Source: Patescibacteria group bacterium (GTDB lineage Bacteria > Patescibacteriota > Patescibacteriia > JAQUQO01). From it: a stretch of 64,000 bases of DNA. The notes under the pieces are model-generated. The model saw only the letters and a program-made list of their open reading frames with translations. It did no database searches and was not told the origin of the DNA. This document shows, piece after piece, positions 1 to 64,000 of this stretch. The position numbers and the translations under genes are program-made. The stretch lies in NCBI GenBank assembly GCA_028716045.1, contig JAQUQO010000001.1, positions 725,176 to 789,175 on the forward strand. Direction: 5' to 3'. Positions within the stretch are counted from its first letter, which is position 1; the number at the start of each line of letters is the position of its first letter.

Positions 1-1114
1 TGTCGGCGCCAGCCGCGTGCGCGATTTATTCACCAAGGCGAAAAAAAACGCGCCCTGTATTGTTTTTATAGATGAAATAGACGCCGTCGGCAGGCAGAGG
101 GGCGCGGGGCTGGGCGGTTCGCACGATGAAAGAGAACAGACGCTCAATCAAATCCTGGTGGAAATGGACGGTTTTGACCCTAATTTGGGGATTATTGTGC
201 TGGCGGCCACCAACCGGCCGGACATTCTGGACCCGGCTCTGCTGCGCCCGGGCAGATTTGACCGGCGCATAGTTCTTGATTTGCCGGACATCAATGACCG
301 GGAAGCTATTTTAAAAATTCATGCTAAAAATAAACCTCTGGCGGCGGGAGTTACTCTAAGAAAGCTGGCTGAACGCACTCCGGGATTTTCCGGAGCGGAC
401 TTGGCCAACTTGGTTAATGAAGCGGCTATCGCGGCGGCGCGACAAAATAAAAAAATTATTGATGAGATCAATCTTTTGGATAGCATCGAAAAAGTTCTTC
501 TTGGTCCTGAAAGAAAAAGTCATCTGCTTTCCGACAAAGAAAAAGAAATCACCGCTTATCATGAGGCCGGACACGCTCTTGTGGCCCATCTTCTGCCACA
601 CACCGACCCGGTTCATAAAATTTCCATCATCTCGCGCGGGCGGGCGGCGGGCTATACTTTAAAACTCCCGGAAAAAGACCGCAGCTTAAAATCCCGCCAA
701 GAATTTGTGGAAGAACTGGCCGTGCTTTTGGGCGGACAAATTGCCGAGAAACATTTCTTTGGCGATGTCACCACCGGCGCTTCCAATGATTTGCGTGAAG
801 CCACAAAAATCGCCAAAAAAATTGTCACCGAATATGGTATGAGCGAGAAACTTGGCTTGCGAACTTTCGGCGAAAAAGAAGAATTAATTTTCTTGGGCAA
901 AGAAATCCATGAAGGAAAAGATTATAGCGAAAAAACGGCGGAAAAAATTGACGAGGAAATAAACATGTTTATCAAAAACGCCAAAGAAACGGCGCAAAAA
1001 ATTATCGGCGGCAATGAAAAACAAATGAAAAATATCGTGGAAAAATTAATGAAAGAGGAAACGATTGAAAGAGAGGCCTTTGAGAAAATCGTTGGACCCA
1101 AGCCGAAAAAATAA
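1..1114 (+). CDS. ftsH: ATP-dependent zinc metalloprotease FtsH (C-terminal part; 5-prime end lies outside the window)
   Basis: AAA second-region-of-homology sequence ([16 protein letters not shown]...GG...ERE) and an M41 peptidase HEAGHAL zinc motif in the translation. The frame is open to the window start. Confidence 0.9.
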
Positions 1115-1199
1115 CTTTTTTCTACAAAAACAAAAACGCTCCGGCGGATTTTTACCCCGCCGGAGCGTTTTAATGTATTCAAAATTTTCTGATAAACCC

Positions 1200-2744
1200 T
1201 TACTTAGAATTCCACAACTCATTAAAATAATCATTATAACTTTGCACGATATATTTATTTTGAGACACAAATATCACCGGCTCGTTCTCAGCCCAATTGG
1301 TAATCGCTATTTTATCTTTCAAAAGCCAGATGACGTTGGGATTCTTGGTCGGCGCCGACAAAAGATATTTAGTTTCCATCCAGGGCAGTTTAGTCAAAGC
1401 ATGCCCTTTAAAACTCAAATCAATGATATTTTTCCACTTAAGCCCTTTAATTTTTTTGGCGTGTTCCACAATCTCGGCGAACATTTTGGGATAACGGTCC
1501 ACGAAATAACCACGCGCGCCGATCCAGCTAATCCCACCTTGTTTGTCCGCCTCCAACCATAAATCCCGCAAGACCTCGGGTCCGCGAGCGATATAAGTGT
1601 CCTGCTCCCAAATTTCTTCAAAATATTTTTTAAAACCTTGATACACCTCGGGCTGCTCAAAATAAAATATCACCGGTTCAACACCGCTAAAAAGCAAACG
1701 GGTTTTGCCCCTGTACATAGTTATCTGCATTGGTATGGGCGGTGCGGAAATAAACGGTTTGATAAAACTTATTTTGCCTTCGGGATCGCCGCCCTTCACA
1801 AAAAATCTTTCCTTTATCTCTCTTAAATTTTCCTGATAAGACAACATTTTTACTATTACCCCTTTTTTAATGCGGTCGCGATGATATTGGTCAAAAAAAT
1901 CTCCATACTTAGGGTCAGTGCCTAAAGCTGTCCCGAAAACATAATACTCCTCTCCGGGTTTTAGTTCGGTAAGCATGTCGTAAAAAACTTTTTTCAACGC
2001 CGGCATACCATTTTCCATTCTCACCGGCTGTTTCCAAAAATATTCAAAATATTTTTTAAATCCCTCTACTGCCTGCTTACTGCGGATGGAAAATGTCACC
2101 GGGTCAGTATCGGCCACGCTGATATTTAAAATATCGTGATAAAAAGAAAACCACATCGGGGTTTCGGCGCCAAAGGGTAAACTTTTCGCATTTTCCCCAT
2201 AAGTCAAACCGCGCCGCTCGGCCATCTCAGAGCTGGAACTTCCTATCAGCGCCTTTAAATGCGCGCCCCGGGACATAATCTTTTTATTTAATTTAGCAAA
2301 GTATGGGTCCAGCACCGGACTGCTATTCTGCTCTGAAATTCCCAAAACATAATAAGTATCACCCGGCTGGATATTTTCTACTGCCCGCTGGCGCGTCAGA
2401 ATAGTTCCTTCATTGCCTTCATAAACATTAATGTCGCGAGGGGTGGTAGTTTGTTTCTTTTTTAATTCTTCAATCACGCCAGCAGCAACATCCAATTTTC
2501 GCTCAATACTCTCTTTTAAATATTCGGGACTGTTGGCTTCAAATACTGCCACCTTACGACGCTCCACTTTAGATACCAAATCTTTTTTTACCAATTCTTC
2601 CAGCGCCGTGTACACCAAATTTCGATGCAAGCCGGTATGTTCAATGATTTTACCGGCCCGAGATTTGCCCAATTCAAAAAGCGCTAAATATACCGTGGTT
2701 TCATTTTTAGAAAAGCCCAATTTTTGTAAATTTTGTTCCAGCAT
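1200..2744 (-). CDS. TrmB-family HTH transcriptional regulator with a large uncharacterised C-terminal domain
   Basis: The N-terminus (FSKNETTVYLALFELGKSRAGKIIEHTGLHRNLVYTALEELVKKDLV) matches the TrmB winged-helix domain. The remaining ~430 aa has no recognisable motif. Confidence 0.55.
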   Translation of the reverse strand: MLEQNLQKLGFSKNETTVYLALFELGKSRAGKIIEHTGLHRNLVYTALEELVKKDLVSKVERRKVAVFEANSPEYLKESIERKLDVAAGVIEELKKKQTTTPRDINVYEGNEGTILTRQRAVENIQPGDTYYVLGISEQNSSPVLDPYFAKLNKKIMSRGAHLKALIGSSSSEMAERRGLTYGENAKSLPFGAETPMWFSFYHDILNISVADTDPVTFSIRSKQAVEGFKKYFEYFWKQPVRMENGMPALKKVFYDMLTELKPGEEYYVFGTALGTDPKYGDFFDQYHRDRIKKGVIVKMLSYQENLREIKERFFVKGGDPEGKISFIKPFISAPPIPMQITMYRGKTRLLFSGVEPVIFYFEQPEVYQGFKKYFEEIWEQDTYIARGPEVLRDLWLEADKQGGISWIGARGYFVDRYPKMFAEIVEHAKKIKGLKWKNIIDLSFKGHALTKLPWMETKYLLSAPTKNPNVIWLLKDKIAITNWAENEPVIFVSQNKYIVQSYNDYFNELWNSK

Positions 2745-2870
2745 ATTATTAGTTTGTCATAATTTATATGACAATTTTATTATACCATTTTTAGCCAAAA
2801 ATGTCAATATCTGACCGGGTTAGTCAAAATAAAAATGACTATATTTTAGCTTATTTTAGCCAAAAAACCC

Positions 2871-2899
2871 TTGACAAGTATATTAAAATATGATAAAAT
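2871..2899 (+). promoter_or_regulatory. sigma70-like promoter (TTGACA-17-TAAAAT)
   Basis: TTGACA at 2871-2876, a 17-nt spacer, TAAAAT at 2894-2899. An upstream TTAGCCAAAA element lies just before it. Confidence 0.5.
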
Positions 2900-2971
2900 G
2901 GTGGGGCCAAGATAAAAACTTGGAAGAGGCCACACCAACAATCTTTGAAAACACAAGAAAGGAGATTGAAA

Positions 2972-3496
2972 ATGAAGAATCTTTTGGTGTTCGTGGTATT
3001 ATTCGCGGCAACAATGTTGTTCGCCACCGTGGTTACGGCGGCCGGAAACAACCAACCGGTAGCGAAGCTCGGCTATAATACGCAAGTGCTTATGCCCTTC
3101 GCCACCACGGATGGCCATTGGGAAGGAGGCGGGCTTGGCCTGGCAAATAGCTTTGCCCTGACTATCCCCTTCCCCGACGGCTGGGCCGTGGGCGTAGAGC
3201 CGGGGGTTCAGACCGGCTTGGCGGCATTTCTGCCCAACCCGCAACTGGCGGCATCAGCATCCTACCAATTTACCAACAAATTTTCTCTGGGAGCTGGCGG
3301 ACTCTATCGTTACCTGCCCAAGTACACGGGTGGCGCACCGACCGATGGTCAGTTATTCGCTGCGGCTGTCACACCTATTTTCCCATTGGGGCCTGTGGTA
3401 CTCGCCTTCCCAGTCGGACCGGCATACAACACCATCGCGAAAAAATGGGGCGGAGTATTCAGCGTTAAGCTGACTTTCCCGCTGGCCGCTTGGTAG
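2972..3496 (+). CDS. secreted Gly/Ala/Pro-rich protein, possible small beta-barrel (C-terminal aromatic residue)
   Basis: RBS GGAGATTG followed by ATG at 2972. Signal peptide MKNLLVFVVLFAATMLFATVVTAAG. Alternating hydrophobic/Gly pattern with a C-terminal LTFPLAAW. The gene is markedly GC-rich relative to its flanks. Confidence 0.5.
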   Translation: MKNLLVFVVLFAATMLFATVVTAAGNNQPVAKLGYNTQVLMPFATTDGHWEGGGLGLANSFALTIPFPDGWAVGVEPGVQTGLAAFLPNPQLAASASYQFTNKFSLGAGGLYRYLPKYTGGAPTDGQLFAAAVTPIFPLGPVVLAFPVGPAYNTIAKKWGGVFSVKLTFPLAAW

Positions 3497-3610
3497 CAAC
3501 AAACCTCGCGCACGCCGAGCAATTAGCGTGCCGTTTGCCGAGAACGTCTCTCGGCTCATTCTTGTTGGATCCAAGAAGCATGCCCTGAACCCTTGTGGTT
3601 CAGGGATAAC

Positions 3611-3648
3611 AAAAAACCATTGCGCCTTATCCGCCGATGGTTTTTTGT
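3611..3648 (+). terminator. rho-independent terminator
   Basis: Hairpin AAAAACCAT...ATGGTTTTTT followed by a T-run. Confidence 0.55.
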
Positions 3649-3735
3649 TTAAAAAATTTCACCTCCTTTCTTGTAAATCTCCCCGAAATTACTTATACTA
3701 TATATAAGTAATTAATTATCAATAAAGGAGGAATT

Positions 3736-4728
3736 ATGACTCAACTTTATAGGCCTATTATCAAACAGGCGGCGATTATCACCTGGCGTTTTAAATTTTT
3801 ATGGATTTTTGGTTTTTTTGCCACCGCCCTAAGCGGCGCCGGAAACTACGAAATAATTATCCAGGCGCTCCAAACCATGCGCGGGGAAGGATTTTCTCTT
3901 ATTGGGCTTAAACTGTTTTTCTCTAACCAAATTTTTGAAGGACTCACGTTTTCCAACATCGGACACTTTTTAGCCCAAAACCCGCTGGACGGCTTACTGA
4001 TAATTTTAACCTTACTTTTGGCCCTGGTTATTGCCATTATTCTTATTTGGGTCATTGTTATCTCGGTGGCCGCCCTTATTTATAGCATCGGGAAGCTATA
4101 CAAAAATGAACGGGTGAGTTTTGCCGAGGCCTTTGAAAACGGCGCGAAAAACTTTTGGCCGGTTTTGGGTATAAATTTTCTGGCAAAACTCGGCGTCGGC
4201 GTTTTTCTCTTTATAGTCAGCATCCCTCTTTTCTATCTGGCTTCTAATCCTTCCTGGTTAAACGTTCTTCTTTATCTTATTTTATTCATTATCATGGTTG
4301 CCGCTTCTGTCATTATTTCTTTCGTCAGCATTTTTGCCATCACCTACGTAGTTCTGAATAAAAATCGCTGGTGGGAATCTATAAAATACGGCTACGCCTT
4401 ATTTAAAAAGAATTGGCTTATCAGCATAGAAACGGGAATCATCGTGCTTTTGATTAACTTTCTGTTCGGCCTGGCTTCTCTCGCAGTTATTTTAACTCTC
4501 AGCATACCCTTTGTTCTGCTTTTATCCCTTTTTGTGACCCTTTCTTCCTCTGTCGGTTATGTCATTGTGCTTGCGCTCGGGCTTATCGCCCTCCTTATTT
4601 TTATCATTCTGGCCAGCGCTTTCATATCTTCTTTCCAGTTTACCGTCTGGACTCTGCTCTGGTTGCGCATTCAAAAAAAGGCCCAGCCCAAAATTATGCG
4701 CTTAGCCGAAACTCTCTATAAAACATAA
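3736..4728 (+). CDS. polytopic integral membrane protein (function unknown)
   Basis: RBS AAGGAGG precedes the ATG. The translation contains at least 7 hydrophobic helices. Its stop lies 3 nt before the pilB-like gene. Confidence 0.6.
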   Translation: MTQLYRPIIKQAAIITWRFKFLWIFGFFATALSGAGNYEIIIQALQTMRGEGFSLIGLKLFFSNQIFEGLTFSNIGHFLAQNPLDGLLIILTLLLALVIAIILIWVIVISVAALIYSIGKLYKNERVSFAEAFENGAKNFWPVLGINFLAKLGVGVFLFIVSIPLFYLASNPSWLNVLLYLILFIIMVAASVIISFVSIFAITYVVLNKNRWWESIKYGYALFKKNWLISIETGIIVLLINFLFGLASLAVILTLSIPFVLLLSLFVTLSSSVGYVIVLALGLIALLIFIILASAFISSFQFTVWTLLWLRIQKKAQPKIMRLAETLYKT

Positions 4729-4731
4729 CCT

Positions 4732-6447
4732 ATGTCCTTCCTTAACCCGCGTTCTGATGATTTAAAAAAAATCAAAAAACACGCCCGCTCTTGGTCGGCC
4801 GAGGAAGCCCGGGAACAATTCACTGAAAAAATGCAGGAAATCAGAATTAAGGAAAAAGAAAAAACTACGGCTGAAGAAGCCGCTACTCGGGGATTGCCCT
4901 ACATAAATCTCAAGGGAATTCCCATTAGTCCCGAAGTGCTTTCAAGTATTTCTAAAAAGCAGGCTGAAGAATTAAAGATTATCTGTTTTTTCAATAATGC
5001 CGGACAAATACGCCTGGGAGCATTGGAACCGGAAAAACCGGAAATGAAAGAATTGCTTTTTCAATTAGAGGAACGCTTCCACGGCCAAACCAAAATCTAT
5101 CTGATTTCCGAAGAAAGTTTTAACCAAGCTTTTAAACTTTATGATGCCATTCCGGAAATCAAAGAAGTGCCGACGGGTGTCACCATCAGCGAAGAGGAAC
5201 TTTCCAAATTCCGCGCGGAGTTAAAAACTTTTAAAGATTTAAACGCTCGAATTCAAAAAGCTTCTATCACTGACGTGATGGCTATGATTATCGCCTCCTC
5301 TCTAGAAAGCCGAGCTTCGGATATTCATATTGAGGCCGAGGAAGAAGACGTCAAAATTCGCTTTCGCATAGACGGCGTCCTGCAAGACACTGCCGTTTTG
5401 GAAAAATCCGTTTGGCCGAGGATTATCTCGCGGCTTAAAGTTGTCGCCGGACTGAAAATCAACGTGGAAGACGCGCCGCAGGACGGACGTTTCACTATTT
5501 TTATTAAAGAAGGTAAAACTGACGTCCGCGTTTCCACTTTGCCGACGGCCTACGGTGAAAGCGTGGTGATGCGCCTTCTTAAATCCACGGCCACCAGTTT
5601 ACAATTTGAGGAATTGGGACTACGCGGCGGCGCGTTGGAAAAATTAAAAAAAGAAATTGAGCGGCCCAATGGAATGATTATCACCACCGGCCCTACCGGC
5701 TCCGGTAAAACCACCACGCTTTACGCAATTATAAATAAATTGAACGAACCGGGGATAAAAATCATCACCTTGGAAGACCCGATTGAGTATAAATTAAAAG
5801 GCATTAATCAGAGCCAGATTGATTACTCCAAGGATTACACTTTTGCTAAGGGGTTGCGTTCAATTTTGCGCCAGGACCCGGACATTGTGATGGTGGGAGA
5901 AATTCGCGATTTGGAAACTGCGGAAATCGCCATTCAGGCCGCCCTAACGGGACATTTGGTAATTTCCACTATTCATACTAACAGCGCCGCCGGCGCCTTG
6001 CCGCGTTTTCTTTCCATGGGCGCCAAACCCTTTCTTTTAGCTCCGGCCATTAACGCCATCGTCGGGCAGAGATTGGTGAGAAAAATCTGCGAAGAATGTA
6101 AAAAGGAAATCTCGCCGGACACGGAAATTCTAAAAAGAGTAAAGGGCATTTTAGCCGAACTTCCCGAAGCCGAAAAAAAGAATGTTAATTTGGATAAGCT
6201 AAAATTTTATGCTGGCCAGGGTTGCGCGGCTTGCAACGGTATCGGCTTTAAAGGGCGCGTCGGCATTTACGAAATTATGAATATGAATCCCGAAATAGAA
6301 AAACTGATTCTCTCTGGTAATCTTTCCGAATACCAGATACAAGACATTGCCGTTAAAGATGGAATGGTGACCATGGTTCAAGACGGGCTGTTAAAAGCGT
6401 TAGACGGTATCACTTCCGTAGAGGAAGTATTTAAAGTAGCGGAGTAA
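4732..6447 (+). CDS. pilB: type IV pilus / type II secretion assembly ATPase (PilB/GspE family)
   Basis: Walker A GPTGSGKTTT, Asp box, His box (ISTIHTNSAAGA) and a C-terminal tetracysteine motif (CEEC...CAACNG). Confidence 0.85.
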   Translation: MSFLNPRSDDLKKIKKHARSWSAEEAREQFTEKMQEIRIKEKEKTTAEEAATRGLPYINLKGIPISPEVLSSISKKQAEELKIICFFNNAGQIRLGALEPEKPEMKELLFQLEERFHGQTKIYLISEESFNQAFKLYDAIPEIKEVPTGVTISEEELSKFRAELKTFKDLNARIQKASITDVMAMIIASSLESRASDIHIEAEEEDVKIRFRIDGVLQDTAVLEKSVWPRIISRLKVVAGLKINVEDAPQDGRFTIFIKEGKTDVRVSTLPTAYGESVVMRLLKSTATSLQFEELGLRGGALEKLKKEIERPNGMIITTGPTGSGKTTTLYAIINKLNEPGIKIITLEDPIEYKLKGINQSQIDYSKDYTFAKGLRSILRQDPDIVMVGEIRDLETAEIAIQAALTGHLVISTIHTNSAAGALPRFLSMGAKPFLLAPAINAIVGQRLVRKICEECKKEISPDTEILKRVKGILAELPEAEKKNVNLDKLKFYAGQGCAACNGIGFKGRVGIYEIMNMNPEIEKLILSGNLSEYQIQDIAVKDGMVTMVQDGLLKALDGITSVEEVFKVAE

Positions 6448-6462
6448 AATTAACTTAATCTT

Positions 6463-7221
6463 ATGAAACCAACGGATTTGGAAAAATTTGGATTGTCGGA
6501 CAAAGAGGCCAATGTTTATTTGGCCGCTTTGGAGCTGGGGACCTCCACCGTTCAAAAAATTTCCGGTAAAGCAAAGCTAAAACGCCCCACGACTTATGTG
6601 ATAATAAAATCTCTTACTAGCAAAGGGCTGATGAGCAGTTTTCAGGAGGGGAAAAAACAATTTTTTGTGGCCGAAAATCCGGAACGATTAAACAGTTTCA
6701 TGGAGAATCGAAAAAGAGAATTAGATGATAAAAAGGAAGAATTGAAAAAATTACTGCCGGAGCTAAAAACAATTTATAACGCCGCCGAAGGGAAGCCTAC
6801 TGTAAAATTTTATGAAGGCAAGGAAGGCCTCCTGATGATGGTGGAAGAATTTTTGGAATCGGATATAAAAGAAGCTATGATGATTTATTCAAACGATCTG
6901 GTTGAAAAAGTATTCACGGAAAAAGAACGCGCTGATGCCAGAGAACGAAGAGCTCATAAACAAATACGCGTCCAAAGTATTTATACCTCCGCTGCGGCAG
7001 AGCGTCTGCCTTCAAAATTCAGCGAGAGAAAAAGAATCCCCGAAAATAAGTTTCCCCTGTTCTGCGATATAACTATTTTCGCCGATAAAGTCCGTATCGC
7101 TTCTTTGGGCGACCGACTATCCGGCATTATTATCCAGGATAAAGCCATTGCTGAAACTCTTAAATCTATTTTTAAACTGGCTTGGGAAGGTGCGGAAAAG
7201 TATAACCAATCAAAAACATAA
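6463..7221 (+). CDS. TrmB-like HTH transcriptional regulator
   Basis: N-terminus LSDKEANVYLAALELGTSTVQKISGKAKLKRPTTYVIIKSLTSKGLM resembles the TrmB HTH. It sits immediately downstream of the pilB-like gene. Confidence 0.5.
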   Translation: MKPTDLEKFGLSDKEANVYLAALELGTSTVQKISGKAKLKRPTTYVIIKSLTSKGLMSSFQEGKKQFFVAENPERLNSFMENRKRELDDKKEELKKLLPELKTIYNAAEGKPTVKFYEGKEGLLMMVEEFLESDIKEAMMIYSNDLVEKVFTEKERADARERRAHKQIRVQSIYTSAAAERLPSKFSERKRIPENKFPLFCDITIFADKVRIASLGDRLSGIIIQDKAIAETLKSIFKLAWEGAEKYNQSKT

Positions 7222-7243
7222 CAACTATAAACCCTAAAAAGTA

Positions 7244-7283
7244 AAAGCCCAGGATACGCATTGGTAATCCTGGGCTTTTTTGT
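7244..7283 (+). terminator. rho-independent terminator
   Basis: GCCCAGGAT...ATCCTGGGC stem followed by TTTTTTGTTTTT. Confidence 0.75.
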
Positions 7284-7846
7284 TTTTGGGGCAAGGCTTA
7301 GAAATGTCCGAATGTACAAAAAATCGTGGAATCGGTAGATTTTAAGACACTCTTGATATCGCCCCGTTGCCGAAGGGAGGTTCTTCCTTCATCTTTTTTT
7401 CTTTCTCTTGTCTGTTTTTTGGTCTGATTGACAATTGGCAGATACTCTATCTGTGCTACTTACTAGTCGTTCACCTTACATACCTCCTTTCAATTTTGAG
7501 GGTAATTATTGGGATTTTTATAGGTCCTTCCCCAACCTCCATAGAGAAGGACCTACTTATTCCCTTAAAATTTAGTCAGGCATAACACCCTCCTTTGTTA
7601 CTGGTTGACTAAATACACCGCTATTCTTTTAAAATAACAAAATTACTGCTGGCTCCTATATTATCATATGTCTTATATATTGTCAATAGTGGTTGACAAA
7701 GGCCTGTGGATAACTTTTTAAAAATACCCCGTAAAAAATTATTATTTTCTATAAATGTCATAAAAAAATAACAATATTATGAGCTTTATTTTTAGCTTAA
7801 ATTAGCCAAAAAATTAAATAATATTTATAAATTAAGTCAGGGGGGC

Positions 7847-7875
7847 TTGACAAATTTTTTAGGGTGTGTTATAGT
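7847..7875 (+). promoter_or_regulatory. consensus sigma70-like promoter (TTGACA-17-TATAGT) driving an ORF-free transcript
   Basis: TTGACA at 7847-7852, a 17-nt spacer, TATAGT at 7870-7875. A TTAGCTTAAATTAGCCAAAAAA element and a DnaA-box 9-mer lie upstream. Confidence 0.6.
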
Positions 7876-7881
7876 GGTGCT

Positions 7882-8365
7882 ATCAGTTGTCGAAGTTCCT
7901 TAAAACTAAATTTAAAAAATTCTGACAAGCACCGGGATAAGGGTAAAAACTTCCCAAAATATTGTATTCCAACGGCCCCCTACGGCCTTGGGATATTACT
8001 CTTCCTTTTATGGAGAGTGCCCATGCTTGTTACTAGGGGCTACCACCCCCGGTGTTTGTCAGAATCTAAAATTTTTGCACAGTTTGGGGTAGTGTAGGAG
8101 CCGGTTACTTCGACTAAAAAGAGATAACCAATTTGTTGCTTAGCCATCCTCCGTTTAAGGAAGAAAATGGCTAAACGCAATTTGCTTTGCAATATGCTGA
8201 AGTAAATTGTGGCGGAATGAAAGTTCCACCTCTGCTCTGCGCGAAAGTGTAAAGCAGGGGCCAAAGCGATACGGCGCCGCGGCAAGCACCGACCCCGCCT
8301 CTTCTCCCCAAATTGAGCAATTTTACATGCCCGACGATAATTATTTCGTCGGGCTCCTTTCTCAA
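7882..8365 (+). ncRNA. candidate structured non-coding RNA (putative Y-RNA-like partner of the adjacent Ro60/Rsr)
   Basis: There is no credible ORF or RBS in this stretch. An 18-bp helix pairs 7919-7936 (ATTCTGACAAGCACCGGG) with 8048-8065 (CCCGGTGTTTGTCAGAAT) and encloses internal hairpins. A 9-bp GCCCGACGA...TCGTCGGGC hairpin at 8330-8357 is followed by a U-rich tract. The transcript lies immediately 5-prime of rsr. Confidence 0.45.
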
Positions 8366-8539
8366 GTCAGAAACTTATCCGGCTTGAGAAAGGGGCTTGG
8401 TAGTGTAGATAAGGGATACTTCGGATATCGGTTTCTATTTAAGCATTGCCCTTGTCACTTTTTCTCCAGGAACCTTGTAATTTGATAACACAAAACTGCC
8501 GTCTGATAAATATCGGACTGGTGTAAGGAGGGAATTTAA

Positions 8540-16940: not shown

Positions 16941-17543
16941 TTATTTTATTATTTTATCCACTATCCCGTAACTCTTGGCCTCGTCCGCGGACATAAAATA
17001 GTCACGGTCAGTATCCTTTTCAATTTTCCCGATCGGTTGATTAGTGTGTTTGGCTAAAATCTGATTCAATCGGTCACGGATTTTTAAAATATGCTCGGCG
17101 CGAATCTTAATATCCGTAGCTTGCCCTTCGGCGCCGCCCATCACCTGATGAATCATTACCTCGGCATTCGGCAGGCAAAATCTTTTGCCCTTAGTACCGG
17201 CGGCTAAAAGCACCGCGCCCATGGAAGCGGCCATGCCGATACAAATAGTGCTGACATCCGGCTCAATAAATTGCATGGTATCGTAAATCGCCATACCGGA
17301 AGTTACCGACCCGCCCGGGCTGTTAATATAGAGTTTAATATCCTTGCTTTTGTCTTCGCTGGCCAAAAAAAGCATTTGAGCGATGATTATATTGGCGATA
17401 TGGTCGTCAATCGGATCGCCCAAAAAAATAATTCTTTCTTTAAGCAGGCGGGAATAAATATCATAGGCCCGCTCGCCGATATTGGATTTTTCTATCACCG
17501 TGGGAATAAGGAAAGTTGATTTTGGCTCGTATTTTTTATCCAT
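16941..17543 (-). CDS. clpP: ATP-dependent Clp protease proteolytic subunit
   Basis: [22 protein letters not shown] with catalytic Ser context, MIHQ His, and the RIIFLG N-terminal region. Confidence 0.92.
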
Positions 17544-17647
17544 AAAATTATTTTTTACTTATAAACTGCTTCTAGCTTATCATTTTATTTATATAAAGTC
17601 AAAACGTCTTTTTTTAATTCTCGCTTCTTAATTCCTGACTCACACTC

Positions 17648-18613
17648 TTAAACTATTTCCCATTCTCCATCATCTTTCTCTTTTAAACTGCCTTTAATGG
17701 CAAAGCCGGCGGCCTTCTTGTGCCCCCCTCCGCCAAAAAATTTCGCCAAACGCGAAACATCCACGTCGTCATGGGAAGTTCTTAAATTTATCCTTAACTG
17801 TCCGCCTAATTCCTCTTTAATAAACATGGCGGCCTTAACTCCGCTTAAATTATTTAAAAAATTGGAAATTCCGGAAACCGCTTCTTCGTCAATGCTATTT
17901 TCCTCAATATCCCTTCTGGTGACAAAAGTGACGGCTAGCCCGTTAGCGGTAATTTTAAGACGGGATAAAACTTCCCCCCAAACTTTCAGACCGGCGACTG
18001 ATTTATTTTTTAAAATGTGGGGCAAAATTTCACCCAAAATGACTCCGGAGGAAAGGAGCTTCGCCGCCACATTCAGGGAGTCGGCAGTTGTGGCTGGATT
18101 GGAAAAATTGCTGGTATCGGTCAAAATACCGGTTAGCAAGCAAGTGGCCATAGGTCGACTGATGGGAATTCTCCCGACTTCAAATAAATAAAACAAGATT
18201 TCGGTGGTAGAGGAAGCGCCGGGATTAACAATGTTCAAATCGCCAAAATTTTCATTGGTCGGATGGTGGTCTATGTTGACAATCACCGCCTTGGTCTTTA
18301 AATTTTTAATCTGCTCCTCAATGCCGGCATAACGCAAATCACCGCTGTCTAAAATAATAATCAAATCCGCGCCGCCGGCGAATATCTCGATATCATTTTT
18401 AAGTTTGTGAGAAAATGGCAAAAAATTAAATTGAGCCGGCAGAGGGTGCAAACAAAAAGAGGAAAAAACTTTATTGAGGGATTCTAAAAATAAACAGAGG
18501 GCAAAATTAGCCCCCAAAGTATCGCCATCGGGTCTCTGATGAGAAACCACCAAAATCCGCGAGGCGGCGTTTATTAAATTAAAAAATTTTCCCTGTAATG
18601 TCTCGTAATTCAT
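17648..18613 (-). CDS. nrnA: DHH/DHHA1 phosphoesterase (NrnA-like nanoRNase / pAp phosphatase)
   Basis: HQRPDGDTLG, NIDHHPTN and GGGHKKAAGF motifs. Confidence 0.8.
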   Translation of the reverse strand: MNYETLQGKFFNLINAASRILVVSHQRPDGDTLGANFALCLFLESLNKVFSSFCLHPLPAQFNFLPFSHKLKNDIEIFAGGADLIIILDSGDLRYAGIEEQIKNLKTKAVIVNIDHHPTNENFGDLNIVNPGASSTTEILFYLFEVGRIPISRPMATCLLTGILTDTSNFSNPATTADSLNVAAKLLSSGVILGEILPHILKNKSVAGLKVWGEVLSRLKITANGLAVTFVTRRDIEENSIDEEAVSGISNFLNNLSGVKAAMFIKEELGGQLRINLRTSHDDVDVSRLAKFFGGGGHKKAAGFAIKGSLKEKDDGEWEIV

Positions 18614-18633
18614 AATAAGGCAATCAGACCAGC

Positions 18634-18975
18634 TTACAGCTCCTTCTTAATCTTGTCAAGCAAGGCCTCTATGGCCATGGCCTTTTCCTCGGTAACATCA
18701 ACTGCCCACTGAATTTTGGGAAAAACTTTGGTGCGAAACTTTTTATTTAACGCCTGCTGTAATTTTTTGGTATTTTTGCGCAAAATTGCCAAGACCGTGC
18801 CGCGATAGTTTTCCGGCAGGACGCTCACGTAAACTTTCACAAATTTAAGGTCCGGGGCGGTGTCCGCCCCGACAATAGTGAGCAAGCTTCCCAGCGGCAT
18901 TTCCAAATCACGGTTAATAATCCTGCCAAGCTCCTCTTGAATAAAAGAATTAAATTTTTCCTGGCGTAATGACAT
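18634..18975 (-). CDS. rbfA: ribosome-binding factor A
   Basis: Length and sequence pattern (RINRDLEMPLGSLLTIVGADTAPDLKFVKVYVSV) typical of RbfA. Confidence 0.8.
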   Translation of the reverse strand: MSLRQEKFNSFIQEELGRIINRDLEMPLGSLLTIVGADTAPDLKFVKVYVSVLPENYRGTVLAILRKNTKKLQQALNKKFRTKVFPKIQWAVDVTEEKAMAIEALLDKIKKEL

Positions 18976-19078
18976 ATTTTATTATCATAAATATACACCA
19001 ATTATTTAATTATGTCTATATCCTTGCCGTCTCGCTCCAAAAGAGCTAAAATAATATAAAGAAATAAGCTATACACAG

Positions 19079-21367
19079 GTGTATTTAGAAAAACTGGAAA
19101 TCCAAGGATTCAAATCCTTCGCCGAAAAAACCATGTTGGAATTCAGGCCACCCCAAAAGGACGGCCATTTTAAATATGAAACCACGGGCATTGTCGGGCC
19201 TAATGGCTCGGGGAAATCCAACATCGCCGATGCGGTGCGCTGGGTGCTGGGCGAACAAAGCATCAAAACCATCCGCGGCAAAAAATCCGTGGATGTTATT
19301 TTTTCCGGTTCGGATAAAAAAGCGCGGCTGGGCTTTGCCGAAGTTCATCTCTATTTAAATAACGCCGACAGACAAGCGCCTATTGAGTATCAGCAATTAA
19401 TTCTCGGCCGACGCCTTTACCGCAACGGGGAAAGCGAATATTTAATTAATAAAAATAAGGCTCGACTCCAAGATATTCTGCTTCTTTTGGCTAAATCCAA
19501 CATGGGGCAGAGGACTTACAGCGTCATCGGGCAGGGCATGGTGGATTCCGTGCTTTTAGCCACGCCGCAGGAAAGAAAAGAACTTTTTGATGAAGCGGCG
19601 GGAATAAAACAATATCAAATCAAACGCGACCAGTCACTCAACAAACTTGAGGCTAGCGAAGATAATCTCCTGCAGGCCGAATCACTGCTGCTGGAAATCG
19701 AGCCGCGCATGCGTTCACTCACCCGTCAAGTCCGGCGTTTGGAACGGCGCGCGGAAGTGGAGCAGGAATTAAAAGACAAACAAACTTCTTACTACGGTTC
19801 TTTATGGCAGGAAATCACCAAACAGTATAACAAACAAAAAATTACGCTTTCGGCCAAAGAACAAGAACAACAAAAAAACCAGGAGGGAGTCCGGGCGATA
19901 CAGACAAAACTAAATTCTCTGGAAAAAGAAGAAACGCAAAGCAGCGCCTTTATCGCGCTCCAACGGGAGTACGAAAAAATTATTGAAGAAAAAAATAAGC
20001 TGCGCGAACAGGAATTGCTATTAAAAAATAAAGTTGAACTGGCCAAAAGGATGCAAGACCGCCTGCCGGAAATAATGCCCTTAGAAGAAGTTATAGAAAC
20101 CTTAGAACAAATTTCTGGACTGCAAAATAAGCTTCTGGAAAAAATCCGCAACGCCAAAGATTTGGTAGACCTGGAAGCCATAAAATATCAAACGGCGGAA
20201 ATTACTGAGAAATCTAATGACTTGCTGGAAAAATTAAAAAATCCCCAAAAAACAAGGGGGGTAAAAATCGACCCGGCACTATTGGCAAATATAGAAAAAA
20301 TCAGCCAACAAATAACCGCATTAAATTCCCAAATCGCCGAGGTGCAGAAAAAAATGACCAATTTCCAAAAGGAAGAGGAACAAAAGAAAGGAAGATTTTT
20401 CGACCTGCAGAGAGAATTTCAGGAAAAACAAATGGCCCTAAACCGCATTACGAACGAAGTCAACGATATTAAAATTGAACTGGCGCGGCTGGAAACCAAA
20501 CGAGAAGATTTAGAAAATGAAATGAAAGAGGAATTAAAGGATTACGAAACCGTAATCAGCCAAAGTGAAAAAATAAATACGCCAACCAACCGTGAAGAAT
20601 TGTGGCCGGAAATTCAAAGATTAAAACACCAGCTGGAGCTGATTGGTGGCATAGACGAAGAAACCGTCCAAGAATATAAAGAAACCAAGGAACGTTATGA
20701 CTTTCTCTCCCAGCAATCCGCAGACCTTAAAAAAGCCATCAACGATTTGGAAAAAGTTATAGAAGAACTGGATGAAACTATTAAAAAACAATTTGATAGT
20801 GCTTTTAATAATATCAATAATGAATTTGAAAAATTCTTTCGCATACTTTTTAACGGCGGCAAAGCCAATTTAATTAAAATCACCGAGGAAGAAGAATTAA
20901 AAAACAAAGAGGAAGAGCTAAAAACGCTTGGAGAAAACGCGGAAAACGAAGCTCCCGCCACCAAAGTTCTTCAAGAAAAAAAACGTTTGCGGCGCCGGCT
21001 GGCCACCTGCTCGGCCATAGAAATCCACGCCACTCCCCCGGGCAAAAAATTAAAGGGCATCTCTATGCTCTCCGGCGGCGAACGCGCCCTGACTTCCATC
21101 GCTCTTATTTGCGCGATTATTTACCACAACCCCGCGCCGTTTGTTTTACTGGATGAAGTTGACGCCGCCCTTGATGAATCCAACTCCATCCGCTTCGCGG
21201 AAATTCTGGCCATGCTTTCCGAAAAAACACAATTTATCGTTATCACCCACAATCGTTACACCATGGAAAAATGCGGCATCCTTTACGGCGTGACCATGGG
21301 CGACGACGGCGTGTCCAGATTGCTTAGTATGAAACTGGAAGAAGCCGCCCAGCTGTCGTCAAAGTAA
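19079..21367 (+). CDS. smc: SMC-family chromosome segregation ATPase (unusually short, 762 aa)
   Basis: GTG start. N-terminus LEIQGFKSF...GIVGPNGSGKSNIADA (Walker A). C-terminal signature LSGGERALTSIALI and Walker B LLDEVDAALD. The intervening region is a long coiled coil. Confidence 0.8.
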   Translation: MYLEKLEIQGFKSFAEKTMLEFRPPQKDGHFKYETTGIVGPNGSGKSNIADAVRWVLGEQSIKTIRGKKSVDVIFSGSDKKARLGFAEVHLYLNNADRQAPIEYQQLILGRRLYRNGESEYLINKNKARLQDILLLLAKSNMGQRTYSVIGQGMVDSVLLATPQERKELFDEAAGIKQYQIKRDQSLNKLEASEDNLLQAESLLLEIEPRMRSLTRQVRRLERRAEVEQELKDKQTSYYGSLWQEITKQYNKQKITLSAKEQEQQKNQEGVRAIQTKLNSLEKEETQSSAFIALQREYEKIIEEKNKLREQELLLKNKVELAKRMQDRLPEIMPLEEVIETLEQISGLQNKLLEKIRNAKDLVDLEAIKYQTAEITEKSNDLLEKLKNPQKTRGVKIDPALLANIEKISQQITALNSQIAEVQKKMTNFQKEEEQKKGRFFDLQREFQEKQMALNRITNEVNDIKIELARLETKREDLENEMKEELKDYETVISQSEKINTPTNREELWPEIQRLKHQLELIGGIDEETVQEYKETKERYDFLSQQSADLKKAINDLEKVIEELDETIKKQFDSAFNNINNEFEKFFRILFNGGKANLIKITEEEELKNKEEELKTLGENAENEAPATKVLQEKKRLRRRLATCSAIEIHATPPGKKLKGISMLSGGERALTSIALICAIIYHNPAPFVLLDEVDAALDESNSIRFAEILAMLSEKTQFIVITHNRYTMEKCGILYGVTMGDDGVSRLLSMKLEEAAQLSSK

Positions 21368-21524
21368 AAAATTACCCTTCTTGGATAAGCCTATCTGCGG
21401 TTCGACTGAGCTCACCGAAGTCCGGCAGACAGGGAGGGACAAGGGGTAGTTTGATGTTAGGGCGGGAGAAAAAATAATTTAGATAAAATAACCCCACTTC
21501 ATGTTTGAAGCGGGGTTTGTAATT

Positions 21525-22694
21525 TTAGGAAAAGCGGCGGTGTTGGCGGGTGGCAAAAATATCAATTAAGCATCCTATCTGCACGGTGAGATTATTATAT
21601 CTTGCAACAATTCCCCGGGCTTCAGTCAAATAACCCCTTGTCAAATACGCTTTGAAAAGGGCTAGGTGACAATTTGCCTGCGCAGACTCCCAGCCAATTT
21701 TCTTAATATATTCAAACACCTTATCAAAGTCCTCTTTTTCGCCCGTCGTTTGAGCGAGGAGTATTTGAGAATTCGCTCTTGCCTCCGCATTAAGCCCTTT
21801 AAAATTTTCGTCATTTTCTAGAAACGAAAAAATTTCTTCAATATATTCTTCCGTACCTGTTAACCTGGATAAGGACAACATCGTGGAAATTGCCAATTCT
21901 TTCTCCTTAACTTTCAATATTTTTATATAATCTCTAACCACATTAAAACTTTCCTCATCTTTTTTAACTTCCGCCCAGGTCAAATAAATACTTGCGCCCA
22001 GAGATTTATAGATAAATAACTCCAATCCTTCTTTACTGTGAAGTTTCTTGTCCGCTTCCTCAAAATAACCGTGTTGCAAATATGCTTTTATTAATTCGGC
22101 ATAAATACTTACATCGTAAATCTCCTTAATTTTACTGCTCGTGGAGATGTATTTCTCTTTGATATCGCGGATATATTCCTCGACCCTTTCAAAATCTTTT
22201 CTTCCGCCGAAGGCCTTGGCAAAATAAATGAGTGACTCCAATCGTGTCCGCTCGTCTTCAATTGTTTCAATAAACTCCGAAGCTTTTCCAAATTCCCCGT
22301 TGTTGATATAAGCTTTGGCCAACTCTCTTTTCCCGGTTCCATTGGCATCGCCGACACGCTCCCTGGCCCTAACAAAATCTTCGTCTTTTTTGGTAACCTG
22401 CGCCAAATATATCTGGGCGAAAGCTTTGTCTTTCGGATTTTCAATCTTTACAATATACTCCCTCGCTCCCTGAATATACTTGGCATCGCCTGTAATTTGA
22501 GCCAGGCGAATCATAAACTTTGTTCTTTCATAAATATCCTTTTCTTCTTCCAATAAGTATTCAATTACCTCCAAATCACTCGCCAATAAAAACGTGGGCT
22601 CTTTCAATAACAACACCACCAAAAAATGAGGGATGCGGCCAGAGTTAAGCTCTTTCATCAATTGTGTTGCTTGTCCTAAACTTGCTTTTTCCAT
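21525..22694 (-). CDS. helical-repeat (TPR-like) hypothetical protein
   Basis: RBS AAGGAGAAA precedes ATG (MEKASL). Repeated Y/F-x-x-A-K-A-Y helical motifs. A terminator hairpin lies at about 21490-21520. Confidence 0.45.
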   Translation of the reverse strand: MEKASLGQATQLMKELNSGRIPHFLVVLLLKEPTFLLASDLEVIEYLLEEEKDIYERTKFMIRLAQITGDAKYIQGAREYIVKIENPKDKAFAQIYLAQVTKKDEDFVRARERVGDANGTGKRELAKAYINNGEFGKASEFIETIEDERTRLESLIYFAKAFGGRKDFERVEEYIRDIKEKYISTSSKIKEIYDVSIYAELIKAYLQHGYFEEADKKLHSKEGLELFIYKSLGASIYLTWAEVKKDEESFNVVRDYIKILKVKEKELAISTMLSLSRLTGTEEYIEEIFSFLENDENFKGLNAEARANSQILLAQTTGEKEDFDKVFEYIKKIGWESAQANCHLALFKAYLTRGYLTEARGIVARYNNLTVQIGCLIDIFATRQHRRFS

Positions 22695-22938
22695 TTTAAT
22701 TTCTCCTTGTCCGTTGGCTATCGGCAAAAGATAGTATCGTTATGAATTATTATCATAGTGGTACTACCCGGCCCAATAGACAGTGGACTTTTTGAATTGT
22801 AATGAACACCATACGGCTTATTCCGTACTGGCTATATCTTGAATGAAAGCGCGATTTTTGTCAACCTCTTGACATTTTAAAGCCAAAGCTATACAATAAA
22901 AACACTATTATAAATAAACTTTTTTAATCGTTTTTGCT

Positions 22939-23391
22939 ATGTTATCTATCAGATTATCAAGAGTCGGAAAAACTAAACAACCAAGCTACCGCCTTATTGT
23001 GGTGGAAAAATCTAAGGACCCGTTTGGAACCTATTTGGAACAGCTGGGGTTTTACAACCCGCGAACCAACCCGAAAACTATTCAGTTAAACGCCGAGCGC
23101 ATTAAATACTGGATAGGAAAAGGCGCCCAGCCGTCGGACACTATCCATAATTTGTTGGTAGACGCTAAAATTATAGACCAATCCAAAGTTAAAACCGTAA
23201 ATATCAGCAAAAGGAGAGCGGAAAAATTAGGTCTTAATAAACCCAAGGAAACGCCAGCCGCTGTTCCACCGGCCGAGGCTAAACCGGCACCCGAGGCCGC
23301 AACCGCTCCGGCGGAAAATACTCCGCCCCCGGAAAATGCCGCCGCCCCGCAAGAAGATATTCCCCCAGCGGGAAATATCGCCAAAACGTAA
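22939..23391 (+). CDS. rpsP: 30S ribosomal protein S16 with Ala/Pro/Glu-rich C-terminal extension
   Basis: MLSIRLSRVGKTKQPSYRLIVVEKSKDPFG...GFYNP is typical of S16. There is a ~60-aa low-complexity tail. Confidence 0.9.
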   Translation: MLSIRLSRVGKTKQPSYRLIVVEKSKDPFGTYLEQLGFYNPRTNPKTIQLNAERIKYWIGKGAQPSDTIHNLLVDAKIIDQSKVKTVNISKRRAEKLGLNKPKETPAAVPPAEAKPAPEAATAPAENTPPPENAAAPQEDIPPAGNIAKT

Positions 23392-23540
23392 CGCCTGACC
23401 AGTCAGTTGTAAACTGACGGTCTTGACCCGCCGGTCGCGACTGACAGGTCTTGACAAAAAACATCTTTTATGATACGCTTAATAACGTAAATAGTTCAAA
23501 GCTATTTGCTCATTAAACTAAGTAATTAAAGAAAACAAGT

Positions 23541-23855
23541 ATGGCAGTAGGAGACAAAGAGTTTTTGGAGTACATCGTTAGGTCTATCGTCGGACATCCG
23601 GACGATGTGAAGATCGAACGTACGCTTGATGAAAGGGGAGTTTTACTCTCTTTGAGCATTAACCCGGAAGACATGGGTTATGTCATCGGCAAACAAGGTC
23701 AAACTGCTCGTTCCATCCGCACCCTTTTGAAAATTGTTGGTGCCAAGAATGATGCCAGGGTCAACCTCAAAATTCTCGAGCCCGAGGGTTCTACCCACCA
23801 GAGATCCAGAGACAGAGATATTGATACCTCCGCAGTTGACGATTTAAAAATCTAA
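23541..23855 (+). CDS. khpA: KH-domain RNA-binding protein (KhpA/YlqC-like)
   Basis: GxxG KH motif (VIGKQGQTARSIRTLL). Position between rpsP and trmD. Confidence 0.7.
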   Translation: MAVGDKEFLEYIVRSIVGHPDDVKIERTLDERGVLLSLSINPEDMGYVIGKQGQTARSIRTLLKIVGAKNDARVNLKILEPEGSTHQRSRDRDIDTSAVDDLKI

Positions 23856-23922
23856 TTACTATCTATAAAAACAAAAGTCATCCCGAGACAAAAGGGATGA
23901 TTTTTGTTATCTTATGTAAAAT

Positions 23923-24603
23923 ATGAAACCTAAAATTCAATTTGATATTATTACTATCTTTCCGCATTGCCTGGATTCTTATGCTAAAGAATCCATTCTT
24001 AGAATTGCCCAAAAGAAAGGGCTGATAAAAATTAATTTTCACGACTTGCGCGATTATACCGTAGATAAACACCGCACCGTTGACGATAAGCCCTATGGCG
24101 GCGGGCCGGGAATGGTAATGATGGCAGAGCCGCTGCATAAGGCCATTAAAAAAATGAGTTCGCTCGATAAAAAAATTCGGGAGAAAAGAAAAGAAAAAAT
24201 AATTTTACTTTCACCGACTGGTAAAACTTTTGACCAGAAAAAAGCGCAGGGCTTGGCTGAACTTAAACGAATTGTTTTTATCTGCGGCCGCTATGAAGGA
24301 ATTGACGCGCGCGTGGAAAAATTTATTGACGAAAAAATTTCCATCGGCAATTACGTGCTCTCCGGCGGCGAATTGCCAGCCATGGTCATTGCCGAATCGG
24401 TAACACGCCTCATCCCGGGAGTATTGGGCAGATACGAATCTGTCAAAGAAGAAAGTTTTTCTGATGGACAAAATTCGGAATATCCTCAATATACCCGTCC
24501 GGAAAAATTCTTAAAATGGCCGGCGCCAAAAATACTTCTCTCCGGCAATCATCAAAAAATCGCCGACTGGCGAAAAAATAAGCAAAAGAAAAAACCCCGT
24601 TAA
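23923..24603 (+). CDS. trmD: tRNA (guanine37-N1)-methyltransferase
   Basis: ITIFP, PYGGGPGMVM, GRYEGIDARV and LSGGELPAMV motifs. Confidence 0.92.
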   Translation: MKPKIQFDIITIFPHCLDSYAKESILRIAQKKGLIKINFHDLRDYTVDKHRTVDDKPYGGGPGMVMMAEPLHKAIKKMSSLDKKIREKRKEKIILLSPTGKTFDQKKAQGLAELKRIVFICGRYEGIDARVEKFIDEKISIGNYVLSGGELPAMVIAESVTRLIPGVLGRYESVKEESFSDGQNSEYPQYTRPEKFLKWPAPKILLSGNHQKIADWRKNKQKKKPR

Positions 24604-25145
24604 ATGCGGGGTTTGTTGTTTGCATCTCCTTCTATATTGCCATAAATAACATAGAGAATGGCATGGTGGAGAATATCACTTAAGACGCAAGACGCTCCAA
24701 GGGCCAAGAAAAAAAGAGCTGAAAAAAACGGGAGACCGAATAATAATCCAACGCCGGCCGAAAAAATAATAATGAACCCCCAGTGCGCGTGATGCAGACC
24801 GATTTTTTTATCTCGCCAAAAAATATAAATTCTTTCGCGACTGCCTTTGGCGCCAATGATGAATCGAAAAAATATCATCAGGCCTTCTTGTAAAAAGACC
24901 ACAGCAAAAATAAAAATCAGATAGGCCTGGGCTTGGGAAAAATTTTTAATCGGGGAGGTCAAGAACTCGCCATCAAATTGAAAAATATCTTCCCAATTAT
25001 CAACGAGCCATTTTGAACCAGCGTAAGCGATAAAAAAAAGAACAAAGGTCACGGATAATGGAAATAAAAATTTTACTATCTTCACTTTCCCCTCCTCGGA
25101 GTTTGGTGTTTTTAATTTTAAAAGTCCAATGAATAAACTTACCAC
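24600..25145 (-). CDS. hypothetical integral membrane protein
   Basis: Four or five hydrophobic helices. The start codon is uncertain. Confidence 0.4.
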   Translation of the reverse strand: MVSLFIGLLKLKTPNSEEGKVKIVKFLFPLSVTFVLFFIAYAGSKWLVDNWEDIFQFDGEFLTSPIKNFSQAQAYLIFIFAVVFLQEGLMIFFRFIIGAKGSRERIYIFWRDKKIGLHHAHWGFIIIFSAGVGLLFGLPFFSALFFLALGASCVLSDILHHAILYVIYGNIEGDANNKPRI

Positions 25146-25224
25146 GAAAACGCTTTGGCGTCAAGCCCTTATAAATAGCCCAATTTCTTTGTGGATAAAG
25201 TGTTAATTCAACCCTCAAAAATCC

Positions 25225-25253
25225 TTGACAAACATTTGACCTTATTGTAAGAT
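25225..25253 (+). promoter_or_regulatory. rRNA promoter (TTGACA-17-TAAGAT)
   Basis: TTGACA at 25225-25230, a 17-nt spacer, TAAGAT. A DnaA-box 9-mer (25190-25198) and a TTAGCTAAAATTAGC element lie nearby. Confidence 0.5.
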
Positions 25254-25471
25254 TATTTCACGGTCTTTGAAAACCGTTTTTTAGCTAAAATTAGCAATCT
25301 TTGCGGTTACAACGTCTAAAAGTGGTTAGAGATATCCACGATAAAAAATCTCAAGAGACAATCACTTAGGTGTGGTGGTCTTATTAAGTAAATCCGTTTA
25401 ACTTAATATTCTCTTATATTTTGAGAGTTTTGTAGTCGGGGCTATTGTAAAATAGTTCCGATAAAACTCTT

Positions 25472-26950
<1,479 letters not shown>

Positions 26951-27061
26951 CTAGGGAGAAAAAACAGATAGAATGTTCGAATTCGACATTCTATCCATTT
27001 AGGTCGACTCCGAGCAATCGGAGTAACGTTGTAACCACAAAGGTCTGCTAATTAGTGAAAA

Positions 27062-27100
27062 AGATTGGCTCTTTACTCTTGATAATGCCAATCTTTTTTG
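27062..27100 (+). terminator. rho-independent terminator between 16S and tRNA-Ile
   Basis: AGATTGGC...GCCAATCT stem followed by TTTTTT. Confidence 0.6.
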
Positions 27101-27107
27101 GTATAAT
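27079..27107 (+). promoter_or_regulatory. promoter (TTGATA-17-TATAAT) overlapping the preceding terminator
   Basis: TTGATA sits in the terminator loop, followed by a 17-nt spacer and TATAAT at 27102-27107. Upstream of tRNA-Ile. Confidence 0.45.
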
Positions 27108-27203
27108 ACATAAATAAATTGAGGCCGTTGATTAATTTAACGGACTCATCCTGATCCCGCTTAGCGGGAGAAGGATCTCGGAACGCTACTTAAAAGACCC
27201 CTC

Positions 27204-27280
27204 GGGCGCGTAGCTCAGTTGGTTAGAGCGCCACTCTGATAAAGTGGAGGTCGATGGTTCAACTCCATCTGCGCCCACCA
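27204..27280 (+). tRNA. tRNA-Ile (anticodon GAT), CCA encoded
   Basis: Cloverleaf by eye: GGGCGCG acceptor, anticodon loop CTGATAA, T-arm GATGGTTCAACTCCATC. Confidence 0.85.
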
Positions 27281-27392
27281 AAGAAAGATATTTAAATACT
27301 CTTTTAACTGGCGGGATGATAAAATAGAAGTTGATAATAAAACTCTCGTAGTCCCGAGTATTCGGGACGGAGACCCCGACTTTATGTCGGGG

Positions 27393-27407
27393 CATCTGCG
27401 CCCACCA
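27393..27407 (+). repeat. duplicate of the tRNA-Ile 3-prime end (CATCTGCGCCCACCA), preceded by GC hairpins
   Basis: Exact repeat of the last 15 nt of tRNA-Ile lying about 125 bp downstream. It is preceded by CCCCGAC-TTTAT-GTCGGGG and GTCCCGA-GTAT-TCGGGAC hairpins. Confidence 0.7.
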
Positions 27408-27428
27408 AAATAAATAAAACCGGCGGGA

Positions 27429-27505
27429 GGGCACCTAGCTCAGTTGGTTAGAGCGTCACATTGACATTGTGAAGGTCAGAGGTTCAACTCCTCTGGTGCC
27501 CACCA
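27429..27505 (+). tRNA. tRNA-Val (anticodon GAC), CCA encoded
   Basis: Acceptor GGGCACC/GGTGCCC. Anticodon stem TCACA/TGTGA with loop TTGACAT. Confidence 0.8.
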
Positions 27506-27512
27506 AACATTT

Positions 27513-28091
27513 ATGGACAATCAACCGTCTGTTATAAAAAAATATATCCTGGAATCCCTGGAACAGCTTGAACCGGTGGACGAGCAGGAAATTCAGGATA
27601 AAAAGAAAATCAAAAATTTTTTGGTTTTGCATCCGCAAAATTTTTATGACATTGAAAATTATAAAGGCCACGTCACGGTAAGCGGTGTTATTGTCTGCCG
27701 CGACCAGCTATTGCTTTTTAAAAAAAATAAATCCTCTCCTTGGGGACAGCTTCATAATCATTGTGAGGAAGGAGAATTCCCCTTCGCCACCATAAAAAAA
27801 ATACTGGAAGAAAAAACCGGAATAACCGACCTTAAACCAAGGTTTATAGATGAGGAGGAAAGACCGCTCCCCTATCAATGTGAAGTTTATGACATAGATG
27901 TCACACCGGACATTAAAACCGACCCCAATCATACTCATTTTGATTTGCTGTATCTTTTTGATATTAAAGACAAAAAAGCAGAAACGGAATTATCAGGAGA
28001 AGCGAAATGGTTTCCCAAAAACGAAGCGGCTAAACTAAACAAGCGCCTGCGGAAAGTGATTATGAAATTAATGGGGAAAATAATAATGTAA
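27513..28091 (+). CDS. hypothetical protein (weak Nudix-like segment)
   Basis: ORF starts immediately after tRNA-Val. The GQLHNHCEEGEFPFATIKKILEEKTGI segment only loosely resembles a Nudix box. Confidence 0.4.
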   Translation: MDNQPSVIKKYILESLEQLEPVDEQEIQDKKKIKNFLVLHPQNFYDIENYKGHVTVSGVIVCRDQLLLFKKNKSSPWGQLHNHCEEGEFPFATIKKILEEKTGITDLKPRFIDEEERPLPYQCEVYDIDVTPDIKTDPNHTHFDLLYLFDIKDKKAETELSGEAKWFPKNEAAKLNKRLRKVIMKLMGKIIM

Positions 28092-28224
28092 AATACGCCG
28101 AGGTAGCCCTGCCTGCCGGCAGGCAGGTCAGCGGCCCGCTCGCAACGCCAAGACATCGTTTTGGCGGACGAGTAAATTAAAATATTAAATATTAGAAATA
28201 AGTTAGTGCATCTGCCATTCATTT

Positions 28225-28296
28225 GCCGAGGTAGCTCAGCGGTAGAGCGAAGGACTGAAAATCCTTGCGTCGTGAGTCCAACTCTCACCCTCGGCA
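28225..28296 (+). tRNA. tRNA-Phe (anticodon GAA)
   Basis: Acceptor GCCGAGG/CCTCGGC. Anticodon loop CTGAAAA. T-arm GTGAGTCCAACTCTCAC. Confidence 0.8.
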
Positions 28297-28302
28297 CAAA
28301 AC

Positions 28303-28361
28303 AAATTCAAAATTCAAAAATCAAAATTAAAAATGGGTACAAAATTTTTGAATTTTGAATT
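28303..28361. repeat. inverted pair of TTGAATTTTGAATT repeat units
   Basis: AATTCAAAATTCAAAAA at 28304-28320 is the reverse complement of TTTTTGAATTTTGAATT at 28345-28361. The same unit occurs twice inside tsaE. Confidence 0.7.
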
Positions 28362-28373
28362 TTTCATTTATGG

Positions 28374-28450
28374 CGGGGCATAGCGCAGTTGGCTAGCGCG
28401 CCTGCTTTGGGAGCAGGAGGTCGTGAGTTCAAGTCTCACTGCCCCGACCA
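28374..28450 (+). tRNA. tRNA-Pro (anticodon TGG), CCA encoded
   Basis: C1:G72 acceptor CGGGGCA/TGCCCCG. Anticodon stem CCTGC/GCAGG with loop TTTGGGA. Confidence 0.8.
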
Positions 28451-28473
28451 AGTTAAATCTTTTTAATAAAATT

Positions 28474-30357
28474 ATGGCTGAACCAAGATTTGGAGAAAAT
28501 TTTAATCCCGACGCAACCAATCGATTAGATATTCTTAAAAAGACAGAAGATCTACCCGAGTATGTTGACACTAGCCGAGAAATCAGGGAAGCGTTAAAAT
28601 CAACTATTGAAACCAGGGGATGGCCCGAATGTCCGGAAATTAAAACTGTTGAAGATTTATTTTTATTGGCCAAAAAAGAAGTAAGCCACAGGTGGACCGA
28701 GGGAGCGCAAAAAATTTTATGCGAACAGACAAAAAAATGGGCGGAAGAAATACCTGACAATCAAGAGAATAAAGAATTACGACAAACTCTTCTCTCTCCC
28801 GATTTACTAAGTAGTGAAATGGAGATGCAGAGATTCGGAGCGATGGAAAAATTACGAGACATCAACCCGTCAGCCTGGAGAACCCTATTATTGGCTTCAT
28901 CCGAAAGACAATTAGCCTCAATAGTTCTTCTAAGAAAATGGGCAGCGGATTTGCCGGAAGAAAATCTAAAATCTCTCGGAGTCAGCCGAACCGAATTAGA
29001 ATTACTGCTGGACTCTGCTGGTATTGTTGGAAAATATGTTGACCAAGCTTATATAAAACAAGTTGAGTTGGCTGATGCCCCCGGCGGATCGTCTAAAAGC
29101 GCTTGGGCGGGGAAAGTCGGCGCTGAATATCTTTACGATATTCAACCTTCACCCGAGAGCCAAACGGTTAAACCGACAAGCTACAAGGATGTCTTTGCTT
29201 TTGAATGGCCTAAATTAATTAATCGTTTTCAAGTTTTGGCCCAAAAAGTGGAAACCCTACTTGATGACAAAAAACTGCCGGAATCATATCGGGGTCTGCC
29301 GGAATATCTGCGAGAAATGTCACAAGTATATGGTTCTGAAAGTGTTTCGCCAAAAGAATTAAAAAAACTCTGGAACAGCTTGCTCGCGAAAAATTTGAAT
29401 CTGGCTAACGCCGGATGCCCGCTGATGTTTATCCCCCAAAGCTGCGATATGGTGGCCGGGGAAGCGGCTAAAATAGATGTGGAAATTCGCTTGGCTATTC
29501 AGACTCCGGAAACAAAAAAATTAACCCAAACGATGAATGATTTTGGGGGCGCCGCTCAAGAGCTCTTGGCTGAAAATAAGGATGCTTTAAAAAATTACTA
29601 CGACATCCCGGCGGTTGTTATTAATGTCCAACCCTTTGCTTTTGGCCCCAATTTATACTACTTTACCGAGGCCGAAGCCGGGAGAGAATCAATTCTTTTA
29701 CATGCTAATATAAATCAGGAGTTGTCATCCAAAGAGAGAATTCCGCTCTTGGAAAAAACCTTGGGACAACCAATTGATAAAAATAAATTTAAAGAGGCCT
29801 CAGGCAAAGATACGGTTCTTCATGAATTGGGCCATACGGTTTGCGTTGAAGATGACCCTTCTGTCAGAAAACGCATCGGCACTGGTTCTGACGCCGCTAT
29901 TATGGAAGAGCTAAAAGCCGAAACCGTAGGAATGGAAATACTGCTTAGAAAACAAACGGGCGATTCCAAAGAAAAAGAACAAATTATTGAACAACAATTT
30001 TTGGCTAAACTGGGAGCGCTGGAGCAATACTTAGCTTACTATTCCAGCGAACCTGGCAGCAGTACGGAGCGGTATTATTTTACCGGCGTGGCCATTATCT
30101 CAAAACTTTTAGAAGAAGACGTTTTAGTTGAGCTTGGAGATAAATACATAATTACCGACGCTGAACGCGGTCTGCGAATTATCGCCGATATGGGTTTAGA
30201 TATTCTTAAAAAAATCTATGCTAATACCGCTGACCAGCCAAAGAAAGTAAAAGAAGCAATGAAAGAATATGTTAGAGATGTTAAACAAAAAGAAAAAACT
30301 CCGCCGGTTGACAAATTTATCAAAAATGTTAAAAAGGATATCCGTGCTTCCAATTAG
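28474..30357 (+). CDS. large hypothetical protein with HExxH zinc-metallopeptidase-like motif
   Basis: ATG (MAEPRF) lies 24 nt after tRNA-Pro. VLHELGHTV motif near residue 455. No other recognisable domain. Confidence 0.5.
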   Translation: MAEPRFGENFNPDATNRLDILKKTEDLPEYVDTSREIREALKSTIETRGWPECPEIKTVEDLFLLAKKEVSHRWTEGAQKILCEQTKKWAEEIPDNQENKELRQTLLSPDLLSSEMEMQRFGAMEKLRDINPSAWRTLLLASSERQLASIVLLRKWAADLPEENLKSLGVSRTELELLLDSAGIVGKYVDQAYIKQVELADAPGGSSKSAWAGKVGAEYLYDIQPSPESQTVKPTSYKDVFAFEWPKLINRFQVLAQKVETLLDDKKLPESYRGLPEYLREMSQVYGSESVSPKELKKLWNSLLAKNLNLANAGCPLMFIPQSCDMVAGEAAKIDVEIRLAIQTPETKKLTQTMNDFGGAAQELLAENKDALKNYYDIPAVVINVQPFAFGPNLYYFTEAEAGRESILLHANINQELSSKERIPLLEKTLGQPIDKNKFKEASGKDTVLHELGHTVCVEDDPSVRKRIGTGSDAAIMEELKAETVGMEILLRKQTGDSKEKEQIIEQQFLAKLGALEQYLAYYSSEPGSSTERYYFTGVAIISKLLEEDVLVELGDKYIITDAERGLRIIADMGLDILKKIYANTADQPKKVKEAMKEYVRDVKQKEKTPPVDKFIKNVKKDIRASN

Positions 30358-30553
30358 GCCAAATCTTAAAAATTCGCGGGTGTCGCCTGCCTGCTCGCCT
30401 CGCTACCGCTATGGCGAAACAGGCCGGCAAGCAGGTATAGTGGTTTATTACCCGCCCGACTGCCTAGCGGCAGCAAGGCGAACGGGTGTCAGTCCCGCTA
30501 CAAGAGCGGGATTTCGTCCCGAGCACTCGGGTCTCAACCTTCCCAACATATTT

Positions 30554-30627
30554 GCGGGAGTAGTACAATGGTAGTACGCTAGCCTTCCAAGCTAGACACG
30601 CGGGTTCGATTCCCGTCTCCCGCTCCA
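30554..30627 (+). tRNA. tRNA-Gly (anticodon TCC), CCA encoded
   Basis: Acceptor GCGGGAG/CTCCCGC. Anticodon loop CTTCCAA. T-arm GCGGGTTCGATTCCCGT. Confidence 0.8.
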
Positions 30628-30630
30628 AAG

Positions 30631-30664
30631 AAAAAGCCCCCCGAGTACTAGGGGGGCTTTTTTG
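30631..30664. terminator. bidirectional rho-independent terminator
   Basis: GCCCCCC...GGGGGGC stem flanked by an A-run and a T-run. Confidence 0.75.
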
Positions 30665-30712
30665 AAGTATCTTTACGACTGCGCTTGAATAAAAATGTAA
30701 ATAAATTATCAA

Positions 30713-32467
30713 CTATCCCAGTTTATCTATTTCTTTTTTAAGATATCCCTCCATTTTTTTGATATTTTCCTGCAGTCTTTTCATCACAAATTCGTCGTCC
30801 GCCTCGGTAGGAGTCCCTATGGCTTGTTGTAATTTTTCCAAATCATCCTGTATAAGTTTAAAGACTTTAGCCATGTCGGTTTTAACGACTAAGAGTCGCA
30901 GTGCCAATTTCTTCCTCCGATTTTTATAAAACCAAGCTCCTCCGCCAAATCCTCCGGCTATTATTACAAGAAGAAATATCAAAGCGCCCCCCATCCCCAG
31001 TTGAAATTTCCCGATCTGAATTATGGGTTTTGATTTGACCTGTATATTTTGAGATTCAACCGTAAGACTCAAAGCTCCTCTCGCATCTTGACTCTGCGCC
31101 AATACAACATACTGTCCGTTTCGAAGCAGCTGATTACCAAAAATAAACTCCCAATTTCCTTTATCGTCTGCAATGGTAGTACCTTCTGTGACAACTTCCC
31201 CTTTCCCCTCTGGTAATACCCTTTGCACCCTAAGGAGAATATTGACATCGGGTAAAGCCGTGCCTTTTGCCGCTAGACCCTGCTCATTTTCAGAAAAAAG
31301 CTCTCTTGGCACAAAGGTAATGGTCGGCGAAGCAATAGGAAAAATCTCTATCTCTACGCTATCTTCAACACTATTCTCCGCTAGATCAATGGCCTTGACG
31401 AGTACTTTCTTTACCCCCGGGGCCTGAAGTGGCAATTTAAAGCTACCGGTAAAATCCGCGGCGGGAAGATTGATAAAATCGCCATCGCCAACTCTTATTT
31501 GATACTCTTTAAGACCCGAGAGGGCATCCGATGATTGGAATTGAAAAGTGGGCGCAGGATTGTCGGTTTTTTCTCCTTCCAGAATATTTACCTCGAAACC
31601 AAGCGGCGGTTGAGTATCAACAGCTATTTTATGATGTGCACTTGGCCCCCAGCCGATATTATTTTTAAAACGAACATGGAGATAGGAAATGCCATCAGAT
31701 AAAGCGGCGAACATTTTGTTATTAAAAAGACCTTCTGATTTTTCTCTTACGACAAAATTGGGCTGCTTGTTAATCGCGGTACTCACGCCGGAAATATCAA
31801 GCGGTAAATCCCAGCTTGCTGTAAATTGCGCCACCGAGTTATACCAACGGTCCTCTTCGGGATAGAGTGAAATTTTAAGAATGGGTTCTAGGGGCAACTT
31901 CCCCGAAGGTACGACTTCTCGAACGATTTGTTGAGGCTCGGGAATTTTTTGCTGGGGTTCCGGAACTTTTGGAATAATCCTTTGAGGGACTACTGTAATA
32001 ACTGCGTCATTCATCCTTGATAATATATTTGCCCCACTTCCATCAGAAGCGGTGATGGCGGCTTCCGTAAATGAAAGCGTGCCGCTGCCGGTTCCCTTTG
32101 CCCGAAACTCTATTTTGAGAATCCCGACCGCGCCGCCCGAAACTCCAAAGGGAGTTCCGCCTGTAAATGATATGGCGCCTTCGGAGTTAGAAAATTGAGG
32201 TTCTTCAAGCCAAAAACTGAGTGCCGATTCTGTTTTATTTAAGGCCGTCACTTCCAGCGTATCTTTGGGAAACCGAATTGTCGCCTGAGCCGCGTTAAAA
32301 CCCACCCCTTCGCTATCAATCCTAAGTTCAACCGTCATTTTTTCTCCGACTCCAATTTCAGAACTGACGGGTGTCAAAGAAAGTGTAGCGGCCTGCGCCG
32401 AGGAAAAAATTCCCGAAGCAATGACGCCGACCAATATGGCTATAATTGTTTTAAGTTGAGGTTTCAT
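30713..32467 (-). CDS. cell-surface protein with N-terminal cohesin-like domain and C-terminal TM anchor plus coiled-coil tail
   Basis: Signal peptide. Cohesin-like beta-sandwich sequence (LSLTPVSSEIGVGEKMTVELRID...GILKIEFRAKGTGSGTLSF). A C-terminal hydrophobic helix followed by KNRRKK and a charged tail. Confidence 0.5.
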   Translation of the reverse strand: MKPQLKTIIAILVGVIASGIFSSAQAATLSLTPVSSEIGVGEKMTVELRIDSEGVGFNAAQATIRFPKDTLEVTALNKTESALSFWLEEPQFSNSEGAISFTGGTPFGVSGGAVGILKIEFRAKGTGSGTLSFTEAAITASDGSGANILSRMNDAVITVVPQRIIPKVPEPQQKIPEPQQIVREVVPSGKLPLEPILKISLYPEEDRWYNSVAQFTASWDLPLDISGVSTAINKQPNFVVREKSEGLFNNKMFAALSDGISYLHVRFKNNIGWGPSAHHKIAVDTQPPLGFEVNILEGEKTDNPAPTFQFQSSDALSGLKEYQIRVGDGDFINLPAADFTGSFKLPLQAPGVKKVLVKAIDLAENSVEDSVEIEIFPIASPTITFVPRELFSENEQGLAAKGTALPDVNILLRVQRVLPEGKGEVVTEGTTIADDKGNWEFIFGNQLLRNGQYVVLAQSQDARGALSLTVESQNIQVKSKPIIQIGKFQLGMGGALIFLLVIIAGGFGGGAWFYKNRRKKLALRLLVVKTDMAKVFKLIQDDLEKLQQAIGTPTEADDEFVMKRLQENIKKMEGYLKKEIDKLG

Positions 32468-34326
32468 TTTTTTATAGTGCGAATAAATATGCTAAAATCC
32501 GAAATATCTATTTTCCCATCATCATTTAAATCTATTATTTTTTTCTGATTTTTGTCTTTCGCTCCCCAATTTGAAAGAAACATACTCCAATCTTTAATAT
32601 TAACCGCTCCATCACCATTTAAATCAGTTTTGGGTAGTGTCAAGCGAGATATCACTAAAGTATTCGTGGGCGAGTAATCGCTTTCTCGCTTTTGACCGGT
32701 GTCAACCTGCTTTACCCGCACGCGATGAGTACCAAATTCCAATATACCAGTATCTACTGCCACCTTGTATGACCCGTCTTTTTCTACATTCGCTTCTTTT
32801 TTTATTATATCATCTATTTCAACAATAACGCTATTATCCGGAGAGGCATTACCGGCAATAATGGCCGTTTCCCCTCGGCTGACCAGGCGCTGCGGAAGTC
32901 CAATGGTGGGTGGCACTAAAATATCTTTTACTATAAAGTCGTTTTCGAGAGTGCCAATATTAAAAAATTTCGTTTGCGTGGCGTGATTGTCCCTATCTTT
33001 AATAAGGAGGCCAAAACTATGCAGCCCCTGCGAAACGCTGACAAAATTTACCTGAAAAGTTCCGTTCTCATCCGCGACAATATTCTGATTTACCATTGTC
33101 TCAAAACGAACATCTTTATCTACTATAAATATTTTAGCATTAGGGAAGGCTCTCCCGGAAAATGCTACGGTAATGGGTTTTGCCCTGCCTTCACTAGATG
33201 GAATCGGCTCTGGTTCTGGCGAGGACAATGCGGTGGTCTCTTGTGTTGAGATATTATTTAAAGCTATGGGATCATCTGTATCGCTTAATACCGACGCAAT
33301 GTTTGTTATGGTGCCAATGGTACTTGAATCAATAGGAGAGGTTACTGTTATACTAGCCGACTGACTACTTGCGATAACACCAAGATTGCAGGGAAAAATA
33401 GAGCAAGCGCCTTGTGAGGAAGTAAGAGACGGAGAAGTAAGAGCGAGCGGCAAGGTGTCTGACACTACTACATTCTCGGCATTGTCAGGGCCATTATTGG
33501 TGACAGTGATGCTATAGGTAAGGGTATCTCCGGCAATAACTGGATCGGGGCTATCTAATTTTGTTATTGATAGATCAGCCGATGCGCCAGTAGTCGCCGC
33601 AGTGGCGGCACTTACAACATTAGAGAGCAAGGATTCATTTAGTACTTCATCGCTGGTTTTGATGGCAAAATAATATGTGGTTCCGGCAGTCAGCCCGGAA
33701 ATGGTCAGGGACTGCGCGGTGCCAGCTATTTGCGGAGTTGGCTCGCCGCTGACTTGAGTGGCGGAATTCCACTTGCTTTCATTGTTGATATCACTTGTTC
33801 TGTAACGGATATCGTAGGTTGTCGCAGTACCGCTGTTCTCATCATCACCGGGCGCGGTCCAGGAAAGATCGACCGAAGAAGTGGTGGGGTTGGCAGCGGC
33901 CAAATCGCTGACTGCCGAAGGAGCGGTTGTGTCAGAAGCCGTGGCAAAAATAACCTCTTGCGTAGAATCCACATTCAACCCAGTTCCTGCCGAGTCAAGA
34001 AGCGAAAGGGTGACGGTTTCGGCGACTAAATCATTAATTTCAATAGTCCCGACGCCGTTGACAATGGTTACTGGTCCTTCGCCCGTGGCTGAACCACCGG
34101 CAACCAGGGTAACATTTCCTTGATAAGAAGTGTCAACCTTGTTGTTGTTTTTTTGAGCTTCAACGGTGATGGTGACTGGCGTGCCAACTGTGCTGTCGTC
34201 TGGATCTAAAATGACAAATTTAACCGCGCCTTCTCCCCCCGGCGGTTTAGCCGCCGCGACAGTCGAAAAAAGAAACAAAATCAACACCAAAATAAATAAT
34301 GGGAAACGTATGTATTGAAGTTTCAT
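32464..34326 (-). CDS. secreted multidomain protein: FN3-like, DUF11-like repeat, C-terminal dockerin-like double repeat
   Basis: Signal peptide. SVDLSWTAPGDDENSGTATTYDIRYRTS (FN3-like). LSITKLDSPDPVIAGDTLTYSITVTNNGPDNAENVVVSDTLP (DUF11-like). DLNGDGAVNIKDWSMFLSNWG...DLNDDGKIDISDFSIFIRTI (dockerin-type Ca-binding repeats). Its stop overlaps the start of the cohesin-like gene (ATGA). Confidence 0.55.
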   Translation of the reverse strand: MKLQYIRFPLFILVLILFLFSTVAAAKPPGGEGAVKFVILDPDDSTVGTPVTITVEAQKNNNKVDTSYQGNVTLVAGGSATGEGPVTIVNGVGTIEINDLVAETVTLSLLDSAGTGLNVDSTQEVIFATASDTTAPSAVSDLAAANPTTSSVDLSWTAPGDDENSGTATTYDIRYRTSDINNESKWNSATQVSGEPTPQIAGTAQSLTISGLTAGTTYYFAIKTSDEVLNESLLSNVVSAATAATTGASADLSITKLDSPDPVIAGDTLTYSITVTNNGPDNAENVVVSDTLPLALTSPSLTSSQGACSIFPCNLGVIASSQSASITVTSPIDSSTIGTITNIASVLSDTDDPIALNNISTQETTALSSPEPEPIPSSEGRAKPITVAFSGRAFPNAKIFIVDKDVRFETMVNQNIVADENGTFQVNFVSVSQGLHSFGLLIKDRDNHATQTKFFNIGTLENDFIVKDILVPPTIGLPQRLVSRGETAIIAGNASPDNSVIVEIDDIIKKEANVEKDGSYKVAVDTGILEFGTHRVRVKQVDTGQKRESDYSPTNTLVISRLTLPKTDLNGDGAVNIKDWSMFLSNWGAKDKNQKKIIDLNDDGKIDISDFSIFIRTIKK

Positions 34327-34346
34327 TTGGTCGACTGTTAAGGATA

Positions 34347-34730
34347 TTATTTCGCCGCTTTTCTGCCCTCAAGATAATCTTTTACTTTTTCAATTATTTC
34401 TTGGATTGGGTGCTGGGATTTTACAAAGTAGTCATCAGCGCCCAGCTCCAGGGCCCGTTTGATTGTCATATCTTCTCCAAGATTTGATAAAACAATCACC
34501 GGAATCAATTTCCATTCGGGGTTCTTTTTTGTCTCCCCTAACACATAAAAGCCATCTTTTTTGGGCATCAAGATGTCAAGTAAAATAAGGTCTGGTTTTT
34601 TTCTCCCTATTTTCTCAATTGCCTCCTCTCCATTTTTAGCGACATCAACCGTACAACCCTCTGCGGTTAAATTATCTTCAAGCGTCCGAATCAAAAAATC
34701 TTCATCCTCAACAATTAATACATGATTCAT
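34347..34730 (-). CDS. single-domain response regulator (CheY-like receiver)
   Basis: LIVEDE...LILLDILMPKKDG...K motif set of REC domains. Confidence 0.85.
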   Translation of the reverse strand: MNHVLIVEDEDFLIRTLEDNLTAEGCTVDVAKNGEEAIEKIGRKKPDLILLDILMPKKDGFYVLGETKKNPEWKLIPVIVLSNLGEDMTIKRALELGADDYFVKSQHPIQEIIEKVKDYLEGRKAAK

Positions 34731-34756
34731 ATTTTAGTTTATTTATCTTTTTATTT

Positions 34757-35944
34757 TTAACTTTTACACCCCCTCGACCTTTTAGGGATGCGTAAATAAA
34801 AGGTGGTGCCTTTATTTTCTTCTGATTTAAACGAAATTTTTCCGCCAATCTTTTCAGCCAGCATCTTGGCGATGTTAAGACCGAGACCCGTGCCATTTGG
34901 TTTTAGGGCTTTTGCATTGGAGGCACGATAAAATCGCTCAAACATTCTTTTCTGCTCCCTTTTGGGGATACCAATCCCGGAGTCACGAACAAAAAATATT
35001 ACTGCCCCTGATTCTTCCTTAACATCTAAAATCACTTTCTGGCCCGGCATTGAATAATCAACGGCGTTAGAAAGAAAGCATCCAAGAATTGCTTTTAATA
35101 TTTCCGGGTCCGTTTCAATGGTAAGCACCCGATGATTTAAGGGGCCCGATAACACCACCCCTCTCTCTTTGGCGGCGGCGGCCGCTATAATTAAAACGTC
35201 TTTAAAAAGAGATGCTACTGAAATTTTTTCTTTTTTTATGAGCGTCTCTTCACTCTCCAACCGCAATGTGCTCAATATTTCGGAAATAAGTTTAATCATC
35301 CGTTCATTAATTTTATAAATATCGTCAAGATACTCTTTTTGTTTTTTTGTCGTCCGGCCTATAACCCCCTTGTACATCGTCTCAATCAGCCACTTGGTGC
35401 CGGAAAGCGGAGTGCGCAATTGATGAGAGGCCAGCGATAAAAAATCCATCCTAATCCGCTCCAATTCTTTTTCTTTAGTAATATCATAAAAAATTTCTAC
35501 CGCTCCCGCTATCTTTCCTCTAAACAGCAAGGGGCTGATAACACTGGTTGCCGGAAATCTGCTTTTGTCTTTTCGGATATAATAAAAAGTAGGTAGTTTT
35601 TCAATACCACCGGTAGTGGTAGTGGTAGTGGTAGTCAATATCTTCCCTGCCAATACCTTTGAAAGAATTCTTTCTTTAAATGGCACTTTTTTTCTATTTT
35701 CATCTTCCCTTGGAATAATTTCAACCAAAAATTTTCCAATAACTTCTTTTTCTTTCCAATCAGTCAGCGATTCAAAGCCCTTGTTGACACGAATTATTTT
35801 CCCATCTTTATTAACAACCACCAACCCCATTACATGATCACCGGCAGAGGAAAAAATCGCCTCCTGTTCAGCAATTCTTCTTTCTGGAAGAAGAATTCGT
35901 TTTCCCCACCTTTTTATTTGTCTTGATTTTTTAACTTTTTTCAT
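34757..35944 (-). CDS. PAS-domain sensor histidine kinase with internal poly-Thr tract
   Basis: H-box SHQLRTPL, N-box LSNAVDYS, G-boxes DSGIGIP and GTGLGLNIAK. The (GGTAGT)x4 repeat encodes TTTTTTTT. Confidence 0.8.
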   Translation of the reverse strand: MKKVKKSRQIKRWGKRILLPERRIAEQEAIFSSAGDHVMGLVVVNKDGKIIRVNKGFESLTDWKEKEVIGKFLVEIIPREDENRKKVPFKERILSKVLAGKILTTTTTTTTGGIEKLPTFYYIRKDKSRFPATSVISPLLFRGKIAGAVEIFYDITKEKELERIRMDFLSLASHQLRTPLSGTKWLIETMYKGVIGRTTKKQKEYLDDIYKINERMIKLISEILSTLRLESEETLIKKEKISVASLFKDVLIIAAAAAKERGVVLSGPLNHRVLTIETDPEILKAILGCFLSNAVDYSMPGQKVILDVKEESGAVIFFVRDSGIGIPKREQKRMFERFYRASNAKALKPNGTGLGLNIAKMLAEKIGGKISFKSEENKGTTFYLRIPKRSRGCKS

Positions 35945-36290
35945 AACTCAATAATAAACTTTTATTAAAACCTTCCTCAAATAAAAAACACCGTTAAAAA
36001 CGATGCTTTTATTAAAACTTTTTACCAAACCAGAAAATCTGCGGGCGTTTCTCTCTCTCGTGTTCGGATAGTATTAACGTAATTTTCTTAATTTCGACAC
36101 AAACCATACCCCCCTCGCTACATTATAAAAAATAAAATACACTTTATTTAATCGACTTAACCACTCTAATAATAGTAAAGAATTTCAATCGTGACAAGAC
36201 CGGTTTTTCCACAATTCCCGCTCGCCTCGCTTTGCTTGCGGTAGCGAGGCGAGCGGGCAGGTTTCAATAATTTTTTGTATCTGATTCACC

Positions 36291-37049
36291 TTACCTTATC
36301 CGATAATTCAAATTAACTTCAATAATTAACTCTTGCGAACCTTGGGGAACCGTAGGACTGGCTCCGCTACCACCCTTGCCGTCCCCATAATAATATCCGG
36401 CCGTGTCCGGAGAAGAAACCACATTTTCCCACCAGCCGACAATCTTCCCTAATCTGACGTCAAGCGCCGAAGAAATGTCCGTGGCTTTGGTACGGGCGTC
36501 GGCAATGGCTTTTAACCTTGCTTCCTGCTTTAAATCATTTAACAAAGAGGTTTCAAAGGCCACACCAGTGATTTGATTGGAACCCGCCTTGGTCGCCGCG
36601 GCTATCACCGCCGAGACCCTGTTGGAATTTTTCTGGATGTCACGGACTTTCACGATAATGCTCTGGTTGGCGTTATAGCCGCTCAATCTAGAAATATTAT
36701 CTACATAATCATATTGCGGATATAAAGAATAATTTTGCGTCTGGATATCTTCTTTGGAAATCCCCGCGGCTATCACTGCTTTATAAACTTTATCCATTTT
36801 GTCATTTAACTGCGTAAGCGCGTCTTCGGCTTTGGCCACTTTATCAACCTGAACGCCAAGATTTATTTTGGCAATATCCGGCTCATAAGCAACTCTCCCC
36901 TGCCCGACCACGTTAACCTGCCATTGGGGTGGATTTACGATGCGGTCGCGGATAAGGGAAATAGTTAAAACGCCGGCAACAAGCAAAACCACAATAAGGC
37001 CGATAATGACCTTGGGACTGCGCCAACTGGCGCAACAATTTTCACTCAT
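36291..37049 (-). CDS. SIMPL/DUF541-family periplasmic/secreted protein with N-terminal TM anchor
   Basis: Pattern (VAYEPDIAKINLGVQV...NQSIIVKVRD...ITGVAFE) typical of the BP26/SIMPL family. Confidence 0.5.
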   Translation of the reverse strand: MSENCCASWRSPKVIIGLIVVLLVAGVLTISLIRDRIVNPPQWQVNVVGQGRVAYEPDIAKINLGVQVDKVAKAEDALTQLNDKMDKVYKAVIAAGISKEDIQTQNYSLYPQYDYVDNISRLSGYNANQSIIVKVRDIQKNSNRVSAVIAAATKAGSNQITGVAFETSLLNDLKQEARLKAIADARTKATDISSALDVRLGKIVGWWENVVSSPDTAGYYYGDGKGGSGASPTVPQGSQELIIEVNLNYRIR

Positions 37050-37127
37050 ATTATCTTTCCTTTTTAAACGGCCGAAAGGCCGTTTTTTAATTATTCAACA
37101 GAGTAATTATAGCAAAAAGCAAACCCC

Positions 37128-37156
37128 TTGACAAAACCCCTGAAATATGCTAAAAT
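37128..37156 (+). promoter_or_regulatory. sigma70-like promoter (TTGACA-17-TAAAAT)
   Basis: TTGACA at 37128-37133, a 17-nt spacer, TAAAAT at 37151-37156. About 80 nt upstream of the ATG at 37237. Confidence 0.5.
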
Positions 37157-37236
37157 TTACGGTTAATCGTTTCTTGAAAATAATGGTCAAAAGCCGTTTA
37201 CATAAACAAAAAACACACAACTAAGGAGGAATTGAA

Positions 37237-38649
37237 ATGGGAAAGATTTATCCGATTAATATTGTGGCTCTCCATAAAGAGCCCCACGTTGATGATGCCG
37301 GGGCCTATTTGCTTGCCAAAGAACACGGGGGAAAGATTTTCCCGGGTATTGAAACAGCAAAAATAGAATTTCTTGGGGAAAGATTCAATAATGGTGATGA
37401 ACTCCTGAAAACCGGCACTCTTTGTTTGGGAATCGGGCGAGGAAGATTTGACGATCACGCTCCCGAAAATAAAGGGGAAACTGCGTCGTCACTCATGGCT
37501 ATGTTTCTCGGCATAGAAAACGAAAAGGGCGTAAAAAACTTTCTCCGTTACACTCATAACGTTGACAGTCGCGCCAACGGGGACTCGTTCGACCTTGCCA
37601 ATATGTTAAAGGTATATTGGCAGGCCTACGCCAATATGCCCTTATCGCCAGAAGAAAGGCGGGAGAAGGAAATGATGGTCTTTGATTGGGCAGCCGCCGC
37701 CATAATCGCAAAACTTGAAAATCCGGAAATGCCGAAGGGGTTTCATGTCAAAAAATTGCTAAAACAATGCCAGCAAGAGGCAGAAAAAGAAAAATTAGAC
37801 ATAACGCCTTCGGACTACATCGACATTGAAAAGTATGTGGAACAAATTGATAAGGGTCAAAGAATCCGACCCTGGGGATTGGCGGTGTTGGCGGAAATAA
37901 TCACACAAAAAACCGGCGACCAGCAATGGTTTTATGATGCGGTGCTTGTAAAAATCCGCGACAGAATCTACTATCGTTATCAACTCGGGGAATTCGATAG
38001 GAAAGCAAAAATTTTTCAAATCACCGCGCCCAATGGACAGCAGATACGAATTGCCACTCTTAATGACGACGGCGCTTACCACAACAAAATTTTTAGAAAC
38101 GAAAATGGCGGCAAGTGTGATATTCTTATCCAAAAAACCAGCGCGGGGAATGTTCAAATCTATACCAATTCCCGCAGTAAAAACAAATTGCCGATTAAAA
38201 CAGTAATTGCTATTATACGCTCGGTAGAGTTGGAAAAGAAAAAAATTGATTCCCGCCGATTCCCTATGCCCTACCTTGAAAAATACGGAGAAATAGACGA
38301 AATACCCATCTGGTTTTACTCCGAAAGGGGAGAAATGTTGCTGAACGGCAGTTTAACTGCCGATAAGCCGGCGACAACACTAACTCTTGAGCAACTTTTA
38401 CAGATAGTCAAGTTCGCTTTTGAACCTGACCGTCTGCCGAAAGAATGCTGGCGGAGCAAAAAATGTTCCGAACCTTCTTGCATCCTGTCTGTTTTGAGAA
38501 TGGAATTCTGCTCTAATCTGAGACGCTTCGCCTCCCAAAACAATCCCCGCCGCGATAAGCAGCCGACGCCAACCGGGCGTAAACCTCAACACCTAAATCC
38601 GCGCCCGGAGGAAATCAAAACACCTCCGACGAAAGAACAACCTCGGTAA
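37237..38649 (+). CDS. hypothetical protein (possible metal-dependent hydrolase N-terminus; Pro/Arg-rich C-terminal tail)
   Basis: RBS AAGGAGG. The N-terminal HKEPHVDDAGAY pattern resembles His/Asp metal-site motifs of UPF0160-type hydrolases. Weak. Confidence 0.4.
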   Translation: MGKIYPINIVALHKEPHVDDAGAYLLAKEHGGKIFPGIETAKIEFLGERFNNGDELLKTGTLCLGIGRGRFDDHAPENKGETASSLMAMFLGIENEKGVKNFLRYTHNVDSRANGDSFDLANMLKVYWQAYANMPLSPEERREKEMMVFDWAAAAIIAKLENPEMPKGFHVKKLLKQCQQEAEKEKLDITPSDYIDIEKYVEQIDKGQRIRPWGLAVLAEIITQKTGDQQWFYDAVLVKIRDRIYYRYQLGEFDRKAKIFQITAPNGQQIRIATLNDDGAYHNKIFRNENGGKCDILIQKTSAGNVQIYTNSRSKNKLPIKTVIAIIRSVELEKKKIDSRRFPMPYLEKYGEIDEIPIWFYSERGEMLLNGSLTADKPATTLTLEQLLQIVKFAFEPDRLPKECWRSKKCSEPSCILSVLRMEFCSNLRRFASQNNPRRDKQPTPTGRKPQHLNPRPEEIKTPPTKEQPR

Positions 38650-38757
38650 AAATTTTTACCACTTACAAGGCCCTTCAAAAATGAAGGGTCTTTTTTTATT
38701 GATTTTTTTGAAATCTCAGAATGTGTTATAATTAAAGATAATAAATAAAAATTTCTT

Positions 38758-39612
38758 ATGAAAAAAATTATTTTTGCGTTGAGCGTCGCGCTTTTCGCCT
38801 GCGCGCCTGCCTTGGCCAGTCCCGACGCATTATCTAATAATAAAACCACGGCGGGAAATAGCAACGGACAGGCGACAGAAGAAGCCGCCGCCGAAGAAGC
38901 AACTTCTCCGACCGAGATGGTCGAACCCGCAACGCCGGTTGAAAAAGTTGACGTAGATGAAGTTACATCTTCTTCTGAAACCCCGACCGCTTCTTCGGCT
39001 AGCGGAACAACGAACCAAGCCACCGTGGAAGAATCAACTCAAAATGCGGGGGAGGATAAAGCTATCCAAGTTCAGCAAGAATTACAAATTAAAGCGCGAA
39101 ATATAAATGAACTCAAAGAAATAATCCAGACAAAAAAACTGGAATTAAAAGAAGAACTGCAAAACTTACGGGAAAACAAACTTAAAAAAATCTACGAAAA
39201 TCAAAATATAGTCAGAGAAGCAGTTCACTCCCTGCTTTCCGCGGAAAATCTGACCGGAGGTATCGGTCCGCAAATTTCGGCGATTGCCCAAGAGTTTAAC
39301 AATTCAGTCCAGTCCACAATCCAAGCCGAGGAAAAACTCCAGACCCGCAACCGGATTATTAAATTTTTTACCGGCGGAGACCAAACAACCGCCAGCGTGC
39401 TTGAGCAAGAAGCGGAAAAAAATCGCACCCGAATAGAAAAATTGAACCAACTCAAAAATGAGTGTACAAATTGCGCCGAAGAAGTTAAAACGGTCCTACA
39501 AGAACAGATTCAAAAAGTAGAACAAGAACAAACTCGTCTGGAAAAAGTCGCCAAAGCAGAACAACAAATCAAAGGCATTTGGGGCTGGGTCAGGGGGTTG
39601 TTTCAAAAATAA
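38758..39612 (+). CDS. secreted Gln/Glu-rich coiled-coil protein
   Basis: Signal peptide MKKIIFALSVALFACAPALA. Long predicted coiled coil. Confidence 0.5.
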   Translation: MKKIIFALSVALFACAPALASPDALSNNKTTAGNSNGQATEEAAAEEATSPTEMVEPATPVEKVDVDEVTSSSETPTASSASGTTNQATVEESTQNAGEDKAIQVQQELQIKARNINELKEIIQTKKLELKEELQNLRENKLKKIYENQNIVREAVHSLLSAENLTGGIGPQISAIAQEFNNSVQSTIQAEEKLQTRNRIIKFFTGGDQTTASVLEQEAEKNRTRIEKLNQLKNECTNCAEEVKTVLQEQIQKVEQEQTRLEKVAKAEQQIKGIWGWVRGLFQK

Positions 39613-39621
39613 TTACTTTAC

Positions 39622-39655
39622 AAAAACATCCCGATTTCTCGGGATGTTTTTTTAT
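39622..39655. terminator. bidirectional terminator
   Basis: AAAACATCCCGA-TTTC-TCGGGATGTTTT hairpin flanked by T-runs. Confidence 0.7.
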
Positions 39656-39663
39656 TTTCAAAA

Positions 39664-40617
39664 TTAATCTCTTTTTACTTCTTTGTCTTCCACCGGAACC
39701 TTGCTCCGCCGCGCTTTCTTCACCGCGTATTTGATAATCTCTCCGGCAATGTCGCGGCCGGTGGCCTGTGTAATTCCTTCCAAGCCCGGATTGGCGTTCA
39801 CCTCCAGAACCTTCGGCCCTGTCTTGGTGCGCAGAATATCCACGCCGGCAATATCCAAGCCCACGGCTTTAATGGCCGCGAATGCCACGTCCTTCTCTTT
39901 GCGACTCATGCTGGCCACGCGCACCCGTCCGCCCAAATGAAAATTGGAACGGAATTCACCGCGCTTAGTAGCAATCCTTTCCATCGCCGCGATAATTCTT
40001 TTGCCCACGATAAAAACCCGGATGTCTTTGCCCTTGGCTTCTTTGACATATTCCTGAATGATAAACGGCGTCGGCCCGGAGGCGCTAATCATCATTTCCA
40101 CGACTGACCTTAGCCCCCGCTTACTTTCAATAATAGAAACGCCGCTACCGTGAGAACCGGAAATGGTTTTTAAAATAACCGGAAACGTACCAATGCCTTT
40201 AATGACATCGTCCATATATTCGGAAGAAACAATGACATAGGTTTTGGGCACCGGAATTTTAAGTTTGCTCAAGGCCTGCATAGTGCGCAATTTATTTTTA
40301 GCCCGCACCACGGCCAAGTGATTGTTAATCACCGGTATCCCCGCCATTTGAAATTGCTTGATAATGGCGCTGTACGACTCCAAATTATAATGTAAAAAAT
40401 TGGCCCGCACGAGCAAAACTTCCATGTCCTCGGGTTTTTGGTTTTTAATTAAAATTTCCGGTCGGCGAGTGGTAAATTTCAGCTGGCAATCTTTGGCGTA
40501 AATTATTTCCAAAACATGGCCCTGCTCCCGCGCGGCTTTATCCAACAACTCCAAATCCATTTTAGTCACCGGGCTTAAATTGGTCGGGCTGGAATAAGTG
40601 AGAACGTGGATTTTCAT
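39664..40617 (-). CDS. RimK-family ATP-grasp ligase (alpha-L-glutamate ligase-like)
   Basis: ATP-grasp motifs (ILKTISGSHGSGVSII, EYVKEAKGKDIRVFIVG, NANPGLEG) characteristic of RimK-like enzymes. Confidence 0.7.
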   Translation of the reverse strand: MKIHVLTYSSPTNLSPVTKMDLELLDKAAREQGHVLEIIYAKDCQLKFTTRRPEILIKNQKPEDMEVLLVRANFLHYNLESYSAIIKQFQMAGIPVINNHLAVVRAKNKLRTMQALSKLKIPVPKTYVIVSSEYMDDVIKGIGTFPVILKTISGSHGSGVSIIESKRGLRSVVEMMISASGPTPFIIQEYVKEAKGKDIRVFIVGKRIIAAMERIATKRGEFRSNFHLGGRVRVASMSRKEKDVAFAAIKAVGLDIAGVDILRTKTGPKVLEVNANPGLEGITQATGRDIAGEIIKYAVKKARRSKVPVEDKEVKRD

Positions 40618-40620
40618 ATT

Positions 40621-41382
40621 TTATTTAAAATTATTCAATAAAACTTGCGCCAATAAATCAGCAATGTATTTTCTTTTATCTTTACGGTGCCTTAGATAAC
40701 TGCCGATTTCAAACTGCAAAGCATAATCATTCCGCCCGCCGTGTTTATGAAATTGTATGGCTGATTGTTTACTCCAGCCGGAATAACTTTCGCCGACGGT
40801 TACTTTTAAATTATAACCCTGCTCAAGCTCGCGCGCCAAATCTTTTTTTATCTTTTTTAAAGTATTAATCTTTAAAGTTATCTCTCCGGTATTAAACCCG
40901 ACGTTCTTATGCCTTTTAGAACCGAGTATTTTGTTGCTGGTATTGTGCCTTTTGGCCCCCACGCCGATATCCACCCCTACTCCGACATCCTGCGCTCCGT
41001 GAATATACACTGCTACCGCCCTGCTGTCTTGGCTGTGTTTTTCCGCTTCAGCGCAATAACCGGCGATGTCCCGAAAAAATTTTTTCATCTCCGGCCGCTT
41101 CTTTTTCCAAAGATATTTATTGTAAGAACGCCCCCAGCACAAATTATTAAAATCCTCCACTCGTTCCGGATATTGAGCCGCCTGTTTATTCTCTTTTTTA
41201 AAATATCTATTATTAACCACTAAAAACCCGCCAAGAAGACGCGCCAACCGGCTGGCTATCACTCCGGTTTTTTTATCATCGCCAGCGGCATGAGGAGCGA
41301 TAAAAACAAAAAACGACGCGCCGGGCTTCTTAAATCCATAACTGGTGATAATTTTTTCTTGGCGAGAAAAGTTCATAGCCAA
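40621..41382 (-). CDS. hypothetical protein, possibly N-formylglutamate amidohydrolase-family hydrolase
   Basis: IAPHAAGD...VVNNR resembles the EHxG...DxNR signature of PF05013-type amidohydrolases. Immediately downstream of the RimK-like gene. Confidence 0.35.
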   Translation of the reverse strand: MAMNFSRQEKIITSYGFKKPGASFFVFIAPHAAGDDKKTGVIASRLARLLGGFLVVNNRYFKKENKQAAQYPERVEDFNNLCWGRSYNKYLWKKKRPEMKKFFRDIAGYCAEAEKHSQDSRAVAVYIHGAQDVGVGVDIGVGAKRHNTSNKILGSKRHKNVGFNTGEITLKINTLKKIKKDLARELEQGYNLKVTVGESYSGWSKQSAIQFHKHGGRNDYALQFEIGSYLRHRKDKRKYIADLLAQVLLNNFK

Positions 41383-41385
41383 TCT

Positions 41386-41865
41386 TTAACTTTTTCTCCC
41401 CATACTGCTGGCGCAACAAAAAGCCACGGCTAAAGCGTCGGCGGCATCGTCCGGCCGGGGGATGTCTTTTAATTTTAAAATGATTTTAACCATCTGCTGT
41501 ACCTGATTTTTGTCAGCCCGGCCATAGCCCGTCAACGCCTGTTTGACTTCCAGCGGCGTATATTCGTAAATCGGCAAATTATTGTTAATGGCCGCGAGAA
41601 TTATCGCACCACGCGCCTGTCCGACATTCAGCGCCGTTTTGGCATTTTTACAAAAAAATAATTCTTCAATGGCCAAACAATCCGGCCGGTGTTTTTTGAT
41701 TAATTTATTCAACTCCTGATTGAGCTTTTTTAAACGTAAACAAAAATTTTCCCCTTTGTCTGTTCTGATACAGCCGTGGCTAAGGTGAGTTAAGTCCACT
41801 CCCTGTTTTTTTAACAAGCCAAAACCGGTAATGGCAAACCCCGGGTCAATGCCCAAAATAACCAT
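41386..41865 (-). CDS. ruvC: crossover junction endodeoxyribonuclease RuvC
   Basis: ILGIDPG catalytic Asp, AIEELFF Glu, and C-terminal DAADALAVA. Confidence 0.9.
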   Translation of the reverse strand: MVILGIDPGFAITGFGLLKKQGVDLTHLSHGCIRTDKGENFCLRLKKLNQELNKLIKKHRPDCLAIEELFFCKNAKTALNVGQARGAIILAAINNNLPIYEYTPLEVKQALTGYGRADKNQVQQMVKIILKLKDIPRPDDAADALAVAFCCASSMGRKS

Positions 41866-41867
41866 AC

Positions 41868-42593
41868 TTATTCTTTTAGGTTTGAATAATAATTATCAAC
41901 GTCTTCGTCTTCATCCAGCGCTTCAAAAAATTGCTCCAGACGCTCCCGCTCTTCCGGCGGCGGGGAAATTTTTTCCTTGGCCACCCATTCTATTTCAGCA
42001 TAATCAACAATCAATCCTTCTTTTTCCAGCGACTCTTTAATAAGTTGCAGTTTTTCCGGCGGGACTAATATCGCCAAAAATCCTTCCTCTTCCTTAATAT
42101 CATCGGCCCCCAAATCAATGAGTTTCAATTCAAACTCTTCTCTGGGCATTTTAACAGTGTCCATTTTGATTCTTAAAACTCCCTTCCTTTCAAACATCCA
42201 CAAGACGCTGTTCGGAGAACCGAGATTGCCGCCGTGTTTGGAAAAAAGATGCTTGATTGACGAGGCCGTGCGATTGCGATTATCCGTTAAAACCACGGCT
42301 ACAATCGCCATCCCGGCCGGACCAAATCCTTCGTAGATAATTTCCTCAATTTGTTCTCCGGCGATTTCGCCCGTGCCGCGCTGAATCGCCCGTTCAATGT
42401 TATCCTTGGGCATATTGGCGGCTTTGGCCTTGTCCACGGCCAACCGCAATTTAAAATTAGCCGACGGGTCCCCGCCGCCTTCGCGGGCGGCTACTGTCAA
42501 GGCCTTGGCTAAACGGGAAAAAAGCGCGCCGCGTTTTTTGTCGGCCACGCCTTTTTTCTGTTGGATATTGTGCCACTTAGAATGCCCGGACAT
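41868..42593 (-). CDS. yebC: YebC/PmpR-family transcriptional regulatory protein
   Basis: MSGHSKWHNIQQKKG...KRGALF N-terminus is diagnostic. Confidence 0.9.
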   Translation of the reverse strand: MSGHSKWHNIQQKKGVADKKRGALFSRLAKALTVAAREGGGDPSANFKLRLAVDKAKAANMPKDNIERAIQRGTGEIAGEQIEEIIYEGFGPAGMAIVAVVLTDNRNRTASSIKHLFSKHGGNLGSPNSVLWMFERKGVLRIKMDTVKMPREEFELKLIDLGADDIKEEEGFLAILVPPEKLQLIKESLEKEGLIVDYAEIEWVAKEKISPPPEERERLEQFFEALDEDEDVDNYYSNLKE

Positions 42594-42817
42594 AGAATAA
42601 ATTTATAATTCTGTATAAATAATAATAACAAAAAGGCAAGGAAAAATCAAGGGGAAAAATCAAGATAATTTAGGAACATTTTACCGACAAAACATTAAAA
42701 GAAAAAACCCGTTGCGATAATTCGCAACGGGTTTTAAAAAATTGAAAGGATCGGAGTTATCTTGCGTGAACACGAGGTAACGAAAGTCCAAAAAACGAAA
42801 TTCAAGCGCCGGTCAAT

Positions 42818-43474
42818 TTAACTCTTGACCGAGGGACGCTGGCAGAGGACGAGCCAACTGCAGTCCGGGTCAGCCTCGCCATCAAGGTAGCACAAGTCCA
42901 AGAAGCGCCTAGGGCCATCGTGGCAGAAGATCGGCACAACCCAGCCGCCATTGGAGTCCTGCGCGCGAAGCGGGAGGATAATTGAATAATCCAGCTGAGC
43001 ATTTGGGTGCGCGGCGATGTACTTCATTGCCCGACGCGAGCCCTTGAGCAGACGAATTTCGCCCTTAGTTTCCATTTCGGATAGACGACGTAAACCTTCT
43101 TCTATGGTCATTGTGCCAGTAAAGTGGTGCTCGATTTCTTCATAATCATCCTCGTCTGGAGCGACGGGTTCCAATGGCCAGCGCGATTCAGTAAACTCCG
43201 GGTCGCGATAGCCATCCTGCTTGCAGGCGGCGAGAAGATTTTGAAATGATTCTTTGACAGCAGTGGCTACAGCCGCAACCGGTTGGGACACGGCTTTAGC
43301 ATACTTCATAATTACTTCAACCAATTCCTTCAGCAAATTTTTGTCGGTCTGAATGCGAGCGACATCTTCATCAGTCCCGCCGGCTGAAAGCACCGCGTCG
43401 GTCAGGACCTTCCAAATTTCAAACGCCTTGCCGAACGCCTGTAAAAACTTACTGCCCTTTTTTCTCTTACCCAT
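42818..43474 (-). CDS. hypothetical protein (GC-rich, likely foreign)
   Basis: RBS GAGGTG precedes ATG (MGKRKKGSKF). No recognisable motif. GC clearly above the genome background. A terminator hairpin lies at about 42700-42735. Confidence 0.45.
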   Translation of the reverse strand: MGKRKKGSKFLQAFGKAFEIWKVLTDAVLSAGGTDEDVARIQTDKNLLKELVEVIMKYAKAVSQPVAAVATAVKESFQNLLAACKQDGYRDPEFTESRWPLEPVAPDEDDYEEIEHHFTGTMTIEEGLRRLSEMETKGEIRLLKGSRRAMKYIAAHPNAQLDYSIILPLRAQDSNGGWVVPIFCHDGPRRFLDLCYLDGEADPDCSWLVLCQRPSVKS

Positions 43475-43661
43475 TTTTTGCACCTCTATTTTTTGGCTCG
43501 CCCCTAACCCGCGCACTACGCGCAAGTCCCAGGCCTGCCTTTGAAAGAACAATAAAATAGTATATTAAATCTCGGGAATTTTGTCAATAGTCATTTAAAA
43601 ATTTTACTAAAACTTTAAAAGAAAAAACGCTCCGGTTAGGGAGCGTCTTTTCTATTCGCAA

Positions 43662-46600
43662 TTATTTCTTCTTAAACCCCGTACCAGCCGGAATAACGCG
43701 GCCGATAATCACGTTTTCTTTCAGCCCTTCCAGGCGGTCCACTTTGCCGGTGATAGCGGCCTCAATAAGCACGCGGGCGGTTTCCTGAAAAGAAGCGGCT
43801 GACAAGAAGCTTTCCGTGGAGAGAGAAACTTTGGTAATGCCCAAAAATAATTCCTCGGCCTTGGCTTCTTTACCGCCATTCTTTTTGGCCGCCTCGTTAG
43901 CTTTCTCAAATTGATTTTTTTCTATTACTTCTCCGGGCAATAAATCGGTGTCGCCGGTATCCCTCACGATAACGCGGGAAAATAATTGCCTGATAATCAC
44001 TTCAATGTGCTTATCATTCAATTTTTGGCCCTGTGAAGAATAAATATGCTGAATCTCTTTGACTAAATATTTTTTGACATCTTCTTTGCCGCGAAGAACA
44101 AAAAGTTGATGTAAATCCAAATCTCCTTCGGTAAGCTGGTCGCCCTTTTTTACTTTATCACCATTTTTGACAAACAAGCCATAGCCCGGGGGAATAATAT
44201 ACTCCCTTATTTTTTTGGCAGTGGTGACGACGGAGATTTTATTTTTATTTATTTTAACCATCCCCGGCCGCTTGGCGCGGATTTCTTCCGTATGGTCTTT
44301 GCGGATGAAAACGATATTCCCCTTATCAACAAACTGGCCTTCTTTGACAGCCACCTCGGCGCCGGCAGGAACTTTATAATCATCTTCTTCCATCTCTTCG
44401 TAAGAAATTTTCAAAGTTTTCTGGCCATGAATGCTTTTTACCACCATTTTCCCCGAAGTATCCTCAATCGTGCGGTCCGCTTCTTCAATTGTGACATCAC
44501 CGTCAACTTCAGCCAGCAGGGCTTTCTTCTTCGGCGAACGCGCCTCAAATAATTCTTCAACGCGCGGCAACCCCTGGGTAATGTCTTGACCGGCCACACC
44601 ACCGGTATGGAAAGTTCTCATAGTAAGCTGGGTGCCCGGCTCACCGATTGACTGGGCGGCGATGATTCCCACCGGAGTTCCTAATTCCACGAGTTTATTA
44701 TGACCTAAATCATAACCATAACATTTAGCGCAAACCCCCTTGTGTATCTTACAGGTCAAGACCGAACGCACCCTTACTTTATCAATATCCAATTTAGCCA
44801 GCTCTCTCGCGTGCGCTTCGGTAATGGCTTCTCCTTTCGGCACTATCACTTTATTATTTTTAGGATTAACAACGTCGTCCAAAACAAACCTGCCGGCAAT
44901 GCGGTCAACCAACGGCTCCCCGATTTCTTCGCTCTCTTCCTTGGTAATAACCACACCCTCTTTGTCGCCGCAATCCTCTTTATTAACAATCACATCCTGG
45001 GCAACATCAACCAAACGACGAGTGAGATAACCGGCGTTGGCCGTGCGCAGAGCGGTATCGGAAAGGCCTTTGCGAGCGCCGTGAGTGGAAATAAAATATT
45101 CCAAGACGCCGAATCCTTCTTTAAAATTAGCTTTAACCGGCAATTCAATAATTTCTCCCGAGGGGCTGCTCACTAAACCCTTCATGCCAATCATCTGCGT
45201 CAGCTGGCCCCACGAACCGCGGGAGCCGGATTCCACCATAGAAAATACCGGGCCTTGGGGATTAAGGGAAGAACGGCATTCTTTTACAATGCGGTCTTTT
45301 ATTTCCGTCCAAACCTCAATAATTTTCACGTGCTTTTCAGCGGAAGTCAAAAGACCTTCGGCATATTGCGTTTCTATTTCGTCAACTTTTTGGTTGCCCT
45401 CTTTCACCAAATCCTGCTTTTTTGAAATCGTCGGCAAATCATCCATGCCCCAAGAGTAGCCGGCTAAAGTTGCATGATAAAAACCAAGCTCTTTAATCTT
45501 ATCCAAAAATTCCACTGTTTTTTCCAGCCCATAATATTCCAGACACAACCTGACCAGCTTGGCTAATTTTTTAGTATCAATAATTTCCTCCACGCGACCC
45601 AACTTGGGCGGCAAGATATCGTTAAACAACAACCGGCCCACCGAGGATTCCACGGTTTCTCCGGGTTTCTTCGCGGAACCGCCGACTCTTACTTTTATTT
45701 TTTCTCTAAGCGGAAGTTTGCCTAATTGGTAAGCCATCACGGCCTCATCTTTTGACGAAAAATACTTTTGCGGTTTGGCCGATTCGTCCAAATAAGAAGT
45801 TATGTAATAAATCCCCCAGCTGATATCTTTGCCGGGATTGACCACCGGATTGCCGGTGGCGGGTTTTAAAAGATTTTTATCGGCGGAAATTATTTCTCTG
45901 GCTTCCACCTTGGCTTCTTCGGTCAGAGGAACATGGACGGCCATTTGGTCTCCGTCAAAGTCGGCATTAAAAGCCGGACAAACCAAAGGATGCACCTGGA
46001 TGGCCTTGCCTTCAATCAGCACCGGCTGAAAGGCCTGAATACCCAAACGATGCAGAGTCGGCGCGCGGTTAAGTAAAACTCGCGCGTCCTTTACTATATC
46101 GCCTAAAATGTCCCAGACATCTTCGTGGCCGGCTTCAATGTAACGCGAAGCGGAACGGATATTGTGCACCACGCCGTTTTTAATAAGCTGGCTGATAATA
46201 AAAGGTTTAAATAATTCCAAAGCCATTTTCTTGGGTAAACCACATTGATGCAGTTTGAGATTTGGACCGACGATAATCACGCTGCGTCCGGAATAGTCCG
46301 TGCGCTTGCCCAGTAAATTCTGGCGGAAACGTCCCTGCTTGCCGCGCAAAATATCGGCGATGGATTTTAGTTGTCGCTTCTGACCAGTGGAAGCCACCAC
46401 GGTTTTGCTTTGGCGGGCGCTGTTATCAAGTAAAGCGTCTACCGCTTCCTGCAGCATTCTTTTTTCGTTGCGAACAATCACTTCCGGAGCGTTTAAATCC
46501 AACAATCTTTTTAAACGATTGTTGCGGTTAATCACGCGGCGATACAAATCATTCAAATCGGAGGTAGCAAATCTACCGCCATCCAATGGCACCATGGGCC

Positions 46601-47561
46601 TTAAATCCGGCGGAATAACGGGGATAGTGGTGAGCACCATCCATTCGGGACGAATTTTATTAATCTGTAAACTTTTGAGCAAGCGCGAACGTTTAATCAG
46701 CCGGTCTTTTTTAGCGCCGGAGGCGGATAAAATTTCTTTTTCTAAAATATTAATAGTTTTCCCTAAATCAACCTTACTTAATAAATAACGCATTGCTTCG
46801 CCGCCGATACTCGCTTCAAAAACATGACCATATTTTAAAGACAAATTTTGATAATCATTTTCGGAAATAATTTTTAACGGAACCAATTCTTTCAGTTCCC
46901 GCTCCGCCGTTTCAAACTCCTCTTTTAACTCTGCCTGGTTTTTTTCTTTTATTTCAATTACGTTGGCGAGTTCTTTGGTTATCTTTTTTTCCGACTCTTT
47001 ATTTTTTTTGTCGGCTTGTAATTTATTGCGCAACTCATTGGCTTGCCTTTCAAAATCGTTTTCTAATATCTTCCCCTTGCTTTTAAATTCCTGCTTCAAC
47101 TGTTCCATGGTTTGCGCTTTAATTTCCTCATTGACCTCCGTAATAATAAAGCTGGCGAAATAAACCACTTTTTCCAGCGACTGAACCGATAAATCTAAAA
47201 CTAAACCAATGCGCGAGGGCACGCCGCGCAAAAACCAAATGTGCGAAACCGGGGAGGCCAAATCAATGTGGCCCATGCGTTCGCGGCGCACTAAAGAATG
47301 CGTGACTTCCACGCCGCACTTATCACAAATAATTCCTTTATATCTTATTTTTTTGTATTTGCCGCAATAGCACTGCCAATCCTTGCTTGGCCCGAAAATT
47401 TCCTCGGCGAATAAACCGCCTTTCTCCGGTTTTTGCGTGCGGTAATTAATGGTTTCTGGACGGCTTATTTCGCCGTAAGACCAATTATGGATCTCCTCCG
47501 GGGAAGCCAGTTTTAATCTTATGGAATTAAAGTCAAGAGATTTTAATGTATCTACTATCAT
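43662..47561 (-). CDS. rpoC: DNA-directed RNA polymerase subunit beta-prime
   Basis: NADFDGDQMAVH catalytic motif, N-terminal zinc-binding Cys cluster, 1299 aa. Confidence 0.97.
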   Translation of the reverse strand: MIVDTLKSLDFNSIRLKLASPEEIHNWSYGEISRPETINYRTQKPEKGGLFAEEIFGPSKDWQCYCGKYKKIRYKGIICDKCGVEVTHSLVRRERMGHIDLASPVSHIWFLRGVPSRIGLVLDLSVQSLEKVVYFASFIITEVNEEIKAQTMEQLKQEFKSKGKILENDFERQANELRNKLQADKKNKESEKKITKELANVIEIKEKNQAELKEEFETAERELKELVPLKIISENDYQNLSLKYGHVFEASIGGEAMRYLLSKVDLGKTINILEKEILSASGAKKDRLIKRSRLLKSLQINKIRPEWMVLTTIPVIPPDLRPMVPLDGGRFATSDLNDLYRRVINRNNRLKRLLDLNAPEVIVRNEKRMLQEAVDALLDNSARQSKTVVASTGQKRQLKSIADILRGKQGRFRQNLLGKRTDYSGRSVIIVGPNLKLHQCGLPKKMALELFKPFIISQLIKNGVVHNIRSASRYIEAGHEDVWDILGDIVKDARVLLNRAPTLHRLGIQAFQPVLIEGKAIQVHPLVCPAFNADFDGDQMAVHVPLTEEAKVEAREIISADKNLLKPATGNPVVNPGKDISWGIYYITSYLDESAKPQKYFSSKDEAVMAYQLGKLPLREKIKVRVGGSAKKPGETVESSVGRLLFNDILPPKLGRVEEIIDTKKLAKLVRLCLEYYGLEKTVEFLDKIKELGFYHATLAGYSWGMDDLPTISKKQDLVKEGNQKVDEIETQYAEGLLTSAEKHVKIIEVWTEIKDRIVKECRSSLNPQGPVFSMVESGSRGSWGQLTQMIGMKGLVSSPSGEIIELPVKANFKEGFGVLEYFISTHGARKGLSDTALRTANAGYLTRRLVDVAQDVIVNKEDCGDKEGVVITKEESEEIGEPLVDRIAGRFVLDDVVNPKNNKVIVPKGEAITEAHARELAKLDIDKVRVRSVLTCKIHKGVCAKCYGYDLGHNKLVELGTPVGIIAAQSIGEPGTQLTMRTFHTGGVAGQDITQGLPRVEELFEARSPKKKALLAEVDGDVTIEEADRTIEDTSGKMVVKSIHGQKTLKISYEEMEEDDYKVPAGAEVAVKEGQFVDKGNIVFIRKDHTEEIRAKRPGMVKINKNKISVVTTAKKIREYIIPPGYGLFVKNGDKVKKGDQLTEGDLDLHQLFVLRGKEDVKKYLVKEIQHIYSSQGQKLNDKHIEVIIRQLFSRVIVRDTGDTDLLPGEVIEKNQFEKANEAAKKNGGKEAKAEELFLGITKVSLSTESFLSAASFQETARVLIEAAITGKVDRLEGLKENVIIGRVIPAGTGFKKK

Positions 47562-47574
47562 AGTATTTAATAGA

Positions 47575-50500
47575 TTATTTTTTATCGTAAGGATTTCTTT
47601 CTTCTCCCTTGTCTATCCCTTTGATTTTCTGGCCATCCCTTAAAAGCTCAACATCTAAACACAGACCCTTGAGCTCGCGGACCAAAACATTAAAAGATTC
47701 CGGAATGTTGATTTTTCTAATCGGCTCGCCTTTAATAATGGACTCGTAGGCCTTGGAACGTCCCGGCACATCATCTGATTTTATGGTTAAAATTTCCTGC
47801 AAAGTATGGGAAGCGCCATAGGCCTCCAGCGCCCAAACTTCCATTTCACCAAAACGCTGGCCGCCGAATTGCGCCTTGCCGCCCAGCGGCTGCTGGGTAA
47901 TAAGCGAGTAAGGGCCGATGGAACGCTGGTGAATTTTATCTTCAACCATATGGTTCAGCTTGAGCATGTAAATATAACCAACGGTCACCGGATTTTCAAA
48001 AGGATAACCCGTCCGCCCGTCATATAAAGTAACCTGGCCGCTTTCCGGAAATTCCGCTTTGCGCAGCTCTTCCTTTATTTTTTCTTCGGAGATGCCGTCA
48101 AAAACCGGCGTCACTACCTTATAACCAAGTTTATGGGCGGCCATGCCTAAATGCGTTTCTAAAATTTGTCCGATATTCATACGAGAAACCACGCCCAAAG
48201 GACTTAAAATAATATCTACGGGTGTGCCGTCCTCAAGGTGAGGCATATCTTCCACCGGTACAATTTTGGAAATCACGCCCTTATTGCCATGACGGCCGGC
48301 CATCTTATCTCCTCTTTGCAATTTGCGCATATCCGCCACCGCCACCTGAATGGATTTAATAACTCCCGGCGGAAGCTTGTCCCCGTTTTCTTGAGAAAAC
48401 ATTTTGATATCCACCACTTTACCGTGCTCACCATGCTCCAAATACAAAGAACTGTCGCGGACATCGCGGGCTTTCTCCCCGAAAATAGCGCGCAATAATT
48501 TTTCTTCGGCTGATAACTCGGTTTCTCCTTTGGGCGTAATTTTACCGACTAAAATATCTCCGGAAGTAACTTCGGCGCCGATGCGCACAATGCCATTAGC
48601 ATCCAGATTTTTAAATTTCTCTTCGCTGATATTGGGAATATCCGAGGTCACCACCTCGGGTCCGAGTTTGGTATCGCGAACGTCAATCTGATAATTTTCA
48701 ATATGGATTGAGGAAAAGCGGTCTTTCTGGACTAATCTCTCGGAAATAATTATGGCGTCTTCATAGTTGTATCCTTCCCAGGACATAAAGGCCACGAGTA
48801 TATTCTGCCCGAGCGCCAGTTCTCCCTTGTCTATCGCCGGTCCGTCAGATAATAAATCCCCCTTAGATACTTTTTGTCCCTTGACGACCGTCGGATGCTG
48901 GTTAATGCAAGTGGAAGCGTTGGAACGGATAAACTTATTTAAGTAATAATTTTTTATTTCGCCTTTTTTGGTCTGCAGTTGTATCTGACCCGCGCTGGCC
49001 GCCGTAATTTCTCCGCTGTCTTCCGCCACAATGGCGTGTCCGGAATCCTTGGCGGCTCGGCCTTCCACGCCGGTACCCACCAACGGAGCCTCGGGTTTAA
49101 TGCAAGGCACCGCCTGACGTTGCATATTCGTTCCCATCAGAGCTCTGACCGCGTCATCGTGTTCCAAAAAAGGAATAAGAGCAGTGGCAATGCTGACGAT
49201 TTGTTTTGGAGAAACATCCATCAAATCAATTTCCGAAACATGTTCTACCGTCGGCTCGCCGAATTTTCTGACTTCAGCCCTGTCTTTAATAAAATATCCC
49301 TTTTCGTCTATGGTCGTGGTGGCGGCAGTGGAAATAAATCTTTCCCCGCTGAAAGCGTCCAAATAAATAATTTCTTTGGTCACTCGCGGCTTAAGCGGTA
49401 TGGTTGGCAACCCTGTTTCGCTGATTTCTTTGGCTAACTTTTCAGTGATGAGTTCACCGGCTTTGGCTAAAACTTCCCCGCTTTTCGGATTTTTAATATC
49501 TTCCCTTAAAATTTCTCCACTAATTAATTCCGGCTTATTGGCCGGGTCATGGATAATCTTACAAAAGGGAGTTTCAATAAAACCAAATTCGTTGACTCGC
49601 GCATAAGAAGCCAAGTGCCCGACCAAACCGATATTCGGTCCTTCGGGAGTGGCAATCGGGCAAATTCTGCCGTAGTGAGTGCGGTGCACGTCGCGCACGT
49701 CAAAACCGGCCCTTTCGCGGGAAAGTCCCCCCGGACCCATGGCGGAAAGGCGGCGCTTGTGTTCCAGCTCGGACAAAGGGTTGGTCTGATCCATAAACTG
49801 GGAAAGCTGGGAAGACATAAAAAATTCTTTGACCGCGCTGATGAGCGGACGGGCGTTAATTAAACGCGCCGGCGTGAGCGAAGTGACATCCAGCGTGCTC
49901 ATTCTGTCTTTGATAATTCTTTCCATGCGCGCCAAACCAATGCGAAAACGATTCTGCACCAACTCGCCGACCGCGCGGATGCGGCGATTCCCCAAATGGT
50001 CAATATCGTCCGAATCGGATTGCGTGACATTCAATCTGATAACTTCTTTGATAATACTGATGAGGTCTTCTTTTCTTAAAATTCTCGTTTCTTTATTAAT
50101 CGGCAGCTTCTCGTTAAAACGGATATTTAATTTATAACGTCCGACTCGGCCAAAATCATAACGGTCAAAACGGAAAAACATGGAGTAGATAAGCTGTTTG
50201 GCGTTGTCAGCCGTGGCCAAATCCCCCGGCCTGATTCTTTTATAAACTTCAATAAGCCCGTCGGCTTCGTTTTTGGCCGCGTCCTTATCCAGCGTGGCCT
50301 TGATATAACTATGCTCCGGGTCAGTATCCACATCAGTAAAAAGATTAATTATTTCTTCGTTGCTGGACCAGCCGAAAGCGCGCAAAAGAGAAGTTATGGC
50401 CACTTTTCTTTTGCGGTCTATCTTCACCCACAACACGCCGTTTTGGTCTGTCTCTATTTCCAGCCAAGCCCCGCGGTTCGGAATAATTTTTGCTCCGTAA

Positions 50501-50967
50501 TAACGACGGCCCTTGGCAAATTCCGAAGAAAAGAAAACGCCGGCCGAACGGATAATCTGGGAAACGACCGACCGCTCAATGCCGTTAATAATAAAAGTCC
50601 CGCGGCTGGTCATCAGAGGAAAATCACCCAAATATATTTCCTGATTAACTTTTTTGCCGGTGCGATTATTGACGAGTTGCACCTTGACTCTCAACGGCGC
50701 TTCATAGGTGACATTTTTTTCGCGGCTGGTCACTTCGTCAAATTTTGGTTCGTCTAAATAATAATCCACGAAATTCAGTTCCAAATCTCTTTTGGTAAAA
50801 TCGGTGATAGGAGAAACTTCTTCAAAAAGTTCCTTGACTCCTTCTTTAAAAAACCAGCGATAAGAATCTTTTTGAATACAAACGAGGTCAGGGAGGGGCA
50901 TCGCGTCTTTAATATAACTAAAGGCCACTCTGCCGTTTTCAGTTAAAACGTATTTGCCGTCGTTCAT
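47575..50967 (-). CDS. rpoB: DNA-directed RNA polymerase subunit beta
   Basis: Conserved Rif-cluster and catalytic regions. The start is assigned to MNDGKYVL (ATG at 50965-50967) rather than the longer ORF. Confidence 0.95.
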
Positions 50968-51419
50968 ATATATTTTAAAAATTATTTTATTAATTATTAA
51001 AATTTTGGATAACAAAAAATCTCCCCACAAAGGAGTTTCGGGGGCGAGTTTAAACTAAAAGATGGATTGTTTTTCAGCTAAGATAAGCATGAAATTTTTG
51101 CCAAGCCGTTCACAATTTTTAATGGGAAAGTCCCTTTTTGCTTTGAACGGATTCCTTCTGACGAAGGAAAAATGGCTAATATAAAAGAAAAAACGCTCGA
51201 TAGAAATAATTGACTTTTACGTATCTTTTATACTAACAAAGTTTAAATAAACTGTCAAGCAATTCTAAGTTGTCAAGTATTTGATTCTTTTATCTAAAAT
51301 TAGCCAAAATTGACGAAATCTCTGATTTCTATCCACAAGCGCATATTAACCCACTAATAACACTTTATCCACAAAATTATTTTTTTATCTAATATTAGCC
51401 AAAAAATATGGGATGCGTC

Positions 51420-51448
51420 TTGACAAAATCGTTAAAATATGCTATTAT
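51420..51448 (+). promoter_or_regulatory. promoter (TTGACA-17-TATTAT), first of two near-identical tandem promoters
   Basis: GTCTTGACAAAATC...TATTAT. A second copy lies at 51590-51618 (GTCTTGACAAAATC...TATAAT). Confidence 0.45.
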
Positions 51449-51778
51449 AATTTGTTATGGATAAAAATCCGGACGATGTAACGCTTGACCCTGTCTTTAA
51501 AAAACTTGAGCCGGGCAAGATAAGGGGATTTAAAAAGCTTGAATTATATCAAAAAACCCTTATTTTTCAACAAAATTCAGGCAAGGGTCTTGACAAAATC
51601 ATCCGAATGTGGTATAATAAAAGGTTAAAAATAAATGAACTTTAAAACCTATTGGGGAGAGAGTTATCCCGATTTCTCGGGATAAGCCCAATTGTTTTTA
51701 TCGGCTTTATTATAAATTTATACCAGCAGATACCGTTAACCAGTATCTGCTGATATATGATATATATGGAAGCTTAAA

Positions 51779-51837
51779 GGCGGTTGGAAAACTCTCTCAT
51801 TAACCAAAAACGGGACAGTTTTTCAACCGCCTTTTTG
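51779..51837 (+). terminator. hairpin followed by U-tract (terminator or attenuator) inside the long non-coding region
   Basis: GGCGGTTG...CAACCGCC stem followed by TTTTT. Confidence 0.4.
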
Positions 51838-52241
51838 GTTGCCAGAAACAGGAGGGGTAGAAACTTATTTGACGCCCGGCCTAAGGAGGGCCGGCGGCAA
51901 ATAAGCGGCGCTAACTTGGATAATTCCGGTTCTACTGGAAATATCCCAGCCAACCGCCATGCTAAGCGGTGCGCATGCGCACAAAAACTTGGCCTCTATC
52001 CTCCGCTTTCTGACAATCAAAATTGCTTCTGACATGGAGAGTTGGAGGGCACAAAATAATTTAAATAAAAATTAAACAACGCTCGGCCCTATCAATTCTC
52101 CATATCAGAGGCAATTAAGGCAATCGTTCGCGATTGCCCGTCCGTCCGAATCTATGAGGTTTATCTCCTTGTGAGGTAAATTTCATAGATTTAGACGGAC
52201 CTTGATTAACATTTGATTAACAATAGAGGAGGAAAAGGGAA

Positions 52242-52385
52242 ATGATGACGAAAACCCATAATGAGAAAAATTTCGGCGGCGTAAATCATTACAAGAGCTT
52301 CTTTGATTACAATTCGCTGATGAATTTTTTCTTCTTCGTCGTATTGGCCGGCGGTTTAATCACTATGCTCGCCATCGGAAACTAA
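52242..52385 (+). CDS. small hydrophobic peptide (47 aa), possible membrane microprotein
   Basis: Strong RBS AGAGGAGG precedes ATG. C-terminal FFFFVVLAGGLITMLAIG helix. Absent from the ORF track because it is under 60 aa. Confidence 0.35.
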   Translation: MMTKTHNEKNFGGVNHYKSFFDYNSLMNFFFFVVLAGGLITMLAIGN

Positions 52386-52778
52386 AAAAAAATCAAAAAA
52401 TGGGGGAGCCAAAAACTCCCCTCCATAACCTTCGTTAAAAAGTTTTTAGCGAGAGTTATGGAGGGGCGCGACAGTCGCAAGACAATCCGTAAGGATATTT
52501 GTCGCCTTGCCTTTCGCGGCTTGTGTGAGCTTAACCCTCACCCCCTCCAGACAAAAATAACGGCCTTTTTAAAAGCCGACTAAATAAATTTCCTCCTAGA
52601 TACGGGGGCGAACAGAAACATCTGTTTGCCCCCCGTTTCTTACCAAAAGAAAATAGTTGATAAAATTTTTATCAAACTTTTTTTCTTGATAAGAGAGTTG
52701 TTCTTTAAAAACCTTTTTGCCAATCGGTAAAAAGTTTAAAATAAATTTTTAACCTTTTAATTTAAGGAGGAACTAGCA

Positions 52779-53519
52779 ATGGCAAGATGTGAAAGATGCT
52801 TCGAACCAGTTGAATTCCCAAAGGAAAAAATCATTCAAAGGGATTCTAAGACTGGCAAATTTACTAAGGAGTGGAGGTGGAGGTGGTGGGCAAAGCCCAA
52901 AAAACCCGGAAGTCACCATCCGACGAAAATTTTTTGCTTTACTTGCATGCGGGAAGAAGACAAAAAAATCCGCAAGCCGTGGGAGAAAGGAAGACTTTTC
53001 TTCCCCTTGGCAGAATCATTAGAAAGAGATGCCGAGGTGGATAAACCCCTGAAGGAAAAACAGGCGGAAGTAGGCGGAGAACATCCGGAAATCGTCTGCT
53101 CCCATCCAGGGTGCAACCACCACCATGGTCAAATAGTGGAAGCAAAGTTTGGCCCTAAGGTAGTGAGAATCGATGATGTTCTCGCCGCGGACCGCGAAGA
53201 AACTTTTCACGAAGTGATTGAGCGGATTAAAAAAACCGGAAAAATTCCTTACATCTGCTCTTTCCATAAAAAAGAGAGGATTGAGGGAAAAAAGCGGGGA
53301 GAATTCATCAAGTTCTTCATCGCCGAAGAAGTGGAAAACATTCTTCGCAAAATCGGCTTCATCTACCCCAGCGCAAACGCTCCGAGGGAAGAGAATGAGG
53401 CAAAAGAAATTTTCAATAATCCTTTTGCCGAAAAACTTCCGTCGTTGATTGCGGTCCACAAAGAAAAACTCCAAAAACAAAAAGAACACCGGCACCAACA
53501 ACCGGTAGTAAATAACTAA
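52779..53519 (+). CDS. hypothetical Cys/His-rich (zinc-finger-like) protein
   Basis: RBS AAGGAGGAA. CxxC (CERC), CFTC, CSHPGCNHHH and CSFH clusters. Confidence 0.5.
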   Translation: MARCERCFEPVEFPKEKIIQRDSKTGKFTKEWRWRWWAKPKKPGSHHPTKIFCFTCMREEDKKIRKPWEKGRLFFPLAESLERDAEVDKPLKEKQAEVGGEHPEIVCSHPGCNHHHGQIVEAKFGPKVVRIDDVLAADREETFHEVIERIKKTGKIPYICSFHKKERIEGKKRGEFIKFFIAEEVENILRKIGFIYPSANAPREENEAKEIFNNPFAEKLPSLIAVHKEKLQKQKEHRHQQPVVNN

Positions 53520-53725
53520 AATGCCGAAAGGAAAAAGGTAAGAATGAAATTAAACAACTTGTAGGGGAATTACGAATCCTCATTTGCATCCCTACAAAGT
53601 AAAAAAAGAATGGGGTAAGGCAGACAACAATCTGCCTTTCTTTACCAGCCCGTTAACGAGTTAGCGGTCTGATAAAGAAACTCTTTCCAAGATTCATAAT
53701 TTACAATATAATAAATGAGGTGCAG

Positions 53726-53915
53726 CCGGCAGAGGGCTGCGAACACACGAACTTCAATCGGGTTGGAGAAAAAAAGTCTCCCTAAAAGCGGGGACTCTCC
53801 GATCCTTCGGGTGAGGAGTTTCCCGTGATACGGGGAAAATCTCTCTCCTCGACTTTTTGGCTTTAATTCGTAAATTAAAGTTCTAGTGCCGTTCGCAGCC
53901 CTCTGCCGGTTTTTT
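53726..53915 (+). ncRNA. candidate ~190-nt structured RNA closed by a 19-bp perfect helix and a U-tract
   Basis: CCGGCAGAGGGCTGCGAAC (53726-53744) pairs perfectly with GTTCGCAGCCCTCTGCCGG (53891-53909), followed by TTTTTTG. Internal hairpins are present, including a CUUCGG loop and GGAGA-AAAAAAG-TCTCC. No ORF. Confidence 0.4.
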
Positions 53916-53997
53916 GTTTACCCGATTGGCTAATCGGACTGAATATGTTATAATTTCTAAATAACCGAGTTTAAAATTTTATCTTATTTTTACAAAT

Positions 53998-56226
53998 ATG
54001 CGGCGGAAAAATAAAAAAACAAACGGTAATGAACCGTTAATCAAAAGGTGGGATTGGGAACTGGACCCGGAAGCCAAAAGGCAAATTCTGGTAATTATTT
54101 TCTTTGCCGCGGCGGGCTTAAGCATTTTAAGTTTATTTGACATTGCCGGGTCGGCGGGAAAATTTATCACGCATATTTTAGGCATGGCTTTCGGCTGGGC
54201 GGATTTTTTCTTCTCGATAATTTTAATAATTCTCGGTTATGTTTTGCTTTTCCCCAGCCGTTACGATTTGCGCCGGGTTAATTACCTGGGGCTTTTTTTA
54301 TTTATTTTAAGCGTCACGGGGTTAATGCATCTTTCTGTCCCCTTGGAACAGGCGACGGACATAATTCCCGCGGGCAAAGGCGGCGGATATATCGGATTAT
54401 TTTCCAGCTACCCGCTGCAAAAAATTATGGGATTTTGGGCTACGCTCATTGTTCTCGCGGCGTTGCTGGTTATTTCTTTTCTCACGATGTTTAATACCAC
54501 CCTTTCCCGCATTTTGTCTCCCGGCGCGCTAATCGGGTCAAAATTAAAATCAATTCCGGACCGATTTAGAAGTGACGAAGAAGCCGAAGAGGAAATAGAG
54601 GAAGAAAGGGACGAAGAGATTGACGAAAAGACGGAAAGAGAAAAATTTTCTAAAAAACCGCTCTGGCCGAATGCCTCCCGGCCCCTGCTGGAACCGCAAC
54701 CCCCGGCCAAAATCAGAAAAAAAATTGACCTGCCCATAGACCTGCTTGATAACAAACCCAGCAAACCGACTTCCGGCGATATTGAAGTTGGCAAAATTCT
54801 TATCCAAAAAACTTTGGAAAATTTCGGCATACCGGTGGAAATGGGCGGCGTCAGCGTCGGGCCGACGATAACCCAATATACTCTCAAGCCGTCGGAGGGA
54901 ATCAAACTTTCGCGCATCACCACTCTACATAATGATTTGGCCTTGGCTTTGGCCGCGCATCCCATTCGCATTGAGGCGCCGATACCGGGTAAATCGCTGG
55001 TGGGCATTGAAGTGCCAAACCAAAAAGTCGCTATCGTTAATTTGCGGGAAAATTTGGAATCGGCCGAATTTAAAAAACGCGCCTCTAATTTAACAATCAT
55101 TCTCGGCAAGGATGTGGCGGGGAAGACATGGATAGCGGATATCGGCAGAATGCCGCACCTGCTGGTCGCCGGCGCGACCGGTTCCGGCAAAAGTGTCTGC
55201 CTCAACACCATCATTATCAGTTTACTCTATCAAAACGGACCGGAAGATTTAAAATTTATTTTAGTGGACCCCAAGAGAGTGGAACTGCCGGTTTATAACG
55301 GCATTCCCCATCTGCTGACGCCGGTAATTACCGACGTCACTAAAACGGTCAACGCTTTGAGATGGGCGATTCTGGAAATGGACCGCCGGCTGGAACTGCT
55401 TTCTAAAACTCAAAAAAGAAATATTGATTTTTATAATACCGCTCATCCGTCAGAAAAACTTCCTTACATTTTAATAGTCATTGATGAGCTGGCTGACCTG
55501 ATGGTGTCCGCCGGCCACGAAGTTGAGGGCGCCATTGTCCGGCTGGCGCAAATGGCCAGAGCAGTCGGCATTCATTTAATACTCGCCACCCAGCGGCCGT
55601 CGGTGGACATTATTACCGGACTGATCAAAGCTAACATCCCCGCGCGCATCGCTTTCAGCGTCGCCTCGCTGGTTGATTCCCGGACGATTTTGGACACTTC
55701 CGGCGCGGAAAAACTTTTAGGCAGAGGGGACATGCTTTACACTTCAGCTGAACTCACTTTATCCAAAAGAATCCAGGGGGCTTTTGTTTCCGATGAAGAA
55801 ATAAAAAGAGTCATTGATTTCTTAAAGCGGGACAGCGACGGTCCGGATTATAATTCTGAAATTATTGCCAAACCAAAAATCACCACCACCGCTTTTGATT
55901 TTTCTCCGGATGGGGACGACGGCGACGAACTCTTAGGCGAAGCCAAAGAAGTCATTTCACAGGCGGGCAAGGCCTCGGCCTCTTTGCTCCAGCGCCGGCT
56001 GAAAGTCGGCTATGCGCGGGCGGCGAGAATTTTGGACTTGCTGGAAGAACAAGGATTTATCGGGCCGGCTGACGGAGCTAAACCACGGGAAATCTTGATA
56101 AACGAAAGCTCTGATGCTAATATGGGTGAAACCGAAGAAGAGGATAGCGGCGAGGGTGAATATCCTGAGGAAAATGGGGATGGCGAAGAAATTGAAGACG
56201 AAGAAGAAACCGAAGAAAAAGAATAA
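53998..56226 (+). CDS. ftsK: DNA translocase FtsK/SpoIIIE
   Basis: N-terminal TM helices. Walker A GATGSGKSV, Walker B IVIDELADL, C-terminal gamma (winged-helix) region. Acidic tail. Confidence 0.9.
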   Translation: MRRKNKKTNGNEPLIKRWDWELDPEAKRQILVIIFFAAAGLSILSLFDIAGSAGKFITHILGMAFGWADFFFSIILIILGYVLLFPSRYDLRRVNYLGLFLFILSVTGLMHLSVPLEQATDIIPAGKGGGYIGLFSSYPLQKIMGFWATLIVLAALLVISFLTMFNTTLSRILSPGALIGSKLKSIPDRFRSDEEAEEEIEEERDEEIDEKTEREKFSKKPLWPNASRPLLEPQPPAKIRKKIDLPIDLLDNKPSKPTSGDIEVGKILIQKTLENFGIPVEMGGVSVGPTITQYTLKPSEGIKLSRITTLHNDLALALAAHPIRIEAPIPGKSLVGIEVPNQKVAIVNLRENLESAEFKKRASNLTIILGKDVAGKTWIADIGRMPHLLVAGATGSGKSVCLNTIIISLLYQNGPEDLKFILVDPKRVELPVYNGIPHLLTPVITDVTKTVNALRWAILEMDRRLELLSKTQKRNIDFYNTAHPSEKLPYILIVIDELADLMVSAGHEVEGAIVRLAQMARAVGIHLILATQRPSVDIITGLIKANIPARIAFSVASLVDSRTILDTSGAEKLLGRGDMLYTSAELTLSKRIQGAFVSDEEIKRVIDFLKRDSDGPDYNSEIIAKPKITTTAFDFSPDGDDGDELLGEAKEVISQAGKASASLLQRRLKVGYARAARILDLLEEQGFIGPADGAKPREILINESSDANMGETEEEDSGEGEYPEENGDGEEIEDEEETEEKE

Positions 56227-56231
56227 CTTCT

Positions 56232-56915
56232 ATGCTTTTCAGACAACGGCCAATCCACGACCAAAAACAGCTGGGAGAAAAACTGCTGGAACAACGGAAA
56301 CGGCTTAACCTTCAACTGGAAAAAATTTCCGCAAAAATAAACATCCCCTTAAAATATCTGCTGGCGCTGGAAAACGGCGACTATAAAAATCTGCCGGCCA
56401 ATGTTTACAGTAAAAATTTTTTAAAAAGATATCTGGAAGAATTAAAACTTCCGGCCGAACCTCTCACCAGACAATTTTTAGAAGAAAGGAGCAACTACGA
56501 GGCCCTGCATGAAAGGAATAAAAAAGAGCCGTTCGTGGCCAAAGTTTCGGAAAAAAATTTAATAAACACTCCCCGAATTATCCGGATTACTTTCGTTCTG
56601 ATTATTGTCGGACTGCTCATCGGTTATCTGGGGCTGGAAATCAAAGACATTATTTCCCCGCCCCGACTTGCCATATTTGAACCGCCGGAAAATCTCACTC
56701 TTAACACTACCCTGATTACCGTCAGGGGGCAGACGGAACCGGAGGCCAAAATCACCATCAATGAGCAGGAAGTTTTAGCCGACCCGACCGGCAATTTTTT
56801 CAAAGAACTGCAACTCCAAACCGGAATAAATACCATAAAAATAACTGCCAAGAAAAAACATAGCCGAGAAAATTTTATCTATAGAAATATCTTCGTAGAA
56901 GAAATTCCTAAATAA
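56232..56915 (+). CDS. RodZ-like HTH membrane protein
   Basis: The [34 protein letters not shown] segment matches the RodZ N-terminal HTH. A TM helix follows. Confidence 0.55.
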
Positions 56916-56928
56916 TCAACTAATAAAT

Positions 56929-57957
56929 ATGACCAAAAATAAACAAGATGGAGCGGAGGGAGAATTACGAAATAAAGCCACTGAAGAGGCCATCGCGCAA
57001 ATTAAGGAAAGGTTCGGCGAGGGCGCGATTATGCGCCTCGGCGAGGCAAAAAAAATTGAAGTGGAGGCCGTGCCGACCGGCTGTCTTTCTTTGGACTTGG
57101 CTTTGGGCATCGGCGGCGTGCCGCGGGGACGTATTACTGAAATTTTCGGACCCGAGTCCTCGGGAAAAACCACTTTGGCCCAACACATCATTGCCGAAGT
57201 ACAAAAGATGGGCGGGACCGCGGCGTTTATTGACGCCGAGCACGCGCTGGACCCAGATTATGCCAAAAAAATCGGCGTCAACGTAGAAAATCTTCTGATT
57301 TCCCAACCGGACACCGGTGAACAGGCCCTGGAAATTTTAGAAACTCTGGTGCGCTCCAACGGCGTGGATGTGGTGGTGATTGATTCCGTGGCCGCCCTGA
57401 CGCCCAAGGCGGAAATTGAGGGAGAAATGGGAGCACAGCATATGGGACTGCAGGCGCGCCTGATGAGCCAGGCCCTGCGCAAACTCGCCGGCATTATCAG
57501 CAAGAGCAAAACCGTGGTGGTTTTTATTAATCAGACCCGCCAAAAAATTGGCATTGTCTTCGGCAATCCGGAAACCACTACCGGCGGCATGGCTTTGAAA
57601 TTTTACTCTTCAGTCAGAATAGAAATCCGCCGCGCCGCGCAAATCAAGCTGGGAGAAAAAATAATAGGCAATCGCGTAAAAATTAAAGTCGTAAAAAATA
57701 AAGTGGCGCCGCCGTTCCGCACCTGCGAATTTGACATTATGTACAACGAGGGCATTTCTCTCTCTGGCGACCTGATTGACGTCGGCCTGCTCTATGGCAT
57801 TATTTCCAAGAGCGGCAATTCTTACAACTTTGGAGAAATAAAATTGGGCGTGGGACGGGAAACCGCAAAAATGATGATTAAGGAAGACAAAAAGCTGGCC
57901 AAAGAAATTTCTGCGGCCGTCAGGAAAGCGGCGGAAGCCAAAGAAAACGCGGAATAA
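56929..57957 (+). CDS. recA: recombinase RecA
   Basis: GPESSGKTT Walker [10 protein letters not shown], and the L2 loop region. Confidence 0.95.
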
Positions 57958-58004
57958 TTGTTATCGCAAGCTAAATAAAATTATTATTTAAATACCTAAA
58001 ATAT

Positions 58005-58247
58005 ATGTTCAAAAAAGTAATCAAGCATCTTTTAATCGATCTAATTCTAGCACTTTTATTTGGAATAGGTAGTGTACATTTTTATTTTAATCCAAAAATA
58101 ACACAACTAAACGAAGATCTAACATTGTGTCAGAAGAACCAAATAAAGGCGGGCGTGGTTGGAATTTCTAATGGAGGAGGAACAGGACTTAATTGCGAAG
58201 GTGGTAGCGGTGGATCTGGTTGTGTAGGGACTACGGAGTCAAAATAA
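58005..58247 (+). CDS. small membrane-anchored Gly/Cys-rich peptide (80 aa)
   Basis: N-terminal hydrophobic helix followed by a GISNGGGTGLNCEGGSGGSGCVG tail. AT-rich context. Confidence 0.35.
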   Translation: MFKKVIKHLLIDLILALLFGIGSVHFYFNPKITQLNEDLTLCQKNQIKAGVVGISNGGGTGLNCEGGSGGSGCVGTTESK

Positions 58248-58286
58248 CTCTATTCTTAATGCTCGTCTGCCTAAATCCCACATTGG

Positions 58287-58320
58287 TTCAATCTTAAAGA
58301 TTGAACCAACTATTAGCGGT
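58287..58320. repeat. 34-bp palindromic repeat (copy 1) GTTGGTTCAATCTTAAAGATTGAACCAACTATTA
   Basis: Perfect 13-bp inverted arms (TTGGTTCAATCTT / AAGATTGAACCAA). A near-identical copy lies at 59167-59200. Confidence 0.75.
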
Positions 58321-58362
58321 TCACGAGCTAAATAAAAACTGTTTTCTTTTAATAAAAAACTT

Positions 58363-64000: not shown

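Follow-up and report, generated by a model that had tools for sequence, protein, structure and literature searches.

The stretch of DNA analyzed here, referred to as the window, covers 64 kb of the 812-kb genome of a Patescibacteria (CPR) bacterium, and a 9-kb extension lying just outside it in the same genome (L213) was also included; the other L-numbers designate contigs or loci of other genomes. The window has a G+C content of ∼43% and carries a 16S rRNA gene without a linked 23S gene, six tRNA genes, and protein genes that include rpoB, rpoC, ftsH, clpP, smc, recA, ftsK, and a Ro60/TROVE gene. Two of its genes encode regulators of the TrmB family, one of 514 aa on the minus strand (1200 to 2744) and one of 252 aa on the plus strand (6463 to 7221). 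The nearest relatives of the window's RpoB are 63 to 72% identical and come from metagenome-assembled genomes (MAGs) labelled Patescibacteria, Magasanikbacteria, Buchananbacteria, and Parcubacteria. Non-coding DNA makes up ∼15.5% of the window and ∼22% of the other contigs.

A 22-base palindromic motif, composed of the halves TTTTGGCTAAA and TTTAGCCAAAA, recurs next to the strongest promoters of this bacterium and of its relatives. The window contains six strong copies of this 22- to 24-bp element, starting at positions 2844, 7790, 16870, 25279, 51288, and 51383, plus one isolated half-site. The preliminary description had listed seven stretches as variants of a single AT-rich element; all seven carry it, but the stretch at 2791 to 2800 proved to be the isolated half-site and not a full copy. 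A 20-mer consensus searched with up to 3 mismatches gave 6 matches (at 5 places) in the window and none in 100 dinucleotide-preserving shuffles. With a weight matrix derived from the window sites, the six copies scored 27 to 36 bits and the next best match 17 bits; the weakest copy, at 25279, has a degenerate right half. All six full sites and the half-site fall in non-coding DNA (chance for the six, ∼1e-5), and 59 of the 70 pattern matches in other contigs, among the matches listed, were intergenic, versus ∼22% of non-coding DNA. The bias toward intergenic DNA, on which the preliminary description had made a regulatory reading depend, was thus borne out. A seventh strong site of the same genome was found beyond the window, at L213:14747; it is intergenic, with no consensus promoter in the surrounding 62 bp.

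Five of the six full sites are located 16 to 57 bp upstream of a consensus TTGACA-17-TATAAT promoter. Site 1 (TTTTAGCTTATTTTAGCCAAAA, 2844 to 2865) is flanked by two divergent promoters. Its center is 16 bp upstream of the −35 box of a plus-strand promoter (TTGACA-17-TAAAAT with TG, 2871 to 2899), which leads into an operon encoding a 174-aa protein, a 330-aa protein, a PilB-like ATPase, and the 252-aa TrmB-like protein, and 47 bp upstream of the −35 box of a minus-strand promoter (TTGACA-17-TATAAT with TG, 2807 to 2779), which serves the divergent 514-aa TrmB-like gene. The isolated half-site (TTTTTAGCCAAAAA, 2788 to 2801, containing TTAGCCAAAA at 2791 to 2800) lies within the −35/−10 spacer of this minus-strand promoter, and a palindrome of the form TTGTCAT-N7-ATGACAA at 2754 to 2774 is a putative own operator of the 514-aa TrmB-like gene. 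Site 2 (TTTTAGCTTAAATTAGCCAAAA, 7790 to 7811) sits between divergent consensus promoters, in the region immediately downstream of the 252-aa TrmB-like gene that ends the operon behind site 1; its center is 46 bp from the −35 box of a plus-strand promoter (7847 to 7875) located before the non-coding stretch that precedes the Ro60/TROVE gene. Site 3 (TTTTTGCTAAAATTAGATAAAA, 16870 to 16891) is centered 56 bp ahead of the −35 box of a consensus promoter on the minus strand (16824 to 16796); this promoter serves a small, conserved stretch of non-coding DNA located between vanW and clpP.

Site 5 (TTTTATCTAAAATTAGCCAAAA, 51288 to 51309) has its center 40 bp upstream of the −35 box of the rpoB-proximal promoter (TTGACA-17-TAGTAT with TG, 51258 to 51230, minus strand), and a second TTGACA occurs between the two. 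Site 6 (TTTTATCTAATATTAGCCAAAA, 51383 to 51404), at a distance of 95 bp or ∼9 helical turns from site 5, is centered 26 bp upstream of the −35 box of a plus-strand consensus promoter (51420 to 51448) that enters a 1.3-kb stretch without long open reading frames (ORFs). Site 4, the weakest (TTTTAGCTAAAATTAGCAATCT, 25279 to 25300), is in the transcribed 16S rRNA leader, at about +19 to +42, just downstream of the promoter at 25225 to 25253. Of the stretches that the preliminary description had placed upstream of a TTGACA box or of a divergent promoter region, five full sites thus precede a consensus promoter, the 16S leader site is downstream of its promoter, and the half-site is inside a promoter spacer.

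The element is a quasi-palindrome, TTTTRGCTAAW joined to WTTAGCCAAAA, with its center between two bases and TTAGCCAAAA as its half-site. The copies in the window are imperfect palindromes. Because their left half is usually TTAGCTAA, which is self-complementary, the palindrome also resembles a 10-bp direct repeat in this genome. A direct-repeat reading (TTAGC-N5-TTAGC, as in a response-regulator site) was considered and rejected, as the relatives carry the inverted repeat TTGGCTAA...TTAGCCAA and variants of the direct type are uncommon. Perfect palindromes such as TTGGCTAATATTAGCCAA are present in L007 (TCTTGGCTAATATTAGCCAAGA), L074 (TTTTGGCTTAAATAAGCCAAAT), L106, and L137, so the window copies are better regarded as imperfect palindromes than as direct repeats; the matrix that retrieved the perfect palindromes of the relatives had been trained on the window sites alone. 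Among the matches listed, copies from a eukaryote-like satellite excluded, the inverted form TTTTGGCT...AGCCAAAA was the commonest and the direct-repeat form was rare. The most informative positions of the motif are G/C (GGC...GCC), above the A/T tracts. Together with the symmetry, this pattern argues for base readout by a protein of two-fold symmetry rather than for a mere A/T tract.

Being short, AT-rich, and palindromic, the element could also be a repeat without function, that is, a miniature mobile element, a REP-like repeat, an RNA hairpin or terminator, or a product of chance in AT-rich intergenic DNA, and its exact pattern does occur in unrelated DNA. When the metagenome was scanned with the exact degenerate palindrome, ∼50 of 120 loci, among the matches listed, corresponded to an unrelated eukaryote-like satellite and ∼10 to a class of sites upstream of ruvC from another lineage; these matches are noise or independent occurrences. 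However, the six copies resemble each other only over the core of 22 to 24 bp, with flanks that could not be aligned, which is not the picture of a MITE- or REP-like family, and we discarded a mobile repeat on this ground. Likewise, a terminator or structured RNA was rejected, given that the predicted RNA folds of the copies are weak (0 to −4.4 kcal/mol), are indistinguishable from those of shuffles (z-scores, −2.5 to +0.6), and have no Rfam match. Shuffles predict no match at all, and orthologous positions and spacing are kept across genomes with RpoB proteins 63 to 72% identical. A repeat devoid of function is therefore very improbable.

Among the ∼17 strong sigma-70-type promoters of the window, seven are preceded by the motif at 16 to 136 bp, and these are nearly all TTGACA-17-TATAAT-like with an extended −10 TG. 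Over the full set of usable loci, a strong sigma-70-type promoter within 62 bp and pointing away from the site accompanied 32 of 68 sites (47%), compared to 6.4% of the intergenic positions used as controls. The 40 distances from the motif center to the start of the −35 box form clusters at 15 to 16, 26 to 28, 33 to 37, 43 to 48, and 55 to 59 bp, within a full range of 12 to 59 bp between motif and −35 box. The ∼10-bp spacing of these clusters corresponds to helical phasing, and a Rayleigh test that counts orthologous promoters as independent gave a p value of ∼0.005 at a period of 10 to 10.5 bp, without any signal at 7, 8, or 12 bp; five distances of 51 to 52 bp were off phase. Relative to the transcription start, which is itself a prediction, the motif centers would be at about −51, −62, −72, −81, and −92. 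Proximity to promoters and periodicity both agree with the positional bias anticipated in the preliminary description. Other placements are the half-site in a promoter spacer, a site at the transcript start in L151, site 4 in the 16S leader, and L213:14747, showing that the element is not purely an upstream one.

These data also bear on the UP-like alternative of the preliminary description. As a UP element or intrinsically curved DNA, the motif would bend the DNA through its phased T4, A4, and A4-6 tracts, or directly bind the C-terminal domain of the alpha subunit of RNA polymerase, and so boost strong promoters without a dedicated regulator. The T and A tracts of the motif are indeed ∼10 bp apart, the motif is associated with strong promoters of the rRNA type, and at site 1, L207, L087, and L170, where the center is 15 to 16 bp from the −35 box, the A-run directly adjoins this box, where a proximal UP subsite would be. 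Yet the best conserved positions are G/C and not those of the A/T tracts, its two-fold symmetry contrasts with the directional nature of UP elements, and most copies lie farther out than the −38 to −59 region of UP elements, at 26 to 57 bp from the −35 box. In addition, some copies are located within a promoter spacer or a transcribed leader, and others are remote from promoters. An A/T-only consensus of defined direction at a fixed position of −38 to −59 is thus not what we observed, and we regard a UP element or curved DNA as rather unlikely. A regulator site is favored over the UP-like alternative by the information content of the G/C positions, the two-fold symmetry, and the variable distance (16 to ∼57 bp) to the −35 box.

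The promoters linked to the motif serve rRNA and tRNA genes (the 16S rRNA gene in the window, a tRNA-tRNA-16S operon in L160, and tRNA genes in L145 and L133), rpoBC, the pilus-ATPase operon that ends with the 252-aa TrmB-like gene, and genes for TrmB-like regulators. Other consensus promoters with a motif enter ORF-free regions, namely, 7.3 to 8.5 kb next to Ro60, 16.65 to 16.79 kb, and 51.46 to 52.75 kb. Around many sites in other contigs, no ORF begins within 700 bp in either direction, which is consistent with RNA genes; a search of the ORF-free regions and sites against Rfam gave nothing above noise. The sequence CTTTGAAAAC, which we take to be similar to boxA, follows several motif-linked promoters, as in rRNA leaders. 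Site 4 comes directly after such a boxA-like sequence.

In related genomes, sites were found at orthologous places and with the same spacing to the −35 box, so the comparison proposed in the preliminary description turned out in favor of a conserved element. Upstream of rpoB, the motif is present in seven genomes (window, L004, L007, L055, L113, L137, and L138), and four of them (window, L004, L007, and L055) share the order DnaA-box-like TGTGGATAA, motif, ∼10 bp, TTGACA, 12 to 22 bp, and TTGACA-17-(−10). L106 carries an orthologue of site 3 between vanW and clpP, with 56 bp to the −35 box in L106 and the window alike, and the conserved minus-strand promoter enters a conserved non-coding stretch of ∼130 nt in both. 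Orthologues of site 2 are located beside the orthologue of the 252-aa TrmB-like gene in L211 (26 bits) and L203 (17 bits), 45 to 46 bp from the −35 box of the same promoter. The arrangement of site 1 is conserved at the orthologues of the 514-aa TrmB-like gene and consists of the divergent −35 box, 3 to 5 bp, the full motif, ∼37 bp, TTGACA, a spacer holding the half-site TTTTTGGCTAAAA, TATAAT, the TTGTCAT-N7-ATGACAA palindrome, and ATG. The distance from the center to the −35 box is 15 to 16 bp in the window and L207, and the half-site occupies the same promoter spacer in L207 and L208. Of the site 1 motif itself, L207 has a strong copy, L208 and L209 have degenerate ones, and L210 has none. 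The TTGTCAT-N7-ATGACAA palindrome persists in all five genomes, although L210 has it in degenerate form (CTGTCAC...ATGATAA). Furthermore, we found no motif site in ∼100 kb of more distant CPR loci (L204 to L206, L209, and L210), where ∼9 would be expected at the density of the window. The motif is thus restricted to a subclade, in agreement with the lineage specificity that had been suggested for it.

The neighborhood of the sites also includes DnaA boxes. The motif does not match TTATCCACA, and separate boxes occur nearby: perfect TTATCCACA boxes lie within ∼110 bp of a motif site in three of three cases in the window and in one of one in the 9-kb extension, for which we estimate a chance of ∼5e-4 when restricted to intergenic DNA. 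Elsewhere, perfect boxes are ∼5-fold enriched near sites, although the numbers are small (5 in 11 kb versus 4 in 47.5 kb of other intergenic DNA). A box is kept beside the site in L211, L055, and L138, the site of L191 is within a cluster of five DnaA-like boxes, and the seventh site of our genome is 65 bp from a perfect parS (TGTTTCACGTGAAACA). The palindrome might accordingly serve chromosome organization, by binding a partner of DnaA (or ParB) at clusters of DnaA boxes, its closeness to promoters being secondary. Against this, the sites are spread over at least 67 kb and are not clustered at one origin, no GC-skew switch is apparent in the 73 kb examined, and site 1 has no DnaA-like box nearby. 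Moreover, the distance between box and motif (17 to 95 bp) and their orientation vary, and the conserved spacing is that to the −35 box. We therefore consider it quite unlikely that the element is primarily one of DnaA or chromosome organization, but, given the association with boxes, the element may have an architectural or replication-linked role. An origin of replication at 51.0 to 52.8 kb, suggested by DnaA boxes and missing ORFs, was not supported, as this region shows no skew switch and two boxes only.

Our preferred reading, to which we assign a probability of about 0.72, is that the element is a 22-bp two-fold-symmetric operator for a dimeric sequence-specific global regulator or architectural protein that would be restricted to a subclade of Patescibacteria related to Magasanikbacteria and Buchananbacteria. 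Intergenic bias, promoter association, phasing, and orthologous conservation all support the binding site for a global regulator that the preliminary description had proposed from the sequence. These features, the symmetry, and the clade restriction are observed; that a protein binds the element, which protein this is, and whether it activates or represses are inferred. The candidate protein would act at the strongest sigma-70-type promoters of the genome, which belong to the 16S rRNA, rpoBC, several genes for small or non-coding RNAs, and the genes of TrmB-like regulators. Bound at one of the helically phased positions ahead of the −35 box, it could contact or wrap RNA polymerase in the manner of Fis and of class I activators. 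Repression would instead be expected at sites or half-sites that overlap the core promoter or the transcript start, as in the spacer of the 514-aa gene, the 16S leader, and L151. Two observations fit the operator reading less well: the promoters concerned are already near consensus, so that activation is not obviously needed, and the seventh site (L213:14747) is away from any consensus promoter, beside a DnaA box and parS.

Among known systems, the sites of Fis and the UP elements at E. coli rrn P1 are similarly located upstream of rRNA, tRNA, and strong growth-related promoters and are similarly AT-rich with a few key G/C positions. Fis sites are helically phased at −71, −102, and −143, which recalls the phased positions found here. 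Sites for Fis (and IHF) also accompany DnaA boxes in E. coli, and the location of Fis beside DnaA boxes at oriC parallels the box association described above. In contrast, a Fis site is a degenerate 15-bp G-N13-C sequence of odd length, whereas the present element is a well-defined 22-bp palindrome of even length; to our knowledge, Fis is confined to Gammaproteobacteria, and we saw no Fis homologue among the genes examined here. The class I site of CRP (22 bp, AAATGTGATCTAGATCACATTT) shares with the element the 22-bp even palindrome, the 5-6-5 core, and the AT-rich flanks, as well as centers at x.5 positions one helical turn apart (∼−61.5, −71.5, −81.5, and −91.5). The cores differ in sequence, however, with TGGCT-N6-AGCCA here and TGTGA-N6-TCACA in CRP, and the cluster at ∼−51.5 would be unusual for CRP. 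The only cyclic nucleotide-monophosphate (cNMP)-binding protein in the window (62376 to 62930) has no recognizable helix-turn-helix (HTH) domain, and it is thus not supported as a CRP-like factor.

The operator OB of KorB from IncP plasmids (TTTAGCSGCTAAA) is a 13-bp odd palindrome with inward-reading TTTAGC that occurs at many promoters and at variable distances. Our element has the same half-site letters (TTTAGC/GCTAAA), is likewise found at many promoters at variable distances, and has one site beside parS, but its conserved half reads outward from the center (center-TTAGCCAAAA), and the relatives carry TTGGCTAA...TTAGCCAA. Overall, the element is best described as resembling an upstream site of the Fis or CRP class I type, with some placements typical of repressors, and it falls outside the UP-element, DnaA-box, terminator, and mobile-repeat families.

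Regulators of the TrmB family are dimeric winged-helix proteins that bind palindromic sites, activate from upstream positions, repress when their site overlaps or lies downstream of the promoter, and control global regulons. Examples of archaeal operators are the TGM, the TATCAC-N5-GTGATA sequence of TrmBL1, and those of the TrmB regulon of Halobacterium, and TrmBL2 is a chromatin-like global repressor of archaea. Here too the sites are palindromic, and TrmB-like genes adjoin several of them, one encoding a protein that aligns over its full length with TrmBL2. Differences are the sequence of the motif, the spacing of its half-sites, and the bacterial host with sigma-70 promoters. As leading candidate for the binder we tentatively propose the 252-aa TrmB/TrmBL2-like protein (6463 to 7221) or a paralogue of it. 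This protein can be aligned with TrmBL2 along its entire length (5box, E = 2e-5), and its predicted recognition helix reads LKRPTTYVII(K/N/R)SL in three motif-bearing genomes and VNRATTYFVI(D/E)GL in three motif-less ones. TrmB was the commonest Pfam family among the genes flanking sites (3 of 50, plus the genes of the window and L207); in L089 and L151, a site directly precedes a TrmB-like gene, and sites also adjoin such genes in the window (two genes), L203, L207, and L211. This adjacency is only weakly significant, because TrmB-like genes are so common (2 of ∼60 genes in the window and up to 4 per 20 kb in L206). In addition, orthologues of both TrmB-like proteins occur in motif-less genomes (L204 to L206, L209, and L210), and the regulator gene may sit elsewhere in the 812-kb genome, of which 64 kb plus 9 kb were covered. 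The gene for the 514-aa TrmB-like protein is probably regulated through the motif. As the binder of the motif, this protein was downgraded, since all its orthologues keep TTGTCAT-N7-ATGACAA at their own starts while the TTAGCC motif decays; it more probably binds that palindrome of its own rather than the 22-bp motif.

A full-text literature search yielded nothing on this motif, nor any earlier description of a regulatory motif at the promoter level in Patescibacteria (CPR). The mycobacterial BkaR, which came up as a literature match to the half-site sequence, was dismissed as a chance match. More speculatively, and with considerable doubt, an archaeal-type TrmB/TrmBL2-like protein might have been recruited in this CPR clade as a Fis-like master regulator that binds the palindrome at phased positions upstream of the promoters for rRNA, tRNA, small RNAs, and rpoBC, in many cases with a DnaA box close by. 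Such a protein could tie the production of stable RNA and RNA polymerase, and perhaps replication as well, to a nutrient signal in organisms that possess very few regulators.

CPR hosts are uncultivated and have genomes of ∼1 Mb with few transcription factors, so a conserved putative operator at the promoters of rRNA, rpoBC, and small RNAs offers a concrete handle on their regulation. The 22-mer can be synthesized and tested against a handful of recombinant candidate proteins, and the motif permits the prediction of regulons in hundreds of MAGs. It also marks several unannotated non-coding RNA genes. If the binder is TrmB-like, a family of archaeal type would act as a global regulator of bacterial housekeeping promoters.

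Divergent consensus promoters lie in a 1.3-kb ORF-free region (7300-8530, both strands) that separates the 252-aa TrmB-like gene from a Ro60/TROVE gene (8540-10252). In the plus-strand transcript of this region, the 5' and 3' parts show long-range complementarity (ATTCTGACAAGCACC ... GGTGTTTGTCAGAAT), and the transcript is therefore a candidate Y-RNA-like RNA. The region had no match in Rfam. The same layout, a TrmB-like gene next to a pair of predicted noncoding RNAs, was found again in loci L203 to L206 and L211 from other genomes.

Two further stretches of the window have the appearance of noncoding RNA loci. In the interval that separates the vanW and clpP 3' ends, a conserved noncoding stretch of ∼130 nt (16650-16795, minus strand; L106:4725-4920 in another genome) lies downstream of a consensus promoter that is itself conserved; this stretch is a candidate for an unannotated small RNA and likewise had no Rfam match. 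Upstream of rpoB, a 1.3-kb stretch without a long ORF (51455-52750) contains two consensus promoters (51420 and 51590) together with several hairpins resembling terminators and with boxA-like sequences, its sole ORF being one of 47 aa (52242-52385). It probably encodes one or more unannotated RNAs.

Several promoters associated with the palindromic motif are followed, 5 to 40 nt past their predicted starts, by CTTTGAAAAC or CTTTAAAA(A)AC, which we take to resemble boxA. These sequences occupy 2943-2952, 7895-7906, 25265-25274, 51495-51505, and 51650-51659 in the window and suggest that the transcripts concerned would carry rRNA-type antitermination leaders. One also lies behind the promoter of site 1, the motif copy ahead of a protein-coding operon. 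At 25470-27505, the 16S rRNA gene is followed by tRNA-Ile, tRNA-Val, and then protein-coding genes; since the 23S gene is absent behind them, the rRNA operon is unlinked. Upstream of rpoB, two TTGACA hexamers stand in tandem, 12 to 22 bp apart, in the window (51245-51272) and in loci L004, L007, and L055 from other genomes, and only the proximal hexamer is paired with a suitable -10 box.

The 514-aa TrmB-like gene (1200-2744) has a second palindrome, TTGTCATAATTTATATGACAA (2754-2774), between its -10 box and its ATG, probably the operator through which the encoded protein regulates its own gene. It is retained in the orthologous loci examined (L207 to L209), with a degenerate copy in L210. Homologues of the 514-aa protein fall into length classes of ∼375, 515, 650, and 790 aa, suggesting a winged-helix domain followed by 2 to 5 tandem C-terminal modules of ∼135 aa. 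No sequence match was found in the PDB.

In another lineage, the same palindrome as the motif (TTTTAGCYWAWWTWRGCTAAAA) occurs upstream of ruvC, between inverted TTATTCACA-like boxes (loci L083, L095, L123, L125, L163, L173, L187, L188, L193, and L195), where it either arose independently or belongs to a related system.

The 9-kb extension beyond the window (L213) contains two perfect parS sites (TGTTTCACGTGAAACA; L213:14822-14837 and 15563-15578), ∼3.2 and 3.9 kb past the right end of the window. They lie within a gene-poor region of 2 kb that includes tRNA genes as well as an unannotated, promoter-driven RNA, and where no clear GC-skew switch was seen. A perfect DnaA-box-like sequence is present at L213:14720-14728. 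Within the window, perfect DnaA-box-like sequences (TTATCCACA / TGTGGATAA) lie at 7705-7713, 25190-25198, and 51365-51373, and a copy with 1 mismatch lies at 51329-51337. In the window and the extension alike, the perfect sequences are found only beside the palindromic motif or beside promoters that are strong, namely those of 16S, rpoB, and small RNAs. Relatives (L211, L055, L082, and L138) keep such sequences at the equivalent position. As far as these sequences indicate, DnaA, or another factor, may regulate promoters in these reduced genomes.

What the first reader, a model, noticed from the sequence alone, without database searches (positions are those of the whole stretch)
7847..8365. 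Promoter-driven, ORF-free, stem-closed transcript immediately upstream of rsr: candidate Y-RNA-like partner
- A near-consensus TTGACA-17-TATAGT promoter (7847-7875) starts a ~480-nt stretch. It has no plausible ORF or RBS before the rsr RBS.
- An 18-bp helix (7919-7936 with 8048-8065, one G-U) encloses about 110 nt containing further hairpins (CCAACGGCC...GGCCTTGG, TTAGCCAT...ATGGCTAA).
- A 9-bp GC hairpin plus U-tract at 8330-8365 resembles a terminator.
- Bacterial Y RNAs and YrlA are typically encoded adjacent to rsr, and they use a long stem formed by the 5-prime and 3-prime ends to bind Ro60.
- The segment GGGGTAGTGTAGGAGCCGGTTACTTCGAC (8087-8115) has a weak tRNA-like flavour.
Basis: partly seen in the sequence, partly recalled or inferred. 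Interest (0 to 1): 0.8.

Follow-up and report, generated by a model that had tools for sequence, protein, structure and literature searches.

The report
Two Y-RNA-like genes upstream of rsr
The non-coding stretch in front of the Ro60 (rsr) gene of this Patescibacteria genome holds a conserved promoter and two Y-RNA-like genes, one of them a new 246-nt variant without the usual tRNA-like part, whereas the 18-bp helix that drew attention is an unrelated, lineage-specific leader structure.

Summary
A promoter (7847-7875) whose -35 and extended -10 elements are invariant in seven relatives precedes:

- **Domain 1 (7919-8065).** An orphan structured element closed by the 18-bp helix. It has no Y-RNA motifs and no homologue anywhere I could search.
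- **Long unit (8075-8320).** A Y-like RNA.
- **Two conserved hairpins (8329-8395).**
- **Short unit (8390-8476).** A second Y-like RNA, lying outside the finding's coordinates.
- **rsr (8540-10252).**

Both units share a stem, 1-nt bulge, 2 bp, internal loop, helix architecture with the 5' words RG-yGUAG and UACUUCG and the 3' word CUUCUCC. In related lineages the same frame carries tRNA-like modules that hit Rfam YrlA (RF02553). Covariation supports the shared stem (19 of 21 pairs with double changes) and the long unit's 3' domain (19 of 24).

The window's units have no tRNA-like module and give no Rfam hit. The long unit's roughly 175-nt insert is a clade-specific structured domain found in about ten genomes.

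Verdict: a new variant of a known kind. Rsr binding is inferred, not shown.

The parts
7847..7875 (+). Sigma-70-type promoter: -35 TTGACA 7847-7852, TG-extended -10 TATAGT 7870-7875; predicted start about 7881-7883
   Evidence: 11/12 match plus TG. CTTGACAAA and TGnTA are invariant in the alignment of seven relatives' regions upstream of their Y-like arrays (A3).
7919..8065 (+). Domain 1: orphan structured leader element, a multi-branch junction with four hairpins closed by an 18-bp helix (7919-7936 / 8048-8065, one G-U)
   Evidence: MFE -66.4 kcal/mol, z = -6.9. No Y motifs. No second copy in the window and no homologue in the loci by blastn. Single-sequence covariance model R2 finds only itself. 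No Rfam family at E<=10. Similarity to the short unit is marginal, 31/500 shuffles.
8075..8320 (+). Long Y-like RNA. H1 8080-8089/8306-8315 (extends to 8075/8320); bulge U8090; AG 8091-92 paired with CU 8304-05; internal loop UGUA 8093-96 / GCCUCUU 8297-8303; H2 8097-8105/8288-8296; UACUUCG 8106-8112. The ~175-nt insert holds hairpins 8140-47/8167-74 (enclosing CCUCCGUUUAAGG), GGAAU-GAAA-GUUCC 8214-8227, 8230-8259 (GAAA loop), and 8260-8283 (AUACGG loop).
   Evidence: Homologues in 11 units of 9 relatives (A2). RNAalifold: 30 of 40 pairs with compensatory changes. 3' domain: 91.5% paired, 19/24 pairs with double changes. Model R1 scores the window copy at 103.5 bits, but that copy is one of its 12 training sequences, so the match is by construction; R1 finds no second copy in the window. 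z = -5.6.
8329..8354 (+). GC-rich hairpin directly after the long unit (9 bp, 7 G-C); weak terminator, attenuator or 3'-end stabiliser
   Evidence: A GC hairpin at the same position, followed by a C/U-rich tail, is present in L001, L080, L082, L003, L086 and L087.
8354..8395 (+). Hairpin 2: pyrimidine-rich 5' arm CUCCUUUCUCAAG, purine-rich 3' arm CUUGAGAAAGGGG; its base overlaps the outer part of the short unit's H1
   Evidence: (I5). Counterparts CCUCUyyC.../...GrAAGAGGAGG in L003, L086, L080, L009, L083, L087, L008 and L082.
8390..8476 (+). Short Y-like RNA (YrlB-like). H1 8390-8400/8466-8476; bulge U8401; AG 8402-03 / CU 8464-65; loop UGUA / ACUUUUU; H2 8408-8416/8448-8456; UACUUCG 8417-8423; 24-nt insert.
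   Evidence: Direct repeat of the long unit's 5' motif (D1). Folds into the Y stem. It is one row of the 27-unit stem alignment. The window-wide scan finds only this unit and the long unit.
8498..8532 (+). rsr translation-initiation region: 10-bp hairpin with bulged U8519, then GG-UGUA-AGGAGGG (SD 8526-8532), ATG at 8540. A loose copy of the Y 5'-strand word placed on the SD.
   Evidence: Relatives carry CUUCUCCCC-loop-GGGGCAGCGUnGAGG-N5-6-AUG at -18/-19.
8540..10252 (+). rsr (Ro60 orthologue, 570 aa)
   Evidence: Pfam TROVE 2.8e-31. The Ro60 vWA domain scores 26.9 bits, just below its cut-off. About 45 orthologues at 50-66% identity in Patescibacteria.

Best explanation
The stretch from 7847 to the rsr start is a non-coding operon leader. 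It encodes two Y-RNA-type partners of Rsr.

**Proposed mechanism**
1. One conserved sigma-70-type promoter starts a transcript.
2. The transcript runs through a lineage-specific structured leader (domain 1), a 246-nt 'long' Y-like RNA, two hairpins, an 87-nt 'short' Y-like RNA and then rsr.
3. Each Y-like unit is closed by pairing of its own 5' and 3' ends into the same module: helix H1, a one-nucleotide bulge, two base pairs (RG/CU), an asymmetric internal loop (yGUA opposite G-N3-4-UU), then a 9-bp helix H2 followed by UACUUCG.
4. This module is the counterpart of the stem-bulge-stem that Ro60/Rsr binds in characterised Y RNAs.
5. The variable insert beyond H2 is the effector-binding module. 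[quoted passage not shown] In the short unit it is a small U-rich hairpin, as in YrlB/Yrn2.
6. The units are probably cut out of the precursor, as in Mycobacterium smegmatis and Deinococcus radiodurans, and then tether or gate Rsr.

**Shown here:** the promoter and its conservation, the unit architecture, covariation, the homology link to YrlA-bearing lineages, and the absence of a tRNA-like module.

**Inferred:** transcription as one unit, processing, Rsr binding, and effector tethering.
For: - **Promoter.** 11/12 plus TG; -35 and extended -10 invariant in seven relatives.
- **Motif position.** The motif GG-N-RG-yGUAG-N8-UACUUCG occurs twice in the window, both times on the rsr strand just upstream of rsr. 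It recurs in 1-4 copies upstream of rsr in the related loci.
- **Stem covariation.** Model on 27 non-identical units: 88.4% of cells paired against 61% in shuffles and 44-52% with slid partners; 19 of 21 pairs with double changes.
- **Link to YrlA.** The same 5'/3' frame encloses T-arm/acceptor-like/D-arm modules in L089, L090, L091, L095, L107, L108 and L112. Four of these loci were scanned against Rfam and all four hit YrlA RF02553: E = 1.7e-7 (L091), 4e-5 (L108), 4e-4 (L095), 1.4e-3 (L090). The Rfam consensus has the same layout: H1, internal loop, H2, then CUAc.
- **Long unit.** 12 homologues; RNAalifold 30/40 compensatory pairs. 3' domain 91.5% paired with 19/24 double changes.
- **Precedents in the literature.** Several Y RNAs upstream of rsr processed from one precursor; modular Ro-binding plus effector modules; Ro60 contacts mainly the 5' strand of the bulged helix (PMC4201824; bioRxiv 10.1101/312249; PMC12135203).
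- **No coding signal**.
Against: - There are no expression data, so transcript ends, processing and Rsr binding are all inferred.
- The 5' word is yGUAG, not the published GNCGAAN0-1G/CGAA, so recognition by Rsr may differ.
- No Rfam family hits the window's units, even at E<=10.
- The units in the stem alignment were selected with a pairing filter, which inflates the percentage paired. The fixed register relative to conserved words, and the separate long-unit alignment, which was not chosen with that pairing filter, mitigate this.
- A GC hairpin between the long unit and rsr could terminate transcription, which would leave the short unit and rsr without an identified conserved promoter.
- Domain 1 has no assigned role.
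Confidence: 0.8

Rival explanations
1. The whole stretch is a cis-acting 5' untranslated leader of the rsr mRNA, not a source of free small RNAs. The Y-like stems would be Rsr-binding operators through which Rsr represses its own translation or stability. This would resemble ribosomal-protein or threonyl-tRNA-synthetase leaders that mimic the protein's normal RNA ligand.
For: - No canonical U-tract terminator separates the units from rsr.
- In many lineages a Y unit ends 0-3 nt before the SD. In L003, L086, L009 and L081 the full 5' word GGGGCAGCGUnG sits at -18/-19 and overlaps the SD, preceded by CUUCUCCCC plus a loop. The background rate of the word is about 0.08 per kb per strand.
- The window has a looser copy, stem-U-GG-UGUA-AGGAGGG, at 8515-8532.
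Against: - Characterised bacterial Y RNAs with the same genomic arrangement are processed to stable RNAs bound by Rsr (PMC4201824).
- The long unit's elaborate, covarying insert is hard to explain as an operator.
- The two roles are not exclusive: free Y RNAs and an autoregulatory site at the ribosome-binding site could coexist.
Confidence: 0.12
2. One reading: one transcript of about 480 nt whose 18-bp helix (7919-7936 / 8048-8065) is the Ro60-binding stem of a Y RNA.
For: - The helix is real and strong.
- It lies just behind the promoter.
- Metazoan Y RNAs use a long terminal stem.
Against: - The helix is perfectly paired, without the bulge and internal loop that define Ro-binding stems.
- It lacks the RG-yGUAG, UACUUCG and CUUCUCC words.
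- It is absent from all relatives, whose leaders at this position are unrelated and 72-252 nt long.
- Two other stems in the same stretch carry all the family features.
Confidence: 0.04
3. Domain 1 is a decayed paralogue of the short Y unit, or a processing signal. On the second, its 18-bp duplex serves as an RNase III-type cleavage site that frees the downstream Y RNAs from the leader.
For: - It lies 9 nt upstream of the long unit, where relatives have a short unit 10-25 nt upstream.
- It shares the words GAUAAGGG and GCCC..UUGU.ACU with the window's short unit.
- A 49-nt local alignment scores 28.
Against: - 31 of 500 shuffles reach the alignment score.
- There are no homologues on which to test conservation.
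- Nothing can be tested here about RNase III.
Confidence: 0.3
4. The stretch encodes small proteins (ORFs 7864-8097, 77 aa; 8207-8485, 92 aa).
For: The ORFs exist mechanically.
Against: - No family hits.
- The first ORF starts inside the promoter.
- Matches in relatives occur on both strands and in different frames.
- Substitutions preserve base pairs, not codons.
Confidence: 0.01

Closest known systems
YrlA (Y RNA-like A; Rfam RF02553; Chen et al. 2014, PMC4201824)
   Same: - Encoded within 4 kb of rsr on the same strand.
- 5' and 3' ends pair into H1, internal loop, H2, followed by a YUAY word (UUAC in the long unit).
- The same 5'/3' frame with the same words encloses bona fide tRNA-like modules in related lineages that hit RF02553.
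   Different: - No T arm, acceptor-like stem or D arm.
- No RF02553 or tRNA signal.
- The 5' word is RG-yGUAG instead of GNCGAAN0-1G.
- A one-nucleotide bulge sits in H1, as in metazoan Y RNAs.
- The long unit's insert is about 175 nt with its own conserved hairpins.
YrlB (Salmonella, M. smegmatis) and Yrn2 (D. radiodurans): simple hairpin Y RNAs
   Same: [quoted passage not shown]
- It sits next to a larger Y RNA and upstream of rsr.
- The published RNAs come from a polycistronic precursor.
   Different: Sequence words differ. Binding and processing are untested here.
Yrl1/Yrl2 of Thermus phage phiLo (PMC12135203)
   Same: Two Y-like RNAs directly upstream of a Ro60 gene, recognised by stem-bulge-stem architecture plus a short motif.
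   Different: Those carry CGAA and are short. No DNA similarity of the window stretch to any phage record.
Metazoan Y RNAs
   Same: Terminal stem with a single bulged pyrimidine, two further pairs, an internal loop, then an upper stem. From memory, human Y1/Y4 read C-GA-(A/U)GGUAG-U at the equivalent place, close to C/U-AG-yGUAG here.
   Different: Metazoan Y RNAs are Pol III genes unlinked to Ro60 and have different effector loops. The resemblance is recalled, not tested.

Membership tests
Y RNA (Ro60/Rsr-binding ncRNA, broad class) | Encoded next to rsr on the same strand (bacteria) | tested here: met
   Units at 8075-8320 and 8390-8476 (+), rsr at 8540 (+). The same arrangement is seen in relatives.
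Y RNA (Ro60/Rsr-binding ncRNA, broad class) | 5' and 3' ends pair into a conserved bulged stem (stem-bulge-stem) | tested here: met
   H1, bulge, 2 bp, internal loop, H2. 19 of 21 pairs with double changes; 88% paired against 61% (shuffled) and 44-52% (slid). For the long class, 30/40 compensatory pairs.
Y RNA (Ro60/Rsr-binding ncRNA, broad class) | Conserved 5'-strand Ro-binding word (GGUCCGA in animals; GNCGAAN0-1G / CGAA in bacteria) | tested here: inconclusive
   A nearly invariant word is present at the equivalent place, but it reads RG-yGUAG (A5). The same variant occurs in units that hit RF02553.
Y RNA (Ro60/Rsr-binding ncRNA, broad class) | Bound by Ro60/Rsr; stability depends on Rsr | not testable with these tools
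   Needs RIP, EMSA or an rsr deletion.
YrlA (Rfam RF02553) | Reaches the family's gathering score (69 bits) | tested here: not met
   No hit at gathering, at E<=10 in 7200-8600, or at E<=1 in 4500-14300. Positive control: L091 46 bits, L108 38, L095 34, L090 32.5.
YrlA (Rfam RF02553) | tRNA-like effector module (T arm, acceptor-like stem-loop, D arm) | tested here: not met
   No GGUUCGAAUCC-type T arm in either unit. ARAGORN finds none. No Rfam tRNA or YrlA signal.
YrlA (Rfam RF02553) | YUAY word after the Ro-binding helix | tested here: met
   UUAC at 8105-8108 (long unit). AUAC at 8416-8419 (short unit, first base not a pyrimidine).
YrlB/Yrn2-type Y RNA | [quoted passage not shown] | tested here: inconclusive
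   The short unit folds as a long hairpin with a 24-nt U-rich distal part. No reference model exists to score against.
Intrinsic terminator (8329-8354) | GC-rich stem followed by a U-tract | tested here: inconclusive
   The stem is met: 9 bp, 7 G-C. The tail UCCUUUCUC is C/U-rich and pairs into hairpin 2. Relatives keep the hairpin, again with C/U-rich tails.
Sigma-70-type promoter (7847-7875) | -35 and -10 hexamers at 17-nt spacing, conserved in orthologous loci | tested here: met
   11/12 plus TG. CTTGACAAA and TGnTA invariant in seven relatives. Activity not tested.

The most novel reading that the evidence does not exclude
A clade of Patescibacteria has replaced the tRNA-like effector module of bacterial Y RNAs with a new, roughly 175-nt structured domain. 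Its features are a CCUCCGUAUGAGG hairpin, two GNRA-capped hairpins and an AUACGG-loop hairpin. On this reading the domain recruits a different partner to Rsr. The clade also controls rsr translation through a folded-back copy of the Y stem placed on the Shine-Dalgarno sequence. That would make these the first Y RNPs described in the Candidate Phyla Radiation, and the first case of Ro60 autoregulation by Y-RNA mimicry.
Probability: 0.35. Interest if true: 0.7.

Novelty: new variant of a known kind. Interest (0 to 1): 0.55.

Why it matters
Y RNAs are modular. One module binds Ro60/Rsr, and the other chooses the partner (PNPase in Deinococcus; unknown for YrlA).

The published generalisation is that each Ro60-containing bacterium has at least one Y RNA with a tRNA-like module. 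Here, within 4 kb of rsr, neither unit has one. The larger unit instead carries a different, well-conserved structured domain restricted to about ten Patescibacteria genomes.

This gives a natural experiment on what the effector module does, in organisms with minimal genomes. It also extends Y RNAs to a superphylum where, in the literature I could search, they have not been described.

The Y-stem words on the rsr ribosome-binding site in relatives suggest a testable feedback loop.

Practically, Rfam's YrlA model misses this lineage. It also scores clear YrlA-like units in neighbouring lineages below threshold, so a broader model is warranted.

Tried and rejected
- **Rfam.** Gathering and permissive thresholds over the window, the rsr flanks and domain 1 alone gave nothing relevant. 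The 22-bit hit to an Enterococcus sRNA at 8322-8395 only reflects the two adjacent hairpins.
- **tRNA-likeness of 8086-8114.** Rejected.
- **Protein coding.** Rejected.
- **Domain 1 as a repeat or mobile element.** No second copy in 64 kb.
- **Domain 1 homologues.** None by blastn, by covariance model R2, or in phage records.
- **Independent assembly.** The Logan assembly of the same locus is identical, so it gives no variation.
- **Domain 1 versus the short unit.** Marginal, p about 0.06 by shuffling.
- **A third Y unit downstream of rsr.** The candidate at 10422 has H1 7/12 and was rejected.
- **My own errors.** An off-by-one regex was corrected. MAFFT misregistered units with 6-, 7- or 9-nt 3' loops, so the pair count used only the 27 units with the modal 8-nt loop.

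Full report
**1. Context**

The ORF at 8540-10252 (+) is a Ro60/Rsr orthologue: Pfam TROVE 2.8e-31, with the Ro60 vWA domain just under its cut-off. Its closest relatives, at 50-66% identity, are annotated from Patescibacteria and Candidatus Uhrbacteria MAGs. The window matches MAG GCA_028711565.1.

Upstream lies a TrmB-like regulator gene ending at 7221. That leaves 1.3 kb without a credible gene.

**2. Checking the observation**

- The promoter TTGACA-17-TATAGT (7847-7875) matches 11 of 12 positions and has a TG extension.
- The 18-bp helix 7919-7936 / 8048-8065 with one G-U is real.
- So is the GC hairpin at 8329-8354.
- Folding energies lie far below shuffles: z = -8.4 for 7876-8365, -6.9 for 7910-8074, -5.6 for 8075-8320.

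Three details were wrong:

- TTAGCCAT/ATGGCTAA (8140-8147 / 8167-8174) is not inside the 18-bp helix.
- The tail after the GC hairpin is C/U-rich rather than a U-tract.
- The stretch is not one stem-closed unit. The MFE already shows a second long-range closing helix, 8075-8089 / 8306-8320.

**3. The key lead**

A 25-nt direct repeat, GGTAGTGTAG-N-ACTTCG, occurs at 8088-8112 and 8399-8423. The same word recurs next to rsr in loci fetched through Rsr homologues from genomes and metagenomes.

In Bacteroidota it precedes an obvious T arm and D arm, which is the published YrlA layout (PMC4201824).

In the Patescibacteria-type loci, 1-4 units lie upstream of rsr on its strand. Each has the frame: H1 ...GG, N (bulge), RG, yGUA, [9-nt H2], UACUUCG, insert, [H2'], G-N3-4-UU, CU, CC... 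H1'.

Inserts range from 8 to about 320 nt. In L089, L090, L091, L095, L107, L108 and L112 the insert is a T arm, acceptor-like hairpin and D arm. I scanned four of these loci (L090, L091, L095, L108) against Rfam, and all four hit YrlA RF02553 with significant E-values, although below the gathering score. The Rfam consensus shows the same H1, loop, H2, CUAc order.

The frame is therefore a lineage variant of the YrlA/Y-RNA Ro-binding module.

**4. Covariation of the shared stem**

I excised the inserts and aligned the 27 non-identical units that have the modal 8-nt 3' loop. The explicit H1/H2 model gives:

| Measure | Result |
|---|---|
| Cells paired | 88.4% |
| Cells paired, shuffled | 61% |
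| Cells paired, partners slid | 44-52% |
| Pairs with changes on both sides | 19 of 21 |
| Shuffles reaching the covariation score | 0 of 500 |

(All.)

Caveat: units were collected with a pairing filter, which inflates the percentage paired. The register is fixed by conserved unpaired words, and the long-class alignment below was not chosen with that pairing filter.

**5. The long unit (8075-8320)**

Eleven homologous units in nine relatives align with it: L001, L003, L008, L009 ×2, L080, L082, L083 ×2, L086, L087.

- RNAalifold predicts 40 pairs, 30 of them with compensatory changes. These cover H1, H2 and three hairpins of the 3' half.
- An explicit model of the 3' domain has a GGAAy-GAAA-rUUCC hairpin, a 12-bp GNRA-capped hairpin, and a hairpin with an AUACGG loop. 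It gives 91.5% paired against 69% (shuffled) and 33-45% (slid), with 19 of 24 pairs changed on both sides.
- A further hairpin encloses the conserved CCUCCGUAUGAGG.
- H2 carries a C·A mismatch at the same position in the window, L001, L080, L003 and L086.
- A covariance model of the 3' domain finds this class only in those genomes, plus a truncated L081 copy, and once in the window.

**6. The short unit (8390-8476)**

It has the same 5' and 3' words. It folds into the Y stem when the upstream hairpin is left out. It resembles the short units that precede the long unit in relatives.

A window-wide scan for the full definition returns only these two units.

**7. What the window lacks**

Neither unit has a tRNA-like module. 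ARAGORN, Rfam tRNA and RF02553 are silent at permissive thresholds over ±4 kb around rsr, while the control loci respond.

This departs from the published statement that each characterised species has one tRNA-like Y RNA (PMC4201824).

**8. Domain 1 (7919-8065)**

This is the finding's centrepiece, but it has none of the family words.

- Relatives have unrelated leaders of 72-252 nt between the conserved promoter and their first unit.
- blastn, a structure-aware model, Rfam and phage records find no relative.
- It occupies the slot where relatives carry a short unit, and it shares a few words with the window's short unit, but the similarity is marginal.

I treat it as a lineage-specific leader structure. 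It may be a decayed unit or a processing duplex. That is inference only.

**9. Transcription unit**

- The -35 (CTTGACAAA) and extended -10 (TGnTA) elements are invariant in seven relatives, upstream of their arrays.
- After the long unit, relatives keep a GC hairpin and then a second hairpin with a pyrimidine-rich 5' arm and a purine-rich 3' arm. The window equivalents are 8329-8354 and 8354-8395.
- The tails are C/U-rich, so efficient intrinsic termination is doubtful. Read-through into rsr is the simplest reading, in line with polycistronic precursors in M. smegmatis and D. radiodurans.

**10. Beyond the finding**

In L003, L086, L009 and L081 the sequence CUUCUCCCC-loop-GGGGCAGCGUnGAGG-N5-6-AUG places both Y-stem words on the rsr Shine-Dalgarno at -18/-19. 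L083 has it with an inserted hairpin. The word's background rate is about 0.08 per kb per strand.

More distant lineages end a complete unit 0-3 nt before the SD. The window has a looser version, stem-U-GG-UGUA-AGGAGGG.

This suggests that Rsr may bind its own translation-initiation region. It is a hypothesis, not a result.

**11. Comparison and novelty**

The units work like Y RNAs. They are related to YrlA through the shared Ro-binding frame, but they fail YrlA's defining tRNA-like feature and its Rfam threshold.

The short unit is YrlB/Yrn2-like. The long unit is a new variant with a clade-specific effector domain.

I found no paper linking Patescibacteria/CPR with Y RNAs in the searchable library. 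That is absence of evidence only.

**Verdict:** a real feature and a new variant of a known kind.

Noticed in passing
L009:3940-3997, L081:910-966, L003:3945-3997, L086:1945-1992, L083:2930-2997; window 8498-8542: The rsr ribosome-binding site in close relatives reads CUUCUCCCC-loop-GGGGCAGCGUnGAGG-N5-6-AUG. That is the Y 3'-strand and 5'-strand words folded back on each other, with the SD in the place of helix H2. The window has a looser stem-U-GG-UGUA-AGGAGGG. This may be an Rsr autoregulatory site.
   Followed up: partly
L095:15-2580 and 1429-1693 (similar loci L093, L096-L098, L101, L102, L106, L153): A soil-metagenome lineage has an array of about 13 tRNA genes and a strong hit to the archaeal-type RNase P RNA model (RF00373, 169.5 bits). 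Both lie directly upstream of several YrlA-like units and rsr, all on one strand.
   Followed up: no
L010, L011, L014 (Myxococcales), both sides of rsr: Dense tRNA gene arrays flank rsr, up to about a dozen per 9.5-kb locus.
   Followed up: no
window 7222-7846: A 625-nt stretch without credible genes lies between the TrmB-like gene and the Y promoter. It holds a strong divergent promoter-like site on the minus strand (TTGACA-17-TAATAT, 7686-7658, 10/12 plus TG), a perfect 10-bp hairpin (7521-7530 / 7546-7555), and AT-rich blocks partly conserved upstream of the promoter in relatives (AAATTAGCnAAAAAT).
   Followed up: no
window 8354-8395 and counterparts in L003, L086, L080, L009, L083, L087, L008, L082: A conserved hairpin after the long unit pairs a CCUCUUC-type arm with a GAAGAGGAGG-type (SD-like) arm. 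In the window its base competes with the outer pairs of the short unit's H1. Function unknown.
   Followed up: partly
window 10253-10663: The intergenic region downstream of rsr is highly structured: MFE -144 kcal/mol over 411 nt. It holds a terminator-like hairpin at about 10266-10293 and several GC-rich hairpins. It does not fit the Y-unit definition, and the permissive Rfam scan of 4500-14300 returned no match in it.
   Followed up: partly
L015-L073 (Bacteroidota), downstream of rsr: Units reading GTGyCGTAGA-N-TTACTTCG plus a T arm plus a D arm occur in 1-4 copies downstream of rsr. Rfam RF02553 did not reach its gathering score in the Chryseobacterium, Chitinophaga and Hymenobacter loci tested. 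The curated model seems too narrow for these lineages.
   Followed up: no
window 8313-8341: A weak promoter-like match (TTGAGC-17-GATAAT, 9/12) has its -10 element in the loop of the GC hairpin. It could give the short unit and rsr their own start. Conservation in relatives was not checked.
   Followed up: no

What the first reader, a model, noticed from the sequence alone, without database searches (positions are those of the whole stretch)
27204..27407. Same hairpin(TTTAT) plus duplicated-3-prime-end module after tRNA-Ile
- CATCTGCGCCCACCA, the last 15 nt of tRNA-Ile including CCA, recurs at 27393-27407.
- It is preceded by GTCCCGA-GTAT-TCGGGAC and CCCCGAC-TTTAT-GTCGGGG hairpins.
- Two independent tRNAs sharing this layout argues for a systematic element rather than coincidence. 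It could be a tRNA-end mimic, a processing/termination structure, or serial integration scars.
Basis: seen in the sequence. Interest (0 to 1): 0.6.

Follow-up and report, generated by a model that had tools for sequence, protein, structure and literature searches.

The report
Relic of a tRNA-targeting mobile hairpin cassette
The repeated tRNA-Ile end with two hairpins in front of it is most likely the gene-less footprint of a small selfish DNA element, found near tRNA genes in many mostly ultra-small (CPR) bacteria, that inserts into tRNA genes and duplicates part of the gene so that a working tRNA survives.

Summary
CATCTGCGCCCACCAAA (17 nt) occurs at 27266-27282, the tRNA-Ile 3' end, and again at 27393-27409. 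Two perfect 7-bp hairpins precede the second copy (27351-27368, 27374-27392). tRNA-Glu has the same layout (13938-14057).

It is not a terminator, a known RNA family or an integrase scar. The Glu copy reads GGGGTTCG | hairpin-CG-hairpin | CGATTCCCC...ACCA, which is a tRNA T-arm split at TTCG^A by a double hairpin.

A metagenome scan found 84 non-redundant contexts of this module, beside tRNAs of at least 12 amino-acid types. 45 have the window's layout: complete tRNA, spacer, hairpins, 3' fragment. 17 carry a small GIY-YIG (UPF0213) nuclease gene next to the hairpins, and one ORF is visibly decaying. Hairpin stems show compensatory changes. Loops are mirror-symmetric across the two strands, which points to a DNA-level signal. 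Tandem arrays and a copy-number difference between otherwise identical contigs point to recent activity.

Best reading: an ORF-less relic of a tRNA-targeting homing-type cassette. The Ile copy is a divergent variant, matching the family model only in hairpin 2. The insertion mechanism is inferred. I found no published description of the element.

The parts
27204..27280 (+). Complete tRNA-Ile(GAT), the proximal and presumably functional gene
   Evidence: ARAGORN; Rfam tRNA 72.5 bits
27266..27282 (+). Proximal copy of the 17-nt direct repeat CATCTGCGCCCACCAAA: T-stem 3' strand from position 62, acceptor 3' strand, A73, CCA, plus 2 nt
   Evidence: family D8, 100% identity
27283..27316 (+). Probable continuation of the duplicated unit: AT-rich spacer ending in AACTGGCGGGA (27306-27316). 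This matches AACCGGCGGGA (27418-27428), which lies directly before tRNA-Val.
   Evidence: pairwise alignment; sequence. Inference: 10 of 11 nt match.
27317..27350 (+). AT-rich left part of the inserted DNA. It holds no ORF. In related loci this position holds the GIY-YIG gene or its remnant.
   Evidence: no GIY-YIG similarity in the window (tblastn); ORF-bearing equivalents L156, L171, L204
27351..27368 (+). Hairpin 1: GTCCCGA-GTAT-TCGGGAC (7 bp, 4-nt loop of the GNAT type)
   Evidence: sequence; DNA fold
27369..27373 (+). 5-nt linker GGAGA; canonical family members have CG here
27374..27392 (+). Hairpin 2: CCCCGAC-TTTAT-GTCGGGG (7 bp, 5-nt loop). This is the only part of the Ile module that the family model recognises.
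   Evidence: model R1 gives 11.4 bits, E = 1.2
27393..27409 (+). Distal copy of the 17-nt repeat: a dead tRNA-Ile 3' fragment that starts in the T-stem, directly after hairpin 2
   Evidence: D8
27410..27428 (+). Spacer and the AACCGGCGGGA leader directly before tRNA-Val(GAC) (27429-27505); distal copy of the extended duplication
13884..13956 (+). Complete tRNA-Glu(TTC). It ends ...GGTA-CTA, with no encoded CCA. The proximal repeat copy lies at 13938-13956.
   Evidence: D3
13992..14059 (+). Canonical sibling module. GGGGTTCG (T-arm 5' half), hairpin 1 at 14000-14017, CG, hairpin 2 at 14020-14038, then CGATTCCCCGTGGCGGTAC (14039-14057) ending in CCA (14057-14059). It is a tRNA-Glu T-arm split at TTCG^A by the double hairpin.
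   Evidence: sequence; R1 gives 68.5 bits on + and 54.1 bits on - (this sequence was in the training set); (D3)
28097..28224 (+). Probably related element of a second type. The first 11 nt of tRNA-Phe (GCCGAGGTAGC, 28097-28107) are duplicated, followed by GC-rich hairpins (CCTGCCTG-CCGG-CAGGCAGG and others) and an AT-rich spacer, then the complete tRNA-Phe (28225-28297). The junction lies in the D-arm.
   Evidence: D14; DNA fold z = -2.8. The insertion is absent in relative L227, where tRNA-Phe follows the NUDIX stop codon after about 7 nt. L015 shows the same layout with the CCCCGAG-ATAAA-CTCGGGG hairpin.

Best explanation
The Ile module, and its Glu sibling, is the ORF-less footprint of a small selfish DNA cassette that targets tRNA genes. 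The cassette consists of a pair of adjacent GC-rich hairpins and, in complete copies, a gene of about 85 codons for a catalytic-domain-only GIY-YIG nuclease of the UPF0213 family.

Inferred mechanism. The nuclease breaks the tRNA gene in the T-arm coding region. In canonical copies the break is at the palindromic TCGA of the T-loop, TTCG^AAT. Repair then copies in the cassette. In the insertions that survive, the tRNA segment beyond the break has been duplicated or supplied. The result is an intact tRNA on one side, and on the other side a dead tRNA fragment that abuts the hairpins.

Two mirror layouts result. Type B, the window's layout, is: complete tRNA, then an ORF or spacer, then GGTTCG-hairpins, then the T-loop through the 3' end. 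Type A is: tRNA 5' part up to TTCG, then hairpins, then CGAATCC, then the ORF, then a complete tRNA. Afterwards the nuclease gene decays and is deleted. What remains is what is seen at 27283-27409: an AT-rich spacer, two hairpins and a repeated tRNA end.

Shown here: the family exists; it is tied to tRNA genes and to the T-loop junction; hairpin pairing is conserved; it is associated with GIY-YIG genes; decaying ORFs, tandem arrays and a copy-number polymorphism exist.

Inferred only: that this nuclease makes the cut, where it cuts, how the duplication arises, and what the hairpins do. The hairpins may be a recognition or immunity signal read symmetrically on both DNA strands.
For: 1. The Glu module is a T-arm interrupted at TTCG^A by hairpin-CG-hairpin.

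2. The hairpin scan of reference genomes found L028 and L085. Both have a tRNA-Ser 5' part ending GGGTTCG, the same two hairpins (inverted in L028), CGAATC, a GIY-YIG ORF and a complete tRNA-Ser. Pfam GIY-YIG scores are E = 2e-17 and 8e-16.

3. Five homologues of that protein were looked up and four brought in loci with partial tRNA duplications. L127, L128 and L233 carry the double-hairpin layout. L124 has a complete tRNA-Asn, a different small GIY-YIG ORF and a duplicated 3' end. The fifth, L228, has no tRNA nearby.

4. The metagenome scan gave 98 loci and 111 matches. After removing false positives and duplicates, 84 contexts remain: 45 type B without an ORF, 4 type B with an ORF whose ATG lies 0-6 nt after the tRNA end, 13 type A with an ORF, 11 ORF-less type A or arrays, 6 at contig ends and 5 orphans. 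The flanking tRNAs cover at least 12 amino-acid types.

5. In most type-B loci the distal fragment begins at the T-loop CGA(A/T)TCC, -19 from the tRNA end. The search pattern required those bases, so the independent support comes from the six loci found in other ways (window Glu, L028, L085, L127, L128, L233).

6. In hairpin 1, all 6 tested pairs show changes on both sides, 98.4% of cells are paired, and the covariation score is 0.444 against 0.108 in shuffles (0 of 500 reach it) and 0.02-0.08 in slid controls.

7. The loops are ATNC in hairpin 1 and GNAT in hairpin 2, or ATRAA and TTYAT. These are mirror images across the strands. The variable N does not covary, so loop-loop pairing is unlikely. 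The model scores the Glu module on both strands.

8. L222 keeps only a truncated ORF start, ATGTATTATATTTATATC....

9. L152 and L221 are 100% identical over 762 nt upstream but carry 1 and at least 2 units. Arrays occur in L142, L163, L149, L209 and L128.

10. In L233 the same double hairpin sits at CTCG^AAA in the anticodon loop of tRNA-Ser(CGA), which suggests a TCGA-type target (one example).

11. The order tRNA-Ile, module, tRNA-Val is shared by the window and by L135, L198 and L211.

12. No T-run terminator follows the hairpins, and there is no Rfam match even at E <= 1.
Against: The Ile module itself is atypical. It lacks GGTTCG and CGAATC, has GGAGA where canonical copies have CG, joins the tRNA fragment in the T-stem (position 62), and matches the family model only in hairpin 2 (E = 1.2). 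Its membership therefore rests on the shared hairpin 2, the shared layout, the Glu sibling and the Ile-Val synteny.

No GIY-YIG gene lies in this 64-kb window, and the rest of the 812-kb contig could not be read.

Not every homologue of the nuclease lies beside a tRNA; L228 does not.

The minimal type-B forms have only 1-9 nt between the tRNA and GGTTCG (L133, L134, L146). Simple ORF decay explains these poorly. They suggest that the hairpin unit can also move without an ORF.

The complete tRNA keeps an intact T-loop, so how the invaded allele escapes re-cutting is unexplained. The arrays may be the consequence.

In roughly half of the type-B loci the distal fragment differs from the adjacent tRNA's 3' end. 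This fits replacement by a foreign donor gene, but other histories also fit.

No cleavage activity or specificity has been demonstrated for this nuclease subfamily.
Confidence: 0.68

Rival explanations
1. The module works at the RNA level. It is co-transcribed with tRNA-Ile, and the two hairpins plus a second acceptor 3' strand with CCA act as a processing signal, a decoy or a tRNA-end mimic, for example for RNase P, RNase Z or the CCA-adding enzyme, or as a 3' stabiliser. Selection keeps it for that reason.
For: The hairpins are perfect and their pairing is kept through compensatory changes. The module lies on the tRNA strand between co-oriented tRNA-Ile and tRNA-Val, with no terminator in between. 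In the Ile spacer, GGCG and GATG (27310-27318) can pair with CATC and CGCC of the distal fragment, giving a mini acceptor/T-stem-like closure. ORF-less copies form the majority.
Against: The two loops are mirror images across the DNA strands, which an RNA has no need for. The module also occurs inverted relative to the tRNA (L028) and scores on both strands. It also occurs upstream of tRNAs, attached to dead 5' fragments, and inside an anticodon loop. Distal fragments are often mismatched to the neighbouring tRNA, and CCA is retained no more often distally than proximally (6 against 5). The module associates with a nuclease gene and forms arrays. No Rfam family matches. Compensatory changes are equally expected for a DNA hairpin or cruciform signal.
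Confidence: 0.12
2. These are classical att-site scars. A phage or integrative element with a tyrosine integrase inserted into the 3' end of the tRNA, duplicating it as attL and attR, and was later almost entirely deleted.
For: Direct repeats made of a tRNA 3' end that begins in or near the T-loop are the hallmark of integrase-mediated insertion into tRNA genes (established knowledge; repeats shown).
Against: Only 110 nt (Ile) and 82 nt (Glu) lie between the repeats, and there is no integrase ORF. The same hairpin pair occurs beside tRNAs of at least 12 amino-acid types, whereas an integrase recognises one attB. Complete copies carry a GIY-YIG nuclease gene, and none of the ORFs seen next to modules is an integrase. 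The mirror type-A layout duplicates the 5' part, which integrases do not do. The module pattern has no match in IMG/VR viral contigs.
Confidence: 0.04
3. The hairpin pair is an autonomous miniature palindromic element, like a MITE or REP element or the fungal mitochondrial double-hairpin elements. An enzyme encoded elsewhere mobilises it. The GIY-YIG genes are separate hitch-hikers that merely share a preference for tRNA loci.
For: Most copies have no ORF, and some have only 1-9 nt between the tRNA and GGTTCG. Other double-hairpin families (TCCGCC-NNNN-GGCGGA pairs) and single TTTAT/ATAAA hairpins also sit beside tRNAs. One GIY-YIG homologue is not near a tRNA.
Against: In 17 of 84 contexts a GIY-YIG ORF lies within about 60-120 nt of the module, always on the tRNA strand and at fixed positions relative to the hairpins. 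Five homologues of the protein were looked up: three recovered the hairpin module (L127, L128, L233) and a fourth recovered a partial tRNA duplication (L124). No other candidate transposase was seen next to modules, though this was not searched systematically.
Confidence: 0.14
4. Chance or local replication slippage produced an incidental short duplication next to unrelated hairpins.
For: None beyond the small size of the feature.
Against: There is a 17-nt exact repeat at Ile, a 19-nt one at Glu, and identical hairpin design at both. About 80 independent loci elsewhere share the architecture.
Confidence: 0.01

Closest known systems
Free-standing GIY-YIG homing endonuclease genes at tRNA loci (phage T4 SegB)
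   Same: A GIY-YIG nuclease gene lies among tRNA genes, and its activity is tied to inheritance and rearrangement of the tRNA region. According to the abstracts of PMC2330249 and PMC13096335, SegB cuts site-specifically, leaving mostly 2-nt 3' overhangs, promotes preferential inheritance of the tRNA region, and can drive segmental amplification. That parallels the tandem arrays seen here.
   Different: SegB is a phage protein that, from my own knowledge, is much larger than 85 aa and has DNA-binding regions. Here the protein is an 82-93 aa catalytic domain only, of the UPF0213 type. The hosts are cellular, mostly CPR bacteria, and IMG/VR has no hits. The cassette carries a conserved double hairpin and leaves partial tRNA duplications joined at the T-loop.
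Double-hairpin elements (DHEs) of fungal mitochondrial genomes (Allomyces, chytrids, Schizosaccharomyces)
   Same: Both are short GC-rich units that fold into two adjacent hairpins, scattered in AT-rich genomes, in intergenic regions and inside RNA genes. DHEs are thought to be mobile, and near-identical copies occur across species (PMC10085805, which cites Paquin et al. 2000).
   Different: The hosts differ (organelles against bacteria). No sequence relationship was tested. The papers I read report no tRNA T-loop specificity, no partial tRNA duplication and no fixed nuclease partner for DHEs.
Mobile endonuclease ORFs that bring a replacement gene end, such as the Allomyces atp6 hybrid gene and fungal mitochondrial HEGs with duplicated gene termini
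   Same: The logic is the same: the inserted DNA supplies or duplicates the gene segment it displaces, the gene stays functional, and the displaced original end survives downstream as a dead fragment. In loci such as L135 and L211 the dead fragment differs from the working gene, as expected if the working copy was imported.
   Different: This comparison comes from my memory of Paquin et al. 1994 and was not read here. Those cases involve protein-coding genes and in-frame fusions. Here the target is a tRNA gene, and both 5' and 3' versions exist.
Integrative elements that target tRNA genes with tyrosine integrases
   Same: Direct repeats of the tRNA 3' end, starting in or near the T-loop, flank the inserted DNA, and the tRNA stays intact.
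   Different: There is no integrase. The insert is 50-350 bp. One element family uses tRNAs of at least 12 amino-acid types. A mirror layout duplicates the 5' part.
Group I introns in Patescibacteria tRNA genes (PMC13011429)
   Same: Same phylum, and tRNA genes are interrupted by inserted sequence.
   Different: Those are self-splicing introns at anticodon-loop position 35/36 within a single complete gene. Here the interrupted copy is a truncated fragment beside an intact gene. No ribozyme is detected. The paper contains none of the terms GIY-YIG, T-loop, T-arm, hairpin or duplication.

Membership tests
tRNA T-loop double-hairpin / GIY-YIG cassette family (defined here) | Two adjacent perfect GC-rich hairpins immediately followed by a fragment of the neighbouring tRNA's 3' part | tested here: met
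   27351-27392 followed by 27393-27409. The same holds at tRNA-Glu and in 49 type-B contexts.
tRNA T-loop double-hairpin / GIY-YIG cassette family (defined here) | Canonical core GGTTCG-hp1-CG-hp2-CGA(A/T)TC, meaning a junction at TTCG^A of the T-loop | tested here: not met
   For the Ile module, model R1 matches only hairpin 2 (11.4 bits, E = 1.2), the linker is GGAGA, and the junction is at T-stem position 62. This tRNA-Ile has T-loop TTCAACT, with no TCGA. The Glu module meets the feature fully (68.5 bits), but it was in the training set.
tRNA T-loop double-hairpin / GIY-YIG cassette family (defined here) | An associated UPF0213-type GIY-YIG ORF beside the hairpins | tested here: not met
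   No GIY-YIG similarity anywhere in the window (tblastn at E <= 10). This is also the state of most family members, since 45 of 84 contexts lack an ORF. The rest of the source contig could not be read.
Free-standing homing endonuclease cassette | The nuclease cleaves the cassette-free target allele, and the cassette is copied in by repair | not testable with these tools
   This needs biochemistry or genetics. Indirect support only: copy-number polymorphism between L152 and L221; a decaying ORF in L222; insertion present or absent at tRNA-Phe and tRNA-Pro when the window is compared with L227.
Integrase-type att scar at a tRNA gene | A tyrosine or serine integrase gene, or its remnant, between or next to the tRNA-end repeats | tested here: not met
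   There is no ORF of 80 aa or more between the repeats other than mechanical antisense ORFs. In related loci the ORFs next to modules that were checked are GIY-YIG.
Intrinsic (Rho-independent) terminator | A GC-rich hairpin followed directly by a T-run | tested here: not met
   Hairpin 2 is followed by CATCTGCGCCC. The only scan hit in 26900-28500 is a 5-pair stem spanning the two hairpins, followed by CTTTATGTCG, and the hit count is no higher than in shuffles.
Described RNA families (Rfam 15), including group I introns and tRNA-like elements | A covariance-model match | tested here: not met
   No match in 27281-27428 even at E <= 1. At gathering threshold the window yields only the tRNAs and 16S rRNA.
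Fungal mitochondrial double-hairpin elements (DHE) | Two adjacent GC-rich hairpins forming a short dispersed repeat in an AT-rich genome | tested here: met
   This is a structural analogy only.
Fungal mitochondrial double-hairpin elements (DHE) | Sequence homology to the described DHE consensus | not tested
REP/BIME or IS200/IS605-derived palindromic elements | An associated HUH (Y1) transposase (RAYT or TnpA) and a characteristic tetranucleotide target | not tested
   No such gene was noticed next to modules in the loci inspected, but this was not searched systematically.

The most novel reading that the evidence does not exclude
The double hairpin together with the 85-aa UPF0213 GIY-YIG protein is a previously unrecognised class of bacterial mobile element. 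It uses restriction-like cleavage at short palindromes inside tRNA genes: TCGA in the T-loop or anticodon loop, and perhaps AGCT in the D-arm. It recognises its own ends as hairpins extruded symmetrically on both DNA strands. By importing whole or partial tRNA genes it drives tRNA gene replacement and horizontal exchange in CPR bacteria. This would also give the widespread UPF0213/YhbQ-like 'unknown function' family a first biological role.
Probability: 0.3. Interest if true: 0.8.

Novelty: new variant of a known kind. Interest (0 to 1): 0.62.

Why it matters
If correct, tRNA genes in the streamlined genomes of CPR/Patescibacteria are routinely invaded by a tiny nuclease-plus-hairpin cassette. 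The cassette leaves tRNA fragments, hairpin pairs and tandem arrays.

This would explain puzzling pseudo-tRNA ends, which can mislead tRNA annotation and att-site or prophage prediction. It also points to turnover and horizontal replacement of tRNA genes, because in many loci the dead fragment differs from the working gene.

It gives the small UPF0213 GIY-YIG proteins, a widespread family without an assigned role, a testable function and a candidate DNA target: TCGA within the T-loop-coding palindrome. It is a bacterial counterpart of two mitochondrial phenomena, double-hairpin elements and endonuclease ORFs that carry replacement gene ends.

The copy in this window is itself only an inert relic. 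Its value is as the lead to the family.

Tried and rejected
- **Terminator:** rejected. No T-run follows the hairpins.
- **Known RNA family, intron or tRNA-like element:** rejected. No Rfam match at gathering threshold or at E <= 1.
- **Integrase att scar:** rejected. There is no integrase, the insert is tiny, and many tRNA types are used.
- **Kissing-loop pairing between the two hairpin loops:** rejected. The variable loop position does not covary; among 4-nt loops the observed score is 0.81 against a shuffled mean of 0.84.
- **The distal copy is the original end because it keeps CCA:** true for tRNA-Glu in the window but not general. Only the proximal copy has CCA in 5 loci and only the distal copy in 6, so the argument was dropped.
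- **RNA-templated copying of the mature tRNA end:** disfavoured. The duplications run past the tRNA end into the spacer.
- **Phage origin:** no matches to either module pattern in IMG/VR.
- **Residual GIY-YIG coding signal in the window spacers:** none found.
- **Close relatives of the Ile locus:** the NUDIX neighbour has only one homologue, at 59% identity, on a 1-kb contig (L227). That contig starts too close to tRNA-Val to show a tRNA-Ile.
- **A second example of the Ile-type variant:** L100 has a similar double hairpin, but no tRNA lies nearby, so it was not used.
- **The raw hairpin scan of reference genomes:** this mostly returned unrelated repeat families in Bacteroidota and Pirellula.
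- **Single-crossover (Campbell-type) integration of one circular form:** I could not derive both the A and B layouts from it, so the mechanism is left open.
- **Literature:** seven searches found no description of the element.
Full report
**1. The observation**

The window comes from a 812-kb contig of a Patescibacteria (CPR) genome assembly, GCA_028711565.1. tRNA-Ile(GAT) lies at 27204-27280, downstream of the 16S rRNA gene (25470-26950). tRNA-Val(GAC) follows at 27429-27505.

The last 17 nt of the tRNA-Ile region, CATCTGCGCCCACCAAA (27266-27282), recur exactly at 27393-27409. Directly upstream of the second copy lie two perfect 7-bp hairpins. The first is GTCCCGA-GTAT-TCGGGAC (27351-27368). 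The second is CCCCGAC-TTTAT-GTCGGGG (27374-27392). GGAGA joins them.

tRNA-Glu (13884-13956) has the same arrangement. Its 19-nt repeat CGATTCCCCGTGGCGGTAC occurs at 13938-13956 and 14039-14057. The second copy is preceded by CCCCGTC-ATCC-GACGGGG, then CG, then CCCCGAG-TTTAT-CTCGGGG.

The TTTAT hairpin pattern matches only these two places in 64 kb, and none of 100 shuffles gave two matches. Both modules fold far better than shuffled sequence, with z = -4.5 and -4.9.

Aligning the two Ile units suggests the duplicated stretch is longer than reported. It runs from the T-stem through the spacer to an AAC(T/C)GGCGGGA motif that ends just before tRNA-Val. That leaves about 75 nt of inserted DNA, 27317-27392. 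The Glu duplication likewise continues at about 79% identity past the tRNA end. The copying therefore happened on DNA. It is not a copy of a mature tRNA.

**2. What the module is made of**

The Glu copy gives the key. It reads GGGGTTCG | hairpin 1 - CG - hairpin 2 | CGATTCCCCGTGGCGGTACCA. Without the hairpins this is the T-arm and acceptor 3' strand of tRNA-Glu (GGGGTTCGATTCCCC...). So it is a tRNA 3' fragment whose T-loop is split at TTCG^A by a double hairpin, with CG on both sides.

**3. Relatives**

A scan of one genome per species for the hairpin mostly hit unrelated repeat families. It also found two loci with the identical design: L085 (Candidatus Magasanikbacteria) and L028 (an unclassified MAG). 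Their order is:
- a tRNA-Ser 5' part ending in GGGTTCG;
- two hairpins, in inverted order in L028;
- CGAATC;
- an ORF of 87-93 codons;
- a complete tRNA-Ser.

The ORF is a GIY-YIG nuclease domain (Pfam E = 2e-17 and 8e-16). Its nearest solved structures are the UPF0213 proteins BH0048 and EF2693.

Five homologues of this protein were looked up, and four brought in loci with partial tRNA duplications:
- L127: tRNA-Ser, same layout.
- L128: tRNA-Tyr in a Moranbacteria genome. The cassette is followed by two serial inserts that end in repeats of the tRNA 3' end, which is the window's layout.
- L124: complete tRNA-Asn, a different small GIY-YIG ORF, then a repeat of the tRNA 3' end.
- L233: see section 5.

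The fifth, L228, has no tRNA nearby.

**4. Size and shape of the family**

I scanned the metagenome collection with GGTTCG-N(14-22)-CGCCCCG-N(5-11)-CGGGGCGAWTC. This returned 98 loci with 111 matches. After removing 16 false positives and 11 duplicate contexts, 84 contexts remain:

| Layout | Contexts |
|---|---|
| Complete tRNA, spacer, hairpins, 3' fragment (the window's layout, "type B") | 45 |
| Type B with the GIY-YIG ORF between tRNA and hairpins (ATG 0-6 nt after the tRNA end) | 4 |
| 5' fragment, hairpins, GIY-YIG, complete tRNA ("type A") | 13 |
| ORF-less type A, or arrays | 11 |
| Contig end | 6 |
| Orphan | 5 |

The neighbouring tRNAs cover at least 12 amino-acid types in type B, plus Tyr, Asn, Pro and Val elsewhere. 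In most type-B loci the dead fragment starts exactly at the T-loop CGA(A/T)TCC. The search pattern required those bases. The six loci found by other routes (window Glu, L028, L085, L127, L128, L233) show the same junction, so it is not an artefact of the pattern.

None of the patterns occurs in the viral contig collection.

**5. Signs of function and of mobility**

- **Stem covariation.** In an alignment of 41 distinct modules, all six testable pairs of hairpin 1 show changes on both sides. 98.4% of cells are paired. The covariation score is 0.444, against 0.108 in shuffles (0 of 500 reach it) and 0.02-0.08 for slid partners.
- **Strand symmetry.** The loops are ATNC in hairpin 1 and GNAT in hairpin 2, or ATRAA and TTYAT. 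These are mirror images across the two DNA strands. The variable position does not covary, which argues against loop-loop pairing. The covariance model scores the Glu module on both strands, 68.5 and 54.1 bits, and L028 carries the module inverted. This symmetry fits a signal read on DNA, for instance hairpins extruded on both strands and bound by a dimer, better than a signal read on RNA.
- **ORF decay.** L222 keeps only a truncated start of the nuclease ORF.
- **Recent change.** L152 and L221 are 100% identical over 762 nt upstream but carry one and at least two units. Arrays occur in L142, L163, L149, L209 and L128.
- **Target site.** In L233 the same double hairpin sits at CTCG^AAA in the anticodon loop of tRNA-Ser(CGA), again followed by the nuclease gene and a complete tRNA. 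This suggests the target is a TCGA-type sequence rather than the T-loop as such. It is a single example.
- **Mismatched fragments.** In roughly half of the type-B loci the dead fragment does not match the adjacent tRNA. In L135 and L211, for example, a tRNA-Ile(TAT) is followed by a tRNA-Ile(GAT)-like end. This would be expected if the working gene was imported and the resident end displaced.

**6. Most likely mechanism**

The Ile and Glu modules are footprints of a selfish cassette made of a double hairpin, with or without the nuclease gene. The inferred steps are:
1. The nuclease breaks the tRNA gene in the T-arm region.
2. Repair copies the cassette from an occupied allele.
3. Only events that duplicate or import the displaced tRNA segment leave a working tRNA, so only those are seen.
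4. The nuclease gene then decays.

None of these steps has been tested. I could not derive both layouts from a single simple recombination scheme. The very short spacers in some loci (1-9 nt) suggest that the hairpin unit may also move without an ORF. How the intact T-loop of the surviving tRNA escapes re-cutting is also unexplained, and the arrays may be the result.

**7. Where the Ile module stands**

It is a divergent member of the family:
- It has no GGTTCG or CGAATC anchors.
- Its linker is GGAGA rather than CG.
- Its junction is at T-stem position 62, and this tRNA-Ile has T-loop TTCAACT, without TCGA.
- Only hairpin 2 matches the model (E = 1.2).

Its assignment rests on four things: hairpin 2 is nearly identical to that of the canonical Glu sibling in the same genome; the overall layout is the same; the flanking repeats are perfect; and the order tRNA-Ile, module, tRNA-Val is shared with the canonical modules in L135, L198 and L211.

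**8. Rival explanations**

- An RNA-level role as a processing signal or tRNA-end mimic remains possible (about 0.12). The strand symmetry, the inverted and upstream occurrences, the mismatched fragments and the nuclease link all count against it.
- An independent palindromic element with hitch-hiking nucleases is a variant of the main idea (about 0.14).
- Integrase scars (0.04) and chance (0.01) are effectively excluded.
- A terminator is excluded because no T-run follows the hairpins.
- No Rfam family matches.

**9. Comparison with known systems**

The closest known systems are:
- free-standing GIY-YIG homing endonucleases in tRNA clusters, such as T4 SegB (PMC2330249, PMC13096335);
- the double-hairpin elements of fungal mitochondria (PMC10085805);
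- from memory and not read here, mitochondrial endonuclease ORFs that bring a replacement gene end;
- integrase elements that target tRNA genes.

The present family differs from all of them. It combines a catalytic-domain-only UPF0213 nuclease, a conserved strand-symmetric double hairpin, a junction at the T-loop TCGA, mirror 5' and 3' partial duplications, and a cellular, mostly CPR, host range.

Seven full-text searches, and a reading of the 2026 paper on Patescibacteria tRNA introns, found no description of it. The library covers open-access papers only, so an earlier description cannot be ruled out.

**10. Verdict**

The finding is real and is part of a systematic, apparently undescribed family of elements associated with tRNA genes. 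The copy in the window is an inert, ORF-less and somewhat atypical relic. I rate it a new variant of a known kind (homing-endonuclease cassettes and double-hairpin elements). Interest is 0.62. Confidence in the relic interpretation is 0.68.

Noticed in passing
window 28097-28224: The first 11 nt of tRNA-Phe (GCCGAGGTAGC) are duplicated upstream, followed by GC-rich palindromes (CCTGCCTG-CCGG-CAGGCAGG and CGCCAA...TTGGCG) and an AT-rich spacer before the complete tRNA-Phe. The relative L227 lacks this insertion, but it has a similar 13-nt 5' duplication before its own tRNA-Pro. L015 shows the same D-arm layout at tRNA-Thr, with a CCCCGAG-ATAAA-CTCGGGG hairpin. This looks like a second insertion site (after AGC/AGCT in the D-arm) for a related element.
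   Followed up: partly
window 30370-30553: A GC-rich cluster of hairpins lies directly upstream of tRNA-Gly (DNA fold z = -2.9). It begins with GCGGGTGT, which resembles the tRNA-Gly 5' end GCGGGAGT, and it contains GTCCCGAG-CA-CTCGGGTC, which resembles hairpin 1 of the Ile module. It may be another relic.
   Followed up: partly
window 27079-27107: There is a strong sigma-70-like promoter match (TTGATA, 17 nt, TATAAT with an upstream TG; 11 of 12) between the 16S rRNA gene and tRNA-Ile. The 16S gene is followed by tRNA-Ile, tRNA-Val and a NUDIX gene rather than by tRNA-Ala and 23S, so the rRNA genes appear unlinked here.
   Followed up: no
L233 1087-1660: The same kind of double hairpin is inserted at CTCG^AAA in the anticodon loop of a tRNA-Ser(CGA) 5' fragment. 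It is followed by the GIY-YIG gene, a complete tRNA-Ser(CGA) and then a T-loop-type module. A source names the protein as coming from a Deltaproteobacteria MAG, so the family may extend beyond CPR, or the contig may be mis-binned.
   Followed up: partly
L028 4850-5056: A tRNA-Ser-like gene appears to be split in two (5' piece GGAGGCGTGCGTGAGCGG..., 3' piece ...GGTTCGAATCCTCTCGCCTCCGCC) by a complete tRNA-Ser(TGA) nested inside it.
   Followed up: no
L222, about 100 nt upstream of the module (oriented context): The dead tRNA-Gln 5' fragment carries a further palindromic insertion in its D-loop (CCTCGGCCGTAGCCC...CCTACGGGCGAGG between TCGTC and TAACGG). Several small palindromic elements therefore pile up in dead tRNA copies.
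   Followed up: no
L133 2604-2634, L136 428-457, L158 7167-7196, L191 3785-3814, L192 827-856: A different double-hairpin family (paired TCCGCC-NNNN-GGCGGA-type hairpins with no linker) lies within about 10-100 nt of tRNA genes. In L191 it is flanked by GGGTTC...GATTCC, which are T-loop halves.
   Followed up: no
L004-L123, e.g. L009, L011, L012, L027, L036, L057: The hairpin CCCCGAA-TTTAT-TTCGGGG is part of a high-copy repeat in Bacteroidota, especially Prolixibacteraceae (gtcaCCCCGAATTTATTTCGGGGtctg ... gatcctgaaacaagt). Pirellula genomes carry another repeat (aatgcCCCCGAGTTTATCTCGGGGgat). Several phyla share the motif (a)gcctgCCCCGAATTTATTTCGGGG. Whether these relate to the CPR element is unknown.
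   Followed up: no
window 51402-51465 and 51572-51635: Two 64-nt direct repeats (70% identical) each contain TCTTGACAAAATC...TATAAT-like promoter hexamers, which suggests duplicated promoter regions.
   Followed up: no
window 27310-27318 with 27393-27402: In the Ile spacer, GGCG and GATG can pair with CATC and CGCC of the distal fragment. This closes the two hairpins into a mini acceptor/T-stem-like structure. The same GGCGGGA motif precedes tRNA-Val, so the pairing may be a by-product of the duplication.
   Followed up: partly

Follow-up and report, generated by a model that had tools for sequence, protein, structure and literature searches.

A predicted cohesin-dockerin tether for a variable fibrillar surface protein within a conserved four-gene cassette of Parcubacteria

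Two adjacent genes (A and B) in the window, i.e., the whole 64-kb stretch of DNA analysed here, belong to a conserved four-gene cassette together with a PAS histidine kinase (HK) and a receiver-only response regulator (RR). We consider it fairly probable that A and B form a non-cellulosomal cohesin-dockerin tether that displays a variable, likely adhesive fibre, and that the four genes are transcribed together and tied in function.

Few uncultured bacteria are as abundant as Parcubacteria/Paceibacteria, yet for most of them neither the host nor the mode of attachment is known. The cassette is a concrete, widely conserved candidate for a surface-attachment apparatus in this group. It would combine a constant membrane socket and a plug-in fibre with a lineage-dependent head, making the heads natural candidates for determinants of host specificity, and the constant cohesin-dockerin interface could serve for pull-downs or labelling in enrichment cultures. 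The modules themselves are already annotated individually, as NCBI names the proteins ‘cohesin domain-containing’ and ‘dockerin type I domain-containing’; the novelty lies in the cassette and its conservation. No description of the pair was found in the literature searched on cohesins and dockerins in Patescibacteria, Parcubacteria or CPR, which does not prove that none exists.

A conserved four-gene cassette

The cassette and the element that follows it are arranged as follows:

34757..35944, reverse strand: soluble PAS-HisKA-HATPase histidine kinase (HK), first gene of the cassette (Pfam)
34347..34730, reverse strand: receiver-only response regulator (RR), 127 aa, without output domain (Pfam)
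32464..34326, reverse strand: gene A, 620 aa, secreted modular protein with C-terminal dockerin (ORF, Pfam)
30713..32467, reverse strand: gene B, 584 aa, type-I membrane protein with N-terminal cohesin (ORF)
30637..30655, reverse strand: terminator-like hairpin and T-run after gene B (consensus scan only)

The open reading frames of A and B lie exactly where the original prediction had placed them, and the translational coupling that it proposed is borne out by the four nucleotides (ATGA) common to the gene A stop and the gene B start. The RR stop codon lies 20 nt ahead of the gene A start, and HK-RR-A-B are probably co-transcribed as four genes. The hairpin and T-run after gene B likely mark the operon end, though this is a weak cue; total site counts in the promoter/terminator scan of the region were not above shuffle expectation.

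Orthologous loci came from MAGs of Azam-, Nomura-, Yonath-, Adler-, Wolfe-, Staskawicz-, Yanofsky-, Harrison-, Lloyd-, Magasanik-, Uhr- and Falkowbacteria. The gene immediately upstream of the cohesin gene ends in an Ig-Ig-dockerin module in 60 of 61 such Parcubacteria loci, with the two genes overlapping by 4 nt in 10 and separated by a gap of ≤30 nt in 41. A same-strand HK is found ≤1.5 kb from the pair in 30/36 loci with full context, and 30/38 loci have a same-strand REC-only RR ≤300 nt away, with six more at ≤2.5 kb. The order of the two-component genes varies, with HK-RR upstream in some lineages and RR(-HK) downstream in others; in three loci (L010, L012 and L018) the RR is placed between the two pair genes.

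The PAS_9, HisKA and HATPase_c domains of the HK all scored above their Pfam thresholds, and no transmembrane segment was seen in it by eye. The RR matched Response_reg with 85.7 bits over residues 4-116 of 127. An H-box (SHQLRTPL) in the HK and the receiver Asp in LLDILMP, both located by eye, identify the two proteins, along with their Pfam domains, as two-component partners. Lacking an output domain, the RR must act via protein contacts. Kinase and regulator are probably functionally tied to the A-B pair. In one clade a PAS domain substitutes for the cytoplasmic tail of the anchor. These PAS-fused anchors fall into four protein clusters with 50-100% identity, drawn from NCBI, ENA and Logan assemblies, and neither RR nor HK was detected in the DNA available for loci L047, L051 and L054.

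A and B had been described as a minimal anchor-plus-cargo pair. The anchor-plus-cargo part gains strong indirect support, the adjacency in 60/61 loci included, whereas ‘minimal’ has to be dropped, since a conserved HK and RR adjoin the pair and the anchor of one clade carries a cytoplasmic PAS domain.

Modules of the secreted protein and its predicted anchor

The following features were assigned in gene A:

34252..34326, reverse strand: signal peptide, ~residues 1-25, ...TVAAA/KP (read from sequence)
33931..34227, reverse strand: N-terminal Ig-like unit, residues 34-132 (weak Ig_VWA7 match)
33652..33918, reverse strand: fibronectin type III domain, residues 137-225 (Pfam fn3)
33241..33576, reverse strand: DUF11/CLIPPER domain, residues 251-362 (Pfam DUF11)
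32647..33174, reverse strand: conserved pair of Ig/FN3-like beta-sandwiches, residues 385-470 and 481-560
32473..32628, reverse strand: type-I dockerin, residues 567-618 (Pfam Dockerin_1)
32590..32625, reverse strand: dockerin Ca loop 1, residues 568-579, DLNGDGAVNIKD
32497..32532, reverse strand: dockerin Ca loop 2, residues 599-610, DLNDDGKIDISD

A secreted protein ending in two dockerin-type calcium-binding repeats had been predicted, and this description holds. The signal peptide, recognised by eye, has a basic n-region, a hydrophobic core and an AAA motif. The Dockerin_1 match of 30.0 bits is above the gathering cut-off of 22.9 (Pfam PF00404), and the 12-residue Ca2+ loop, defined by D/N at positions 1, 3, 5, 9 and 12 with a helix after each loop (F-hand pair), is duplicated, the loop starts being 31 residues apart. 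The structure model places three helices here, including one after each loop. Among 56 orthologs, the loop Asp/Asn residues and the DWSxF and DFSIF helices are at least 90% conserved, and a search with the loop pattern in all six frames of the window returned the two gene A loops as sole matches.

The FN3- and DUF11-like modules of the original prediction were likewise recovered by Pfam, with 40.3 bits for fn3 (cut-off 25) and 82.1 bits for DUF11 (cut-off 24.6). The DUF11 family, since renamed CLIPPER, consists of CnaA-like domains that carry an isopeptide bond and form stalks in fibrillar adhesins (PMC12617251); a phmmer search of this segment against PDB sequences returned no match. The N-terminal Ig-like unit has up to six matches in the partner proteins of other lineages. 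The C-terminal module ahead of the dockerin is Ig/FN3-like only, and its second sandwich directly precedes the dockerin, an X-module-like position. Sequence inspection revealed neither a transmembrane segment nor a sortase signal in gene A. Pfam revealed no catalytic domain in it, nor do the precomputed Pfam assignments of its homologs include one; an adhesive tip domain or a ligand-binding module could likewise not be recognised in it.

Conservation among A orthologs is confined to the Ig-Ig-dockerin C-terminus (query residues ~370-620). Their N-terminal heads range from 164 to 2650 aa, the longer proteins carrying tandem Ig-like units up to ~2650 aa.

Head swapping was considered for loci L001 and L003, which have an identical anchor, and was rejected because the two differ in the copy number of an internal tandem repeat and not in the head. 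This difference in repeat number is either real variation or assembly collapse.

The features of gene B are as follows:

32390..32467, reverse strand: signal peptide, residues 1-26, AQA/A (sequence; modelled helix 3-20)
31988..32389, reverse strand: cohesin-fold domain, residues 27-160
31880..31987, reverse strand: Pro-rich flexible linker, residues 161-196, PEPQQKIPEPQQ... (model)
31028..31879, reverse strand: stalk of three Ig-like beta domains, residues 197-480 (model)
30926..30994, reverse strand: transmembrane helix, residues 492-514, GGALIFLLVIIAGGFGGGAWFY then KNRRKK (sequence)
30716..30925, reverse strand: cytoplasmic helical hairpin, residues 515-584 (model)

Gene B thus encodes a single-cohesin protein with a signal peptide and without LPXTG, fixed to the envelope by its C-terminal transmembrane helix. 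Sequence and structure model agree with the cohesin-like N-terminus, membrane anchor and helical tail originally proposed. Residues A26 and A27 are invariant in the family alignment. The linker differs in length among orthologs, and its residues 163-173 have pLDDT <50 and no secondary structure. The strands of the stalk were modelled at pLDDT 80-95; Big_13 matches occur in 23/26 family members, and residues 307-373 gave a weak OmpL47-type match. In the model, the transmembrane helix runs on to residue 549 and is followed by a loop and a second helix (556-583). The family is stereotyped in length (~575 aa), with a mean column identity of 63% over the full length of 26 members and 40-80% identity across orders, and it comprises 1231 50%-identity representatives at E≤1e-30.

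Profile searches, which had been suggested as a check on both modules, gave a significant match for the dockerin only. The gene B cohesin scored 16.3 bits, below the cut-off of 24.1 (E 0.012), while spanning profile positions 7-139 of 139 (PF00963). Despite this, the assignment holds on fold and family evidence. The domain is a nine-stranded beta-sandwich (jelly-roll) that can be superimposed on solved cohesins. The ortholog at locus L051 passes the Cohesin HMM with 26.6 bits, E<0.01 was reached by 5/26 family members (best 1.1e-5), and PF00963 is precomputed for ~44/120 gene B homologs among the matches listed. In a search of the family profile against PDB sequences, the top three matches were Ruminococcus flavefaciens cohesins, at E values of only 0.03-0.08 that are not decisive alone.

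Proposed cohesin-dockerin pairing and alternative readings

Of all modules in their proteins, dockerin and cohesin evolve most slowly, with mean p-distances of 0.46 and 0.48, respectively, against 0.54-0.70 for the others. Strands 8-3-6-5 form the canonical dockerin-binding sheet of cohesins. With the sequential strand numbers of the model taken as canonical numbering, these strands are more conserved than 9-1-2-7-4 (0.69 vs 0.56, one-sided Mann-Whitney p=0.0075). Partial Mantel tests gave no cohesin-specific co-evolution (dockerin~cohesin|B_Ig r=0.24; dockerin~B_Ig|cohesin r=0.41); all modules co-diverge, so that this mirror-tree approach does not discriminate. Taken together, the adjacency of the genes, the lack of an anchor in A, the slow evolution of dockerin and cohesin, and the conserved binding sheet lend strong indirect support to the predicted anchor-plus-cargo arrangement.

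In the tether that we propose from these sequence features, B would be exported and kept in the membrane by its single C-terminal transmembrane helix, with the three Ig-like stalk domains and the Pro-rich linker spacing its one cohesin from the membrane. A would be secreted without an anchor of its own, and its C-terminal Ig-like module and Ca2+-binding dockerin would plug into the B cohesin in a 1:1 manner. The variable, non-catalytic head of A (here Ig-like, fn3 and CLIPPER) would thereby be displayed as a fibrillar surface protein. Its most likely role would be attachment to a partner cell, host cell or surface, as the domain types suggest.

It is quite improbable that the modules of A and B do not bind each other and that their adjacency reflects co-regulation only. 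The dockerin would then be a Ca2+-dependent glycan or wall binder or the partner of another cohesin, and the B cohesin would bind a foreign (host) protein. The partners of many non-cellulosomal dockerins and cohesins are not known (Peer et al. 2009), and Wang et al. (2023) propose that an essential Saccharibacterium dockerin protein targets glycans; the missing cohesin-specific co-evolution signal would also fit. However, the direct adjacency is near-universal, often with overlapping stop and start codons, A would be left without a means of cell retention, the window holds a single dockerin, and constraint is strongest on the dockerin and on the putative binding sheet of the cohesin. An envelope or S-layer-type structure, constitutively spanning the wall or forming a lattice, with head variability driven by phage or predator pressure instead of host recognition, is unlikely. 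It would suit the very widespread and stereotyped B family and the lack of an identifiable ligand-binding tip in A, but S-layer proteins are usually poorly conserved, in contrast to the identity of B across orders, and the Ig-array matches are generic. One cohesin with one docked fibre of very variable length is better suited to a tethered appendage than to a lattice, and the sensor system beside the pair speaks for regulated use. A small enzyme complex of the cellulosome type, breaking down polysaccharides, is extremely improbable and was rejected on domain content, as A and B include neither a dockerin-bearing catalytic subunit nor a multi-cohesin scaffoldin with a CBM. In both proteins glycoside hydrolase, esterase, lyase and CBM domains are absent, no GH/CE/PL appears among the domains precomputed for 120 A homologs, B has one cohesin, and the module preceding the dockerin of A is of Ig/FN3 type.

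More tentatively, the cohesin anchor may act as an adaptor across the membrane and communicate, through its cytoplasmic hairpin or fused PAS domain, with the PAS kinase or the receiver-only RR, either reporting engagement or tension of the docked fibre inward or controlling the fibre from inside. This would supplement the tether. The association of RR and pair outlasts rearrangement (upstream, downstream or between the genes), the RR depends on protein contacts, and essentially all B homologs retain the transmembrane helix together with a tail that varies little in length (~69-79 aa). The four PAS-for-tail clusters, with no RR or HK detected in the available DNA of the three loci examined, point the same way, as does the covariation of tail class with the position of the two-component genes, although the latter is confounded by phylogeny. 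Against this, the support is indirect, consisting of gene neighbourhood and a single clade with the fusion; no part of B evolves faster than the tail (p-distance 0.70), which has no detectable family and no His/Asp phosphorylation motif; and the two-component genes may share the operon merely for expression control via an unseen partner. An integrin-like adhesion-signalling receptor coupling the state of a docked variable fibre to the PAS HK and RR is a doubtful, if possible, description of the anchor. We know of no signalling-coupled tethering in cellulosomal systems, and the kinase/RR association and the natural anchor-PAS fusion raise the idea of such coupling; if true, this would be the first case of signal transduction linked to a cohesin-dockerin system, and a possible means for Parcubacteria to sense or control contact with partner cells.

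Relation to known tethers and fibrillar adhesins

A and B are best read as a tether of the ScaE/CttA kind that would hold a variable fibrillar protein on the surface and may be coupled to signalling. In the sca cluster of R. flavefaciens, the ScaE cohesin anchors the adhesin CttA via an XDoc (PMC5301203). ScaE is linked to the wall by sortase (LPXTG), whereas B is held by a transmembrane helix with a cytoplasmic tail; CttA bears CBMs, whereas A bears Ig-like, fn3 and CLIPPER domains. The dockerin of A scores as type I (Dockerin_1) in contrast to the type III XDoc with insertions of ScaE-CttA. ScaE also anchors the whole cellulosome via ScaB, while the A-B system has neither enzymes nor scaffoldins, and the two-component link is a feature of the A-B cassette and not of the sca cluster. 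The Clostridium thermocellum type II anchors SdbA and OlpB, which bind the CipA X-dockerin, differ from B in their SLH domains and their multi-enzyme scaffoldin cargo.

Non-cellulosomal modules are known from the glycosidases and toxins of Clostridium perfringens (2vo8, 2w1n, 2o4e), where secreted enzymes are joined together, and from Archaeoglobus fulgidus (2xdh), where the partners are soluble and the role is unclear (Peer et al. 2009). In neither case does a conserved operon encode a transmembrane-anchored receptor together with a fibrillar partner that is hypervariable. SEML1_0315 of the epibiotic saccharibacterium Southlakia epibionticum is a dockerin envelope protein, as A is predicted to be; it is essential and has a proposed host-interaction role (PMC10633639). 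It comes from another Patescibacteria class, and that paper describes no cohesin partner or operon for it.

A shares the stalk-type domains of fibrillar adhesins, CLIPPER included (PMC12617251), with no adhesive tip recognised in it. A classical fibrillar adhesin is one polypeptide that is either attached covalently (by sortase) or held by an OmpA-like or beta-barrel domain, whereas in the A-B system the anchor is a separate protein and the joint is predicted to be a non-covalent cohesin-dockerin contact.

Gene organisation and module architecture

The original prediction described an adjacent pair of surface proteins, comprising a secreted modular protein with a C-terminal dockerin (gene A) and a membrane-anchored protein with an N-terminal cohesin (gene B). 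Both open reading frames (ORFs) were recovered with exactly the predicted boundaries, together with two further genes on the same strand.

Features of the cassette
34757..35944 (-), soluble PAS-HisKA-HATPase histidine kinase (HK), 395 aa, before the response regulator
34347..34730 (-), receiver-only response regulator (RR), 127 aa, 20 nt before gene A
32464..34326 (-), gene A, ORF of 620 aa
30713..32467 (-), gene B, ORF of 584 aa
30655-30637 (-), terminator-like hairpin after gene B, found by scan (a weak cue)

The stop codon of A and the start codon of B share an ATGA tetranucleotide (…AAAAAATGAAAC…), which upholds the proposed translational coupling. The Patescibacteria MAG GCA_028711565.1 encodes a protein 100% identical to that of gene B. 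The dockerin gene in the public record JAQTRY010000001.1 is labelled ‘partial’ (430 aa; P0122); the ORF in the window is uninterrupted at 620 aa and includes the signal peptide.

Gene A begins with a signal peptide, as judged from its sequence, and inspection of that sequence revealed neither a transmembrane (TM) segment nor a sortase signal. The fn3, DUF11 and Dockerin_1 modules attributed to it all scored above their Pfam gathering thresholds.

Modules of gene A (reverse strand)
Residues 137-225, fn3, 40 bits
Residues 251-362 (33241-33576), DUF11, 82 bits
Residues 567-618, Dockerin_1, 30.0 bits against a cut-off of 22.9
Residues 568-579, calcium loop DLNGDGAVNIKD
Residues 599-610, calcium loop DLNDDGKIDISD

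Across all six frames of the 64-kb window, only these two loops matched the dockerin-loop pattern. The DUF11 family recently received the name CLIPPER. It comprises CnaA-like, isopeptide-stabilised domains that form the stalks of fibrillar adhesins (PMC12617251), and an intramolecular Lys-Asn isopeptide bond is often present. A candidate triad was picked out by eye at K256 (SITKLD), D289 (VVVSDTLP) and N354/N355 (ALNNIS); a phmmer search of the DUF11 segment against PDB sequences returned no match.

The AlphaFold model of gene B, built from an alignment of 26 family members (mean pLDDT 82.3), bears out both the cohesin-like N-terminal sandwich and the C-terminal membrane anchor with its helical tail. 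A signal-peptide helix is followed by a nine-stranded sandwich (residues 27-160), a disordered Pro-rich linker and three more beta domains (about 197-480), after which a TM helix starting at 492 continues into a cytoplasmic helix ending at 549, then a loop and a second helix (556-583). The Pfam Cohesin profile is matched over positions 7-139 of 139 at only 16.3 bits, below the cut-off of 24.1; orthologs of gene B do exceed that threshold, and a precomputed Cohesin match is present in about 44 of 120 listed homologs. Taken together, the model and the family-level sequence evidence therefore establish the cohesin fold of gene B, with strict HMM membership of the window sequence itself being borderline. 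The giant proteins P0339 (4269 aa), P0403 (2468 aa) and P0404 (1700 aa) contain 13-31 copies of the Ig-like unit found at residues ~255-375 of gene B, so the stalk domain also serves as a repeating element in very large surface proteins.

Conservation of the pair across Parcubacteria

A scan of a genome collection with the gene B family yielded 78 loci from many Parcubacteria lineages, and ORFs called at each locus were searched with the four window proteins. Close orthologs were taken as those scoring 300 bits or more, and 61 of them had 600 nt or more of DNA upstream. In 60 of these, a directly upstream, same-strand gene matched A residues ~370-620, the Ig-Ig-dockerin module; L018 was the single close ortholog without a detected upstream dockerin partner. 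The two genes overlapped by 4 nt in 10 loci and lay no more than 30 nt apart in 41. Gene B was stereotyped in length (~575 aa), with a mean column identity of 63% over 26 members. The N-terminal parts of its partners spanned 164 to 2650 aa, often as tandem copies of an Ig-like unit (A residues 34-132) or as TIG domains. Such a stereotyped B beside a head-variable A reads as the signature of a putative constant anchor with variable cargo. An exhaustive HMMER search for gene B relatives retrieved 1231 50%-identity representatives at E ≤ 1e-30, a total that includes some giant proteins matching only via repeated Ig-like units; most of the top 150 were full-length. Complete genomes with the cassette include CP066691.1 and CP011209.1.

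Two loci, L001 (2616-5990) and L003 (1-2525), share an identical anchor (P0061), and their partner genes differ by ~1 kb within an internal array of tandem Ig-like repeats, leaving the partner ORF of L003 split. This may represent either real repeat-number variation or assembly collapse. Distant gene B homologs (L069-L083, under 250 bits) still have a cohesin-like N-terminal region, a TM helix and a tail of ~75 aa; their direct upstream gene encodes a small (~200-300 aa), C-terminally TM-anchored protein, not a dockerin protein, and a dockerin-module gene is found as the second gene upstream in L072 and L076.

Two-component neighbours and the cytoplasmic tail

The description of the pair as a “minimal” anchor-plus-cargo system had overlooked its signalling neighbours. 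Of the 38 loci with sufficient flanking DNA, 30 encoded a receiver-only RR in the same orientation and no more than 300 nt from the pair, and another six did so at up to 2.5 kb; an HK lay within 1.5 kb in 30 of 36 loci. The order of these genes varies by lineage and the association persists. HK-RR may precede the dockerin gene, as in the window; the RR, with or without the HK, may directly follow the cohesin gene; these upstream and downstream arrangements may occur together; or the RR may sit between the dockerin and cohesin genes. At L010, L012 and L018 the RR is immediately upstream of the cohesin gene, and in the first two it separates this gene from the dockerin gene.

Essentially all gene B homologs, distant ones included, have a TM helix and a cytoplasmic tail of near-constant length (69-79 aa). 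Two sequence classes of this tail track where the two-component genes lie, a correlation confounded by phylogeny. In three anchors of 636-643 aa (L047:2739-4649; L051:5193-7124, from a Harrisonbacteria MAG; and L054:1756-3678), a cytoplasmic PAS domain (PAS_9, E 1e-14 to 8e-17) takes the place of the ~70-aa helical hairpin after the TM helix; neither RR nor HK was detected within the DNA available at these loci. Independent assemblies yield four protein clusters with this fusion (P0241-P0244), which share 50-100% identity and form one clade. This Rosetta-stone-type fusion and the gene neighbourhood suggest, as a tentative and rather doubtful hypothesis, that the cytoplasmic end of the anchor might communicate with PAS/two-component signalling.

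The HK gene of the window contains a perfect hexanucleotide repeat, (ACTACC)x4 (35612-35635, reverse strand), encoding an eight-threonine run in the PAS domain; the tract is possibly slippage-prone and variable in length within frame.

Probable cohesin-dockerin binding, proposed role and flanking genes

Module divergence in 56 non-redundant syntenic A/B pairs was lowest for the dockerin (mean p-distance 0.46) and the cohesin (0.48), the slowest-evolving modules of their proteins, compared with 0.54 for the B Ig, 0.63 for the A Ig and 0.70 for the B tail. In solved cohesin-dockerin complexes, strands 8, 3, 6 and 5 form the dockerin-binding sheet. Presuming that the sequential strand order of the model equals the canonical numbering, these strands were more conserved than the opposite sheet (0.69 vs 0.56; one-sided Mann-Whitney p = 0.0075) and held 13 of the 19 strand positions conserved at 90% or more. 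A partial-Mantel test of co-evolution between dockerin and cohesin gave a signal that was not specific, and a possible minority reading is that the A dockerin and B cohesin are not each other’s partners. On the indirect evidence as a whole, we strongly infer that the A dockerin binds the B cohesin.

In the proposed mechanism, B would be exported and retained by its TM helix with positive residues inside, while its Ig-like stalk and Pro-rich linker would hold the cohesin away from the membrane. Secreted A would then be captured 1:1 via its X-module-like Ig domain and dockerin, displaying its non-catalytic head as a fibre whose length and composition would differ among lineages. An adhesive role for the pair appears plausible because of the domain types present (fn3, CLIPPER and Ig/TIG repeats), the lifestyle usually ascribed to bacteria with such small genomes, and the ScaE-CttA precedent. 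In R. flavefaciens, ScaE is anchored to the envelope and its single cohesin holds CttA, an adhesin with no catalytic function, by way of an XDoc (PMC5301203). An S-layer or structural role for the same proteins is a possible minority reading. A cellulosome reading was rejected, since no catalytic or CBM modules are present in A or B.

The modules themselves are known, and in public annotation the proteins already carry the names ‘cohesin domain-containing’ and ‘dockerin type I domain-containing’. In the literature searched, neither the Parcubacteria cohesin-dockerin pair nor its operon was described; the nearest functional report concerns a Saccharibacterium, in which an envelope protein with a dockerin domain is essential (PMC10633639). 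The pair would represent a non-cellulosomal cohesin-dockerin tether that is anchored by a TM helix, has a hypervariable fibrillar partner and is set inside a two-component cassette.

Elsewhere in the window lie a 16S rRNA gene and several tRNAs, with no 23S gene anywhere within it. After the 16S rRNA gene come tRNA-Ile, tRNA-Val, a NUDIX gene, tRNA-Phe and tRNA-Pro (25470-26950 and 27204-28450). Two ORFs flank the cassette, at 28423-30357 (+; 644 aa) and 37237-38649 (+; 470 aa), neither with a Pfam match at E ≤ 0.001. The start of the former, as called mechanically, overlaps tRNA-Pro, so its true start probably lies further downstream.

Follow-up and report, generated by a model that had tools for sequence, protein, structure and literature searches.

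A conserved, covarying structured RNA between rpoB and a zinc-ribbon gene in a Patescibacteria lineage

Comparative sequence analysis indicates that the stretch between rpoB and the gene of a Cys-rich, zinc (Zn)-ribbon-like protein in this Patescibacteria genome is a functional RNA on the plus strand. Its elements and their strand, their conservation and covariation among relatives and their linkage to the Zn-ribbon gene are described below. We tentatively propose that the region is a lineage-specific structured leader or a transcript of the dual-function type, acting in cis on small open reading frames (ORFs) and tied to the Zn-ribbon gene. A single transcript, cleavage at a long hairpin (domain B) and at a tRNA-like element, and competition between Shine-Dalgarno (SD) and anti-SD strands as the regulatory principle are what we infer from this arrangement. 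The sequences point to a new RNA family of narrow distribution, and the function assigned to it is a proposal.

The window analysed here is the whole stretch of 64,000 nt. In it, rpoB (minus strand) starts at 50967 and the Cys-rich gene at 52779, so that the true gap covers 50968-52778 (1811 nt). A non-coding stretch of ~1.7 kb, dense in promoters and hairpins, had been described between the two genes in an earlier note, and it is present with all of its listed elements in place. The GC content is 0.44-0.51 within the gap vs. ~0.30 at its AT-rich edges. For comparison we used the related metagenomic loci L084, L085 and L093, and the more distant L091 and L087.

Two near-identical promoters lying 170 nt apart had been reported. 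Accordingly, GTCTTGACAAAATC was found exactly twice, at 51417 and 51587, both copies within TTGACA-17-TATTAT / TATAAT promoters with an extended TG. The upstream one, P1 (51419-51448, plus strand), reads CTTGACA-17-TATTAT (11/12 match, extended TG), and the downstream one, P2 (51589-51618, plus strand), reads CTTGACA-17-TATAAT (12/12 match plus TG). The pattern CTTGACA-N16-18-TANNAT occurs eight times in the 64-kb window vs. 0.07 expected, and three of the eight sites fall inside the gap. P2 is kept in all five homologues, including L085, L093, L091 and L087, and transcription from it would start near 51625. A tandem upstream promoter of the P1 type is present in four of the five, also in L085 (85 nt from P2), L087 and L091 (72-77 nt), while L093 has one promoter. 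These predicted sites are consistent with sigma-70 promoters conserved upstream of the RNA. On the minus strand, a CTTGACA-17-TAGTAT promoter with extended TG (51259-51230) is directed toward rpoB and implies an rpoB 5′ UTR of ~255 nt; the segment 50968-51374 aligns with L093 at 74%, together with rpoB. Upstream of the promoters lie two copies of an operator-like palindromic motif, TAA(A/T)ATTAGCCAA (51295-51307 and 51390-51402, plus strand), with an inverted half-site TGGCTAAT at 51173-51180, and the same motif precedes the promoters in L093, L087 and L091.

All hairpins listed in the earlier note proved to be real (51719-51757; 51776-51834 followed by U5; 52119-52138; 52140-52200; 52418-52466; 52604-52633), and the palindrome GTGCGCATGCGCAC was located at 51969-51982. 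Folding of 200-nt windows across 51600-52800 gave z-scores of -4 to -11, compared with ~0 to -1 in the flanking coding DNA. For the 621 nt of 51625-52245 (plus strand) the minimum free energy (MFE) was -262 kcal/mol vs. -157 ± 7 kcal/mol for shuffled sequences (z = -15.5). Over domains A and B the sense MFE is below the antisense MFE in 5/5 sequences, and the conserved G-U pairs are compatible with the plus strand only. Compensatory double changes were counted at 11 pairs (alignment A8), 10 pairs (A16) and 16 pairs (A3); they go beyond slid or shuffled controls, in statistics that are thin because no more than five distinct sequences, representing three lineages, could be compared.

The non-coding blocks are 71-76% identical in nucleotides between the window and L085/L093, which equals the identity of rpoB (74%) and of ftsK and recA (71%), and the comparison showed both the RNA and a microprotein encoded in its 3′ part to be conserved. 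This bears on the reading that the region is non-functional DNA, i.e., a decayed gene, mobile-element remnants or species-specific palindromic repeats that fold by chance. Such an origin could be suspected as the closest rpoB relatives outside the lineage (L001-L009) carry a Mur-ligase gene upstream of rpoB in place of this region, and a tRNA-Ser gene in decay or a former attachment site might account for the tRNA-like piece. Yet no similarity between the region and the Mur-ligase gene was found, and none of its hairpins recurs elsewhere in the 64-kb window. Conservation at the level of rpoB with compensatory changes in L084, L085 and L093, an architecture kept in L087 and L091, and the microprotein as the only conserved ORF in the region also argue against it, and we strongly disfavor this explanation as barely credible.

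Searches against Rfam returned only 16S and tRNAs for the whole 64-kb window, only chance-level miRNA/sRNA matches far below threshold for 50900-52900 at E ≤ 10, and no matches for the relatives L084-L092. Riboswitches, RNase P, tmRNA, SRP and 6S RNAs, as well as OLE, GOLLD, ROOL, raiA, T-box and intron families, all stayed below the gathering threshold, and neither a riboswitch nor any other family matched the region at E ≤ 10 above chance level. The earlier note had regarded a missing Rfam hit combined with missing transcripts as fatal to its view of the locus; the Rfam half of that holds, but the standard is too strict, since an Rfam-negative result alone does not refute an RNA whose function is supported by comparative covariation.

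The 5′ leader (51625-51775, plus strand) begins with a conserved sequence, GUUAAAnAUAAAnGAnCnUUAAAAC...GGGGAGAGAGU, and contains hairpins at 51664-51685 and at 51719-51757 (alignments A7 and A10), both of which are kept in position but not in sequence among the relatives. A 62-aa ORF (51457-51645, plus strand), for which the first promoter had been thought to produce a leaderless mRNA, does begin 9 nt past the P1 -10 element and has no Pfam or NCBIfam match. It cannot be conserved, however, as the P1-P2 distance is only 85 nt in L085 and 72-77 nt in L087 and L091 and L093 has a single promoter; the leaderless mRNA was rejected on this ground. Likewise, the 16-codon mini-ORF (51636-51686, plus strand) does overlap the hairpin 51664-51685, as reported, but no U-run directly follows this hairpin, which is therefore not a canonical terminator. 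At the position of the mini-ORF, L085 and L093 lack the ATG, though nearby nucleotides are conserved. The leader-peptide/attenuator layout is thus specific to this genome, neither of the two early ORFs being conserved in relatives, and is probably fortuitous. A leader-peptide transcription attenuator was rejected for the non-conserved short ORF and the hairpin without adjacent U-run.

The next element, hairpin H3 (GGCGGUUGG...CCAACCGCC; 51776-51834, plus strand), is followed by U5 to 51839, and this U-tract enters the closing helix of domain A. H3 shows compensatory pairs relative to L085; it is present in L085 and L093 and absent in L091 and L087. As a GC-rich hairpin with a U-tract it has the makeup of an intrinsic terminator and could possibly release an RNA of ~215 nt, in line with the sRNA cluster raised in the earlier note. 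The apical ACU(C/U)UCUC of H3 has a conserved complementarity of 8-9 nt to the leader sequence GAGAGAGU (alignments A7/A10). With its U5 (51776-51839), H3 resembles an efficient terminator upstream of domain A, an observation that speaks against a single transcript.

A ligand riboswitch or leader-peptide attenuator would use the leader or domain A to sense a metabolite or the translation of the 16-codon ORF, and would control H3 or the SD of the microprotein. The terminator-like H3 with U5 between leader and domain A, conserved in L085 and L093, the conserved complementarity of the leader to the H3 apex and a four-way junction with conserved unpaired residues compatible with an aptamer could all be read in this way. 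However, the leader can pair with H3 at its tip only and not at its GC-rich base, and so does not form an antiterminator. No Rfam riboswitch matched even at E ≤ 10, neither the mini-ORF nor the 62-aa ORF is conserved, and H3 and the 150-nt leader are missing in L091 and L087. With their length and near-perfect pairing, the helices differ from those of compact aptamers, and the downstream genes give no metabolic clue. We consider this type of control very unlikely.

Domain A (51835-52020, plus strand) is a four-way junction with three hairpins inside a closing helix of ~20 bp, which pairs UUGGUUGnnAGAAAC-AGGAGGG with CUAUCCUCC-Gn-UUUCUGnCAAUCAA. Alifold and separate single-sequence folds of 5/5 homologues gave an identical architecture. 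A covariance model of domain A (R1) scored 177-218 bits in the window group and matched L091 at 31.8 bits (E ~1e-7) and L087 at 17.6 bits (E ~8e-4), in both at the syntenic place and strand, in loci where the Zn-ribbon proteins are only ~25% identical to that of the window. With the closing-helix alignment registered by hand, 93% of its cells are paired and five pairs are changed on both sides, compared with 38-57% for slid controls. On the 3′ strand CCUCC is invariant in all lineages, and the adjacent pairs covary. In the window and L087, the downstream site that pairs best with this strand is the SD preceding the first ORF; in L091 this SD ranks second, and in L085 and L093 it is not the top pairing site. 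The test is weak, as SDs are preferred by any CCUCC strand. The 16S rRNA of the organism ends in ...CACCUCCUUUCUA. Directly after domain A comes domain B (52021-52116, plus strand), a near-perfect hairpin of ~40 bp with a conserved AU-rich tip, and an equivalent long hairpin follows domain A in 5/5 homologues. Two ORFs that gene callers place inside the RNA in this sequence, one of 56 aa on the minus strand (51865-52035) and the 62-aa ORF (51457-51645), are probably spurious, which is of practical value.

Among protein genes, the Cys-rich gene (52779-53519, plus strand), encoding 246 aa, is alone in following domains A and B in every case. Its family counts six representatives among 1.84 billion proteins/clusters and conserves the pattern CxxC...CxxC...C...C..HGQ...C; between the window and L085/L093, the amino-acid identity of the protein is no higher than 37-43%. 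An AF2 model has an N-terminal zinc-ribbon-like domain (residues 1-80, pLDDT 74-93). A Foldseek comparison of the protein model with the PDB gave nothing below E = 0.3 and no recognisable RNA-binding fold.

This linkage could also be read as that of a stand-alone stable ncRNA, in which domains A and B are excised (e.g., by RNase III at domain B) and act in trans, likely as a ribonucleoprotein (RNP) with the Zn-ribbon protein and perhaps with small membrane peptides, and the ORFs would be transcribed along with the RNA as passengers or partners and would not be its targets. Stable-RNA genes typically have tandem consensus promoters, and those found here are stronger than the single 16S promoter of the window. 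As a ~40-bp duplex, domain B would be a suitable substrate of RNase III. The RNA and the Zn-ribbon gene are the only components conserved in 3/3 lineages, while the small ORFs change: TM peptides are encoded here, non-homologous acidic soluble ORFs of 51-56 aa in L087 and L091, and so the RNA may not exist to regulate them. In the genome, OLE RNA adjoins the genes for its partner proteins. It provides a precedent, being a large, ornate and lineage-restricted RNA that forms an RNP with membrane-associated partners (Oap proteins; PMC9723947). Unlike OLE, this locus has no Rfam OLE match, has long near-perfect hairpins and not many short conserved junctions, and its putative partner is a soluble Zn-ribbon protein. 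Moreover, no terminator or obvious 3′ end follows domain B, an SD comes within 10-120 nt, and the Zn-ribbon model shows no recognisable RNA-binding fold. To our judgment a trans-acting ncRNA of this kind is rather unlikely, and a leader acting in cis is the reading that we carry through the 3′ part.

Downstream of domain B the hairpin GGCAAUCG-UUCG-CGAUUGCC (52119-52138, plus strand) was found; in L084, L085 and L093 its equivalent comes after an additional 37-39-aa ORF (ORF-A), absent from the window, whose differences among the relatives are mostly synonymous. The imperfect stem noted at 52140-52200 is likewise real: this hairpin, H7 (plus strand), keeps 26 pairs in 4/4 sequences (A16), eight pairs being changed on both sides, with a nearly invariant top half (AUGAGGUUUnnnUCCUUGUGAGGUAAAUnUCAU) and a covarying lower stem. 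The SD GAGGAGGA (52226-52233, plus strand) then precedes ORF-B (52242-52385, plus strand), the 47-aa microprotein, with GGAGG 9 nt before the ATG; in every lineage, the stretch from domain B to the first SD is free of terminators. The product of ORF-B, annotated as hypothetical by NCBI, is polar in its N-terminal half and has a hydrophobic helix at the C-terminal side, with IGN as its last residues. In L084, L085 and L093 a homologous ORF of 45-49 aa is found at the corresponding position, so that position, length and polarity pattern are kept in four genomes; the strongly RBS-preceded hydrophobic microprotein of the earlier note is a genuine, conserved small ORF.

Past the ORF-B stop codon there are a hairpin at 52403-52421 and a long one at 52418-52466, both on the plus strand and covarying in relatives; the latter and the hairpin at 52604-52633 are the two that had been noted after the microprotein. 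The tRNA-shaped element (52460-52552, plus strand) has a 7-bp acceptor-like stem, GGAGGGG/CCCCUCC, with internal arms and a T-arm-like GUGAG-CUUAACC-CUCAC adjoining the 3′ acceptor strand. This fold and the preceding hairpin share a 5′ strand and are therefore mutually exclusive; the acceptor fold lies 6-12 kcal/mol above the MFE, the competing hairpin being stronger. The window, L085 and L093 retain the shape of the acceptor and T-arm, with ...ACCA encoded in L085 and L093 and T-stems that differ between these two by compensatory changes; L084 keeps only a 4-bp acceptor-like stem and a hairpin with a 6-nt loop. No tRNA was called by ARAGORN or Rfam at default settings in the window, L084, L085 or L093, and at the 90% threshold ARAGORN called only the L085 counterpart, as tRNA-Ser(tga). 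A decoding tRNA was rejected, as 3/4 genomes have no anticodon arm.

Further downstream on the plus strand are a small hairpin (52561-52578) and an unpaired block, AAAUUUCCUCCUA (52586-52598), that contains the anti-SD sequence CCUCC, adjoins the terminator and is identical in L084 and 1 nt different in L085. The terminator hairpin (52604-52633) covaries and has a U-rich tail, the region extending to 52643; hairpin and tail have the form of an intrinsic terminator, and in relatives AACCU(C)UUUUU follows the counterpart, placing the U-tract on the plus strand. The palindrome CTTGATAAGAGA (52685-52696, plus strand) is exact in L084 and L085 and differs at one position in L093 (TTTGATAAGAGA). A hairpin at 52712-52734 and the AU-rich leader of the Cys-rich gene with its SD (to 52778), both on the plus strand, complete the gap.

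Type I toxin-antitoxin (TA) loci combine a hydrophobic ORF, a structured mRNA, flanking hairpins and 5′-3′ fold-back, and the locus resembles hok/Sok, fst/RNAII and bsrG/SR4 in its small hydrophobic ORF, structured mRNA, flanking hairpins and possible fold-back. In such a system the 47-aa peptide would be a membrane toxin, its mRNA would be kept inert by 5′/3′ structure, and the antitoxin would be a minus-strand antisense RNA over 52400-52650. ORF-B has the format of a toxin (47 aa, C-terminal hydrophobic helix, four genomes), with a strong SD behind a long structured leader. In hok-type mRNAs the 3′ end folds back on the SD region, and the 3′ CCUCC block could do so here. The post-stop hairpin is terminator-like on the minus strand in 4/4 genomes, with U-runs there, and 52400-52700 has the lower MFE on the minus strand; the U-runs, however, are explained by A-rich spacers. 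No minus-strand promoter of at least 9/12 was found between ORF-B and the Cys-rich gene in the window or L093, and the sole minus-strand site of L085 (1004-976) lies inside ORF-B, in an organism whose promoters are otherwise strongly consensus. PADLOC, Pfam and NCBIfam gave no matches. In these reduced genomes the locus occurs as a single copy, is syntenic and has been inherited vertically, and L087 and L091, of sister lineages, have the same RNA architecture before acidic, non-hydrophobic, soluble ORFs. A TA system of this type appears highly improbable.

Under the cis-acting reading, one strongly expressed plus-strand transcript of ~1 kb would run from the tandem sigma-70 promoters P1/P2 to the intrinsic terminator at 52604-52640. 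In the closing helix of domain A, the extended SD-like AGAAAC-AGGAGG strand would pair with the anti-SD-like CCUCC-GC-UUUCU strand, and domain B, a ~40-bp hairpin of the kind cleaved by RNase III, would be followed by the conserved H7. The 3′ half would supply the 47-aa membrane microprotein and a region that may switch between the long hairpin and the tRNA-like fold, with an exposed CCUCC stretch next to the terminator. The RNA would serve as a leader in cis, with roles in regulation and processing, for the small ORF(s) and, via read-through, for the Zn-ribbon gene that is always downstream.

Dual-function RNAs (RNAIII/hld, Pel, SR1, SgrS-SgrT) likewise combine a long multi-hairpin transcript with a small, often hydrophobic peptide. 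The C-rich loops of RNAIII pair with SD sequences of its targets. The S. aureus RNAIII, which carries the coding sequence of the 26-aa delta-hemolysin, is also a repressor that base-pairs with its targets (PMC12612679). With a 47-aa TM peptide and an exposed CCUCC block by the terminator of a predicted ~1-kb transcript, the locus resembles such RNAs in having a conserved ORF and structured, anti-SD-like parts on one molecule. It differs from them in the lack of sequence or structural homology, in being about twice as long with a four-way junction and a tRNA-like element, and in its occurrence in Patescibacteria, tied to a Zn-ribbon gene. Autoregulatory mRNA leaders, which imitate the RNA target of a protein, and SD-sequestering expression platforms also place a structured 5′ leader upstream of the regulated ORFs, and in r-protein leaders and translational riboswitches an anti-SD pairs alternately with the SD. 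By analogy, CCUCC may pair here with the internal SD-like strand or with a real SD, though in a leader of 400-600 nt that belongs to no known family. The tRNA-like signals of tRNA-linked operons and 3′ ETS-derived RNAs share the acceptor/T-arm mimicry, the T-loop consensus and, in L085 and L093, the ACCA. RNase P or RNase Z cleaves at tRNA-like elements, and the one found here lies between the mRNA and a terminal small hairpin RNA, which these enzymes would separate; unlike tRNA signals, it is not decoding and its acceptor competes with a stronger hairpin.

Patescibacteria (CPR) genomes are tightly packed and below 1 Mb, so ~1.8 kb of non-coding DNA conserved at the level of rpoB is costly and presumably important. 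To our knowledge, the RNA biology of this phylum is almost unexplored. The locus would add an undescribed RNA family with a four-way junction, an invariant CCUCC helix and a 40-bp hairpin, linked to a very rare Zn-ribbon protein family, and it also supplies a conserved microprotein. A further reading, which we regard as unlikely, is that domains A and B represent a novel class of large structured RNA specific to a Patescibacteria lineage, whose helix mimics the extended duplex of SD and 16S 3′ tail and which works with the Zn-ribbon protein as an RNP, or as a ribosome/anti-SD-directed regulator, and is not a mere mRNA leader. If the SD/anti-SD mimicry or the RNP were true, the locus would open an approach to translation control in organisms not culturable alone. 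The new class would also suggest that two other RNAs of the window are further undescribed abundant RNAs of minimal genomes. One is a neighboring rod-like RNA of ~190 nt at 53740-53935, and the other is a similarly built structured leader at 7845-8530.

The window belongs to a Patescibacteria MAG (GCA_028711565.1, contig JAQTRY010000001.1). The rpoB gene starts at 50967 on the minus strand, and the 246-AA Cys-rich (Zn-ribbon) ORF is read from 52779 on the plus strand, with ftsK, an HTH gene and recA coming after it. The gap between them (50968-52778) is 1811 nt long; other intergenic spacers of the genome are mostly short. All of the elements listed in the earlier note were found in the gap, and it folds far beyond chance: 200-nt folding windows across 51600-52800 gave z-scores of -4 to -11, with values of about 0 for the flanking coding DNA, and the 51625-52245 segment folds at -262 kcal/mol vs. 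-157 +/- 7 in shuffles (z = -15.5). Four lines of evidence place the structured RNA on the plus strand, namely the orientation of the promoters, the U-tract of the terminator, conserved G-U pairs, and a sense MFE below the antisense MFE in all five homologues. Our results show that the gap encodes a promoter-driven, conserved, structured plus-strand RNA ending in a terminator.

A GTDB synteny scan anchored on rpoB gave at least 80 Patescibacteria loci. In the nearest among those listed (63-73% identity), the place upstream of rpoB is taken by a Mur-ligase gene, and these loci show no similarity to the gap. A decayed Mur-ligase gene was rejected as its origin, with no match in the gap in a Mur-ligase tblastn against the window. 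The query that led to related loci was the Cys-rich protein, which has one homologue in a 5.8-billion-protein index and belongs to a family of six representatives (exhaustive HMM search of 1.84 billion proteins). The related loci are contigs of these homologues plus one match obtained by scanning JGI metagenomes with a DNA pattern. They include L084 (1.7 kb, truncated on the 5′ side; Cys-rich protein 43% identical to that of the window), L085 (7 kb; 37%) and L093 (10.6 kb), which shares 82-88% nt identity with L085 and has divergent rpoB, ftsK, the HTH gene and recA as in the window. Two more distant lineages, L091/L092 and L087-L090, encode Cys-rich proteins of approximately 25% identity beside rpoBC or HU-YmdB-RNase Y.

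The two near-identical promoters reported earlier 170 nt apart were confirmed: the 14-mer GTCTTGACAAAATC is present exactly twice at that spacing, each copy within a near-perfect extended promoter (P1, 51419-51448; P2, 51589-51618). The pattern CTTGACA-N16-18-TANNAT has eight matches in the 64-kb window against 0.07 expected, three of them in the gap (P1, P2 and a minus-strand promoter pointing to rpoB). As the other five are all intergenic and precede genes, one of them the 16S rRNA gene, this pattern is the promoter of the organism. Tandem promoters are present in the window, L085, L091 and L087, and L093 has a single one. The palindromic motif TGGCTAA..TTAGCCA was seen at 51173-51187, 51295-51307 and 51390-51402, at ~5003-5018 in L087, at ~948-961 in L091 and on the minus strand of L093. 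Since this operator-like, TTAGCCA-based palindrome lies upstream of the promoters in every lineage, it is probably a transcription-factor site; across the window the motif is mildly enriched (13 vs. 6.4 expected, at up to two mismatches). On the other side of the gap, rpoB seems to be served by a consensus promoter of its own, with a 5′ UTR of ~255 nt (50968-51259) that is 74% identical to that of L093 and shows moderate structure (z about -4 at 51100-51299). The 16S rRNA gene lies in the 25470-30630 region, followed by tRNA-Ile, tRNA-Val, and then protein-coding ORFs and more tRNAs. No 23S or 5S gene was found within the 64-kb window; the rRNA operon is therefore unlinked.

The plus-strand RNA opens with a 5′ leader of ~150 nt, the first ~45 nt of which are kept in L085 and L093. 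Its hairpins keep their position in the relatives and not their sequence, the CAGCAGATAC hairpin being replaced by an AU-rich one. A conserved hairpin followed by U5 (H3, 51776-51839) leads to domain A (51835-52020), in which a helix of ~20 bp encloses three hairpins; one of these arms is the GTGCGCATGCGCAC palindrome of the earlier note, which reads GGCGC-UUCG-GCGC in L085. Domain B (52021-52116) is a hairpin of ~40 bp with a conserved AU-rich tip. Further downstream, the upper half of hairpin H7 (52140-52200) is almost invariant, and all 26 of its pairs are kept in four genomes, eight of them altered on both sides.

Domains A and B were recovered in independent folds of all five sequences. 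In a hand-registered alignment 93% of the cells of the domain A closing helix are paired, with five pairs altered on both sides, compared to 38-57% and at most one double-changed pair in slid-partner controls; the CCUCC of its 3′ strand is invariant. A covariance model of domain A scored 177-218 bits on the three close sequences of the window group. In the distant lineages it matched the syntenic site, correctly oriented, with 31.8 bits (E ~1e-7) for L091 and 17.6 bits (E ~8e-4) for L087. Both share the part order of the window: palindrome, tandem promoters, domain A, long hairpin, SD and small ORF, hairpins, and the Cys-rich gene.

A riboswitch had been proposed for the locus, and Rfam gave no match at the gathering threshold or at E <= 10 in the window and the relatives. 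Divergent RNase P, SRP or 6S RNA was rejected for domain A, its signature motifs being absent by eye and Rfam negative. Hairpins of the gap are not repeated elsewhere in the 64-kb window, as a repeat or MITE would be. A viral nature was likewise rejected, as viral contig scans with two domain-A patterns were both empty. The 16-codon mini-ORF read as a leader peptide lacks a start codon in the relatives. An orphan riboswitch or attenuator is in our opinion improbable. The proposed leaderless 62-AA ORF (51457-51645, plus strand) cannot exist in those relatives in which the P1-P2 spacing is 72-85 nt; it is called by the Logan callers and spans P2. Neither it nor an 82-AA ORF has a match in Pfam or NCBIfam, and the public NCBI annotation places a 56-AA ORF (51865-52035, minus strand) inside domain A. 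The 56- and 62-AA ORFs are probably spurious since neither is kept in L085 or L093. What stands of the earlier interpretation is a structured regulatory RNA with a microprotein; a known riboswitch and a leader peptide are not supported.

The hydrophobic microprotein (47 AA, 52242-52385, plus strand) is genuine: its ORF is preceded by an SD, and equivalents of 45-49 AA occur at the same site in the relatives with the polar-then-hydrophobic layout kept and a similar C-terminus in three of four. A protein-homology search returned only the microprotein itself. Such a product would be compatible with a type I toxin-antitoxin locus; a minus-strand sRNA ending at the post-ORF hairpin was rejected after a promoter search found none, the minus-strand U-runs there being due to A-rich spacers, and we regard the toxin-antitoxin reading as quite improbable. 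An extra hydrophobic ORF of 37-39 AA (MFKVIIIVIALSGIWVAG..., MFKVIIIVIALSGIWVAGT...) lies between domain B and hairpin H6 in L084 (1-120), L085 (660-773) and L093 (minus strand, ~8298-8182), with mostly synonymous differences among them; the window is without it.

On the plus strand a post-stop hairpin comes first and then a long hairpin (52418-52466). The 5′ arm of the latter has a second copy downstream, with which the 3′ arm can pair instead. Pairing in this way closes a fold shaped like a tRNA (52460-52552), in which a T-arm-like hairpin adjoins the 3′ strand, and is 6-12 kcal/mol costlier than the long hairpin. In L085 and L093 the T-loops are canonical and ACCA is encoded, and the T-stems of the two differ by two compensatory pairs. 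At default settings ARAGORN made no tRNA or tmRNA call for the element in the window or the relatives; at the 90% threshold the L085 copy was called tRNA-Ser(tga) and those of the other three genomes were not. A tmRNA was rejected: the 5′ partner lies just ~80 nt upstream, with no tag ORF and no G3-U70. At the plus-strand 3′ end a small hairpin is followed by the block AAAUUUCCUCCUA, which is unpaired and invariant, and by a terminator that covaries. The approach to the Cys-rich gene, on the same strand, carries the conserved palindrome CTTGATAAGAGA, a hairpin and then an SD; CTTGATAAGAGA was discarded as a -35 element, with no acceptable -10 at 16-18 nt.

Between the window and L085/L093, nt identity is 71-73% for domains A and B and 75-76% for the gap downstream of the Cys-rich gene, vs. 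74% for rpoB and 71% for ftsK, the HTH gene and recA; the Cys-rich protein is just 37-43% identical in AA to its close relatives. As non-coding identity is on par with that of core genes, the non-coding DNA of the locus is, judging from these alignments, under purifying selection equal to theirs. Non-functional DNA is very improbable.

The extremely rare Cys-rich family (window 52779-53519, L084-L092) shares an invariant CxxC...CxxC...C...C..HGQ...C and has no relatives in Pfam, NCBIfam or PDB. Its AF2 model has a mean pLDDT of 65, and Foldseek against PDB gave nothing below E = 0.3; PADLOC gave one stray weak match. In every lineage the gene either has rpoBC nearby or lies between non-coding stretches of 0.7-1.4 kb, and the structured RNA is always followed by it. 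A stand-alone RNA that forms an RNP with the Zn-ribbon protein would fit this pairing; between the structured RNA and the following small ORF(s) there is no terminator, and we consider such an RNP possible and rather unlikely.

We tentatively prefer the reading that the RNA acts in cis, as a leader for regulation and processing in a transcript of the dual-function type. The domain A closing helix pairs AGAAAC-AGGAGG with CCUCC-GC-UUUCU, and the 16S rRNA of the organism ends in CACCUCCUUUCUA; with these strands, the helix resembles an extended SD:anti-SD duplex with a 2x2 loop. There is weak evidence that the invariant CCUCC strand could instead sequester the SD downstream of domain B: by RNAduplex this SD ranks first among the downstream partners of the strand in the window and L087, second in L091 and neither in L085 and L093, which is suggestive in three of five sequences and not discriminating. 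Plausible sites of RNase III cleavage would be domain B and the hairpin at 52418-52466, and RNase P or RNase Z could plausibly cut at the tRNA-like fold. In function the locus comes closest to dual-function RNAs, RNAIII among them (PMC12612679), and in its gene neighbourhood to OLE RNA with the Oap proteins (PMC9723947); membership in RNAIII-type or OLE families is not supported. It represents a new RNA family, narrowly distributed and of a general kind that is already known, with a mechanism that is proposed only.

The spacer that separates ftsK from the Cys-rich gene (53520-53997) is also conserved and non-coding, at 75-76% nt identity with L085 and L093. A promoter-like site is followed there by a rod-like hairpin of ~190 nt (about 53743-53935) with a 33-bp lower stem, terminating in terminator-like GCAGCCCTCTGCCGG+TTTTTTGT; the block has 14 compensatory pairs in all. 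Rfam was empty for it even at E <= 5, and the shape of the hairpin is reminiscent of 6S RNA. A second long non-coding stretch of the same build, with no Rfam match, occupies 7797-8530: the TTAAATTAGCCAA motif and a CTTGACA promoter (~7846) precede a structured segment of ~650 nt (z = -4 to -7) that contains a CCAUCCUCCG hairpin, and a gene follows at 8540.
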